From Yuukianura sp. NJ FZ-2021 (Eukaryota): a DNA stretch of 64,000 nucleotides. Below are positions 1 to 64,000 of the stretch, piece by piece. How positions within the stretch are numbered: position 1 is the first letter of the stretch; every line of letters starts with the position of its first letter. The notes beneath the pieces were generated by a model. The model did not search any database and was not told where the DNA came from. It was given only the letters and a program-made list of their open reading frames with translations. The position numbers and the translations under genes are program-made. Location: contig CM102284.1 in assembly GCA_046563655.1 (NCBI GenBank), positions 8,618,001-8,682,000 of the forward strand, in the 5' to 3' direction.

Positions 1-263
1 TTTCTAAAATGAGAAAGCATGTGTCTGAATTCATAAAGTTGCATTGTCAAAATAAAATCTAGGAACTATGATGCATAAGGTTTATTTTTCAAAATTTCAC
101 AAAATTTTGAATGTTAGTATTTGCATTTTTTTGCCAAATTATGTGTAAGGATTATTTGCAGAAGAGATGTTGGCGGAGTACTATGGATGGAGTTGAGTCG
201 TGATTTGTACTAGCTGTGGAAATGATCGTGACCTCCAAGTTCCAGTTTTGAAAGAGTCTTTTG

Positions 264-459
264 CATGGGGAGATAGGCGAGAGAGCAGAAAAGTAGATCG
301 GAGATTATACGAAGCGAAGAGGCGACATAGGGCTATTTCTCTCCTTTGCTTTTTGTATGGGAAGGGAAGTGCGGGGGAAAGGATAGGGAAGGGAGTGTAG
401 CCTTCCTGCTTCGCATAATCTCCTCTCAACTTTTCCTCTCTTCTGCCTATCCCCCAATG
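264..459. mobile_element. Small MITE-like inverted-repeat element
   Basis: Left arm catggggagataggcgagagagcagaaaagtagatcggagattatacgaagc is an imperfect reverse complement of right arm gcttcgcataatctcctctcaacttttcctctcttctgcctatcccccaatg; no coding capacity. Confidence 0.65.
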
Positions 460-462
460 TTA

Positions 463-2331
463 AGCCCAATTTATACTCGCGGTTTTGCCGGGAAATTTCC
501 CTGGCAACGAATGGGGAACGCAATTTATACTTTTTTCCCTCAATCAGTCTGGTACCTTCGCATTCTGAAGCGACCAAATCGCTTCTGGGAGCGACCATGG
601 GTCGCTCGAGGCTGCGACTAAAACGCTTCCAGGAGCGACCGCTTGCGAGAGCCATCTGTTGATTTTGCTACCAAAGCACGGAAAGTCGCTACTGGAAGCG
701 ACCGGTCGCAAATTTCCTTGAAAAGCGCTGTTGCCTATATTTACTGTGCAGTTTTACATTCAAACCCCATTTTATACGTTTTATACTGATTAAAATCACA
801 TTTTCCATTTTTGGTATATACAATTTTAAACGGATTTTTATCACAAGAATAATTTATGATAGAATAAATTTTAGTGGACATGTGCCATGCTCGACTAAGA
901 TGTGTTCATCTTCTTCACGGAATGATGAATTCGAGCGTTAATTTAAATATACTCCACTTGGTTTCAGCCATGATTTAAACCATGGTGTAAACCAATTGGT
1001 TCAGAACATATGAACCCTGAGTGGACATAGGAGTCCTTTATATTAAAATTTTTAACTTGTGAGATTTAACTAATACTTTAACACAGGGGACGTAAAATAC
1101 CGTATTTTTCGGATGTATTATACCGCATTATACGTATAACTGTATAATACGTATTATACATTCTGAATGTATTTACCAGTGAGACACTATAAAAAATACG
1201 AGTATTATACCACGTATTATACGAATGATACAGACTACTTGCACTGCTTCAACATACAAAAGATAGTAAAGGGTAACATGTCTTGTTAATAATTAGTTGA
1301 TCTAAAATGTATTTTAGTTAAACTTACACTAATGTGTTTTAGGAATTTGTTCTGTATGAATTATTTCACTTATTTGAACATTGGATTAATTCAGGTTATA
1401 ATGAGAAATTAACGCATTACAACGTTGCCGATCTGTTCCCTGGTTTTAATTCTCTGGTCGCACCAGGCAGCGACCCGGCCTACTCTAGCTGCGACCTGCT
1501 CCACTTCCCTTCACTTTTTTGAGAATATCTCGGAAACTGCTTAAGCAATCGAAGTCTAAATTACTGATTAAAAAACTAGACAAAATTTCCTAAATCGTGG
1601 TACCCTGCTTATGCAAAATAAACGCCTCAAACAGCGAAAATTCGGGATTTGAAAACGGTTTTTTGAATAACTTTGTAACCGGTCCGAAGGGCAAGAAACC
1701 CCACGGTGAAAATTTAAAAAAAGTAATTTTCTTTCGAATAAATCAAAAAACTCAAACTTTCACCGGTGGGAAATACGTCCTAAACACGAAAAACTACAAA
1801 GTCGCTTCCACTTGCGACTTTTCCTATCCTGGCTGCGACTAGGTCGCTTTCAGCTGCGACTAGTCGCTTCGGGGAGCGACTTTTCGATTTGCGACTCGGT
1901 CGCGCCAGGCTGCGAAGGTGCCACAGTGTCAATGGCAAACCGTTTCCTGGGAGACGAGAGGGAAACGGATTTCTGGGGAAAACAATTTATGCTTTTCCGT
2001 AACTTTGTCTTCTCCTCTCATTTTCCAAAGTTGAACTCAATCCTACTTTTTCCCCGGGAAAGGGATGATTCAGAGATTGACTGGCTGATTCAGAGAGTTG
2101 TCATGGCGATTTTCTACTTTTTTCTCTAGACTATCAACTCCCACAGATTTTTCCTCTACCAATTTATACTTTCTCCAAGACAAAGGTCAAAATTTGTGTT
2201 TGAAAATCCATGGAAATTGTTCAGGAAGAGTTGACGGGAAAAGTATAAATTGAGAAAGGCCAAACAAATTCCCAACGCAACTTTTCCCAGCTTTTGTCCT
2301 CGGAAAAAGGAAAAAAAGTATAAATTGGGCT
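463..2331. mobile_element. Non-autonomous PIF/Harbinger-type DNA transposon (~1.87 kb)
   Basis: Perfect TIRs AGCCCAATTTATAC / GTATAAATTGGGCT; 3-bp TSD TTA (460-462, 2332-2334). The empty site aatg-TTA-aacttc survives intact in the adjacent tandem unit near 2490. Confidence 0.8.
545..1928. mobile_element. Non-autonomous Transib-type element nested in the Harbinger-type element
   Basis: 18-bp imperfect TIRs CAGTCTGGTACCTTCGCA / TGCGAAGGTGCCACAGTG; 5-bp TSD TCAAT (540-544, 1929-1933); many subterminal GCGACC/GGTCGC repeats; no transposase ORF. Confidence 0.72.
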
Positions 2332-2777
2332 TTAAACTTCAGTTCAAAATCAGAGTGGGTGACAAGGGTGGTGTGCAGTAACTCCTACTCCAACCACACA
2401 AATTCAGAGGGTAAGGATAGGGAAGGGAGTGTAGCCTTCCTGCTTCGCATAATCTCCTCTCAACTTTTCCTCTCTTCTGCCTATCCCCCAATGTTAAACT
2501 TCAGTTCAAAATCAGAGTGGGTGACAAGGGTGGTGTGCAGTAACTCCTACTCCAACCACACAAATTCAGAGGGTAAGGATAGGGAAGGGAGTGTAGCCTT
2601 CCTGCTTCGCATAATCTCCTCTCAACTTTTCCTCTCTTCTGCCTATCCCCCAATGCTAAACTTCAGTTCAAAATCAGAGTGGGTGACAAGGGTGGTGTGC
2701 AGTAACTCCTACTCCAACCACAAAAATTCAGAGGGTAAGGATAGGGAAGGGAGTGTAGCCTTCCTGCTTCGCATAAC
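2332..2777. repeat. 162-bp tandem repeat (~2.7 copies) containing the right arm of the 264-459 MITE
   Basis: Near-identical units start at ~2334, 2496 and 2658; the 54-aa periodicity of ORF 2359-2811 reflects this. Confidence 0.95.
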
Positions 2778-3081
2778 ACAAATTCAGAGGGTGACATGGA
2801 TTGTGCAGTGACTGCTTCAACGACCACATAAATTAATTCAAACACTAATTTGTAATATTTTCCCGCGAAAAGAAATAGAGAAACTAGCCGGACTTCAGCA
2901 GCTGTTTTCACGTTAATCAATGGAAAACATATTTGAAAGCGATTGTTTTGTGTCTTAAACTTCTTTAGTTTGTTTAAAGGTCATCGATAAGTCAGACGAG
3001 ATACCGTAAGTACACTTGAATCTCTTTATTGCGTCCAGAAACAGTGGACTTGACCTCTTTCTTTAGTTTGCAGATTGAACG

Positions 3082-6000
3082 ATGATGGCCAAATCCACTT
3101 TAACTAAATACAAGGACAAAATAGCGTTGTACGAAGATCCGAACAACCCACTGGCTCCACTGACACTGAGTCAAGAAAAGTACTTGCAGCAATTGATTCA
3201 CTCCCAGCATCAGCGACCAATTCCAGCACATTTGAAACCCATTCCACATCTTCCTACCGTCCAAGTTATCGACAAATCAATTCCAAACGTCGATTGGAAC
3301 AAGTTCAACTTCAAGTCACAGGAAGAGGCAAGCTTAATTTTAATTCCTGTCATCCATCAACCCAAAGTGACTCTGAGCATTATTGATTTTGTACTTTTAG
3401 TTTTCCATTTGGTTCCAAGAGGTGGAGAAGGATTTGGAAGAGGATGAAGATGGAGAAGTGCTGGAGTATTTGGGAGCTCTTCGACTGGCAAAAGAGTCCA
3501 CTGGCCAACTGCTGGACCATGTCACGACTTCCCTCGATCAACTCAGAACTCTCCAGGACAATTATTACTTTGTATCCAACAAAACCAATTCCATTCACAA
3601 CAGTTGCCAACAGTTGATCCAGGAACAGGTCAGTTTTTGTCAGTAATTGACGCCGATCACTTCAAAAATACGATTATTTCACTAATTGATTAATGAAATT
3701 TTCAGGGTCGGCTGGAAAGCGTGTCATCTGAAATGGAATCCCACCTCAGCTATTTCCTGAAGCTGGACAGAATCGCTGCCAAGCTCAGTTCCCCTTCACT
3801 CATCATCACTTCAGATGGATTCTTTGCTATGCTAGAACAAATTGACTCTTGTCTTTCCTTTATGGTCCACAACGTAAGCGCAAAGTCCCTAGTTTTTAAA
3901 ATTAGAATCATGCTTTTAAATGATAATAAAATGTGTTGTTTGAAGCCAAGTTTCAAAGAGTCGGCTACTTTTACTGCCAAGTACAAGCATTGCCTGCATC
4001 GAGCGATTTCGCTTATAAAGGCCCATGTCACACGGACGCTTCAGGAAACGTCTGCAGAAATCCGATCCGGGGTTCAATCCGAAGGAGTTTCCAAAGACAA
4101 GCTGTTTCCTCTCATCTACGGAAAGTTTTCTGCAAGCATTGCCAAATTGAAACGCCTCTTCACCGAAGTCGAGGAACGACGGAACGCTTGGCCAGAGTAA
4201 GTTTGAACATTTTTTGAAAAATATTTTCGAACTCATTTTTCGTTTTTTTTTTATAATAGATACGCTGAGCTGTTTGCAGAGGTGCAAGAGTCCTTTTTCC
4301 GCGAGCGACAGTCTCTTTTAGACGGGAGTATTCGCGGGATCGTTGAGGAACTGAACCACAAGGGGAAGCTGGGTCATGACCTCTGCTCCACCGTCAGAAT
4401 CGGAGCTTCCTTTTGTATTCATTTGTCTCAAGATGAGTTTCGACTCTACGGAGACTTCTTCTCCCCCTCCATTACTCCGCACTTTGAGTAACAATTGTAC
4501 TAACTCTCTTTTGTTCAATTCCAAAAGTGTATTTCTGTAATGATTGTTTTAGTTGGTTTTTGGAGCGACTGTGCACTCCAATCTACGACACCCTGAGGCC
4601 TCTCATAATCAAAGTCCAACATCTGGAGACATTAGCAGAGCTGTGCCACATCTTCCGAACAGAACTCATCGACCAACAAGCGACGGGGAACCCATGTAAG
4701 CAATAATGGACGCCAAATGAAATTTCCTCCTCTCCAAATTACGAAAAGAAACTGGGGAAATGTAATGGATTTCTTGAATTGAGGCTCTCAGTGGGACTCC
4801 CTCCCCCAGGAATCTCTCTAATGACACTCATTACACTCATCTCTCATCTCCACTTAATTCCCCCACTCAATTACTTTTCAAATCCACTTCAGCCGCAATT
4901 CAATTCACTTTCTCCTTTCTCCGCAGTGGGTCTCTCTTCTTTTCTTGGAATTCTCCACCAACTCCTCCAAGATACGCAGGAGAGACTCGTCTACCGAGCT
5001 TCCATCTACATCAACACGGACATCAGGAACTTCTGTCCAGCAGAAGGAGACTTGGCCTATCCTGGAAAACTGGAGATGATGGAGGACATTGCGGTGGGAC
5101 TGGGCCCACAGGGTGGGGCACTCAGAAGATCCAACTCACAAATTTCACTTGCTTCCACAACATCTCTCGAAGTGGCTCACATCAACAGTCAAGCATCTCA
5201 ACAAATTCAGATTCCGAGACCCTTGAAACAAGCGAGTGAGTTCACTGCGGAATAAAGTTTTTAAGAATTTGGATTCGGATGAAAATGAATGTGCTTTTCA
5301 GCGATTGTGATGAAAATGGGTGTGTTTTTCAGCGTCTCCGGCTGACCTGCATGGAATGTGGTACCCCAGCGTCAGAAGGACGCTTCTGTGTCTGTCCAAA
5401 CTGAACCGATCGCTGGACAAGGCCATTTTCCAGGGACTTTCTCAAGAAGCGTTGTCTGCCTGCATTGCGAATCTGTCGTCTGCTGCTGCTGGAATTTCCG
5501 TTCGGAGCACTCTGGTGGATGCTCAACTGTTTGAAATCAAGCATCTTCTTATCCTCAGGGAACAAATTGCTCCGTTCCAGGTCGATTTCTCAGTCAGAGA
5601 AACTTCACTGGATTTCAGCAGAGTCAAAGTGGCAGGTATGCACAGGAATGAAAATTTTCAAAAATAATTTTTAAATTTAAAATTTTTTGAAAATTGGATT
5701 GATTTTGGAACTAGCTCTGAGTCTGCTGCAGAAGAAGAAGCAGTTGTTTAGCCTGTCTGGGAACAATGCTCTTCTAGAATTCATCGTTGATGGAACCCCA
5801 CAAGTCAAAGAGTATTTTCTTGATTCGAAGAAGGACGTGGACAGACAACTGAAGAGTACTTGTGAACTCTTCATTGCCCACGCCACGCAACTACTCATCG
5901 CTCCACTCCAAGTCTTTCTCCACAAGGTTCATTTTCATTTCACTTTCACTGATTCAACAAAGGAAAGTGCTCATTAGCCACTATTCAATGATTTTAGGTT

Positions 6001-6393
6001 GGAAAAGTGCAGGAAGCCCAGAAAGAGAAACCGGAGATTCGGCTCAAAGATCAAACTTTTGCCCAGCCTGCTCTCGTGTCAGAGGTCATTCAAGAAACTT
6101 TGGAAAACATCAAGGTCAAACTCCCTTTTCTTCATCGCAGCATGCGGCTCTACCTTGCCAATAGGGAAACTGAATTCATTCTCTTTCGCCCAATCAAGGT
6201 CAGTCTTTTCTAAATTCCCAAATTCCAAAATGTTTAATTTCATTTTGATTTCCAGAACAACGTGCTCAACGGTTTCCTGGAGCTGGAGAACTTGGTGAGT
6301 GTTGGGTATGGTGGGACGGTGGCTTGTCCAGTGCAGGACCATCTCAATGCGTTGTTGTCTTCTCTGCTGATGGCCGACGGTGGGACCACTTGA
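3082..6393 (+). CDS. COG3: Conserved oligomeric Golgi complex subunit 3 (multi-exon)
   Basis: Exon peptides [103 protein letters not shown]; stop TGA 6391-6393. Confidence 0.93.
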
Positions 6394-6924
6394 GTTCTGG
6401 ACATCTCTGCTGGACGTCATATGAAATGGATGGTGGATTTATGGTGGGTTCGTCCAGTGAGTTGTGTGTGTAATAATTCTGTCTCCTGAGCAGGAGAGTG
6501 GTGGTCAGTGGGCGGTCGTGGGAGGGAGTGGATCGTTGAGTGTCGTAAATTAAGGAAGGGCTCTTGAGAGGAGCCCTTATTAAAAGGTCACGATCCTCAA
6601 CCTCCCTCCTCCTGCGTTGTGGGTTTTCCAGGGATTTCAATAAAGAATTGTAAGGAAGAGGGCAATCCAATGAAAAGAAGCAGGAGGCACAGCAGCCCTT
6701 AATTTATTCCCGTTCGGGACACTTCTCTGCTTGAGATTTTTATTTTTATTCCTTCTCTTCGGAATGATGTGGTTTTTGGATATTCTTGATTTCTGGAGAC
6801 TGTAAATCTTGATTTAAATGATCTTCTGTAGCGGTGGAGACGACGGGGGAGAGACTTGTGTAATCAGCAAGATCTCGAGTGGAGAATAGTTGGGGAGAAA
6901 GGTGCTTTCACTTTCCACAATCAT

Positions 6925-7619
6925 CCGTTCTTCATGCTGGATACTTTACTTGGCTTTCCATCTGCAGCCTCCAAATCCAGTATCCTCCTGTCATACGCAC
7001 ATCGTGATTCTGAACAAAAAATTATGAGAATGGATTGATCGACGTCTTGATTTGAGCAGTTTCCAATTGAATTGTACCGTACCCTTGTTTGTACAAATGC
7101 AAAAGTACCCAGACTCCTTGACCAGCCTTGTTCACTTCCTGGACGTAGTTTTGAGCAGTGATTTTATTGGCCAGCTGAGCCTTGATTTCATGAAGACGCT
7201 TCTGACGATACTGCTGTATTATGGCTTCATCCTCTTCGTCTTCAAACTCATCTAATTCATTCAGCGACAACTTGTCCAGATTCACACCTACACAAATAAG
7301 CGACATGCGACATCACAAATACTGGATAGAATACAAAGAGAATCCAATTGTGAAATTAATTTGCCTAACGAACCTCCTGTTCCGCTTCTCTCTTGCACCG
7401 TGGCATCGATCATTCCCAACATTTCGTCTTCAGTGATTTCCTTCTCAGGCTTTCCCTTCTGTGGCAGAATTCCATGATGTCTCAGAGCATCGCTCCATTC
7501 AGTATCTTCAATCTTCATTCGGATTGTGCTAAAAAACATTCACCAATTAATTACTAACCTGAAGTCTCAATTCAACAATCACTAAATACTAGTCAATAAT
7601 TTGGATCCAAACTTACCGT
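6925..7619 (-). pseudogene. PDCL3: Phosducin-like 3 (viaf) pseudogene retaining introns
   Basis: Peptides [54 protein letters not shown]. Lesions: ACG where the ATG is expected (7617-7619), 7-bp duplication 7504-7517 causing a frameshift, stop at 6991-6993 after GITMCV, thioredoxin-like domain mostly missing. Confidence 0.82.
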
Positions 7620-7774
7620 CTTTGTATCGTAGACTAACCGATGCTTGTGGATAGAACTGAACAAACTATCAAACTTAATTACAAACTGATTAATCGTTTA
7701 ATTTCAAAAACGATTAACTTATGAGTAAAACAAATTGCTTCTTTCGAAATAAAATTAAAATGAGAATTTAGAAA

Positions 7775-7792
7775 TTCAAACTTTTTCGCGCC
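7775..7792 (-). promoter_or_regulatory. E2F-type site next to a CHR (TTTGAA) element upstream of the PDCL3 pseudogene
   Basis: Minus strand reads GGCGCGAA-AAAG-TTTGAA. Confidence 0.4.
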
Positions 7793-10700
7793 ATTGCCTC
7801 CCCACCCCGAGAATTAGAAGGGGGGAAAAACAGGGGAGCCTTTTTGAATCGCATAATCTCCGCATAGGTTCCGGCCAAAATCGAGGGTCCACTTTTAGGA
7901 CAACAGTCTGCACGACTTGAAAAATTTCACACAAATCACACTGTGATACAGCAGCAACCGGCACTCACTGTTCTCGTCTTTTCTCCTACCCTAAATTAAA
8001 TTAGTTTTCGCATGGCGTTTTCATACTTTGGATTAAAACTATTTTCTTGTGAAGTTGATAATTGAAGTTGCCTGTGGAGTTTAGTGATTTATGAAGTTGT
8101 AGAGAGGGTGAGTAGTGGAGGGAGAAAGCAGTTTTTGGGTGGATGTTGATTTATGAGTTTGATTGGAGTGGTTGGAGAGTAGGTGTTGATGGATTCTCAC
8201 CTCCACTTCACACTCTGCTTTCTCCTCATGTGGAGGGGGAGGGAGGAGAGCCATTTTGATGGTGGTGGACCACCTCCAGAGATCACAATAATTCCATACA
8301 CGCCCACAAAACACTTCTTTCCCCTCCTTCCATCACGCAATTCTCTACTTTGTTCATTTAATTATAACAAAGTTACATTTAGAACAATTAGATTAGAAAT
8401 GTGAATGAAATTCAGTTAGGAATTGATTATTTTGGGTAATCTTGGCCAAAGAGTAAAGAAATTAGATACAGGATTACTCCCTAAATTAAACTGCGCCAAA
8501 CGATCCAAAGTGAAAGTCAAGGAATGAAAGTGTTCGCTCCCTCCGCTCCTCCAACAATCTTGTTCATCTTTGACTGGATGGAGGTGAACAATTGGAATTG
8601 GAATTGTTATTTAACAATTGAACAATTCCAAGGGAGTAGTAGAGTGCCCTTGAGATTCAAGGGGTCATGGTGTGAAGTTGGCAGGTAATAAGGGCCTCTC
8701 TCTCATGACTAATGGAGACACACGTGGCAACAGATAAGGCATGACAACCTCCATTAGTCATCCTCTGACCTCTGACCTCACAATTCTCCAGAATATAGTG
8801 GAACTCCATGACAAAAGACACTCTACAAAGACTCAAACACAATACCATCATTATTCTCCCCAAAAGAATGTCAAGATCCAACACAAAACAAAAATTCAAC
8901 TGCCAACTCTGCTTTCTCCAAATGAAACTCAAAGGAAAATTTAGTCTCTGACTTTTAGTGTAATTTTTTGTAAGGCTAAAGCTGTTTGAGAAAAAGTAAA
9001 AAGTGTGAATGCAATTGACTGTTTGGATATTGAATGGAACGGTGAATGAATTTTAAAAAGTGGGTTGGAGTCACTGTGGAGTTAATTGCAGAGTAGAGAC
9101 TGTGGGAATTTGAGCTGAACAATGAAAGTCTTTGTTGCTTTCCCCTGAAGATTGTGAGATTGAAATCCTGGACCTTGAATTCCCAGAGAGCGTAGAGTTT
9201 GATCCGTTCATTTCGTCACTTGGAGGGAGTGGCAGGGGACTTGGAGACCGGAAGTAACTTCTGCACTCTGTTATTACGGCCTTTGTATGCTCAGAGTGGA
9301 GTTGAGAGATGACAATTGGATTTGAGTTTCTTATTCTTCGTCTGTAAATGGAGACTCCCTAGGTGGCATTCCATTTTCTTTTATTGGAGTCCGACACAAG
9401 AGGAATTCCTGCGTCTCTGCAGGTATTCTCGATCACTCCTTCCATCCAGGAGGGAATGTCCCAGATCAGGATCTCAAACAGTCAAAGTGACCGAAAGTTG
9501 TGTAGTAGTTGTCGCAGATTAGTTTCCAAAATATTTCCGATCCATTGTGGATTGTGGATTGTGGAAGGTGTGAAGTGGATGAGCGTGTCCGATTCCTTGG
9601 AATGTTTTTTTAATTGAATTTCCACACCTGAGAGGGAAGTTGGAGGTCAGAGGTCAGGAGGAGGAGGGTTGAGCACGTGGTGGACCATAAATCATTTCTG
9701 GCATCTCTATCTCCAACATCACCACACACAATTAATTACACAACAACCAGCCATCGCACACACATTCCACAATTTCACTCTCTCAAAATACTCAAGAGAA
9801 AGTACAACTTTAAAAATCGTTTTTTCCAACTTATGAACATCACTCATTGTTCAGAACAAACTAAAACTTTCGAAATTGAAACTTTCTTGATCATAATCAC
9901 GGGTTTTGGATTTAAACAATATTCTTCCTCTTCCGTTTAGCAATCATTTCAAATTGGCTTTCATTCCAATTCCGACTCTCCTTCCACAAAAGGGCTCACT
10001 TAAAATTAGAAAATTCACAAAAATTATTAACATGAAAATAATGAAAACAAATGGGAGAAATTTTGTCACAAGAATTTTATGTGTGAGAATGCAACATCTC
10101 CTATTTATTTCTGCCACTTCTAAACCAATGTTGTTTAGTCTGTAAATAAATCTACCAGTTTTGTTAAGTTCAAGTTAGGCTATTAGATTGTTTAGAATTT
10201 CGTCGTAACTTGAAAGTTACGTTTTTTGAAAATGTAAATAAAAATTGTCTTGTGTGCAAAAAATTAACATCAGTTTTGAAAAAAAGTAAGAGTGAGTTGC
10301 TTCAGCATCTAATTCTTGCGGGGGTAAACTTTCCAAATGTTTTTAGTATCGTAAACTGGAAATGAAATAATTTTTCAAAAAATTTTCACGCGAAATTTTT
10401 TTTTCGAAGCTCACAAATTTAAATTAAAAAAGAAACATTTTCTAATTTCCCGTCATGCTTTACGACCGTTCGACTGCTTCTTCTAGTCAAATGTCACAAG
10501 AAATTCTTTTTCACTAAAAATAATTCAGTTTAACGTCGTTCGGAAACAAAAGTTAGGCATGAAGGGGATGAAAAAACTAAAAAAAATAATGGGGGATGAG
10601 GGTAGTTTCTTAGGGGGTAGTTTTTGAGTAGAGATAATTTCTTTTTCTTTGTAAAGGGAATTAAAGTTTTACTTTCTACAAATTAAATTTTTGTTTTCAA

Positions 10701-11901
10701 AAGTAGAATAAGATTTGAATTTGGAGCAGAGTCCTCAAAACGAAGTTGAGAAACTGAGCTTTGGTAGTTGCTATGTTTAGACTCTTTGGTTGAGGCTTGG
10801 AATTCCAATTTGAAGTTGTTTAAGCAGTTGGAGACAATGTTTCTGTTTGTGAAATTGAGGATGCTGTTCAAATGTAGAGAATCATGCTGACTCGGGAGAA
10901 AAGAATAAATTGTGGCTACATCTTCCACGATTAATTCGGATGTAAGATGATTGTGAGAGTTGTCCTGCGGAGATGATGGACCGAAAGAGCGGCCATCGCT
11001 TCATGACTCACTGCTTTCAAAGTGTCACTGTTGAGAGGGCTCATTCGTCATCAGAGCCACCACACTTCCGCCCCACTAATGACTATCGACCAGCGACACA
11101 AAGTGACACGGAGTGCGAAACGAAGATTGGAGTAATTGGATTAGCGATGGAAGTTGTCGCAGCAGGGCTCTGCGTCGTCCCAGCACCACCCTGCTCCAGT
11201 TGCGGTGGGGCGGGGAATGGTGGGTCTGGTGGCGTGGATTGGCGGGACTTGAGTCCAATGGCACCAGGACACCAGCCCTCCTCTGGCTCCTGGCCCACCA
11301 ATCCCAGCCAGGGGGTTGATCTGGCATGGACTCAAGTCGAGATGTCCCGGATTCATCGCAGAGAGGAGTCGAGGGGAGACGAGGCAGTTGGACTCCAAAC
11401 GCCTAGACGCCCAGTGCGAGTTCACTGTGAGACGCCGAAGGAGGCACACACTCAAGCAGCTCAAGGGCCACTCAAGGCTCAATTCTACACAATTCCATTT
11501 CCACTTTCTCAGTTTCAACAACACAGAAAAAACAGAAACTCAAAAAGTTCCTTCAGAAGTTTCACAAGTTGAATTGAGTCGTTTCTGCTCTGAATTGAAC
11601 TTGTAAGTACTTGAGCTGTGACCTTTAGTTTAATTCTTCACTTTGTGTCACTTTGACCTCATGTCACAGTGACATGGAACGTATGTGAGAGAGGTAACTG
11701 GAGACGCAGTCCAGATGTTAACTTGTTTGTTGTTCTTTCAGTGACCTCCCGAACTTTACACTTTCCTTCCTTTTAACTTCTCATCCTTAAATCACTGTCT
11801 TTCACTTTCCAATTTTCAAATGAAAAGTGAAATTCAAAAATCAAAAAATTCGGAATAAGTTAGTTTGAGAAAGTAATTTGTACTTTTAGAAATAGGAGAG
11901 G

Positions 11902-16658
<4,757 letters not shown>

Positions 16659-19600
16659 ACTTGTACAATTCTAATTTATTACGACTGAAAATAAAGAGAA
16701 AGGTTCCTTTTACTTAGCCTGTCACTCACTCTTTGTTTTCACAACCAAAAAAGAGTGACAGCCCAAATCCAATTCTATTTCCACATTTTGTGTCTCTGCC
16801 TGTCAGCTCCAGCATCTTCAAAAGAGAGACTTTGACATGGAACATGAAAGGAGGAGAGTGGAGGGGCCTCACTTTGGCACTCCACCGGGGCTTAGCGAAT
16901 GCGGAATGTGAATAGTCAGGTGAATGGTTTGGCAAAAGACCAACTCTACACTTTGCCAAACAACCACAATTTCCACTCAGATCAAATCAACATCCACATT
17001 CCACTCTCTCAATTTACTTTTTAATCACCTCCTTCACCTTCCTCCGATGGATTTGTGGACGGAATGAAAAAGAAATTTAGTTGTGCCTGGATTTCTCCAC
17101 GGGAGGGATTATTTTCCTCCTCCACAAAACTATTATTTTTGTGGATGGCAGAAAAGAAGATGAGGAGAAAGTAAGTTGCGCAGTGCGTTTGGATCGATAA
17201 GTTTCTGGGAGCAGAGAGTGGTTTGACTGGATCTGACTTTGAACAAGAGTAAATTGTTTGGCGGTGATTGTTGGACACACCTTGTTCCAAACTATGTATT
17301 TCTTTTGGATGTGATGTAAATGTTGGGGAGAGGTGGTTGACATCATCGGGGGAAAGTGAGTCTGTGTCTGACAACTGCCACGCCCCTCCAATCCCATTCC
17401 TCATCACACTTCAGATGCAGTGCAAGAGGGAAAAGTGGCGAATTGGGAAGAGAGGAATGTGTTGACTCGGGAGATGGATCATCAATTGTGAATTGATGCT
17501 CCATTCCCAATCCAGGACCAAGGGCAGGGGGTACTTGAAGGGAGGCAGCTGAAGGGAATTTGAGCATGATGACAGCGGGGGGCTACCTCAGCTGGAGACT
17601 TCCCAAACCAACTTACATAACTCTTGGCTCTAAATACCATTCCAAAGGAAGAGTATAAAGATGGTTGCCATGGGAACTGACCAAGTACCCTTCAAGTCCC
17701 TTGGCCCAAGTTCTTTGGCCTTGGAACCATAAAAGATGATACCAACTACTGTGCTGTTGCGAATCTGTTGAATGAATGCAAGTCCAGGGGGCAACCCCCC
17801 GTGAGAGGCACAAAGGAGAGCCACGCTGGGATAATGGCTTAGCCACCCGAGGGGGGTCCACTGGCCCACCACAAATACCCACGACACTCCCCGAACACAG
17901 CCACTCAGTCACCACAAGTCACACAGAACACATCTCTCTCCTCAGGTCAAGTCCAGGTCAAACCAAGGGCCCACTGTCCCTTCCCCCAGTGAAAGTGAAA
18001 CTGCACAAGAGGCGTCGAGCAGTCTGGGCAGGAGTTCATGGACGAAGTGGATATCGCATATCGGACAGAGGAGACTTAAGGGTACGTGAAAGGTGTAATT
18101 TATGTGTTTAGGATGAGATAATTAAGGACTGAGCTCATTGGCTGGGCGGGAGAGGGTGTGGTTGTGCTTAATTCCACTTAAGGGACCTTTGTCTTTAAGG
18201 GCTCTCTCCCGCCCTTCTCCCTCCGCCTACTTCCGTCCTCTGCCCAAATATTGACACGATCTCAACAGGGCCCTTGATCCACAATAGACTGCGTTCCATT
18301 CACTGCTCCACATTCACGCAACAATCAACAATGACTAGGTCAAACTCATTCACACTAAATCCCTCCAAGAGCCCTTAAAGTACCCTCCTTTCAAAATCCA
18401 AAGTTAAGGAGACATGTTCATTCCGAGTGTGTGACAATGTGAGTTGGAGAGATGCTGTTGACCTTGAGTGGGGCAGAGGTGAGGGTGGCTTCCCGTGGCT
18501 TCGGAGATTGGATTCAGGTGGGAATTGTTATTAATAGAGTCTGGACTCTCCTTCGGATTAGAAATGCATGGAAGTCAATGGGGGTCCCACCGGATCAAAA
18601 GTCTCGTCTGCTTCCTGCTGCGCAGAAACAATTCCCCACATCCAATCAACAAAGACTCAGCCAGCCCCCCTCCCCCCTCCAGATCCCCGGATAAGGGCCC
18701 TCTCCATCACTCCAAGTGACCAAGTGACCTTGGAACTATAGTCAATGTCCCTTAAGTCACTCTTCCCTTGGGTCACAACAGTTACCCGGCTGAACCAGTT
18801 GATTGGCACCTCTTCTTCCTCATTAAACCCGCATTTTCTGCCTCCTTTCCTTTAATTAAGGACACAAAGGGACCGTGAGCCCTTTGATCAACTTTACAAT
18901 CAAGAGCCAACAAAAGCATTCCAAAGCATGAAGGCTTTAGGAAAAGGTACGCACCATGCAGGGTGAAATCTAATTAACAACAACAATACACCCAGCCAAA
19001 TCATCTCCAACAACCATATACTAACATTCGTAAAATGAAAAACAACATTCCAACTTTTCAAAATTGAGACGATTCCAAGTTTCAGATTCCAAAATTCAAA
19101 GATTGAGATGAATCAAAGTTGAGAAGATTCAAAATTTAAAGATTCAAATTTTAGCAAAGTTAAGTTGGTGAGATTTGAGAGTGAGAATGTGTGGAGAAAG
19201 TTGGAGAAAGTGTATTGATTTGTTGGGTTTTCGCCTCGCCCATTCGGGTTCTTAAGGGAGTGGCGTTGGAGTGAGATGGTTGCTATGCGTGCGTCTCCAT
19301 GGGAACGACTCTTCTTGAGATGGTTTGATATTTGGGTTATGAGAGAGTGAATGGTTTGGTCACAGCGGGAGACTCTGCCTGGATTGAATATGGAATAGAG
19401 TAATTTATACGTTCAGAACTTATTCATTACTCTTCCATCCCCCACTCTGACATCCCATTTTCCATTTCCTCACAACAATGGAGAGCCCATGAGTTATGAT
19501 GGTCCAGGACAAGAAGTGAAGTCATGCCTCGTTGACTCCAGCCACCACTCTCCAGGAAGTGGACCAACTCCCATTCTTCCCCGTGCCAAACACTTTCCAG

Positions 19601-20396
19601 GAGGAAATGCTCAATTGAGCATTAGCGCCCCACCAACAACAAACTTTCTCTCCTCTTAAAGGCTTTCTCCTCTGCCAAACAAGAGGAATGGGCTGGGGGG
19701 ATGAATGGAGGCTGCATAATGCGGGGATAAATGGGGGGCTTTGTTTGGCACCCGATCAACTCCTGCCATCCTTCATCATTAAACCAAACACATTCACAGC
19801 ATTCTGCAATCACACTCTCTACTTCCACTGCAACACTCAAACCATCCCCCAACAAAACATCATTCTCACTTTCATCACAAAGTGACAGAGGAAACGAAGT
19901 TTTTCAATAAAAATTTAGAGTGAAAGTGAAAGTAAAGTAGAAAAGATAAAATTAAATTTTGAATGTTTTGATTAAACGTCGTTTCCAAAATTGGATTAAG
20001 AAAAAGTGAAAACGTGTTTTGGGCCCCCCATTTTCCCTTTAGTGGCGTCTAGATTTAACATCATTTTGTGCTTTCCCCAGAGCCCACTCTGTGTTCAATT
20101 GAATTGTGTTTGTGTCCAAATGTACTGTTTGTGTGGGAAAACGTATGGAGGGGGAATTGTTAATTAAATCATCTCTACCAACTAAATCCCTCTTCATTCC
20201 GAATGTTGATCCGAGACAGACGGTTGTCCTCGCACTAACTCACAACGCTAATCCCCACCCTCCATTTATCTCCATTACTGAACCATCAAACACTTTCACT
20301 ACCCACCACCAACACAAACACACACAAATATTACAGGAAAGCAGAAAGGAGTTTTAATGCAGAGAGGAAAAGCAGTTTGAAAAGCGAGGTCAAAGG

Positions 20397-22425
20397 TCAG
20401 GGGTCCATTTCACTTCTTTTTCTTGCCACTCTTCTTCTTCTTCGACTTTCCACTCTTCTTTCCCTTACCTTTCTTGCCACCCGCCTTCTTCCCTTTCTTC
20501 TTCGGCTTCTTCTTGTACAAGTTGTGCTTCAACTACAAAAATCAAACAATCAATTCATACTCAAAATTTACAAAATTCAGTTTTTTAGTTTTTTTTTCTT
20601 CAAATTGTGTTTACCATGTATGCTCGCCACCATCGCTGAATTTTGCGAGCAGAGTAGTAGAGACGGAGGTATTCGATTCGTTCCAGTCGCTGCCTCTCTT
20701 TCTCCTCTTCCCATGGCCCCATCTCAACTCGTCTCGACTCAATCTTACAAAAATTTAAATTCATTTTCACTTTTTAGTTATGATTGAATTTGGAATTTGG
20801 AGTTACATTTTGTTCCAATCCTTGGATCGTTTCTGTTTGAATCTGCAACTCTTCCTGCTTCGCTCTGATTCTCCCTTCCATATCCGCCACATCTCTCTCC
20901 CGCTTCTCCTCCCAAGACTTAATCATGAACTTGATTTCATCACAGCGAAGGGCAGTCCATGCTTCCAAGTTTTTGTGCACGAGACGATCTCTTGTCATTT
21001 GAATCTCCACATCTTTGAGTCTTAGTTTGGCCACTTCGGCGTCATTGCGCAGAGTTTCGTAGTGGAATCGATTGTGAGCTTGGTGCCAGGCACGACTGTA
21101 GCGAGCCTCTGCCTTCCCCTTCATCTTCTCCGTGTGCAGTTGATCTCGCAACTCACGAATCATCTCCTTCCGATTCTGCTCATGTCGACTCATCTACAAA
21201 CAAAGAGTTTAATACTTCCTTCACAATTAGAGATTGATGAAAATTGAAAGTTTTACTTGTGCTTCGTATTCGTTGATGCGATGCTTCAGTTTCTTGACAG
21301 CCAGAAACGCCTTGTCCATTCTCTCCAGCAGAGTCACTTCCTCGTTCCTTCGATTGTCCTCTCTTCGAACATGGTTCTTGAGAGACTCAAAAGTCCGCTC
21401 TAAGCTCAATTCCTCCTTGGCATTCAGCACAATCTCTTGCAGAAACGCTCGGTCCTTTTGCAGCTTCTTAGCAAGTCGCTCCTCCCTTTAATTTAAAAAG
21501 TTAGAATTTGAGTGTCAAATAGTGAATTCCTGGTGGAATTAACTTAAAGTCATTGATTTTGAGGGATTTACGCTGTGCCGAGTTGACTTTCGTCCACGAT
21601 GAAGGGATCCTTGAAGTTCTTGAGGGAGGGGAGGTGGAAGAGCTCTCGTTCTTTCGTTTCCCGGGAGAACCTTTCGTCGTAAGACAAAAAATCAACTTCC
21701 TCCGAATGCATAAAGTGTCCAGGGAAGGCATGGCCCAAAACCTCCAGTTCCAACTCCAGCTCCTCCAAAATGGCCACCAAAGCCAGGGACTCGAACACTG
21801 TCACGTACGACTTTTGGCGAACTGGAAAGTAAAAACATTAATTGTTAATTGGAAAAGTGATGAATGGAGTTGTTGCATTACGGTAGAGGAGAGTTCTGGA
21901 GTTGTCGGGAGAGAAGAGGTTGTGACTGGCATCAGAGTGCGTCCTCCGCATGCTGTCCAGATCATCCCTAAATGCAGGAATGGGCGGAGATTAACATTGT
22001 TTTAAGCCTTGTCTCCCCTGTCCTTACCAAATGCTTGGAGTGGTTAAGGGGTGGGGGCCCTGGAAGTCCTCTTCCTCCCATTCCCCACTCTCCTCTCCTC
22101 CAAACTCCATCAGAACTCTGTCCAGGTTCTCATCCACCATGGACAGTCGGGGGAGGTCAAGGGGGTCGCCACTACTGCCACTTCTGTCCACGGGCAAAAC
22201 TACTTCTTCTTCTTCCTTTTCTTCTTCTTGGTCTTCATCTTCCAATTCTGGATTCCGGTCTGGAACTGGATGAGGATCTTTTGTGGAATCGGAAAGAGGA
22301 ATGTCGTGGGATGACCCCTCTTTCGTGTCCTTGGGCACTTGGCTTTTGTCGGATGTAGATTTTCCTTCCATTTCCTCGGCATCCTGCTCTTCGTTGTGAG
22401 TGGAAGGAGGTGATTCTGATTCCAT
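20397..22425 (-). CDS. IQCG: Dynein regulatory complex protein 9 / IQ motif-containing G
   Basis: Long coiled coil, IQ motif SARKIQRWWRAYM (~20617-20655), Lys/Gly-rich tail, acidic N-terminal extension; consistent exon phases where checked. Confidence 0.78.
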
Positions 22426-22612
22426 GTTGAGTTGCCTCACTCTTTCATATGACTAAAAAAGAAAGAATGAATTTAATTAGTTGATTAGTAGAACTATTCA
22501 AGTAAAGTATGAAGTGATGATTACTTTGTGTATGAAGTGATGATTACTTTGTAGGAGTTGTTGAGTTGTTTGTTGAAATTTAATTGATTATCGGTTGGCA
22601 AGGGTGTTGTTG

Positions 22613-22625
22613 GTTTCCGGGTAAC
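22613..22625. promoter_or_regulatory. RFX X-box-like motif upstream of DRC9/IQCG
   Basis: GTTTCC-G-GGTAAC about 190 bp upstream of the ATG of an axonemal gene. Confidence 0.5.
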
Positions 22626-23054
22626 TTTCTCCACAGTGAAAGTGGAGCGGCGTCTGGCGTGTGCAGAAGTGAGTGAATCGTACGCCATCTACTGTAAACT
22701 TGATAAATTTTTGGCCCCCGCAGCAGTATGCGAGTTGAAAATAATACTTTGGCAAGGGCCCCTCCTTCCCATGCCTCTCCGCTCCATACAAATCCACATC
22801 TTCTCCCTTGTTATTCCGTGTCATCGGTCTTCATCCAATTAATCTTCTTCAATTGTTATCCAGAACCTAGGTAAGTTAATCGATTAATTAGTTAAGCGCT
22901 AAGGTCAACATACCCCGTATTTCCCTTTATCCTAACTTCCCCTTACATTGACATTATTAGCGACTGCCGCTGTCACTTTGGAAGGAACAGAATGTAACGT
23001 TAACAATGTCAAGATCATTTGGAATTAAGTGTTGTGGATTTAATGCAGGTATAA

Positions 23055-23690
23055 ATGGCGGACACAGCAGTACCCACGAAGAAGAAGGCCCCGTCTGCTA
23101 AGCCGAAGGTGGCTAAGAAGGACAAAGCCCCACCAGAACCCACCCCCAAAGCCCCACTTGTGGCCAAACCAAGAGCCCTCTACAAACCAGGCAGACTCTA
23201 CGCCAAGTCCATCTTCACTGGCTACAAGCGAGGACTGAGGAATCAGCGGGAAAACACAGCTCTCCTCAAGGTCGAAGCCTGCAAAAACCAGGAGGAGGCT
23301 CGGTTCTACATCGGAAAACGATGTGCCTACGTATACCGAGTAAGTAGTCCCTCCATATAACCTTCAATTTACTTCAATGTATTCAAACAATTCATTTTCT
23401 TCAATTAAAAACTGATTTGTATGTTTAGGGGAAAGTAAAGCGGAGTATTCCTGGCCGAAGAGACAAGCCCAAAACTACAACCCGCGTCATCTGGGGAAAA
23501 GTGACTCGGACACACGGAACCTCCGGCTCAGTACGAGCCAAGTTCGCTCGTAACCTCCCTGGACAAGCAATGGGCCACCGTGTCAGAATTGTAAGACAAA
23601 GGAAAACATTGACACTGGAGAAGGGAACTTGCGAGGTCATTGAATCTGTTGTTTTGTTTGTTTCAGCTGATGTACCCATCCCGGATCTAA
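23055..23690 (+). CDS. RpL35A: 60S ribosomal protein L35a with Lys/Ala/Pro-rich N-terminal extension
   Basis: [63 protein letters not shown]; 5' UTR donor at ~22871. Confidence 0.97.
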
Positions 23691-23778
23691 CTCTACTTTT
23701 ACTATCTCCTCATTTTATGAAACAAATAAAAGAGTCTTTGTTCCGTACTTGAACCACTCACTTTTATAAGAGTCAATG

Positions 23779-25701
23779 TCAAGATACCGTTATGGGAGCA
23801 TGGATCCTCTTCTTCGCTCGTCCATGGATTTCATCTGCATGTTCAATGGCTTCTCCGGGAGAGTTTTTGTAGAGGAGGAAATGACCTTGGAGGGAGGCTG
23901 GACTCAGAGAGTGTTCAGCTCCGAGTTCTTGCAGTCGATTCACAAAGTTCTGTGCTTCAACTGGGTTTGACTCTGGGTAGAAGTTCATGAACAGAGTCAG
24001 TATTTGTTGAGCATTGCAGTAGGAGACAAGGGCTTGGACATCGATTCTTCCTGGGCGAATCAAGGCCGGATCCAGTCTGAAACGAACAGACTTTGTTAGA
24101 AATTTCAATGTATTTAGCAGAAATGTTTGTAGTAGTGGATACCTCTCTCTGTAGTTTGTAGTCATGAAGAGGATTCTGGCTTCGGATGAAGCCACACCAT
24201 CTAAGCAGTTGAGGAATCCACTCAAAGTCACTCGATTCAGTCCGTCATAAGCAGTTTTTACTGGAATTCAAAAAGAACCAAAAAATAGAATTAACTAACC
24301 TAATTAAATTAAAGAATACTCTTTGAAATACCTTGCTGTGAGTCTTCCCTGGAAACAAAAGCTGCGTCCACATCCTCCAACAGAATGAGTGATTGTTGTG
24401 GCGCTGCTTGGAGGAGATGGTTGAGTCGATCATCTGACAAACTTCGATCTGACAGATTGAGCACACAAATACCCATGTCAAGGTGTCCTGCCAAGGCAGT
24501 GATAAACGACGACTTTCCGCATCTAAACCAAAAATAAAAAATGTCACTCATTAAATGAAATTACAAAAAAAGTAAGTAAAAGTTGCACAACTTGAAATCC
24601 AGTTACCCTGGCGGACCATGAAGCAAGTACCCCCGACGGTAAGGAATTCCTAAAAAAACAAATGACTTTATGAAAGTCGGAATTGAAGTACTGCAAAAGT
24701 GAATTTCAGAATTGAGCAGATTTTCATAATTTTTGTAGAGTCGAGGATGGATTGACTGACCCCTGTCTGCATACCACTGTGGACTTTGTAGGAAATCTTG
24801 AATGTCTCCAACAATTCGATCACTCATTCCTGGAGCCAAAACGACAGATTTGAGTGGACGTTTGTTTTTGGCATGTCCGAATTGTCTCCACTCGGATCCA
24901 ACAGCAGCGTAAGTGATCGTCTTCCCTTCAAACTCTTTGATTGCCAACTGCCGAGCTAAAGTTTAAAAAACAAATGTGACTAACTTGTGATGAAAAGTTA
25001 CAAAAATGTGGGGGAGATACCGTCTTCCAGCATGTCGTAAAAGAGTTGTCTGCTTCTGCCGAGAGCTGTAAACTGAACAGTTTCCCAGGGAATTCCCATA
25101 TGCAGATCCAGCGTATGCTGCTCTCGTGTCCTCTCTACTCGAATCCAATTGTTCTTGTACCTAAAAACAAGAATGGCACTTTAGTATTTCATGTTAGCAT
25201 TCACAAAATCTTCGAAAAAAGATAATCACCACGAGCGCATTATTGGAAGTAAAGTATGAATGGAAATGAATTTATAAAAATGAGGTTGTTTTGATGATTA
25301 CATGAAGAAATGAGTTCCTGTGCTGGGAACAAATGAGAACTTGGTGAATATTTTGCCAGTCTCCTTCTGTTCGTAGGATGTTTCCACTGATAGGTGCTGT
25401 GTTTTCCTTGCTCCACGAGTCGTCAACCAGTTGAGAACCCACGAATAACTTTTGTCTCTGCATGGAATTTCCAGAGTCACCATGTAATGACGACGGAAGT
25501 AGATGAAACCCACCTGGAAATCAAATTACAATCAGTACTTCTTATTTTTATAATTTATAAACACACAAGATGTTAAACATGGAATTTTACCTGTGACACT
25601 TTCCGGAGCAAGGCTGCTCCAGCACCAACTCCAAACAAGCCAAATCCAGCTCCAAAATAAGGATTTTCACTAAGCCCACTCACTAAATCACTTAGACCCA
25701 T
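23779..25701 (-). CDS. BCS1L: Mitochondrial AAA chaperone BCS1
   Basis: [37 protein letters not shown] (Walker A), [15 protein letters not shown] (Walker B), [38 protein letters not shown]. Confidence 0.97.
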
Positions 25702-26203
25702 AACTTCTTTCACTTAAAAAGAATACTGTTTTGTCTTTAGAAGCGATAGTACTAAATCCAGGACGGGGAGGGGTGGAACTGGAGACGTATTGAACGTACA
25801 CTTCACGATTTTGGCACGATACAAGTTTAACTAAAGTGTTGAAGGTTTTCAAGCCAGAACGTTTTCCGAGCGTTAAAGTCCTTGACACGACCTCACGCGC
25901 ATCAAGCTTCTTATGTTTGTTCAACCCTTGTTGTCCAGTTCCTAATATGACAAACAACAATCGGTTTTGAGCTCATTTGTTATTTGTACCACTTTTACTG
26001 TGAAGAAAATAACGATTACCTGTCGGTTCCACACCCACGATCCACACACTATGAAGTTAGCAGCACTCTCCCAATCCATACGAACAATTAACCCAAAGCA
26101 ATTCTGCTATCGAAGCTAAATTACAAGTTAATTAATTAACTTAATCACATAATTACTCTAAAAACTTCATAAAAACTAACTTGATTATTTATTTGTTTAC
26201 ATT

Positions 26204-26545
26204 TTCAAAATGAGTTCCCGCACTGGGAAATGTGTTGTCTCAAGTCCAAATTCTGTTGGAGGCTAATTCTAGGAAAAGGCAGAAGCTGCAGATGAGGTTA
26301 TCCGACTATTAAATCCTACTGCTGCTGGAACTTGAGACAAAGTGCGGGAAATCATTTTGAAATTAAACTAAAATCAAAACAGAAAAAAACAACAATTTTA
26401 TTTTTCAAATTCAAGTCTACTTTTTAGGAATTTAACGTCAATCGATTAGCGATTTAGCTTTAACGATTGTTCCTTGTAATCACTCTTCACACCATGTCAT
26501 CAACCACGACCGCCGGCGACATTGACTTGAGCAGTAAGTTAGTTT
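26204..26545 (+). promoter_or_regulatory. Palindromic promoter core plus first exon, copy 1 (BCS1L/MTX2 bidirectional promoter)
   Basis: Inverted arms TTCAAAATGA-TTCCCGCACT...TGTCTCAAG and CTTGAGACAAAGTGCGGGAAATCATTTTGAA; homologous to 40509-40822. Confidence 0.8.
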
Positions 26546-27569
26546 TATTGTAATTCTGGCGGGTCTCATAAGCTAAGCTGATGATTGGGAAATAAGAGAA
26601 TTAAAAACCTTTAGTTAGTTATCAACTTTGCAGATGATAACAATTTATGATGTTATTAGTTAACTAAATACTAATTGGCTGTGTTAAAGTGTGGGATCTG
26701 CTTTTTATTACTCTTTCTGTGTGTTTTAGAGGCGGAAAAGGAGCCTTGGACAGCGGATACAAAGCTGATTGTTCCAGTGGAGCTAAATCAAGTACTGGTG
26801 GCTGAATCTGCAGCCATCTTGGGTGTCTACGCCTTCCTTCGAATGACACATCTTCCCTACACCGTTGTGCAACTGCCAAATGCAGTAGCAATCAGCCCAA
26901 CAGGTACAGCACACAGCAGTTCACAGAACTAGATCAACATCTCAACTACCTATCTTTTGTAAATTAAACTAAAAATTGTCATTTGTTGATTTAGGAAAAG
27001 TGCCAGTTCTGGTGTGTGGGCAGTTTGTAGAGTCAGAGTTGGAAGCAATTGCTCAACTGGCTGCCAGTAAAGGCGTGACTCTCTCCGCACATTTAAATGT
27101 GAGTCAGAAGGCGGATCTGCGAGCTTACATGTCGCTTGTGCACAGTGTTCTGGAGAAAGCGTTGCTCTACTTCACTTGGCTCGACGATTTCGTGTATCAC
27201 AATGTGACGAAACATCGCGTTGGAAGTCCTTACAATTTCCCACTCAAAGTGCTTGTGCCATGGGTGACACGAAGGAAAGCAACTGCTCAGTTGAAGGGAG
27301 TCAAGTGGGCGGAGATGAGCAGTGACCAAGTTTATCGTGAAGTGGAGACTTGTCTCCAGGCTCTCAGTGAACGACTGGGCGAAGAGGAGTTCTTCTTCGG
27401 CAGCACTCCAACAGAACTGGATGCCTTGACCTTTGGCTATCTCTTCACCATGATCACTACTCCCGTCAACCCACAGAACCGATTCGGAGAATTAGTCAAA
27501 CAGCAAGGGAATTTGGTTCGTTTCTGCCAAAGAGTGGAGAATCTCTACTTTTCATCCAAGCAAAACTGA
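26494..27569 (+). CDS. MTX2: Metaxin-2; exons 26494-26533, 26730-26902, 26995-27569
   Basis: MSSTTTAGDIDLSK-AEKEPW, ISPTGKVP, QKADLRAYMSLV, GSPYNFPL, CLQALSERLG, PTELDALTFGYLFT; phase-1 junction is in frame. Confidence 0.93.
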
Positions 27570-27711
27570 CAGCATTTAACGGAATGATACTCTAGCTCTG
27601 TTTAATTAGTCACTTAATCTAGTAAAATTATGTCACGACAGACTAACTTAAACATTTTAAAAATGTGCGGAATTGCTTAAACTTTAGGCAAACAAAGTGA
27701 ATAGTAAACCT

Positions 27712-30700
27712 TTAGACATGTCGAAAGAAGTCCGGGTTACGCTCTTTCATTTCTTCTTTTTTCTCGGCCTTCCGTTGATCCAACAATTTCTCCACTTCTG
27801 AAGCCTCTGTTGTTCTCAGTGACCCAACAGAAATTTCAACTGGCTCCTCTTTTTCCTAAGCAGCACAAATACAAGCAAAAGATTAGTGAAACAGTTGAAA
27901 AATAGTTGAACAAAATATTTGAACAGCATTGTAGTTAGCCACGTTGTCTAAGCTTACCTTCTTGTCCTTCGTCGGAGACTTTGATTTCTCCCTGGGTTTT
28001 ATTTCTGTTGACCTCGCCGGTGACCTTGATTTCCTTGTCGTTAGCCTTGAGCGAGAGGATGACCTGGAGCGTCTTCTTGACCTTGACAAGGACCGACTTC
28101 TGGAACGCGTCCTGGATCTCGAATGTGCGAATACATTTCTCATCCGACTTTGGAATCTTCCCCTCCTTCCTCTGGGCGGTGCAGTGAGGAAAACACGACG
28201 AACTCTGTCAGTGCGTTCCTTGGCTCCTCTTGCGAATCTTCCTCTCCATCCACCCCTGAATCTTCTGTGTGCTGATCTACTTCTGCTCCTTCGTCCATAA
28301 GAACGCGACCTCGATCGGGAACGCCCTCTGAAAACAAAACACACAAAATGGGTAAGTACTGCATTTTCAGCGTATTTTTTAGTAATTCATTTCGTCCCGC
28401 AGAAAATTCGGTATACTTTTGGAACCGAAAAACTGCGTTGGCTGTGATTTTTGTTGGACGAAACGGAGTTTTAAAACGAGAATATTTTTTTGAATATTTG
28501 GGTGATTTACCTATTGGAGTGTTTAAACGGACGTCGTCGTTGTTTGGGTGAGCGAGATCTGGACCTTGAAGAAGATCCAGATCTGGATGAATTTGTGCGA
28601 TAGTTTCTGTGTTGTTCCCTGCCTGGCTGGGTGGACCCTTGATGAAGGGGCTGAGGGACATACAGCGTCCCTTGAGGTGGTTGAATGGAAGATCCGAATG
28701 GAGGCGGAGGTTTGTCTTTGACTTTTCCATCCAGACGAGTCACTGTATAAGTAGGATTGGGGTCCCCGATCTTCCTCCACTTCGAGTCTCCTTCTCTCCC
28801 TTCCTTCTTCGTTCCTTCTTCAGTGATCCCAGGCGCCACTGGCACCAATGGCTGCGTCTGAGAACGAATCTTCATCTCAAATTTCGGCTTCACCTCTTCC
28901 GGTTGTCCAGGATTCAAAATTGTGCGAACACTAAAAAACAGAATGAATATTAATATTGGACGACAAGATTAGCAAATTGAAATGCATTCGAAAACGGCAA
29001 GTTGAAAATGAAAATTGGACTCACATGGTTTGAGAAGTATCGTTCAGAAAGTTTCCGTAGACGTCCGTCCTTAGTTCAATTTTTCCTGATGGAGGAATTC
29101 CGCCTTGCCTTGACTTGCTTCCATCCGAAGAAAAAGAAAGTCTGCGGAAAAGTAAAAAAAAAAACAGTCACAGTCAATAATTTTTTTTGGTGAAACGTCT
29201 GTAAACCTTACCTAAATTCCTTTAAAGATTCCTCGTCTGTCCTTGCATTTCGTGACGAAAAAGCGGAATCGCTGGTGGGTAAAACTCGTGTTACAATTGG
29301 TTCCTTGCGCTCCGATTTCTCCGTGTGCGAATCCAGCGGAAAACTCAAATCTCTTCTGACCACTTGAACAGTGGAGGGTGGATGCGGCTCTGCAACTTCC
29401 TTGATCTTCTCTTGCTCAACTTTGGAAAAATACGCACTCAGTTTAGCCTCCAAGTCTCCCAAGGCCTCAATTGAACTGTACACAAATCAACAATTTGAAA
29501 CAATTCTATCACAATTGGAGTTTTAAATCTTACGCCTTCTTCTTCTTTTTGGACTTTCGATCAGAATCTGAAGAAGAAGAGGAAGATGAAGACGAGGAGT
29601 CTGAAGAGTGTCGTTTCTTGCGACGTCGTTCCTTTTTCCGCTTTTTGTCAGACTCTGCAGAAGACTGGAGTTTAGTCGTGCCCCACCCTTGATCTTCTCT
29701 TGTTGGAATGATGTTCCCACTCCCTTCAGCCAATCGTCGGGAAAACGGACTCAGCGCTTGCGCTGATCCAACAGCAGGACTCTCCTCTTTTTTGGATTTC
29801 CTCTTCTTGCTTTTCCGCTTCTTCTTCTTCTTTCTCCCTTTTTCGTCTGAATCTGAAGACGAAGTACTTGAGTCTTTCCTCTTCCGACTTTTACTGTCAG
29901 AGTTCACTCCAGTGACAGGAGACTTCAAATCCGTAGATAGAAAAGTCTTAATTTTTTCCTTGAGGTCAATCACTCTGCCCCTCTGCAGGGGGTTCAATTT
30001 AGTAAAGTCCACTTTTTCATATCGAGAGTAGATGGCCCACAGAGCGTCTTTCGCTTCTTGATGATCTGGTCTCAGCGTCAAGCACTTTCCGTAGCTCCCC
30101 ACAGCTTCATCAGTCTTCCCCCCTTCCTCCTGCCTGCCAAATCAAAAAGAATGTCAAGTTAGAATCCTGAATTTTTGAATTTCCAAGTTGGAATCTTGAA
30201 TTTTTGAGTTTCCAAGTTGGAATTTTGAATTTCTGAACTTCCAAGTTCAAAAGTAAGCTTACTGTTTGCCGAGAGCCACGAGAGTTTCGGCCAAGTACTT
30301 GGTGGCGTTGTAGTGGTTGGGATTGTGCTTGAGTGCACTTTGGAAATCGTCAATTGCTTTGTCATATCCTCCTTTGTTTGCATATCTACAACAAAAGAAA
30401 GAGCATGAGAACACTAAATATTGTAAGTGCTTACTCTTATGTCAACTGATGGAAGCAGCAAGTTGTTCCTCTCCTTCGGCATACTTCATTAGTCTTTTGA
30501 GTGAATTCCATGATGAAGGAAAGACTTTAAATGAATGTTCGTCTGAGAGACAAGGATTAATCAACACCCCATCTTCACCAATTACTCAAAACAACAAATA
30601 GTTACTCACAGTGCACCTCGAGCCACGAGACCCTCTACGTTCTCAGCGTCAATCGAAAGGGCTTTGTTGAGGCACTGGAAAGCCTCTGTTAAATGCCCAC

Positions 30701-32369
30701 TTTTGAAATGGCGGATTCCTTCTGCCACGTTTCCATGCGCCCACTTCCCATTCTGCTGACGACGCAGGAAAGAGGCTGTTTCAGACTCTGGGAAGACTCC
30801 GCTGAGAAAAAAAGAAGATGGTGGAAAGTTGTTGAATTGAAAGTAAAGTGGAGATTACCGAAGTCCAGTCATCATCGTGTTCCGATTGTTCAGAATCCCC
30901 ATCTGAGAAGCCAAACAAGCGATTCCATTCGGATTATGGAATCCATGACTAGCATCCAGCAGTTCTTCGTAACTTCGTTCCAATTTTAGTTTTCGTTCTC
31001 TCGCTCCAATTCTGTAAACACAAACATAACACATTAAATTTGGATTAAATTAAAAAAAAAACAATGAAAAATGTAAAAAGTTTCATCAGTGTTATATTTT
31101 CCTACTTTTTTATATTTCTTAAACATGAAAGTTTTGGCTAGGCTTTCATGCCATATGAAAAATCATCAATTCTAAAATCGGTAAAAATGTGTCAAATGCA
31201 TGGACTGAATTATTTTAAATTTCAACTGGCGTTAAAGTAAAAATTTTAACTTCAAATTAAAAATGTAACTTTGTTCAATGAAAAATTGAAAGAAATTGGA
31301 ATAGAAAAAGACGTTGTGAAACGTACTTGTAAGGAGTTGGGTTGTCGCAGTCCAAAACCAATCCAAGTTGAGCCGAATGCTTCATTTCCATTGAAAGTGC
31401 ATTCCCCTTCATCCCCACCACAACTTTCTCCCCTTCCAGTTTAACTGACAGAATTTCCAGCCGAACGAGATCTCCAGGTCCAAATATTTTGTTTGGATTT
31501 GCAGGATGGATGGCAGGGATCATCTGACTCACAGGACAGTAGCCCTTGATGTCCAAGTCCTCCAGGAACAAAGACCGACTGCCCTCCATCGAAAGTAGAG
31601 TGAAGGAGAGCCCTGTGGCTGTTTTGGAACAAAGTTCACCCACAACTATCTCGCCTGGCTGAGCAGTCTGGAAACACAAACAGGATTTATTAATTCCGAT
31701 GATTCTGGAACTTTTCCGGAATAAATTGAATCTTACGTTGAAAAAGTGAGAGCGTCGAGCATCTACTTGGCTTTTGAGGAAAAAGTCCAATGAAGGCGTA
31801 ACTCCAAAGTGATCTGTCCAAGTCAGTTCAATTACCTAAGACTTTTCTTCAAGTGTTCCATTAAAATGTACCTTTGGTGTTGCCCTGAACCCCTCTCTCC
31901 AGAATTGGAATTTCGTCTGAACCCAGCGGCCGGAACAGCAAATCTCTCTTTCTGGACACAAATTCGTGCATTTTGGAACGTAGCAGGGCACGATCAGATC
32001 TAACAAAATCCACCATTAAGCGAAGTGAAGAAACTGTTGAGAATCTTTGGCCTCCACTAGCAACCTTAGTTTGTAAAACGTGTCACGATGGCCCAAAATC
32101 TTTCTTTCATCATGGAACCAACTTGGACATGGTCAGAATTGAGTTGAGTAAAAAGAGAAAAGAACTGACCCTGCGTCCAACTGGAGGACTGATGTTGTGA
32201 ACTCTGGAATTCGTGGAGATGGTGACGTGAGGAGTGACCCCCATCCCGATACGAGGCTAGTGCCAGAAGAACCACTTCCATATCCAGCGTATCCTTCACT
32301 CCCCCCATTCCCTTCACTTGCTCTGGCTGTTCTGTTCTTGAGAATTCCCTTCGGAGGGCCACTCGACAT
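27712..32369 (-). CDS. TTC14: Tetratricopeptide repeat protein 14 (S1-like domain, TPRs, long RS-rich tail)
   Basis: HEFVSRKRDLLF, S1-like region (GEIVVGE...LVRLEILSVKLEGEKVVVGMK), TPRs ([29 protein letters not shown]), RS-rich exons 27950-28900; start codon tentative. Confidence 0.88.
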
Positions 32370-33235
32370 GTTGGACTACTGCGGATACCACAAATAACAC
32401 TACCGTCAACTTCTCATTTCCAACAGAACAAATAAACTGAAGAGGGCTAACGTCGTCGCTTACCTCCAAGCCAAAACTTAGACGAGTAGAGTTGAGTGAT
32501 CCAGAACGTGATGACACGTAAACCAAACGTTCTGAAAGCTCACGATTGTTGACTGTGGATCCTTGAGCTCCGAATTCCAGTATTTCCTACACGCCGGAAT
32601 AACTTGTATCGATTCTTTCTTTGGAAAGGTCCTACGCGGCGTAGGCTACGCCTACCCTACCTAAAAACAAGTGTAAAAAAATACTTTAGAACACATTGAC
32701 CTTGTACAATTTTAGTCAATTACTTTCCCCACAACATTGCTTACCAATTTAATTGTTAAAACACTTATCGCTTTCACACCTCTAATTACTACAAACTAAT
32801 TAATTTAAATCAGTAACTAACATCGCTCACTTTTTTGATTGTTCACAAATTACTTTTTGGACTTGTGTTTGTCTAACAGTTCCTTGCACTTCCGCCCCAA
32901 AATACATACATGGGCACAACTAATAAAACAATTATTTAACATCTATACTCTTTTAAATTAATGACAAAGAAGCCAAGAAATTACAGCGTTATTTTTTGCC
33001 GTCGTTGCTGACTTTTGAATTCTATTTGTTTTTGGAATTCATTTTACTAAATATTTCAAGCTGATTTGTAAAAGAAGCTTCAGAATGGTGTTTTTAAATA
33101 GCGTTAAATCAGGAATTCGCTGATATAGCTACATACTCCTCCTGCTTCCTTTTAATGCAAACGTGTTTGAAATTTAAACAAATATTTGTGCATTTATATG
33201 TTTGTAAAACTTGTTGAATTTTTGCCTTGGATGTA

Positions 33236-34347
33236 TGAGGGGAGATCGACTGCTTTTCAACGCGATTTGCTGCAAGCTTTTTTTTTTTTAAAAAACACAA
33301 GTAAATTTCCTTGCAGAAAATCAAAGCGAACATTTTCTGCAACTTTTTTTCTTGCAGAAATCAAGACTTTGTTATAAGAAGCTTGCGGAAAATCGAGGAG
33401 CTGTTATAAAAAGCTTGCGAAGAATCGAGCCGCTGTTATAGGAAACTTGCGGAGAATCGAGACGTTGTTATAAATTATAATTCACTTTTAAGATTTTACG
33501 ACAGCTGAATTTTCCCAAGTTAGAATTCCTCGAAAAGTAAACGTAAAAGTTATATTTTGTCAAAAATTTTTGTCACGTCAAAAAGTTAGAGAACAGGTCA
33601 ATTTTTCACGAGACCAACATTTCAAGACGGTAGAGTACGCGTGAATCCTCGGCAAGGCAAATACATCCGAAACTTGAATTTCAGCTGAATTTTTCAAAAT
33701 TCCAATTCCTCAAAAAGTAAGTGTACAAGTGAATTTTTAAAAATTTGGTCACGTCAAAAAGTTAGAGAGCAGGTCAATTTTTGACGAGACCAACATTTCA
33801 ATACGGTAGAGTACGCGTGAATCCTCGGCAAGGCAAATAATTTAAAAGTTGAATTTCAGCTGAATTTTTCAAAATTCCAATTCCTCAAAAAGTAAGTGTA
33901 CAAGTGAATTTTTAAAAATTTGGTCACGTCAAAAAGTTAGAGAACAGGTCAATTTTTCACGAGACCAACATTTCAAGACGGTAGAGTACGCGTGAATCCT
34001 CGGCAAGGCAAATACATCCGAAACTTGAATTTCAGCTGAATTTTTCAAAATTCCAATTCCTCAAATTTTTCGCATGTTTCTTATAACAACGTCTCGATTT
34101 TCCGCAATCTTTTTGTAACAACGCATCGATTTTCCGCAAGCTTTTTATAACAACATCTGGATTTTCCGCATGTTTCTTATAACAACGGCTCGATTTTGCG
34201 CAAACTTCTTATAACAACGCCTCCGTTTTCTGCAAGAAAAAAGCTTGTAGAAAATGTTCGTCCCTATTTTCTGCAAGGAATTTTTGCTTGTGTTTTTTAA
34301 AAAAATCTTGCAGCAAATCGTATTGAAATGCAGTCGATCTCCCCTCA
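33236..34347. mobile_element. Foldback-like non-autonomous element with ~240-270 bp TIRs built of ~31-bp subrepeats, flanked by TA
   Basis: TA|TGAGGGGAGATCGACTGC ... GCAGTCGATCTCCCCTCA|TA; arms ~33236-33472 and ~34070-34347. Confidence 0.8.
33502..34065. repeat. ~176-bp tandem repeat (~3.2 copies) inside the foldback element
   Basis: CAGCTGAATT recurs at 33502, 33682, 33857 and 34033 with near-identical intervening sequence. Confidence 0.93.
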
Positions 34348-34623
34348 TATGGAAGACATGCTGTTCCCAAAATAGAGCAACAAATAAAAAAAATTTGCAA
34401 AATATTGCAACAATTTATTCAGTTTTTACTAAAAATTGAATAATTAAAAATATAGTTAAAGATAAAATAATTGATCCAAATCTTTTCCTGGTGGAAGGGT
34501 TCCCAGGATTGAGGCGGAGTTCCCTCTAAATAAAAAAAATATTTCTGTGATGTCTGTTTTTGGTGTGAGGTTAGGGTTTGCCGGCAGGATTTTTTGTCAA
34601 ACCAACGGAATTGGATGAGTTTG

Positions 34624-34800
34624 TTTGAATTTGGCGCTTAGAAATTGGTGAGAAAGGGGGGCATGAAGATGTGTATTGTTTTTGGTGTATAGCGACGAAA
34701 GTGCTATGTTTTGAAAGAAATTGACTACATTGCCTAGTGTTGCAGGAGACATAAACAAACCGTTGGCGCCTATTCTCCCCCTCTCCAGCCAATCAGAGCT
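34624..34800 (+). promoter_or_regulatory. Cell-cycle-type promoter motifs upstream of cyclin B3 (TTTGAA, TTTGGCGC, CCAAT box)
   Basis: TTTGAA 34624-34629 abutting TTTGGCGC 34630-34637; AGCCAATCAG at ~34787. Confidence 0.45.
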
Positions 34801-35020
34801 CAGCATCCGTTGACATTTTGGCCGTTGAAAACCCGCTATCCGCTCTCCAGTCAGTCACCAACTACGAGCGAAGGGACAGGGACCTCTCCCGCATTTTACG
34901 ACAAAGTGACTCCTAACCTCTGACCTCCAAATTATTCACAATCATACTCTTCAACTACACCAAAAATATCTTTATTCACAATCACGCAAGTGCTACTCTC
35001 AATTTTATCAAGGCACAATT

Positions 35021-36746
35021 ATGTTTGGGAACAACACAAGGTCAGACCGCGTTCTACGCGCCTCCACCACTAGCAAGAGGAAGGCTGAAGTGTCGCCAGT
35101 CAAAGGACCAAAACGATGTGCTCTGGGCGACATTTCAAACAAGGGCAAAGGAACCTTCCCCCTGGGGTAAGTCTTTACAAAGTACCCTCAAGCTCAATTC
35201 ATTTTCAAAAGTCAAATCAAGTCATTAATGTCGCTTTTCAATGTTTTAGGGCGACGAACGCAACGAAAAGGAAAGTGGAGCCAGTCAAAAAGTCCAAAGC
35301 AGCATGTGGGCCAGTGAAGAAGGGAGCCACAGCCAAGGTGGCTCCAGTGCCGAAGAGTGACATTGGCTCTTCTGATTCGTCAATTTCAGTGTCCTCTGGG
35401 TCATCCCCTGCAGATGGAAACAGTTCTCTCTACACAACTGCTGCAGAACTTTCAGACTTGGAAACTACTCTGTAAGCTCAACTTCAAACATTGACTATTT
35501 CATACATCGGAATTCAAATGTTTATGAATGATTCTATTTATGTCCATACCATGGTGGGACACAGGGTCTGCCGCAGTTTGGACCCTTGACCTTAATTCTC
35601 TTTTTGTCTTGTTTTTTTTAGTCCTTATGTTGAGAATGTGGAGGATGGGCCTGTTGAAAAGGCTCTTCCCGATGGAGTGATTGACTACGACAAGGAGTGT
35701 GGCGATGATCCATTTCAAGTGGGAGTTTATGCTGCTGATATTTTCGAATACTACAAAAGACGAGAGTTTCAATTCCCCGTGACAAAGTACTTGGGAATGC
35801 AAGAGGGACTCAACAAAAGCATGAGAAGCATTTTGGTAGACTGGCTGGTGGAAGTGCAGGTAAGATTTTTAATCCTACCTTTTTAACTCCGGGGGTTACT
35901 TAATCTCATTTTCTTTTGTTTTCCAGGAGAGTTTCGAGCTGAATCATGAAACTTTGTATTTGGCTGTCAAACTGGTCGACCTCTTCCTCGGAAAAGTGCA
36001 AATCAAACGAGACAAACTGCAACTGGTGGGAACAGCCGCTTTTTGGATTGCATCCAAGTTTGACGTAAGTTCTTATTCAAAATGGGGCGAAATGGAGTTG
36101 TTACCGAGGAGATTCCTCTGTACTAGGAACGCATGGCTCCTTCAATTGACGACTTTTGCTACGTATGCGACGACGCCTACTCCTTGGCAGCAATTTTGAA
36201 GATGGAGGCAACAATTTTAAAAACTCTGGACTACGACATTGGGATTCCACTGTCCTACAGATTCCTCAGAAGATACGCACGGGTACTTTTCTCTCACTTC
36301 TTCCTTTGTTTCTTGTATTTGACTTTGATTTTTGTTTTCAGTGTGCCAAGTTGGACATGGAGATGCTCACTCTCGCCCGCTACGTTCTGGAAATGTCTCT
36401 CATGGAATATGACTTTATAGATGTTCTGGACTCTATGATGGCAAGTGCCTCTTTGCTAGTTGCTCTGTCCACACACAACATCAAATCTCCCTGGACGCCC
36501 ACTCTGGTTCACTACAGTGGCTACACACTCACTGACATCTTAGACCTCGCCAATCGCCTTCTCAAAATGCTCAAAAACCCACCTAACCAAGTGAAAACCA
36601 TCAAAGCCAAGTACTCCAACAGGCAAGTGACAATCACTCTTCAACTAAATCACGCAAATTGTCTCCTAAAATGTCGCTTCTTGTCTTTTTCCAGCGTGTT
36701 TTTCGGCGTGGCAAAATTGGCGCTGCCGGATGAAATCAAAATGTGA
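35021..36746 (+). CDS. CCNB3: G2/mitotic cyclin B3
   Basis: D-box RCALGDISN; cyclin box [59 protein letters not shown]. Confidence 0.94.
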
Positions 36747-37291
36747 AGAATTAGCCCCATTTGCACCAACATCCATTGTGTTCTATGTTTTTAAACTCAT
36801 AACCCCCCTCTAAGGGGTCTCAAATATCCTAATTAAGGGCTCCCTTTGAACAAGAAGTGAAGGGACTATTTTTATATTTTATTCAAACCATCCACAAAGT
36901 GTCTACGCAAATACAATCCCTCTTCCTACTGGATGGATTCAGTGTTTGCAGAGTAATTAACTAATTACAATTAATTGCTAAGGTCGCGTGTTAATTAGGA
37001 TTCAGTCCAGACTTTGTACAGATTGAGGGCTGAGTGGATTTATTAGGACGTTGTGTCGATATTTAAATATGTGGACTTATTTTTACTCTTTTTCTATAGT
37101 ATAAATAAACCCAAGTGTAGCATAACCAAGGTCAAAGGTCATGAGTATTCCTTTATTGGCAGACACTTGATAAATACTTGGGAGGTGGCTGGGTGTGGGG
37201 TGAGCAAAACAACGGAAAGTGAAAACAACCAACAACTTAATCATTAGGCAACAACTAATTAGAGTCTTTTGGAGCTACTGGAGGTCAGAGG

Positions 37292-38118
37292 TCAATTCCC
37301 CACCCATTTCCCCACTTTGTCCACGAGCGTGTAGGTGCAGTCGGGGAAGAGCGTCTGGCAGTCCTCTTGCTTGTCCCCACTCACCATCGCATCTCGGTAC
37401 AAGTCCATGCTGCGCATGCGATTTCTAAAAACAAATCAATTAATTAAACTTTAGATTTAATTAAACTATTTAAATTTTAAAATTTAGTTGATTCCAAGGG
37501 CACCTGAAGAAGTTGGTGGCATAACCGAAGATTTTGTTTCTATTGGCAGCTCGCTCCATCTCACAAGCCACTCGCTTCCGACAGCCGTCGCCCGAGATCT
37601 TCATGACTGCGAATGTCGTGTCGACGTAGTCAATGGAGTTGAGCACTTTGGACATGAGTCCGCCGTCTTTGAAAGTGTCAAAGTAGGGCGAAGTGGACTT
37701 GGCGGAGCGACTCCACCCATGTCCACCGTCGTCACCATGCCCACCGCTCAGCAGTGGCGACAACAACAAGTACACGAGACCACCAAAAGCAGCGAGGACC
37801 AGCAAATTCAGAACAAGAGCCACCACATCCGCCAGGGCTGGATACTCCCCTGGAAACAGAGCACAGTGAGCCACATTCAATAGTGAGGAGAGAGGACTTA
37901 CCATGGCCATAGCTGGTGGCTCCCTGCTCGCCCCACCCACCTCCGCCGTACCCACCACCATGTCCATGTCCCTGCCCCACCGTGAGAACTTCTGGGTGAG
38001 AGTTGTAGGACCCAATGCCCAGATCTCGCTTTTCGTTCGGAGACGTTTTGGTTTTGGTGGCTGCAGAAGCGACGGCTGCTAGGAGCAGCGTCAGCATCAC
38101 AATCCTACTCATGTCCAC
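37292..38118 (-). CDS. Arthropod signal-peptide protein with Gly/His-rich region, hydrophobic segment and DM4/DM12-like Cys motif (3 coding exons)
   Basis: Signal peptide MSRIVMLTLLLAAVASA; CRKRVACE ... DCQTLFPDC; canonical introns 37852-37901 and ~37426-37503. Confidence 0.75.
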
Positions 38119-39593
38119 TGCAAAACAATTGACTTTAAGTGAGAGAAGGGAACCTTGGAGTGTGTGTGCGTGAGTGGAGCGATGTCGGTGGACTAGTGGG
38201 TCGAGAGTTGAGTGGTCACCGAGTGGACATGCTCTGGTGACCTTGTGGGTGTTTAATTGCTGCGGGGCAATTAAAGAACAGGGTCAGCGGGGGTGAAAGA
38301 CAACGGATCTCGAACCAGTCAAACCGGAAAGGTTGTGCCCTCAATCTCCCACCGAACCGCAACAGGTCACCCACTCACACACACACAAGGGGAAAGTGAG
38401 GAAGGCACTGCACTCTTTACCTCGTTTGACCTTGATTCCTGAGGAGACTACTGACGTGGGCACTGCGTTCCAACAGAATGGGGCCCTTGACCGTCCGCCC
38501 AATCACTTTTATATCAACACGTCCCCACTCTGCGCAAACGCCAACTGGGTGGGCAGCCATGGGGGGATGGCGACCAGCCACAGGTTCCCCCTTACAAACT
38601 TTACCTCAAAACCTTGATTTCAAAACAACCTCAATTCCACCATTCCCACCCAAATCCACTTTCACTACAACTTCCGCCAAATGCCCACCACCAAACTACT
38701 TTGCACAAACATTGTCAATTACAATTTACACAAGTTTTATTCATTTTTTACATAAGACTTAAGGGCCCTGAGTGGAGAGTCCTGCGGACAAGGTCTGGTC
38801 CACTAAACTTATTCCTTGTCATAAATTTAGGCTTAGGTGACTTCCCTTTCTCATTTTTTGTACATTGTGCGAAAAAGAAGAAGCCTTTGGCCATTTCCGG
38901 TCCTTAAGAATGTGGAGCAGAGAGGAAGAAAAGTGGAAGTTGAATGAATGGTGGAGTGAGAGTGGCTTAATTGGTTTGATCAAAGGAGGAGAGGAGGTCA
39001 AGTGAGTGACCTCGAATGGGAAACCATAATCCATTACTCCCACTTTCCCTTGCACTGCCCAGGGGTCACAGAGGTCACTGCACACACAACTGACCTTGTT
39101 GTGAAGGACCCACGAGCATCTTCGACCTGAGCCACTCCACTGCCCCATCACTCCATCAATCAACTAATTAAAAACTCTTCTCAACTTTTCAGAGCACAGA
39201 CTTTCATTTTTGAGGAAAGAGAGGAGGTCAATTAATTGGACTTTGGTCACTGAGTGTGGTGGGACGCTATGCCCCACCGCAAAAGAGGAGTGAAGTAACT
39301 CAATGTCAATGACCCTCAATTTCACTTGGTGTCTCTTGTAACTTGACAAATGAAAGTTAATGGAGCTGTGGAAGGAGGTCATGCCACAGAATCCAGTCAA
39401 ACCACACTTCCTTCCTTTCACAAAATGACTTATGAGTCCCCCCAGTGGAAGTGGCAGCATAATCCGCCTACATTCCACTCAAGGGAAAGAGGGCAACTCC
39501 GCTTTCCAATCTAACAGCTCAACTTGTAACTTAGAATGATCCTTATGTAATAAACTAACGTTCGTAGAACGTCGTCACTCCACACATATTGGA

Positions 39594-40339
39594 CTACATG
39601 AGTTTGGGTTTCTTGGAGTCTGGTTCTCCAGTTGAAGCTGGACTTGGGGTGGTGCGTAGTGGTGGTCCACTTGGTGTTTTGAAAACTGGATGAGAAGTTG
39701 TAGAAGTGATGGTGGTGCCACTGACGAGTGAAGGATAGCGTGAACTGGCGAGTAGTGTACTTCCAGCGATTGCTTTCCGGTAGAACTGGAGTTGGTAGTT
39801 GGGCTGGGTTAGACAGAAACGATCTGGAGGCAATCGTAGGCCAGACGTTGCTTTCAACAGAGGCAGAGGATTCTGGTTCTTGGTTTTGGCCAATTCCAGC
39901 AGCATCTGGAAATAGACAGATTCAGTATTCAATCTTTAAGTTAAGTTAAGCCTATGAACTCACATCTCTTGGTGGGACTGTTGAGTAGGTCTTCCCTCCG
40001 AGCACTTTGACTGCCAATTTGATGTCTTCGTTGTCAATGGACTTTTTCTTTCCATACAGAGAGTAGACTCTCGCCTCTTCCGCAACACCCGTCACGTAAC
40101 CTTACATAAGAAGAGTCATTAGAATGATTTTGTATTTTGGAGTGGATATTTCAAGATTTGGAGTAGTTACGGTAGACGAATTCGTGCATTTGTGCGAGGA
40201 TGCGAACGTCGAAGAGATTGATGCCCATTTCCCTGAGCATGGACTGCATGGCCAGTATGTCTCTCGGCACCATCTTCCCCGGTGGGGCTCCAATGCTCTG
40301 CACTCCGCTGCTCCCTCCAGTCCCACCTCCACTCGACAT
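39594..40339 (-). CDS. TAF9: TFIID subunit 9
   Basis: Histone fold [15 protein letters not shown]...[17 protein letters not shown]...[50 protein letters not shown]. Confidence 0.94.
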
Positions 40340-40508
40340 CTCACACGCCAACCAGTCAATCAACCCTCTATGATCACCAATTACCCAATGTCTCCTGCAA
40401 ATTAATCAATCAGCAAATCAACGATTAACACAAACTTAATAAATCAATCCACAGGAAACTAGAAATAACAAAACAAAATGTAAACAAAGAAATTAAATAA
40501 TTAAAACG

Positions 40509-40822
40509 AACTTACTGCTCAAGTCAATGTCGCCGGTAGTCGTGGTTGATGACTAGATGTGAAGAGTGATGCCAAGGAAAGAAAGGAACAATCGATAAAG
40601 TTAAATTAATAATTGATTGACGATTGATAGAATTAATTGTTTGTTCTTCTTTTGATTTTGGTTTAATTTCAAAATGATTTCCCGCACTGGGAAATGTGTT
40701 GTCTCAAATCTAAATTCTGTTGGAGGCTAATTCTAGGAAAAGGCAGAAACTGCAGATAAGGTTATCCGCCTATTAGACCTTACTCTGCCTTCACCTTGAG
40801 ACAAAGTGCGGGAAATCATTTT
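40509..40822. promoter_or_regulatory. Palindromic promoter core plus 5' UTR exon, copy 2 (TAF9/POLA1 bidirectional promoter)
   Basis: Core 40668-40822 aligns with 26204-26361 in the same orientation; 40509-40690 is the reverse complement of 26341-26545. Confidence 0.8.
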
Positions 40823-41145
40823 AGAAGGAGGCAAAAATCAACATCAAATTCAAAACAATAGACAAAAGATGCTGAACTGAAAGGCAAAAGGCGAAAGCAC
40901 TGAAGAAACGTAAGTTATTTATAATCAATTAATCTACTACCATAAAGAACCAGCCCATCGACAACAAATTTAGAAGAGTACATAGTGAAAAGAACAAAGA
41001 AGGTAAGACTTTAACTTGTTGGATGCTTGATTGTTCATGTTGTGAATTTGATGCATTGACATTGACGATAGTAGTTGGTGCTCTCTGTTGAATTCAAAGG
41101 TCGTAGAGAGGTGCTAAGTAACGGAAGGAAAGAGAATTGTGGACG

Positions 41146-44100
41146 ATGAGTGACAATGGTATGCATTTTACCCTTGCATTGCATTCATTTACTCACTTCC
41201 TCACTAATTTTCTCTCAATTTTGTTTTGAAGATAATGGAGCCGACGATTCGGTGGGTCGAACAAGGGGACGAAGGTCCAGAACAGACAGAAGCGGTCGGT
41301 CAGACGCCCTGGAACGACTCAAGAACGTTCGTGCCGGAGGAGGGAAGCACAAATACGAAGTGCAAGAGGTACAGAACGTGTATGACATCGTGGACGAAAG
41401 CACTTACTCCCGAAGAGTCACTGATCGGCAGAAGGATGACTGGATTGTGGATGATGGTCAGTTTACTCCCCTTGTTAGGATACCAACCGAGTTTGTTTGT
41501 TTACTTCGCTCACCTCAAACACGGTTGGGGAGCACTGCATAAGGCGAATGTGTATAATGTTAAGAGATGGGAAATCCGGTGATCGCCGGATTGTGCATCG
41601 ATGCACAATTTTTGTTGAGCGAAGGATATTCTTCGTTCAGTGTACCCTCCTCTACTTTTTAGAAGTCCAGCAATGTTACGATTATGCTGCGTTAAGAATC
41701 TGAAGGGCTTACTTTTTCTTCAAGTTCTATAATCCAACAATAATAATTGTAGCCCTGAATTGGTACAAACATAACCGTAAAAGGGTTTACTTAAATTGTG
41801 GGTACAAGAGGAGTGCCTTATTGACGCCCAACCGGGGTCACTGGGAAACGCTATTTTGAATTTGTTTATTTTTTTCCAAACAATTCGTCAAATGCAGTGC
41901 TCCCAGAGTATTACTCCCCTTTCCCTTTGTTTTCATGTCCTTGGATTGCTCAAGTATGGTTGTGTTTGTGTAGGTACTGGAGACTATGTGGAGGATGGTC
42001 GTGAGATTTTTGATGACGATATAAATGACCGAGATGAGGAAAATGAGCGGAAGAAGCCCAAGAGCAAGAAGGAGAAGGCAGCCAAGAAGGCAGAGACAGA
42101 GATGCAGAAGGCTGGATTTGCAAATGTGCGTGACATGCTTTGTTCCATGCCGATCAAGCGAAAGCGACCAGAAGAAAGTGGAGGAGCTGAATCAGTTCGT
42201 CCTCAATTTTCGGGGAATGATTTGCTGGCAGAGGTGATGGGGGATTTGAAGATCAAGAAGGATGGACCAAGGTCGTCGCGTCCTGCCGCTGGATTCCGGA
42301 ACACAGAAGAGGAATGCATTGCGGTATCGGAAATGAAGGGACCGAGTATGAAGACTGAACCGAAGAAGTCCAAACTGGACCGTTTTGAGGAAATGGGCAG
42401 AAACATTCCTGCGAAGCGTGCCCGTTACACGATTAAGAAGAAGGTGTTTGTGCCGTTTGGAAGTAGCTCAACCGAACCAGCTTCTTCCTCCATTCCTTCG
42501 TCATTCGAACACGATGACCCCCCTCATCTTGACGATCAACTGGATATGGATTTTTGTGAACCTCCTCCGAGACAAACTGCTCCAGCATCAACATCTTCGA
42601 ATGGAAATGCTGGAGCAACCACTGGAACTTCAGCTTCCAGCAAGGTGAAGACTTTAAGTGTGTCCTCTTCACTTCCAGTGCCACAATCCAAACCAAAGCG
42701 ACACGAAACCATTACAGACAGCTTCCAGTGCTCTGGGCACATCAACAACGGAGGCACAACGCTCGAGGAACAGCCTAGTTTTGGGTTTGAGGATTCAACG
42801 CCTACTTTGTTCGAGGAAGGTCCGGATTCAAAGGTAGTCAGCACTCCAATTAACAATTATCAGAGTCTTTTCATTTGTTTCAATTTTAAAATCCTATTGG
42901 TTTTCAGATTTTGAACTTTTTTTGGTTGGACATGTTTGAAGAGCCTCGAAATCCTGGAGTGTTGTATGTTTTTGGTAAAGTAGAGTCTGGACCAGGGAAC
43001 TACTCGAGTGCATGCGTCGTTGTAAAGGATTTGTGTCGAAGTGTTCATCTCCTCATCCGAGAAACAATGGTAAGTCTCTTTTCAGTTGTAAAAAGGTTGC
43101 AATTTCAATTTTGTGTTGATTTGGATAGAAGTCGGATGAAGAAGTGTCAGTGACTGGCGTTGATGTTTACAACGAATTCAACCAAGTGATTGCTCCCAAG
43201 TTCAAAATCAATGAATTCAAGTCTCGTCCAGTGGACAAGTTGTACTGCTTCGACAATCCGCACATTCCGACTGTGGGCAAGTACATTGAAGTTCGCTATT
43301 CCGTAAGTCATTCCTTCTTTTTCTCAACTGCTGGACTCAATTGACTAAGCGATTTTCCTGTAGGGATCCCTTCCACCGCTGCCGGCTGATTTGGAGGGAG
43401 AGACGTTTTCACACATCTTTGGAGCGGGAAATCCACTCATGGAGAATTTCTTGCTGGATAAGAAACTGAAAGGGCCTTCCTGGTTGCAAATCCGGAATCC
43501 AGTCGAAGTCCAGTCTGCCCAGCGACACTCTTGGTGTAAATTTGAAGTAAGCCAGAAACCGGTTTCAGAATTTCCTTCATGAACTTAGACGTTAAATTAT
43601 GAAAATGACTTTCAGTTTAGCTGCAGCGTTGGTGATGTGAGACTTAACGACAAGAGCCACGAAATGAAGATTCCAACTGTAGTTCTGGCTTCCGTCAACA
43701 TTTTAACTGCGAGCGACGCAGAGTCGAAACGAGAAACGATAATTTTTGCAGGAGTTGCGGTTCACAAGGGATTTGAACTGGATGTTCCACTCAATCCGAG
43801 TCACCTCTACCACAACTACTTTTGTCGTAAGCCAACGTTAAGAAATGGTTAAGTAATTTCTGAATTAATTTATGTTTGTTGCAGTGGTAACCACACCAGC
43901 TTCTGAAATTTGGCCCTTGGACGTCGACGAAGCTTTTTCTCCAGAAGTTTCCAAAAACAACGCCACGAAAATGGACTCGGAAAGAGCTCTACTCGCCTGT
44001 CTGTTGGCCAAACTGCAGCAGATTGATGCAGATATTTACTTGGGCCACGATCTGAACTTTGAACTCCTGCTTCTGCATCTACTCAACCTCAAAGTGCAAC

Positions 44101-47067
44101 ATTGGTCCAGACTGGGCAGACTCAAGAGATCAAATCCCACTGGGAAGGTAATTAACACAAATCTTAATTTAAATCTTTAAATTAAATCTTAAGTTGTTTT
44201 TTCTCAGAACGGGAAAACCCTTGACTACAAGTCTGTGTTGGCGGGTCGTCTGTTGTGCGACGTCAAGACTTCTGCGATGGAACTCATCCGAGCCAGATCC
44301 TACGACTTCCAGAACTTGACCTCCCAAGTCCTTGGAGTGCAAACTGAGACTCTGACTGGACCAGAGATGAAGGAGCAGTTTGGATCAGCCAAGGGACTTT
44401 TGTTCCTCATCAACTGGGCCATGCAGCACTGCGTCCTCAACATTCGGCTTGTCAATCAACTCCAGGTTCTTCCACTCGCGCTCCAAATAACCGCAATTGC
44501 CGGTAAAAACAAACATTTTTAGAAAGTGCAGTTCCTTTTAATTCCTTTTTCCTTGTAATTGAAATTTTTTTTTAAATTTAGGAAACACTTTGTTCCGGAC
44601 ACTGCTGGGAGGGAGGTCAGAACGGAACGAGTTTTTGCTTCTGCATGCTTTTCACTCCAAGGGCTACTTGGTTCCGGACAAGTATCGACCGAAGAAGGAG
44701 GAGGGGGACTTGAAGGGGCCCTCTTACTTGGGTGGCATGGTGCTGGATCCGAAGAAGGGTTTTTACGACAAGTTCATTGTGCTCATGGACTTCAACTCTC
44801 TCTATCCCTCCATCATCCAAGAGTACAACATTTGCTTCACTACTCGAGGAGAAGCAAAGTCCCCAGAGAGCAAGGGAGTGTTGCCCGAGGAAATCCGGAA
44901 GTTGGTCGAAAGTCGGCGGCAGGTCAAAGGGCTCATGAAGAACCCCAAGTTGCCACCCGAGCAGTTGCGAGTTTACGACATTCGACAAATGGCACTCAAG
45001 CTCACTGCCAACTCCATGTACGGATGCTTGGGATTCAAGAACTCCAGATTCTATGCAAAGGAACTCGCTGCCTTGATTACAGGTAAAAACCATTCCAAAG
45101 TCAAGTAGAAACTGAATTTTTAGAAGATTCATCCAACTTTTTTCCTAATTTAGGGCATGGGAGAGACATTTTGGTAAAGACGAAGGATGTGGTTGAGCGG
45201 ATGGGTTTTGAGGTGATTTACGGAGACACCGACTCTCTCATGATCAATTCCAACACAGTGGACATTTCCAAAGTTTTTGGAATTGGGAACCAAATCAAGA
45301 CGGAAGTGAACAAAATGTACAAACTGCTGGAGTTGGAAGTGGATGGCATCTTCAGATTCCTCCTTCTCCTCAAGAAGAAAAAATACGCTGCTCTTGTCTA
45401 CACTCAGAACAGCAATGGAGGTAACTTTCCAACTTTCCTTTAATTGAAAAGTACAAAATATTAACTTTTGTAATTAACGCAGAGAGTTCTACTTCGCTGG
45501 AACTGAAGGGGTTGGACATGGTGCGTCGTGACTGGGCGCCGATCGCATCCAATACTGCTCGGTAAAGTCAACAAATCCAAATGGAATCAGCATCTAGATT
45601 TTTTAAAACATTTTAAAAAATGTTTCTGCTTTCATTTGTTTCAGGTTGGTTTTGGAGGAAATCATGAGCGAACAGTCGTTGGAGGAAAAAGTGTTCAAGA
45701 TTTGTGGAATTCTGAACGACGTTGCTCAGAAATTGAATGTGGGCAACATTCAGATGAAGGATTTGCTCATCACGAAGCAACTGGCGAAGCATCCCGAAGA
45801 ATACAAGGACAGTCAGGGGGGACTTTATCATGTCCAAGTGGCCCTTCGCATGAACAACAAAGGGACTCTGCCCAAGAAATTCAGAAATGGAGACACTGTG
45901 CCTTATCTCTTCTGCACTGATGGCCTCCCGCATCATCTCTCTGAACTTTCAGCGATTACAGAAGAGGGAATGGAGCAAGAGGGGAAACTGCTGCCTGATC
46001 CCAAGTACTACTTGGCACATCAAATCCATCCAGTCGTTTCTCGCATCTGTGAACCAATAGAAGGGCTGGATCCAGCACGAATCGCCGAAGAACTCGGTAT
46101 GCTTCACTTCCACTTTCTTTCAGTTTGAAATTTCTCCATTCTAACTTTGATTTTTTTGGTTTTAAGGAATGGACTCCTCTTCGTTCAAAAGACGCCGACT
46201 GGCCGATGAGCAAGAGGACAAATCACTCGGCCAACAAACGGAAGCCGAGAAATACGTCGACTGTGAAAAATTTACGTTCAATTGTCCTCACTCGGATTGC
46301 GGAAAAGCCTTTCGATATGAGTCCATGTTCAATGGAAAAGTAAGGACAAATATTATTACAAGGGTTGAATTGAAGTAAAACTACTTTTTTGTTTGATTTT
46401 AGGATGCTGACATAACTTTTGCGATGATGAAATGTCCAGAATGCGGTGGTTCCTTGGTTTCTTTTGGAGATTACATTTTGAACTCCCTGTGCCTTTTTCT
46501 GCGCAAATTCACGACTAAATTCTACTTGGTAAGTTCCATTTACACGGAATCCCACTTTATTTTTTTTTGAAATGTCGCTTTTGAATTGCAGTCAGAGTAC
46601 ATTTGTGAAGATCCGACTTGTGACAATGTGGAGCGATGCGTTCCGTTTTCGTTGGTGAGTGGATTCCCTCCGTGTGCTCGGTGTGGACAGGGGCTCATGG
46701 TTAAAGACTACAACGAATCACATCTCTACAAACAATTTGTGTATCTCCACAATCTCTTCCACTTTGACAAGCAACTGGAGACGAGGAGCGACAAGGAAAA
46801 AGGTACATTTCAAGTGTACATTTTACAATTAACTTCGGAGTGACTTTGTTCATTATCATTGTAGGATTCATCCGTCAGTTGAAGCAGCAACCAACCCCAG
46901 AAGTGAGTGCAGTCCTTGGGATTCATGAAAGTCTGCAGAGTCTCATGTCGCAGCGTCTCCAGAGTTCTGGCTACTCGGAAATCAAGTTGAGCACTTTGTT
47001 CCATGATCTTTATCCGCCCAAGACGCAACTCCTCAACTTTTTCAAAAAGAAATCCCAGACAGGATGA
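41146..47067 (+). CDS. POLA1: DNA polymerase alpha catalytic subunit
   Basis: [84 protein letters not shown], two C-terminal Cys4 motifs. Confidence 0.97.
41527..41904. mobile_element. Possible MITE in POLA1 intron 2
   Basis: Inverted ends GGGAGCACTGCATaaGgCGAAT / ATTCGtCaaATGCAGTGCTCCC in an unusually long intron; no TSD found. Confidence 0.45.
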
Positions 47068-47242
47068 AGAGGACGCTTTGTAAAATTTAATTCCGATTCT
47101 GAATATTCTCCAGCACAAAAGTGGTTTCCTTGGAGAGAGCATGATGGTTTGGGAAAATAAACTTTAATTTTGTAGGTTGGAGGAGGATGTGTCAGGAGAG
47201 TTTTGATTTATATCTGTTCTTATTGTAAAAGTAATCCCCTCC

Positions 47243-47647
47243 ATGGTGGCGAAAGGGACGGTGGGGAAGGCAAAGGCCGTGACTGGTGGGGCTCGTGGTG
47301 GGGCAGGAGCAGCCACCAAGCGGAAGTCGCCTCGTTCTGTGTCCAAGAAGAAGCCACCTCGGTTGGGGGGAAAGAAGGGCGGCAAGAAGAAGGGGAAGGG
47401 AAGGCGCAAGAAGCGGAAGAAGAAGGGCCCACGATGCCCCATCAAGCGCCGCAAGAAGCGTAAGATCTCAATTTGGTGGGAATGAATTTAAAGTTAATGT
47501 GTTTGATGTTTTTTAGCGTTGAAGCGAAAGTGTTTCAGCATGACGGACATGCGTGCTCTGCTCAACACTTACTACACGATGCATGGGGTCGTTGAAATGC
47601 TCAAGTTTCGGAAGTTCAAATGGAAGAAGAAGAAGAAGCGCCCTTAA
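47243..47647 (+). CDS. SMKR1: Small lysine-rich protein 1-like; exons 47243-47459 and 47517-47647
   Basis: Spliced product has a K/R/G-rich N-terminus then MRALLNTYYTMHGVVEMLKFRKFKW, matching the SMKR1 core as remembered ([23 protein letters not shown]). Confidence 0.75.
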
Positions 47648-47926
47648 GTCCTCCCTCAACTTTGATCTGTGAGTTGATTAAGGAATTGGAGTAAAGTGGA
47701 GTTCGTTGTGTCTTATTTTTATTATTGGTTGAGTTAGTGTGGAAGTAATTGTGGGTCTAAGTCTAATACTGTTCAAGTGAAAATTGAAGATGACTAGAAG
47801 TGGGAGGAGGTTGCTAGGGAGTAGAAGAGACATTGAGCAGTTGGTTGAGTAGCCTAAGCTGAATACGAGAATATCCTCTTGTGTGCCTCAGGAGAGCGAC
47901 GTTCTTCTGAGCGTGCGTGGGGTGTG

Positions 47927-50900
47927 TCAGTAGATCCAACTGACAGGGACCCACTGAGGTTGCGAGTGGATTTTGTCCATTGTCGTCTCCAGAATGGAAA
48001 TCGTCTCCTCGATGTCATTGTTCACTATCACCATGTCGAATAGGTGCCCGTACGTCTTGCGCAGACTCTCAGAGTCTCGCACCAGCCTCTCCAGACTCCC
48101 GTCGTACTAAAACCAATTTTACTTTTTAACTTTACTTTTTATAAAATAGTTTTACATTTTATTTGAGTTGAGTTGCTTACATCCCCGACAGTGCTCAGAG
48201 CTGGGGCTGCAATGAAGACAACGAATGGAGCAAATTCCGCACAGCGCAACACTTTCATCGCCTGAGGTTCCACATCCAGTATTGCAATTAAGCCTGAAAT
48301 ATTGGAAGTATTTAGTTGGAATTCAGAGTACTGGCAGTACTTTGTAATACCTTCTGCGTGAATCTTCCTGATGGTGGCCAGTTTGGTTCCGTACATTGCT
48401 TCCTCGTGCGTTCCGTACTCGAGGTAGTCGTTGACTGCAATGTCTGCCATCATCTTGGCATGGGAGATGAAGTGGTAGTTTCTGCCCTCCTCCTCATCCG
48501 GCCTCGGCGGGCGAGTGGTGTGGGGGATAGGATAGGCGTACAGGTCAGGATGACGAGAAATTGTGCTGTTCTTGATGTGTCTAAAATACACAAAATATAT
48601 TTTATGGAATCTAGATACCATTTATGTAACAATATTATAAAGTGAGAATAAAGTAGTTTTTAAAGCTGACTGGAACTTACCTTCTTCCCACACCGTGAGC
48701 CCCCAGCAGAACGAGCGTCTTCCTTCTGAAGGCTGTTGGAACAAAAGAAATGTTTGTAAAATGGTGGGGCAGTTGGATGGTGGGTGTGGGGCTTACAGGG
48801 GAGGCGAACGACTTCCTCGTAGGTGTTGAGTTCCCCTGCTTCTGAGACAGAGGAGTGTTTGGCTGTGTACTTTTCCCGCTTGTCCACCTTCTTCTTCTTG
48901 CCGAAGAGTGAGCATGAGATCTTGTCGTCTCCATTGGACCCACCCGCACTCGGGTCGTACGTGAGGAGGGCGTTGATGCCGTTGTTGTGTCTGTGCGTCG
49001 GAGTGGCCTTGCCCCCTCCAGTAACCGGACTCTTCCCGCCAGCCAAAGTGTGGGTGGCTCTCCATTCCTGGAACTCTGGAGAAGGAATTATTCCAGCAGT
49101 GTGCCCCAAAGACGCTCCAGAAGAAGTCGAAGACGTCGAAGAGGCAGAGGTCGCTGGCTGCAATCAAACAAAAGTTGCATTCCTTCAATAATTAGAAGTT
49201 CCAGATATTTGAATCCTCACAATTGTAAAATTTAGAAAAGAAACAGTAAGGATCGAAAGTTGCTAAAGAGTTTCCTTTGCTGTTTCTTTTCCAAAATGAT
49301 TGATTCAAAGTAAAAGTAGAGATGTACCGTGTCTAGCCTGGCCTGCCACCAATGGGGGTCGTCCTTGGAGATGATCTGCAGAATGTCGCCAATCTTGAAG
49401 GAGATGCCAGCCTGGGCACAGGGAATGAGCTCATCCTCCAGTGGGTCGTAGTCAAAGAGGGCTCGTACAAAAATCTAACAACCAAAGATGAATTAGTGTT
49501 TGGAAAGTGACTAAGGACAGAGTGACTTACTAAGACTGGTTCTGGGTTAATCCGGAAGAGCTAAGTGCAGAGGGACAAAGAAGAGAAAGCGATTAGTAGA
49601 GGGGAATTGTCATCAAGGGCCCCTCGCAAGGGTCCCCACTTTGTGAATAGGGAAAGTTTTGTGAGGAGGGAAGATGAATGGTTGTTTGAGAGTGGAGAAA
49701 GGAGAGAGTCATAATTTGAGGGAAAGTGAAAGCATAAAAGTTAGTTTTTGTTGGAAGAGTGAAAGATTTGTTACCTCGCAAGGGGGAGGGTTACTTCTAT
49801 AGGAAGGAACGATTTTGAAAGTGACCGATCCACGGGCATCTCTCTGCGCAAAACAAACGTTAGGAAGTGTGATTTGAATGTGATTAAAAAGTGTGATTAA
49901 AAAGTGGAAAGTGTGATGTTTTTACCAGCATCGTCTGGAGCTGGTCGACAGTCTGGTTGTAGACGGGAGTGGAGTTGATTTCTCTGATTTCGTCCCCTAC
50001 ATGGAGAGTGGCTTGTCGGTGGATCATGCCTCCATGGAGGATTCTGGCCACGAGACACCGTCCATCTTCCGTGAGGCGGAGGGTGATGCCCATGGGTTCC
50101 CCTGAGTTCTTCTGGAACTGGACAAGACGCACTCGAGTGACTTGTGGTTCCCCCTCGTCACTCTCCCCATCTTCCCCCATGCCGTTGAGGTAGGAGGGGA
50201 ACACTGCAGGCGGAGTGACACGAACTGCCTCATCTCCATACACTTCATGCAGGGCCACGTCGTGAGCCCCCAGCACACCCTGCAACAAAACACACTTTCA
50301 ATCTCCAACCAATTCAAATCAACGGAAGTCTGGACAGGAGAGTGACATGACATTTAATTGTGAACTTCAACCGGAGGTCACAAAGGCCCATGGTATCCTT
50401 AAAACACGTTTTTTTATTAAAAAAAAACATAAAACGTGTTTTTTTTTATGTTTTAAACGTTGTTTTGTTTTAAACGTTTTTTTTTTACTTTTGACCAATA
50501 GAAGCACAGGACCGCCAAATTACAAGTTCCGAAAACGTCCACTTATGCTCCAGAAAACGTTTCCAGGCCTTGGAAAAGGTCCCTATGACCTGTCTCACAA
50601 CGTTTTTTGCAAAAAGTATTCGATAAAAACTTATTTCACTAAAAATTTGGGGTTTCCCCCCTTAATTTTAATTCTTCACTTAATTTTCCCAATTTTTGAC
50701 GTTTTTAAAACAAGATTTACCCCTTGTTTTAAACAAGCGCTTAAAACGTTTAAAACAGCATGTTTAAAACGTCCGTTTAAAACAAGGATACCCTGCAAAG
50801 GTCACTCAATAACATGTACAAAAATAAGGGCTAACTTAACTTATCGTTAGATGAGGTTTATTGGCTAACTTTGTTGAGGCTACAGTAGCCTTTTTTGAAT

Positions 50901-53900
50901 TATCGCTTATTTTTGTGTCTGTTATTGAGTAGCCCATTTTGGTTTGGGGCTTGTGGAAGGTGAGAGTGGAGGGAAAGGTGGAATGAATGGGTCCCCTCTT
51001 AGCCCGGCTTCTCCAGCGACTCTCCAGCTCCTCCTCGGCACGAGTGTGGCCGACTCCATTGCCAAGGGAAACGGCCTTCGCAGCTCCTGCTCCTATCGAT
51101 CACTTCCAGGCCTCATACCTCTCTCGCCTCCCACGGAAAGCACAATGACCCACTCAATGACCTCAAACACACAACTATCATCACACAATTGTTTCAACAA
51201 TCCACGTCACAGGGAAAAACCACTTTCTCCATTATCCAATCATCTCCATTCCAAGGTCACACTAATTATTTCCCAATTAATACACTCACCAATCATCCAA
51301 CCACTCTACCAATTTACATCAACACATTCACAACCATACAAATTAAAAAGTACTGTTGGTAAGGGAAAGTGGAGCAGAAAAATCCTGGACAAAAACCAAT
51401 TTCTCCTTCGAGCAACAATACACACATGATTTGAGGGAACCAAAATAAAATTTGATGGATTGAGTGTAATTGCCTGGTAAATGTGCTGATGGTGGCGATG
51501 GAGACTGGTTTGACTGGAATGATGGTGGCGATGGTGGGGCAGGAATCCATTCCCTGTCACTCTTAGAGTGGGGTTGTGAATGGGACAGGGGGGCAGGAAG
51601 TCCAAGTAGTCGGGGTACACTTCGTCCTCTGAGTAGTTCATCCTCACTCAACCCATGTCACACTTCCACTCCAAACCGGGCACTGGAACTGCTGGAGAAA
51701 GTCCAAACTACTCTCTCCACACTCTCTCCACAAGAGAGGCGCAGGGGCAATGGGTCTCTGCAGACAAACCACTCCACCTCCCTCCACTCCCTCCAGCCCC
51801 TTGACCTTGACCCCCTCAAAGTAACACAAAACAAGTACCTGGAAGTGGGGCTGCGACACGAGGAACCGCAACTGCTCCAAATGCTGGATCACTTCGTCGG
51901 AGACCTCATTCCTCTCCAGCACATCCACAACCAGGTCCAGCACATCTCGACACAAGTCCACCCCCTCGGGGGCAGGCGGTGTTTTGGCGCCAAAGTTCGC
52001 ACTCGAGATCATGTCGAAGATGGCGAGGACAGCAGAGAGAGACCGATCACACAAAACTTCCTCGGGAACATCACTCTTCAGCAGCAACTCCATGTCCTCC
52101 AGAGCATCCAGAATTAGGCTAATGGCTAACAAACAAAGTCACTGTCAAAATGCCCAAATTCATCCAATCCCACCCTCACCATTGGCAGCACTCTCCTCCC
52201 CTTCCAACGCATCCACGCAAACAGAACTCCAGTGTGGAGAGGACACCGCACCTGAAATGCCATCTTTTCATGCTTAAAGTTCCACATTTGAGTAATTTGT
52301 GGTCCTTACTCAGTATTGCACCTTTGAGCTTTTTGCGGGCATTGAAAGTCCTCAAGTTTTGTACAACTTCGTAGAGATGAGTCCGGGCACACTTGTCACG
52401 CTCCTGCAAAAACAAAAAGTTTTCATTTTGGAGAAACAACATGGGAGAAAGAAATTTGAGAAATTTCTTGGAAAACTTTTCCCTCTGCTCCTTCGTCTTC
52501 TGTGCAAAAAGAAAGTTGGGAAGGGAGAGACGGAATTATTGATTTTAATTTCCAAATTTTCACCAGAACCAAAAAAACTTTCGCGGAACGGAACAAAGTT
52601 TTGTGTGTGAAAAGTGCTCTGACTGTCCTCTTTCGGAGAAGCAGAGAAAGGCGTCGGAGAAAATGCAATGGTCTCTATACAGTGAAATATAAAAAGATTG
52701 TAACGCTTTCACCACAAGTTGAATTTTAAATTTGTTGCACAAGTTGAATTGTGCTTTCGCAGGTACTGACTGGACAACAAAACTTTGAGATCTAGGTTAA
52801 CCTACTCTTTGAATTTTAATTAACAATTACTTGTGAAAGGACGATTTAAAAATCAACTTCCGGAGAAAGCCTTTTTATGGCTCCCTGTGCAGATTCAAAA
52901 TTTTACTGCATTCTGCTCAAAAAACCTTTGAGTAAAAGCTGTCAACACTTTTCAACATTCATTTGAACAGAAAATCAGAGTAAAATTGCAAATGAGTTCC
53001 AGAAAACATCATATTTTTAAAATTTTGTGCATTTCCATTAAATTTTTTTTTTACCAAATTCGACGCCATGCATGCAAAAAATAGTGGAAATGACAATATT
53101 TTTTGTATAATTAAAACCGATAAAAATGGTGTGTGGCGTTATAAAAATTAAAAAATTGAAAAGGGAAATTGAAATTCGCGATATTTTACACCAATTTTTT
53201 TTTTCGTAAAACCTTGACACCACTCGTCATTTTTTCCAACAATTTTCCACGTTTTTAAGCCACAATTTTTTGGAAGAACTTTGGACGTCTTTTCAGATGA
53301 GCAAAAAGTGACAAAGTGGTCGTTTGCCCTAACTTAAAAATGTTTTCTAAAGAGTTGGATTAATTGTGTTGGTAAAGTACCTTGATCCAGGGGTGTTGGA
53401 GTACTTGGTGAATGGTGAGTCTCTTGTCCTGATCTCTCGTGAGCATCCCTCGCACCAAGTCCTTGGCCTCCACTCCAATGTCCCTCTCCCAAAGACCGTC
53501 AAACGTCAAGGGGCTGTCCAGGATTTTGCGATAGAGACGATCCTTTGTCCCCACGAAAGGAAGACTTCCGCTGAGCAGCAAATGCAAAAGCACACCAGCA
53601 GACCAAATGTCAGCAGCCTTCCTGCAACACAAACAACACCTTTTAGCACGAGTTGAACACTGGACAGAGGAACTCACCCGTAGTAGTCTCTGGACACGAC
53701 TTCTGGAGCCATGAAGTGCGGAGTGCCCACTCTGCCAGTCTTGAGGCGTTGTTTCCCGGGTTGTGGCGGGAGTTGGATGGCCAATCCAAAGCCACCCAGC
53801 TTCACTGGGGCAGAGTTCTCCTTGGAGGCGAGGAGAACGCAACTGGGCTTGATGTCACGGTGGATAATGTCGTTGTCATGGCAGTAGCGAAGGGCCTCCA

Positions 53901-54403
53901 GCAGTTGTCGCATGTAGTGACTCGCCACGGCTTCACTGTACGCATACCCAGCACCCACGCGAGACACAATTTCCAAACACAGGTCCATTCCCTCCATGCT
54001 GCCAACAAAAGACGTTAGAAGTTGTAAACATTGACATCATTGAGAGTAGTGGTTGACTTACAATTCAAAGACCATGTAGAGCAGGCCATCCGAGGAATAA
54101 GTCTCCAGGAGTTCGACGACATGCGGATGTTTGAGCAGATGACACGTCGTGGCCTCCCTCCGAAGATCATCCGCACAATATCCAGGACTGGCTGTGAATC
54201 GACCCACATCCACAATCTTCACAGCAAATTGAGCTCCAGTCTGGCGATTGATGCAGCGACGAACAACACTGTACGGACCCCTGCAAATTCACAAAAGACA
54301 TTCAACGGAAAGTCAAACTCTCAAGAAATGCCACTCACTTTCCAATGACTTCACAAAGGGCGTAAACGTCGTCGAAAATAACCTCCTCGTCACCCATCTT
54401 CAT
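47927..54403 (-). CDS. CASK: CASK/LIN-2 MAGUK (CaMK-like, two L27, PDZ, SH3, GUK)
   Basis: [108 protein letters not shown]. Confidence 0.97.
50389..50795. mobile_element. hAT-type MITE in a CASK intron
   Basis: TIRs CATGGTATCCTT / AAGGATACCCTG; 8-bp TSD CAAAGGCC (50381-50388) vs CAAAGGTC (50796-50803); subterminal TTTAAAACG repeats. Confidence 0.78.
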
Positions 54404-55940
54404 TCCGCCTCCAATTCAGAATTGACGTTTCTGGACAAAGTGGTCACTCGGGTGTAGTCCAAACTCTAGAATTTCCCAGTAGTATCCATTTTCATTCCCA
54501 ATCCAAAGTGAATTTTATAGTGCCAATTGTCAAATAAGATCCTGTTTTGGTTTTTAAATGCCACTTACGAGTTACGACTGCACTGCTGCGATGAATGTCT
54601 CAATTGAAAGGGGAAACATTGGGGTAAGACAATCTTAAGATTCTCCAGCGGACATGCGGATAATTTCCAACAAATCACTCCAAGTTGACACTGACAGGAT
54701 CCAGACCACGTCACATAACTCCACTCAAGTAAGTATTTAGCATATGATGTGTTCAATGTTCAATGTGAGCATTCAGCGCCTGCTACAACCAAAATGAAAC
54801 CATTAACACCGTGACTGTCATGTGGGTAAGGATGTGAGTGAAGCTGACCTTGACTTTGGTTTGTCATGGTGACCTTGTTCCCCTTGTGGGTGGCACTAGC
54901 ACAAAACACTTGTACTTTGTATTCGATACAGACCATAGTGCGGGTGCGGCGGATTCTGCTCTTCCAGTCCCATATATTCCCTCACTCGACCGAATTCGGT
55001 TTTCTACTCCCGAAAAAAATACAACCGAACTGGTCCGACGACAAGCAACAGGGTAACAGCCTTCCGAGGGCTTAATGGCTTACTCTCATCGAAGTTGCCG
55101 ACTTCTGCACGCCTTCACCAGCTGAGCTCACCGCTCACCTTCACGTTCAGTAAAACCTTTTAAAACCTTTAAAAACGTTACAACATAAACACTAAATTGT
55201 TTAGTTTAATCCCACATTCCTATAATTATCTCTAATGTTACCGCAAAGCACTACAGTTTGCAGCCAAGATACAAGAGGAAGGATTCATTTTTTTCTTTTC
55301 AATTTTAGGATTAGTAGTATCACAAACAATTAAATCCAAGATTATTTATTCAGTAATTAATTTAAATGTGCTTAAATTTTCTAAAAATTCAACTGTAATC
55401 TATCTAGGTTTTCTTTTGAGCGTGTTTGAACTGCCAAAAATTCAACCGTAATCTGAATTAGTCATTGTAATGAAAAATTTTTAGTAATTTGTATTGTAAA
55501 TTTTATTCATTTAGCAACAATTCTCCAGCGATGCACAATAGGAAAGTTGGAAAATACTAGCACCACCAGAAAAAGTTGGTTTCTCTTTACTAAAAATGCG
55601 CTTCTTAAATACGCCCTCGTCTGTCTCCTATCATATGCAGTGCATTCAATTATGGCAAGAATAATTAATAATCGAATTAACATAGTGAGCGCAACTCATG
55701 TTTTAATTAATCCCAAACGAATGACTTTTTTTTAATGCTAAGGATCTGTTGGATGTGAGCGGTCAGCCCAGCTGACAAATGGCTGCAGGTATCGGCAATT
55801 TTCCTGGACTCGATGGAACCATTGTGCTACAGTACGTTTACGCTTCTACTAACGAATGTGGGAGGGAATTAATGAAGAGATTAAGGTAATTAAAACTATA
55901 AAAATATACAGAGTCGCTTCTAAATCCACACTTTTACTTA

Positions 55941-57165
55941 TCAATCATCATCGTCCAGTATGGAGGCAAAGGAAGACTCTTTTCGTAGTGTACGCTCTTT
56001 CTCCTCCGCTGAAATCCATTGACGCAGAGCAGTGTACATTTCAGGGGTGAGGTCAACTCGGTTTTTGATTTCCTTGAACAACTCTGCAGCCTCTCCAGTC
56101 ACACGGACCAAATCCTCCTTCTCCTTCGTCAACTGCTCCACCAGGACACAGGACGACAGGAATTTAGACCTCCACACTTGAACTTCGTTGGACAGACTCT
56201 CCACAGTGTCATGCAGTTTGGAACTTCTGACAGATTGGACATCCACTGGCTCCACTCTGGATCCTGAAAGGGTGTCAACCAACAAACGCTTCAGCCTCCC
56301 ATTTTCTGTCTCCAGTTCTTGAATGTCCTTTTCCGCAAGACGGAGCCTCTCTTTGAGCAACGCTGTATTGCTAGATTCGGCTGGACGAAAAGAGTCGCCG
56401 GACTTTTTAGGACTTGCGACACTGGGGATGGAAAAGTCGTCTGAAACTGCTACAATAGAAGAGGAAGCAGAAGAATCACGTCGCTCGTCGGACGAAAGGG
56501 AGGGGCCCATTGGACGCACAGCTCCGGCGTACGGCTCGTACGGTACAAACTTTGGTTCTCTGGAACAAGACAACAAAAGCATTGAACATTAGATCAGAAA
56601 ATGAGTAAAAAGTGTTGAAATGTTGTTTCGCTTGCCTCTGCCTTCTACTCGTAGCGTTGGAAGTGAGGGAGGGAAGAGTTTCCGGTGGTAGGTGTGGCTG
56701 ATATCGGGAACTGCTGTCCCCAATTCGAATTGGTTTCAACAGAATCAAGTCCTTGGCTGGTGGGAGTGTCCTGGGAGACGTTCGATTCTTTCTCGGAGAC
56801 AATTCAACTACACTGCTAAGTGGTGCACTGCCATTCAACCTCCTTCGTTCCTTCTTTCCTTCTGTGCTAACTGAATTTGAATCCCAAACAAATACGATTA
56901 ACTCTTTGGTGTAGGAAAAGTGTCGTGTTGGCTCCGGCTTACGTGTTTGAGGTTGCAGAGTAAGAGTGGTGCTGGTTGGAAGTTCGGTTGGTCGCTCTGT
57001 CTCCATTCCGTCTCCATCCGTTCTAATTTCACCTGCCAACACAAAGGACAAAGTAAGTGAAGTGGACTTGAGAGGAATTGACTACTGACCAATGTCACCG
57101 TCTGCAGAAGAGTCGCTTTCCAGAACATTTCCCATTCCAACTCCAGTTGTTTGAGGTGAGATCAT
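55941..57165 (-). CDS. BLZF1: Golgin-45/BLZF1-like coiled-coil protein (start uncertain)
   Basis: RTDGDGME (tankyrase-binding-type motif), EPKFVPYEPYAGAV, RLKRLLV, VWRSKFLSSCVLVEQL. Confidence 0.72.
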
Positions 57166-57474
57166 TGGCACTAACTCCCCAATTACATCAACACTTTCCT
57201 TACAAAGCAACAAACTCGACTAATTAGAAAAACAATATGGATTAAATTAAATTAATTAATTGAAAAAAGAGAAGTTGTGACTTTTGATCAGCTGTCCACT
57301 GGGATTCCACACTTGCGCACCAGTATTCCACTGGATGTACAATGAGTGATCCTCTCACACTCCAATCCTCCCACTATAGCTGGGCACAACCAAAATACAC
57401 TTTCGTAATAGGAAAAACTAATTCCAAAAAGAAACTAAGACATTGTTGGTTGCTTTGTGTTTAGTGTTAATTTA

Positions 57475-59209
57475 TGGGGGGAGATTTGCTGATAAACAAC
57501 AGGATTTTTTCGGCAACAGGAATACCAAAAAACGGGCAATTCCTGTTGCAGAAAATCCTGTTGCGTCAAATCGCGACAGGCAATTTCTGTTGCGAAAAAT
57601 CCTGGAAGCTAATTCCTGTCGCGAAAAATGCTGACAGTGAATTTCTGTTGCGAAAAATCCTGACAGCCATTTTCTGTTGCGAAAAATCCTGACAGTTATT
57701 TTCTGTTGCGAAAAATCCTGGTAGCTAATTTCTGTCGCGAAAAATCCTGGGAGCTAATTTCTGTCGCGAAAAATGCTGACGTCTAATTCCTGTCGCGAAA
57801 AATGCCGACAGTTAATTCCATGTAGAAAATCCTGGTCCTCACTTTCTGTTGCAAAAAAAATTTGAGATGTGTTTTTGACACCAGGAATCGAGATGTGTTT
57901 TTACATCCAGGAATATTGCTCCGCTTTACCAAGAGATGGCGTGAGCTGCACCAAATTGAATTCTACTTGCTTTAGTTACTTCTATTACACTCGTTCACAC
58001 TCAAAAACGTTGTTCTATTACACTTGGCCCCGCTCAAAAACGTTTTTCACATTTTAATTAATAAAATTAGTAAATTCTCCTTCTTTTTACTTTGTATGTA
58101 AGTGTACAAAGTACAAGACTTGACTTAGGTTATGTGTTGGTTGAGTGGCGCCACTCTATAAATGTTTTGGAGTGTTAAATAACAGTAGTTGTGTACTTTT
58201 ATGATTTTATTGTTCCCGGATCATAAATATTGGCGATTAAGAGAACTGAAGTTACTGTACGAGTTCAATATGGCAGATGGGAATACCAGAGCTACAGCGA
58301 CACAAATACTAACGCAGCTGGCTGATTTACTTGATTGAGGTATGATTATCGTACCCAAAATTATGATTAAGGGGATTGAACGGGTCTGGGGCGCATCCCC
58401 AGCAAGCATGCGCAGCATGCTTGTTTGGAACTAAAATTGCATAAAACGTTTTTCTATTACTTGGCCCCGCTCAAAAACGTTTTTCTATTACTTGGCCCCG
58501 CTCAAAAACGTTTTTCTCCAACACTTGACCTCTTGTACTTTGTACACTTACATACAAAGTAAAAAGAAAGAGAATTTACTAATTTTATTAATTAAAATGT
58601 TAAACGTTGATGAGGAGGGTAGCGCTACCCGTTTCGTAATATTGGAAGCTTGTGCGCATGCGTAGCATTACACTACTGCTTGAGTGAGATCGAGATGAGA
58701 ATTAGAAGGATAGAGCAAGTAGAATTCAATTTGGTGCAGTGCACGCCATCTCTTGGCAAAGCGGAGCAATATTCCTGGATGCAAAAACACATCTCGATTC
58801 CTGGTGTCAAAAACACATCTCAATTTTTTTTGCAACAGAAAGTGAGGACCAGGATTTTCTACATGGAATTAACTGTCGGCATTTTTCGCGACAGGAATTA
58901 GACGTCAGCATTTTTCGCGACAGAAATTAGCTCCCAGGATTTTTCGCGACAGAAATTAGCTACCAGGATTTTTCGCAACAGAAAATAACTGTCAGGATTT
59001 TTCGCAACAGAAAATGGCTGTCAGGATTTTTCGCAACAGAAATTCACTGTCAGCATTTTTCGCGACAGGAATTAGCTACCAGGATTTTTCGCAACAGAAA
59101 TTGCCTGTCACGATTTGACGCAACAGGATTTTCTGCAACAGGAATTGCCCGTTTTTTGGTATTCCTGTTGCCGAAAAAATCCTGTTGTTTATCAGCAAAT
59201 CTCCCCCCA
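57475..59209. mobile_element. Foldback-like element with ~500-bp near-perfect TIRs made of 21-22-bp subrepeats, flanked by TA
   Basis: TA|TGGGGGGAGATTTGCTG ... CAGCAAATCTCCCCCCA|TA; arms ~57475-57970 and ~58715-59209; second internal inverted pair ~58048-58118 / 58531-58600. Confidence 0.88.
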
Positions 59210-59452
59210 TAGTTGTGTGAGTAGCTGTTAGAGGGGTTTCAAAATAGAATAGAATGACGCATCCCCTTTTGACTTCAATTGTTTTTCTTTTTTTTTCCAG
59301 AGTCCACTGTTTATTAGTGAATTGGTGACAACTTCCGGTGAACATTGCACATCATTGTTTGTGGAAATGAGTGGGTGAGATTAAGAGTGAGTTTAAACAC
59401 TGGTCAACTGAGCAGAAAAGTAAGACTGGACTTTTGTGAAGGTAAAGCATAG

Positions 59453-60997
59453 ATGGAGAGTGCGGAGAGTGGATCGACCGAGGTCACTGGACAGCTAAAG
59501 CTGAGGTCAAGAGGACAGGGGTGGTCCACGAGTAGTTTTAGAGCCCACATCCTCACTTTGCTCCAGGAACGAGACAACCGGGAGAGTAGAGGGTTTAGCG
59601 AACTGTTCCACAACCGTGAGTTCATTTGAACATCATGAGTAGATTGTGTTCATGATTTGTAATTGTTCCTATTCGTGTTTCAGATGAGAGATTATTCGAG
59701 CAGTGGTCGACGTTACGAAGTGAGAATCTTCGTCTGAGCTTAGCAGTGGAACGAGGACACAGCGACAAAGGAGGAGGGGGTTGTTCGGAGGAACGTGAAA
59801 AGGTTCGTATGTCGTTTCCATTCAGAAATGTATTGCATAATTCCGAAAACTCAGAGTCTTGGAAATTAAGAAAAATTGTTTGATTTTTGATTTGCAGCAG
59901 TTGGAACAGAAAATATTGAAATTACAAGAGGAAGTAACAGAGCTGCATCGTGGGCGTGGTGAAAATGCATCTCAAGTACTTGCTCTGTCTGCCAAACTAA
60001 CGGAACGAGAAGCTGAGTTGGATCTCAATCGAACTGCTGCTGCTACTGCAGTTGCGAAGAATGCAGATTTGGAGGATCAGGTCAAGTTCCTCCAGTCCTG
60101 TCTGCAGGAGTGAGTCCACATTCACTATTTCCGTTTTTTATATTTGTTGTGCTTCTGATGCACTTTTTGTATTTGAATTGCAGGCGTGAAGCTACAAACG
60201 ATGTTCTACGAGACGAGCACCAAGCATTGCATTTGGCCTACACTAGTTTAGAAGAGAAGCATCGATGGCTCACACGGGAGAATCAGGAACTGCTCCAGCG
60301 ATACATCGAGGTCAAAGCGAAGCATGCGGATATTATGAACCAGGAAAACGAAAACTTTGTCAAGTAATAGAGTCAATCTGTTTAATTGAATTTTGTAAAA
60401 GTTTGATCTGTTTGTGTGTTGTTAGGCAGAAGCAGGCCCAAGTGCGGAAGGAACTGGAGGAAGCAGCAGCAGAAATGAAGATGGTTGCGATGCCTGGAGG
60501 GAATTCTCCACCCAAGAACTTTGTGTCTCCCTGCGACATCAATCTCCTGTCTTCCCTCGGCATGCCTTGCACCATTCCCTCCACTCCCTCCAAACCATTT
60601 GTAAGATTATGACATGAGAGTAATTAGTTGAGTATTGATTGGTTGATTGTGCACTTAGGAAGCACACGAGAGTGAAGTGACAGCTGTCAGATGGAATCCC
60701 AATGGGAAGCACTTTGCCACAGGTAGGTTGTCTCTCCTGTCCAGATCAACATTCATCTCAACACTCTTGAGACAATGACCAATTAATCAATCCTTGTCTC
60801 TCTTTTTAGCTGGGCAAGACAGGAAAGTGAAAATCTGGGAACCAGGTAAAACAGACACTCCGGAACTGAGAGCCACCCTCACTGGATCCGGCGGAAGCAT
60901 TTTGTGTCTGGACTTTGACTCCAGTGGATCCTACCTCCTCGCAGCATCACACGACTTTGCTTGTCGCATTTGGACGCTGGACGACGGAAGACTGAGG
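59453..60997 (+). CDS. ATG16L1: Autophagy-related protein 16, 5' portion (coiled coil plus first WD40 repeats); remainder not in window
   Basis: LEQKILKLQEEVTELHRGRGENASQV, LRDEHQALHLAY, ENQELLQRY, KELEEAA, AHESEVTAVRW, LAASHDFACRIWT; last visible exon ends at a GTGAGT donor. Confidence 0.92.
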
Positions 60998-61250
60998 GTG
61001 AGTACTTTACTTTTTAAAATAGAGGGATGTTAAGTAAGTGGCGTGGAAGGTGTGAATGAGAGTACTGTTGGTATGTGTTTACTTCCTTCTGCGTCATCCC
61101 TTCACCCCCTCTCACAGAGAATCCCACCTTAAAACTAAACCCACTTAAGATCTTTAGTTAATTCCTAATTAGAATAAGTTAGCACTGGAGTTGAGTCAGT
61201 CAGTCGAGTGTAGTTGGAGTGGAATGCAACAGCCACTCCACTGTGGTCCT

Positions 61251-64000
61251 TCAGAATCGCTTCACAAACATTGTGTGGGGAGGGGGGCGGGGGAGGAGTT
61301 TCTTCGAAGGGTCCCCTCTTCTGCGCAGGAACAAAAGTCCCCCAATCACAAGTAGAGCAATTTGGAGGCCGAGTACAAGGGCCCCTGCACCCAGCACTGT
61401 GGACAGCGACAGGCATGAACGACTCTGTTCCATCCTTCGTTCAGGTTCGTCTGGAGTCGGAAGTGAAGGGAGTTCCTCCTCCCTTGTCGTGGCCCCTCGG
61501 CGCTCTTCGGCTGCTTCGTCTCCACTCAACTTCCGATCTCTCTTCTTGTCTCCTCGGAATCGATCCGAAATGTGGATTGAGCGCACGAGGAGCATTTCCT
61601 CTTGAGGCACCGAACTCCTCCGAAGGCGCCGAGTCGAAGGGCCCCCAATCTCTTCCAGGTCGTTGGAGTGGACGGGGGAGGAGGAGTTGAGGGCTCGTCT
61701 TCTGCGTCCCATGCTCGGCACTTCCTGGAAGAGACCGTGTGCATCTTGAACTGGGCAGATGACTGCTTGGCACTTGTGGAGACACGGAGTGACCAAAGCT
61801 CTGAACTGAACCACTTCCGAAGTGGGGAACTTGAAGGCGTCGAAGTGGGACAGGAGGGCCTTCTGGTCATCGGGAGCTCGGGACAGGGGGCCCATGATTC
61901 TCTGGTCAGTGGGACACCCCTCCCCGTCCAGCAGCATAATTTCTGATCCATCCACGCCATCCATTGCCACCAACTCTCGGACGAAGATGTCGTAGGGACT
62001 GTTGGGGTCCATGATTTCGAAACGCAGGGCCAGCGGATCTCCCACCTAAACAGAGAGAGAGAGAGAAAGCTACATTTCACACCTAAATTATCAATTTGCT
62101 TTTTTTGGAGGGACTTTTTAAATATTTAGAATTTGGATAAATTATAACGGCGGGTCTAGTGATCTCACTTTCACTTTTTAAACTTACGGGATTGACAGAA
62201 TTTGTGAACATGATTTGTAGGGCTTACTTGTGCTGCTCCTGTGGCCTCCCCTCGTCTGTCAGTCACCCGCATGGCGACATTGGGTGAGTCCACAATGCTC
62301 TCCTGTGCCATTGAATGTTTGAGATCCCCCACCACACCCAGATCCACTTCATTGGACACGGACTTGTTCGTGAGGTCGTACTGACAGGCGACAGACAGAC
62401 CCATGTCAGACGCTGTCACGATTTGGTCATGGTGCTGCAGAATGACCTGTACAAATTGTCAACTGATGAGGACAGGAAGTGGGCTTTGAAAGGCCTTCAA
62501 TCACTTTAATTGGTGTGCATTGACTACTTGTAGGAGTGATTGATTGACACTTACTTCCGTAGAGTACCTTCCCATGGACTCCCTCTGGACGCCGCATTCA
62601 ATGTCAGTGTAGGGCAGACGCAGGACGAATTCAAGTCCATTCGTCACGTCCACTGCGCAACTGTTGGGGGCTCCCTTGGCGTACAGTTTCCCCTGGAAGA
62701 TCTTTGAAGTTCTGACGGTGGCCAGCATGTCGCCTGCTCGGCAGTCCACACTCACGTTGTAGCAAGCACCTAATTCCTTTGTCACTCCGCCCAACACTGC
62801 CAGGAAAGGATCTCGGATGTGTGTGAGAGTAAGGGAAGAGTGGTGACTGAGACGACACACTTGAGCCCCTGTCGCGTTGTAGTCAAACGACTGACACCGA
62901 AACGATGTCCCCAAACACAAGTTCCTAAAGGGAAAGGCTCAATTTAGTCCATGTTTCAGCATCATTCCAGAAAGCATTTTCTATTTCATGGTTTTAGGCA
63001 CAATTTGGAAGTACTTGACTCTTTCCATGAGAGCCCTTCAGTTTGAGAGACGGTGGCAAGGTTTCTTGACTTTTGTTTTCTTTAACAGGTTGGGTAATAC
63101 CTCATGCTTTTTTTCTATTTTGCAAAAAAAGAAGTATCTTTTCATTTCAGGGCATCGTAGTCATAACAATATAAATAATTGATTTAAATTTTGCATACGA
63201 ATTGATGCCAATTTGTCGGATTATTGGTATTAAATTGGTACTAATTTTTAGTTATTTTTGTTTTTTCTCAACAAGTGAGGTAGCACCTAACCTATTAAAG
63301 AAAATTAACTAGTTGTCAAGGAGCCTTGGACGGTGGAATGTTGTTCTTGTTGGAAGAAAGTGAGTGGGGAGTGGAGTAGTGTGAAGAGTGGGACTTTAAT
63401 TGCCTCATTAATTTGGATTTGTGAATATTTGATGGAGATCGTGAGTGTGGACTTGTGTGGAATTGAAGTATTGGAGGGTGGGACTTACTTGCAGTCGTTC
63501 TCTGACTCCACTTCCTGGTAAACGGCGTCCACCGTCTTGAGTATTTTTCCGTGGAGAGGCTTAAAGTCGCAGAGTTTGTTGGGGTCATTGATGCAGTTGG
63601 ACTCCATGTAGTCAGTTCCATTGGAGGGCTCAATGGAGTGGAGACTGCCGATGGAGAGGCGATCCATGTCGGACAGGAGGCAGTCGCCACTGCTCTTGCT
63701 GAACATGGCAGATCTACAACAAAAACCACTTGAGTTTCAAGGAATTCGGGAGAGGGGAGATGTGGCTGTGGGGTGGATCTGCGCAATTTCCAATTCCGCA
63801 TTTTGCCTCTCTCAATTTGTGAACACGTAGGAATCTCTGCGCAAATTGTGAGGATTTGGAGTTCACATTATCAAACCGGATTCCTCTCACCATTTTCCTT
63901 TTTTTGTGGATGTGAACTGTACTTTGCGGAAGCGGTGGTTGGTGAGATCTCATTTGTTGGAATGCCAGTAAAAAGAGAGGTCACTTTGTGGGTCAATGTC
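61251..64000 (-). CDS. PAN/Apple plus ZP-domain transmembrane apical matrix protein (trynity-like); 5' end outside window
   Basis: PAN motifs (CLLSDMDR, FRCQSFDY...CRLSHH), ZP domain (CYNVSVDCRAGDM...FDAFKFPTSEVVQFRALVTPC), furin site RRRR, C-terminal TM helix. Confidence 0.88.

Follow-up and report, generated by a model that had tools for sequence, protein, structure and literature searches.

How do two pairs of divergently oriented genes, 14 kb apart on the same chromosome, come to share a stretch of promoter together with a first exon, and would the shared exon be used at both places? The question arises in a 64-kb stretch of the genome of the springtail Yuukianura sp. NJ FZ-2021 (assembly GCA_046563655.1, contig CM102284.1), referred to below as the window. 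Blastn of the window against itself revealed that positions 26203 to ~26551 (copy A) are homologous to ~40499 to 40822 (copy B), as the first-pass annotation had claimed. In gapped blastn the homology is composed of a core aligning on the same strand (91% over 156 nt, E = 6.6e-48) and of a spacer plus exon aligning on opposite strands (81% over 119 nt, E = 4.6e-25); a third copy was not found in the window, the next match having an E-value of 0.067. A repeat search of the window recovered one direct pair (26188-26377/40652-40841; 190 nt, 84% ungapped) and three inverted pairs (26470-26547/40502-40579, 78 nt, 90%; 26341-26392/40637-40688, 52 nt, 90%; 26436-26475/40583-40622, 40 nt, 85%). With gaps excluded, the two copies are identical at 142/154 positions of the core, 66/76 of the spacer and 56/63 of the exon block, and the spacer alignment contains 38 gap columns besides. 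On one side the homology ends ~17 nt inside an intron (GTAAGTT[A/C]GTTTTA[T/A]T), on the other at the far, outer end of the core. These defined breakpoints and a similarity far beyond chance characterize a partial inverted duplication that includes a promoter and a first exon, an event of an already known type.

Pfam matches place copy A between BCS1 (-) and metaxin-2 (+) and copy B between TAF9 (-) and DNA polymerase alpha (+), which agrees with the earlier assignment of both copies to head-to-head gene pairs. At the first locus, the start codons of BCS1 (25702-25700, -) and metaxin-2 (26494, +) are ~790 nt apart and thereby within the 1 kb that delimits bidirectional pairs. From core A (26203-26362, no strand assigned) towards metaxin-2 follow the A-rich spacer representing its proximal promoter (26363-26470, +), the conserved block of exon 1 (26471-26533, +) with the ATG at 26494, and an intron of 196 nt (26534-26729, +) of which only the first ~17 nt are common to copy B. 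Exon 1 encodes MSSTTTAGDIDLS and contributes one base to the codon that follows, and its donor CA/GTAAGTT starts at 26534. With exon 2 beginning at 26730 as (K)AEKEPWTADT..., the predicted join results in MSSTTTAGDIDLS-K-AEKEPW. The closest relative found, P0001, begins with MSSTAPSTRVDIDLNADREPW, and exon 2 (AEKEPW...) aligns from its residue 16 onwards (71% over 58 aa). By hand count, all 12 fetched metaxin-2 homologues possess 12-22 residues N-terminal to (K/R/Q)EPW, and a DID[LF] motif occurs within this stretch in four of the 12. The predicted exon join thus provides a metaxin-2 N-terminus comparable to that of its relatives, in line with the previous proposal of an exon carrying the start codon and spliced in frame; judged from these comparisons, it is the true, old first coding exon of metaxin-2. 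For BCS1 a non-coding leader exon ending at a donor GACAG/GTAATC is possible; since this putative exon ends near 26020, the transcription start of BCS1 would be located ~60-150 nt from the core.

At the second locus, the start codons of TAF9 (40339, -) and DNA polymerase alpha (41146, +) are ~805 nt apart, again below 1 kb. Core B occupies 40667-40822 (no strand assigned), the spacer 40580-40666 (-; inverted relative to copy A and lacking ~28 nt present there) and the copy of metaxin-2 exon 1, which points towards TAF9, 40516-40579 (-). The metaxin-2 ATG is replaced by TAG (40555-40553), the frame reading a stop followed by SSTTTTGDIDLS, while the donor CA/GTAAGTT is intact (GT at 40515-40514); the common donor and the ATG/TAG difference are both as first described. 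Because the exon encodes the conserved N-terminus of metaxin-2 and its copy has TAG for ATG, the sequences identify the metaxin-2 copy as the parent and the TAF9-side copy as derived. A TTTGCAG acceptor (AG at 40396-40395) is found 121 nt downstream of the copied donor and 55 nt before the TAF9 ATG, and by eye the two sites delimit a putative T-rich 5'-leader intron of TAF9 of 121 nt (40395-40515, -). The predicted start of the TAF9 coding exon (40337-40394, -) consists of a 55-nt leader and the ATG at 40339-40337 (MSSGGGTGG...), and the exon matches the TFIID-31kDa domain. No ATG was seen by eye in the copied exon or in the predicted spliced TAF9 leader. On the other side, DNA polymerase alpha presumably begins with a start-codon mini-exon (41146-41158, +; ATGAGTGACAATG/GTATGC), assigned by eye and joining at 41232 to an exon that matches DNA_pol_alpha_N. 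As a side observation, the exon block (56/63) is kept no better than the spacer (66/76), and sequence conservation gives no indication of selection on copy B; two of the seven exon-block mismatches lie in the ATG, which could be chance (~0.3 for at least one, by a rough estimate).

Our preferred interpretation, which we hold to be somewhat better than an even bet, is that the 5' end of metaxin-2 was duplicated in inverted orientation beside TAF9, that its core was flipped and that the copy now serves as a leader exon of TAF9. The copied exon would be promoter-proximal, its GTAAGT donor pairing with the TTTGCAG acceptor, and such a function is plausible from the arrangement of the splice signals. 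The competing view regards the metaxin-2-derived copy as an inert relic, a decaying pseudo-exon whose donor/acceptor pair is unused while TAF9 and DNA polymerase alpha rely on promoters of their own; we rate it as a serious though clearly less probable alternative. It accounts well for mismatches distributed alike over core (12/154), spacer (10/76) and exon block (7/63), for spacer indels spanning 38 alignment columns and for the lost start codon, and the sequence has no feature that requires selection. Against it speak the placement of the copy, which is correctly situated and oriented to serve TAF9 as a leader exon, the full identity of both copies over the final 21 nt of the exon and the 7 nt of intron that follow, the loss of any upstream ATG, and the lack, by eye, of a second good donor on the way from the copy to the TTTGCAG acceptor. 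Transcription of TAF9 might also start downstream of the acceptor, in which case the copy would be unused.

The core shows a peculiarity of its own. It is on the plus strand at both loci, whereas spacer and exon are on opposite strands, so that in relation to the exon the hairpin core has opposite orientations at the two loci. The same arrangement of core and exon is present at both loci in contigs of a second-study run (X5; 3 contig records). The original idea of a duplicated promoter and first exon is consequently to be modified: the segment was copied, but not as a simple module, the core being flipped relative to the exon. Both cores constitute long hairpins (RNA dG -62.9, z -6.4; DNA z -7.7 and -6.7), and in each case 0/200 shuffles folded as well, so that the inverted-repeat core previously noticed in both segments is borne out and the hairpin is retained in both copies. 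Core A is composed of outer arms of 22 nt, inner arms of ~13 nt and a loop of ~80 nt, ~160 nt overall, and carries in its left arm alone a bulge of 10 nt, GGGAAATGTG. Such a hairpin, very stable on either strand (z -6.4) and kept twice, might suggest a small hairpin RNA gene (a precursor similar to those of miRNAs or hpRNAs, or a structured RNA of another type) whose location in two promoters is incidental. We consider this highly improbable, as there are no Rfam matches at gathering score in the window, all eight matches obtained around the two loci at loose thresholds have E > 1, tRNA-like features were not found and compensatory changes between the two copies are absent. A stem of ~45 bp with a branched loop of 80 nt is, moreover, unlike animal miRNA precursors. 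A spliced-leader RNA gene was also considered and rejected, the homology stopping ~17 nt after the donor and an Rfam match being absent.

The core shares terminal inverted repeats and the absence of coding capacity with MITE or foldback elements, and a mobile origin of the core has to be weighed. According to this scenario, the core stems from a dispersed family and was independently present in both regions beforehand; a break at the arm of B would then have primed on the near-identical arm of A in the opposite sense and copied the spacer, exon 1 and intron start of A into locus B, in which case the flip needs no inversion. The homology indeed stops on one side precisely at the core's outer end, core and flank are oriented independently of each other and further foldback-type repeats are present in the same window. 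In some contigs core-like sequence is bordered by different flanks (loose ends at positions 40822 and 40644), and since such pieces exist, a mobile-element origin of the core retains some weight. Among the contig differences listed, differing letters are absent from the arms (40665-40706 and 40793-40822) and many fall into the loop. Yet by eye no target-site duplication flanks either core copy, whichever arm end is assumed, and the cores of A and B, 92% alike, resemble each other more than they do the remaining core-like contigs, whose alignments are partial, with 9-16 differing letters per 63-104 nt (5 records). Summed contig depth, which over the core bins ranges from ~0.7 to 6.8 times the flank value, suggests few copies only, although depth is not a copy number. 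We therefore regard this scenario as unlikely.

The contigs also bear on the concern that the whole segment might be a high-copy repeat spread regardless of promoters. Within the limits of DNA contig data, the exon part appears to be present in ~2 copies and the core in few, and the few core relatives elsewhere in the genome are diverged and align only in part; judged from this, the core does not appear to be a high-copy repeat. Exact-pattern scans of metagenome, genome and viral collections returned one chance match and nothing else.

For the preferred interpretation of a metaxin-2 duplication beside TAF9, we propose the following course of events. A piece of ~330-350 bp was duplicated, which extends from the ~160-nt hairpin core through the A-rich proximal promoter and coding exon 1 to ~17 nt within intron 1; its copy came to lie, inverted, at a distance of 14 kb in the gap separating TAF9 from DNA polymerase alpha. 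The whole segment presumably moved in one event, because the two cores (142/154 identical) agree at least as well as the spacers (66/76) and the exon blocks (56/63) do, and better than with the other, partly aligning core-like contigs. The hairpin interior would have been inverted during the duplication or later, by template switching or by recombination between the arms. That sequence enclosed by inverted-repeat arms may become inverted is described as an outcome of template switching (PMC8604942; PMC5453318, PMC8794818). In the cases these sources present, as here, short imperfect inverted repeats enclose an interior that is reverse-complemented between related sequences, the arms being near-perfect. 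Their arms mostly range from a few bases to some tens and enclose short spacers, whereas the springtail core has arms of ~45 nt and an inverted stretch of ~110 nt, deduced from two paralogous copies and not from a phylogeny.

What the flip would mean for promoter function depends on the symmetry of the core. The sequence TTTCCCGC, given as the E2F consensus (PMC5821395), is found seven times when both strands of the 64-kb window are counted, three of them in the two cores, compared to ~1.4 expected by chance from the base composition (our own estimate). In core A, GCGGGAAA, the consensus on the other strand, is found at 26344-26351, and the left arm provides a 7/8 match; core B contains TTTCCCGC at 40678-40685 and GCGGGAAA at 40808-40815. 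Candidate E2F sites, as judged by motif match, are accordingly situated near the gene starts at 26344 (-), 40678 (+) and 40808 (-). The near-palindromic core would offer one E2F-consensus site per arm (one only 7/8), one towards each gene, and might act as the centre of a bidirectional promoter in either orientation; if so, the flip would cost nothing. DRE-like motifs are present in the metaxin-2 spacer (aATCGATt around 26441) and in its copy (aATCGATA around 40591); an exact ATCGAT occurs just once per copy, and the two do not align with each other. The DRE is TATCGATA, and 6-7/8 matches count as DRE-like in the source (PMC2475616), which also describes DRE and E2F sites in promoters of Drosophila replication genes such as DNA polymerase alpha 180 kDa and PCNA. 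Similarly, the springtail DNA polymerase alpha starts within a few hundred bases of E2F-consensus and DRE-like motifs, but these are motif matches and the module also flanks two mitochondrial housekeeping genes. The predicted sites might be parts of something more general: the core could be a portable, orientation-free bidirectional promoter cassette that spreads at low copy among head-to-head housekeeping pairs of this springtail lineage by hairpin-primed copying and not by transposition, drags a leader exon along and rewires genes such as TAF9 and DNA polymerase alpha to a shared cell-cycle input. We judge this quite unlikely; if it were true, the other core-like contig pieces would also sit in promoters. 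Neither BCS1 nor metaxin-2 is known as a cell-cycle gene. MITEs bearing E2F sites are known in Brassica, and the core resembles foldback/MITE elements in being short and non-coding, in its long terminal inverted repeats with E2F consensus matches in the arms, and in occurring more than once in the genome. It differs from them in having no target-site duplication and apparently few copies, and from transposition alone in that the best-kept core pair has unique flanking gene sequence in common.

The gain of promoters and 5' exons by segmental or partial gene duplication is documented for the primate LRRC37 family (PMC3371713) and HYDIN2 (PMC5345166). As in these cases, a duplicated 5' piece of one gene has come to lie beside another gene as a potential donor of promoter and first exon. 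The primate pieces comprise tens to hundreds of kb, the springtail piece ~330 bp, and in contrast to them it is intrachromosomal, inverted, placed inside an existing bidirectional promoter and equipped with a flipped hairpin core, its use by the recipient TAF9 being putative.

If the copy is unused, the finding amounts to an ordinary small inverted duplication. The flipped core exemplifies how inverted repeats may both flag the breakpoint of a duplication and turn round the sequence they enclose. It amounts to a natural experiment that could show if orientation matters for a symmetric promoter element, and the module is small enough for direct reporter testing. If TAF9 uses the copied exon, the locus would be a compact and datable example of the acquisition of a new promoter and leader exon, in which TAF9 took up a few hundred bases of a gene lying 14 kb away, gave up the start codon they carried and put the donor to new use.

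Both gene pairs are arranged head-to-head, as follows from their strands and from the start codons read from the sequence: BCS1 (ATG at 25702, − strand) is paired with metaxin-2 (ATG at 26494, + strand), and TAF9 (ATG at 40339, − strand) with DNA polymerase alpha (ATG at 41146, + strand), the ATG-to-ATG distance being about 790–805 nt in the two pairs. The four gene names proposed in the first-pass annotation agree with the Pfam assignments BCS1, metaxin (Tom37/GST), TFIID-31kDa, and DNA_pol_alpha_N and DNA_pol_B, respectively. The window is from a springtail (Collembola): a protein search matched the metaxin-2 main exon (26973–27569) to 138 of 238 candidate proteins at E ≤ 0.001, with an unnamed protein on top (86% identity) and Orchesella cincta metaxin-2 as the best named matches (64–65%). 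A ribosomal protein L35Ae gene (23055–23360, + strand) adjoins the 3′ end of BCS1, and a TPR-repeat gene (30606–30854, − strand) and a cyclin gene (Cyclin_N; 35596–36199, + strand) lie between the two homologous segments described below.

The gaps within the pairs contain homologous segments, as originally claimed and confirmed here by a repeat search and gapped blastn. Each copy, A in the BCS1/metaxin-2 gap and B in the TAF9/polymerase alpha gap, consists of an inverted-repeat core of about 160 nt (A, 26203–26362; B, 40667–40822), an A-rich proximal promoter piece referred to as the spacer, and an exon block, which is metaxin-2 exon 1 in A (26471–26533) and its counterpart pointing towards TAF9 in B (40516–40579). 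The repeat search of the window recorded a direct pair (26188–26377 and 40652–40841, 84% ungapped) and three inverted pairs taking in spacer and exon (85–90%). Likewise, gapped blastn aligned the cores on the same strand (91% over 156 nt, E = 6.6e-48) and spacer plus exon on opposite strands (81% over 119 nt, E = 4.6e-25), and found no third copy of either within the 64-kb window. When A(+) is aligned with B(−), spacer, exon and donor match but of the core only the arms do, whereas the alignment of core A(+) with core B(+) matches the whole interior; from one locus to the other, the core is therefore turned round with respect to the exon. The homology described in the first-pass annotation stands, with this one correction on the orientation of the core. 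The flip is also visible in a 10-nt bulge, GGGAAATGTG, which is found in the left (+) arm of both cores and is distant from the exon in A and adjoins it in B. With gaps excluded, A and B are identical at 142 of 154 positions in the core, 66 of 76 in the spacer (plus 38 gap columns) and 56 of 63 in the exon block; homology extends from the outer end of the core to ca. 17 nt into the intron. Both cores fold as long hairpins (RNA z −6.4; DNA z −7.7 and −6.7), a result equalled by none of 200 shuffles in every case. The arrangement of both loci is repeated in contigs of an independent DNA run from a second study. One of them joins the left flank of A to the core in + sense with 12 differing letters, which is the number separating core A from core B; another crosses the exon copy, spacer and left arm of B (1 differing letter, 1 gap), and a third runs from the right end of the B loop through the right arm into the flank on the polymerase side (2 differing letters).

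Exon 1 at locus A translates to MSSTTTAGDIDLS. Splicing from the donor after 26533 to the acceptor before 26730 combines one base with two into AAG (K), followed in frame by AEKEPWTADT. In the closest relative found, the N-terminus of which reads MSSTAPSTRVDIDLNADREPW, the match to exon 2 begins at residue 16 (71% over 58 aa). By our own count, residues precede the (K/R/Q)EPW motif in all 12 metaxin-2 homologues fetched (12–22 residues), and DID[LF] occurs N-terminally to it in four of the 12. The in-frame junction, the alignment with the relative and the N-terminal residues in all homologues show the exon to be an old part of metaxin-2. The TAF9-side copy reads *SSTTTTGDIDLS, with TAG in place of ATG, and the two copies diverge by only about 8–13%. 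The direction of copying is from metaxin-2 into the TAF9/polymerase alpha gap. The earlier proposal of a duplicated promoter and first exon is hence upheld, and given a direction, by the homology, the metaxin-2 N-terminus and the exchange of ATG for TAG. Its other parts, the capture of the exon by TAF9 and a joint control of all four genes, are putative, so that the proposal as a whole is supported in part.

The copied exon might serve TAF9 as a leader. It retains the donor CA|GTAAGTT, which is followed by 121 T-rich bases and a TTTGCAG acceptor 55 nt before the TAF9 ATG; inspection by eye revealed neither another good donor between the copied donor and TTTGCAG nor an ATG in the putative leader. 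The intact donor would be joined to the TTTGCAG acceptor, and we consider the chance that TAF9 uses the copied exon to be a little over one half. The divergence counts are so small that they demonstrate neither constraint nor selection on copy B. A spliced-leader RNA gene was considered on account of the shared donor and rejected because only two copies are present, conservation ends ca. 17 nt into the intron and Rfam offers no match (no family at threshold; all 8 loose matches at E > 1). Transfer RNA genes were not found either.

The abundance of the module was assessed by mapping contigs on 39900–41400 at 80% likeness; they came from four DNA runs, of which X1–X3 belong to one sample and X5 to the second study. 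The contigs fragment across the repeat. Some loose ends match the flanks of locus A (its intron at 40502, its left flank at 40667), others lead into different flanks at 40822, where the right arm ends, and at 40644, and several contigs match the right half of the core only, with 9–16 differing letters per 63–104 nt. The summed depth of the exon bin compared to the flank was 576 vs 249 (X1), 94 vs 39 (X2), 346 vs 288 (X3) and 6.9 vs about 2.7–3.8 (X5), and that of the core bins was 446–867, 117–269, 197–357 and 6–18, respectively; relative to the flank, this corresponds to ca. 1.2–2.5-fold for the exon and ca. 0.7–6.8-fold for the core, values which are not copy numbers, disagree between runs, including the three of one sample, and are to be read as “few, not hundreds”. 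We take the exon to occur two times and the core to have a small number of additional relatives, either more diverged or partial, without being a high-copy repeat. Among the differing letters listed for the contigs, none falls within the arms (40665–40706 and 40793–40822) and many fall within the loop. Exact scans with a 27-nt pattern gave no matches in genome or viral contigs; a 22-nt arm pattern matched a single locus in metagenome contigs, which was rejected as a chance match since only the 22-mer is common to an otherwise unrelated, purine-rich contig. E2F-site-bearing MITEs occur in plants; our search of a literature library for E2F binding sites in amplified MITE transposons returned none. 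A target-site duplication was not seen by eye at copy A or B.

Two low-depth, B-like contigs were also recorded (flank depth about 250–290). One from X1 (depth 17) extends over 234 nt from the intron start through the exon copy and the spacer to the left arm, at 19 differing letters and 17 gaps, and one from X3 (depth 8) covers 40462–40579 only. They may stem from a haplotype that is rare and diverged or from a related organism present in the sample, in which case the duplication is older than that split. Every covering contig of the three same-sample runs reads C instead of T at 40103 and A instead of C at 40105, and inserts an A after 40918; the window thus differs from those reads in haplotype, individual or assembly. 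One of the three runs has a 7-nt insertion after 40875.

Other repeats of the window comprise a near-perfect inverted repeat (57473–59211) with 390-nt arms, 99% complementary and 959 nt apart, built of 29-nt tandem repeats in a foldback-type transposon architecture. A tandem-repeat complex between copies A and B (33234–34349) contains three 170–176-nt units (98–100%) and four 32-nt units, which together form an imperfect inverted repeat with arms of at most 132 nt (75–83%). A 162-nt tandem repeat (2332–2817; two units identical, the third 80% alike) has a 65% relative 2 kb upstream (298–459).

With respect to the origin of the flip, a single duplication would suffice if template switching or recombination between the arms turned the core interior round, either at the same time or later. 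Template switching has been described to invert the stretch between inverted-repeat arms and to homogenise the arms (PMC8604942). Alternatively, cores might have been present at both loci beforehand, so that a broken B arm primed on the mirror-image A arm and copied the A flank; however, core A resembles core B more than either resembles the other core-like contigs, and we therefore prefer the single duplication with inversion. Fold-back priming at the hairpin, producing a palindrome of which one half survived, was rejected as unsupported, since a search for remnants of a second spacer plus exon on the far side of B found none. Such a palindrome, decayed at B from exon-spacer-core-spacer-exon, would have made the first leader exon of polymerase alpha the second copy. 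In five local alignments, each compared with 500 shuffles, the observed score was reached by 219 shuffles for the B right flank against spacer plus exon of A and by 46 against those of B, by 117 for the A left flank against those of B, and by 218 for the comparison between the two far flanks; the A left flank against spacer plus exon of A (18 of 500, uncorrected for the five tests) reflects an AT-rich 29-nt match.

The core arms carry TTTCCCGC/GCGGGAAA, described as the E2F consensus (PMC5821395), with exact sites at 26344, 40678 and 40808, out of seven in the window; the left arm of A holds a further site matching at 7/8. One such site per arm would place one candidate E2F-type site in front of each gene of each pair, ca. 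20–150 nt from the apparent leader exon starts. Both spacers also contain a DRE-like ATCGAT; the DRE is TATCGATA, and 6–7/8 matches count as DRE-like in Drosophila promoters, including that of DNA polymerase alpha (PMC2475616). Each spacer has exactly one ATCGAT (26441 and 40591), at different aligned positions (A CAATCGATTA vs B CAATCAATTA; B TTATCGATTG vs A TTAACGATTG). This shift looks like binding-site turnover, an anecdotal resemblance given n = 2 copies.

Promoters and first exons gained by segmental or partial duplication are described in primates for LRRC37 (PMC3371713) and HYDIN2 (PMC5345166). Compared to these, the springtail case is small, tidy and from an invertebrate, and has the flipped hairpin as an extra feature. 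The almost palindromic core should work either way round, which would fit a harmless flip.
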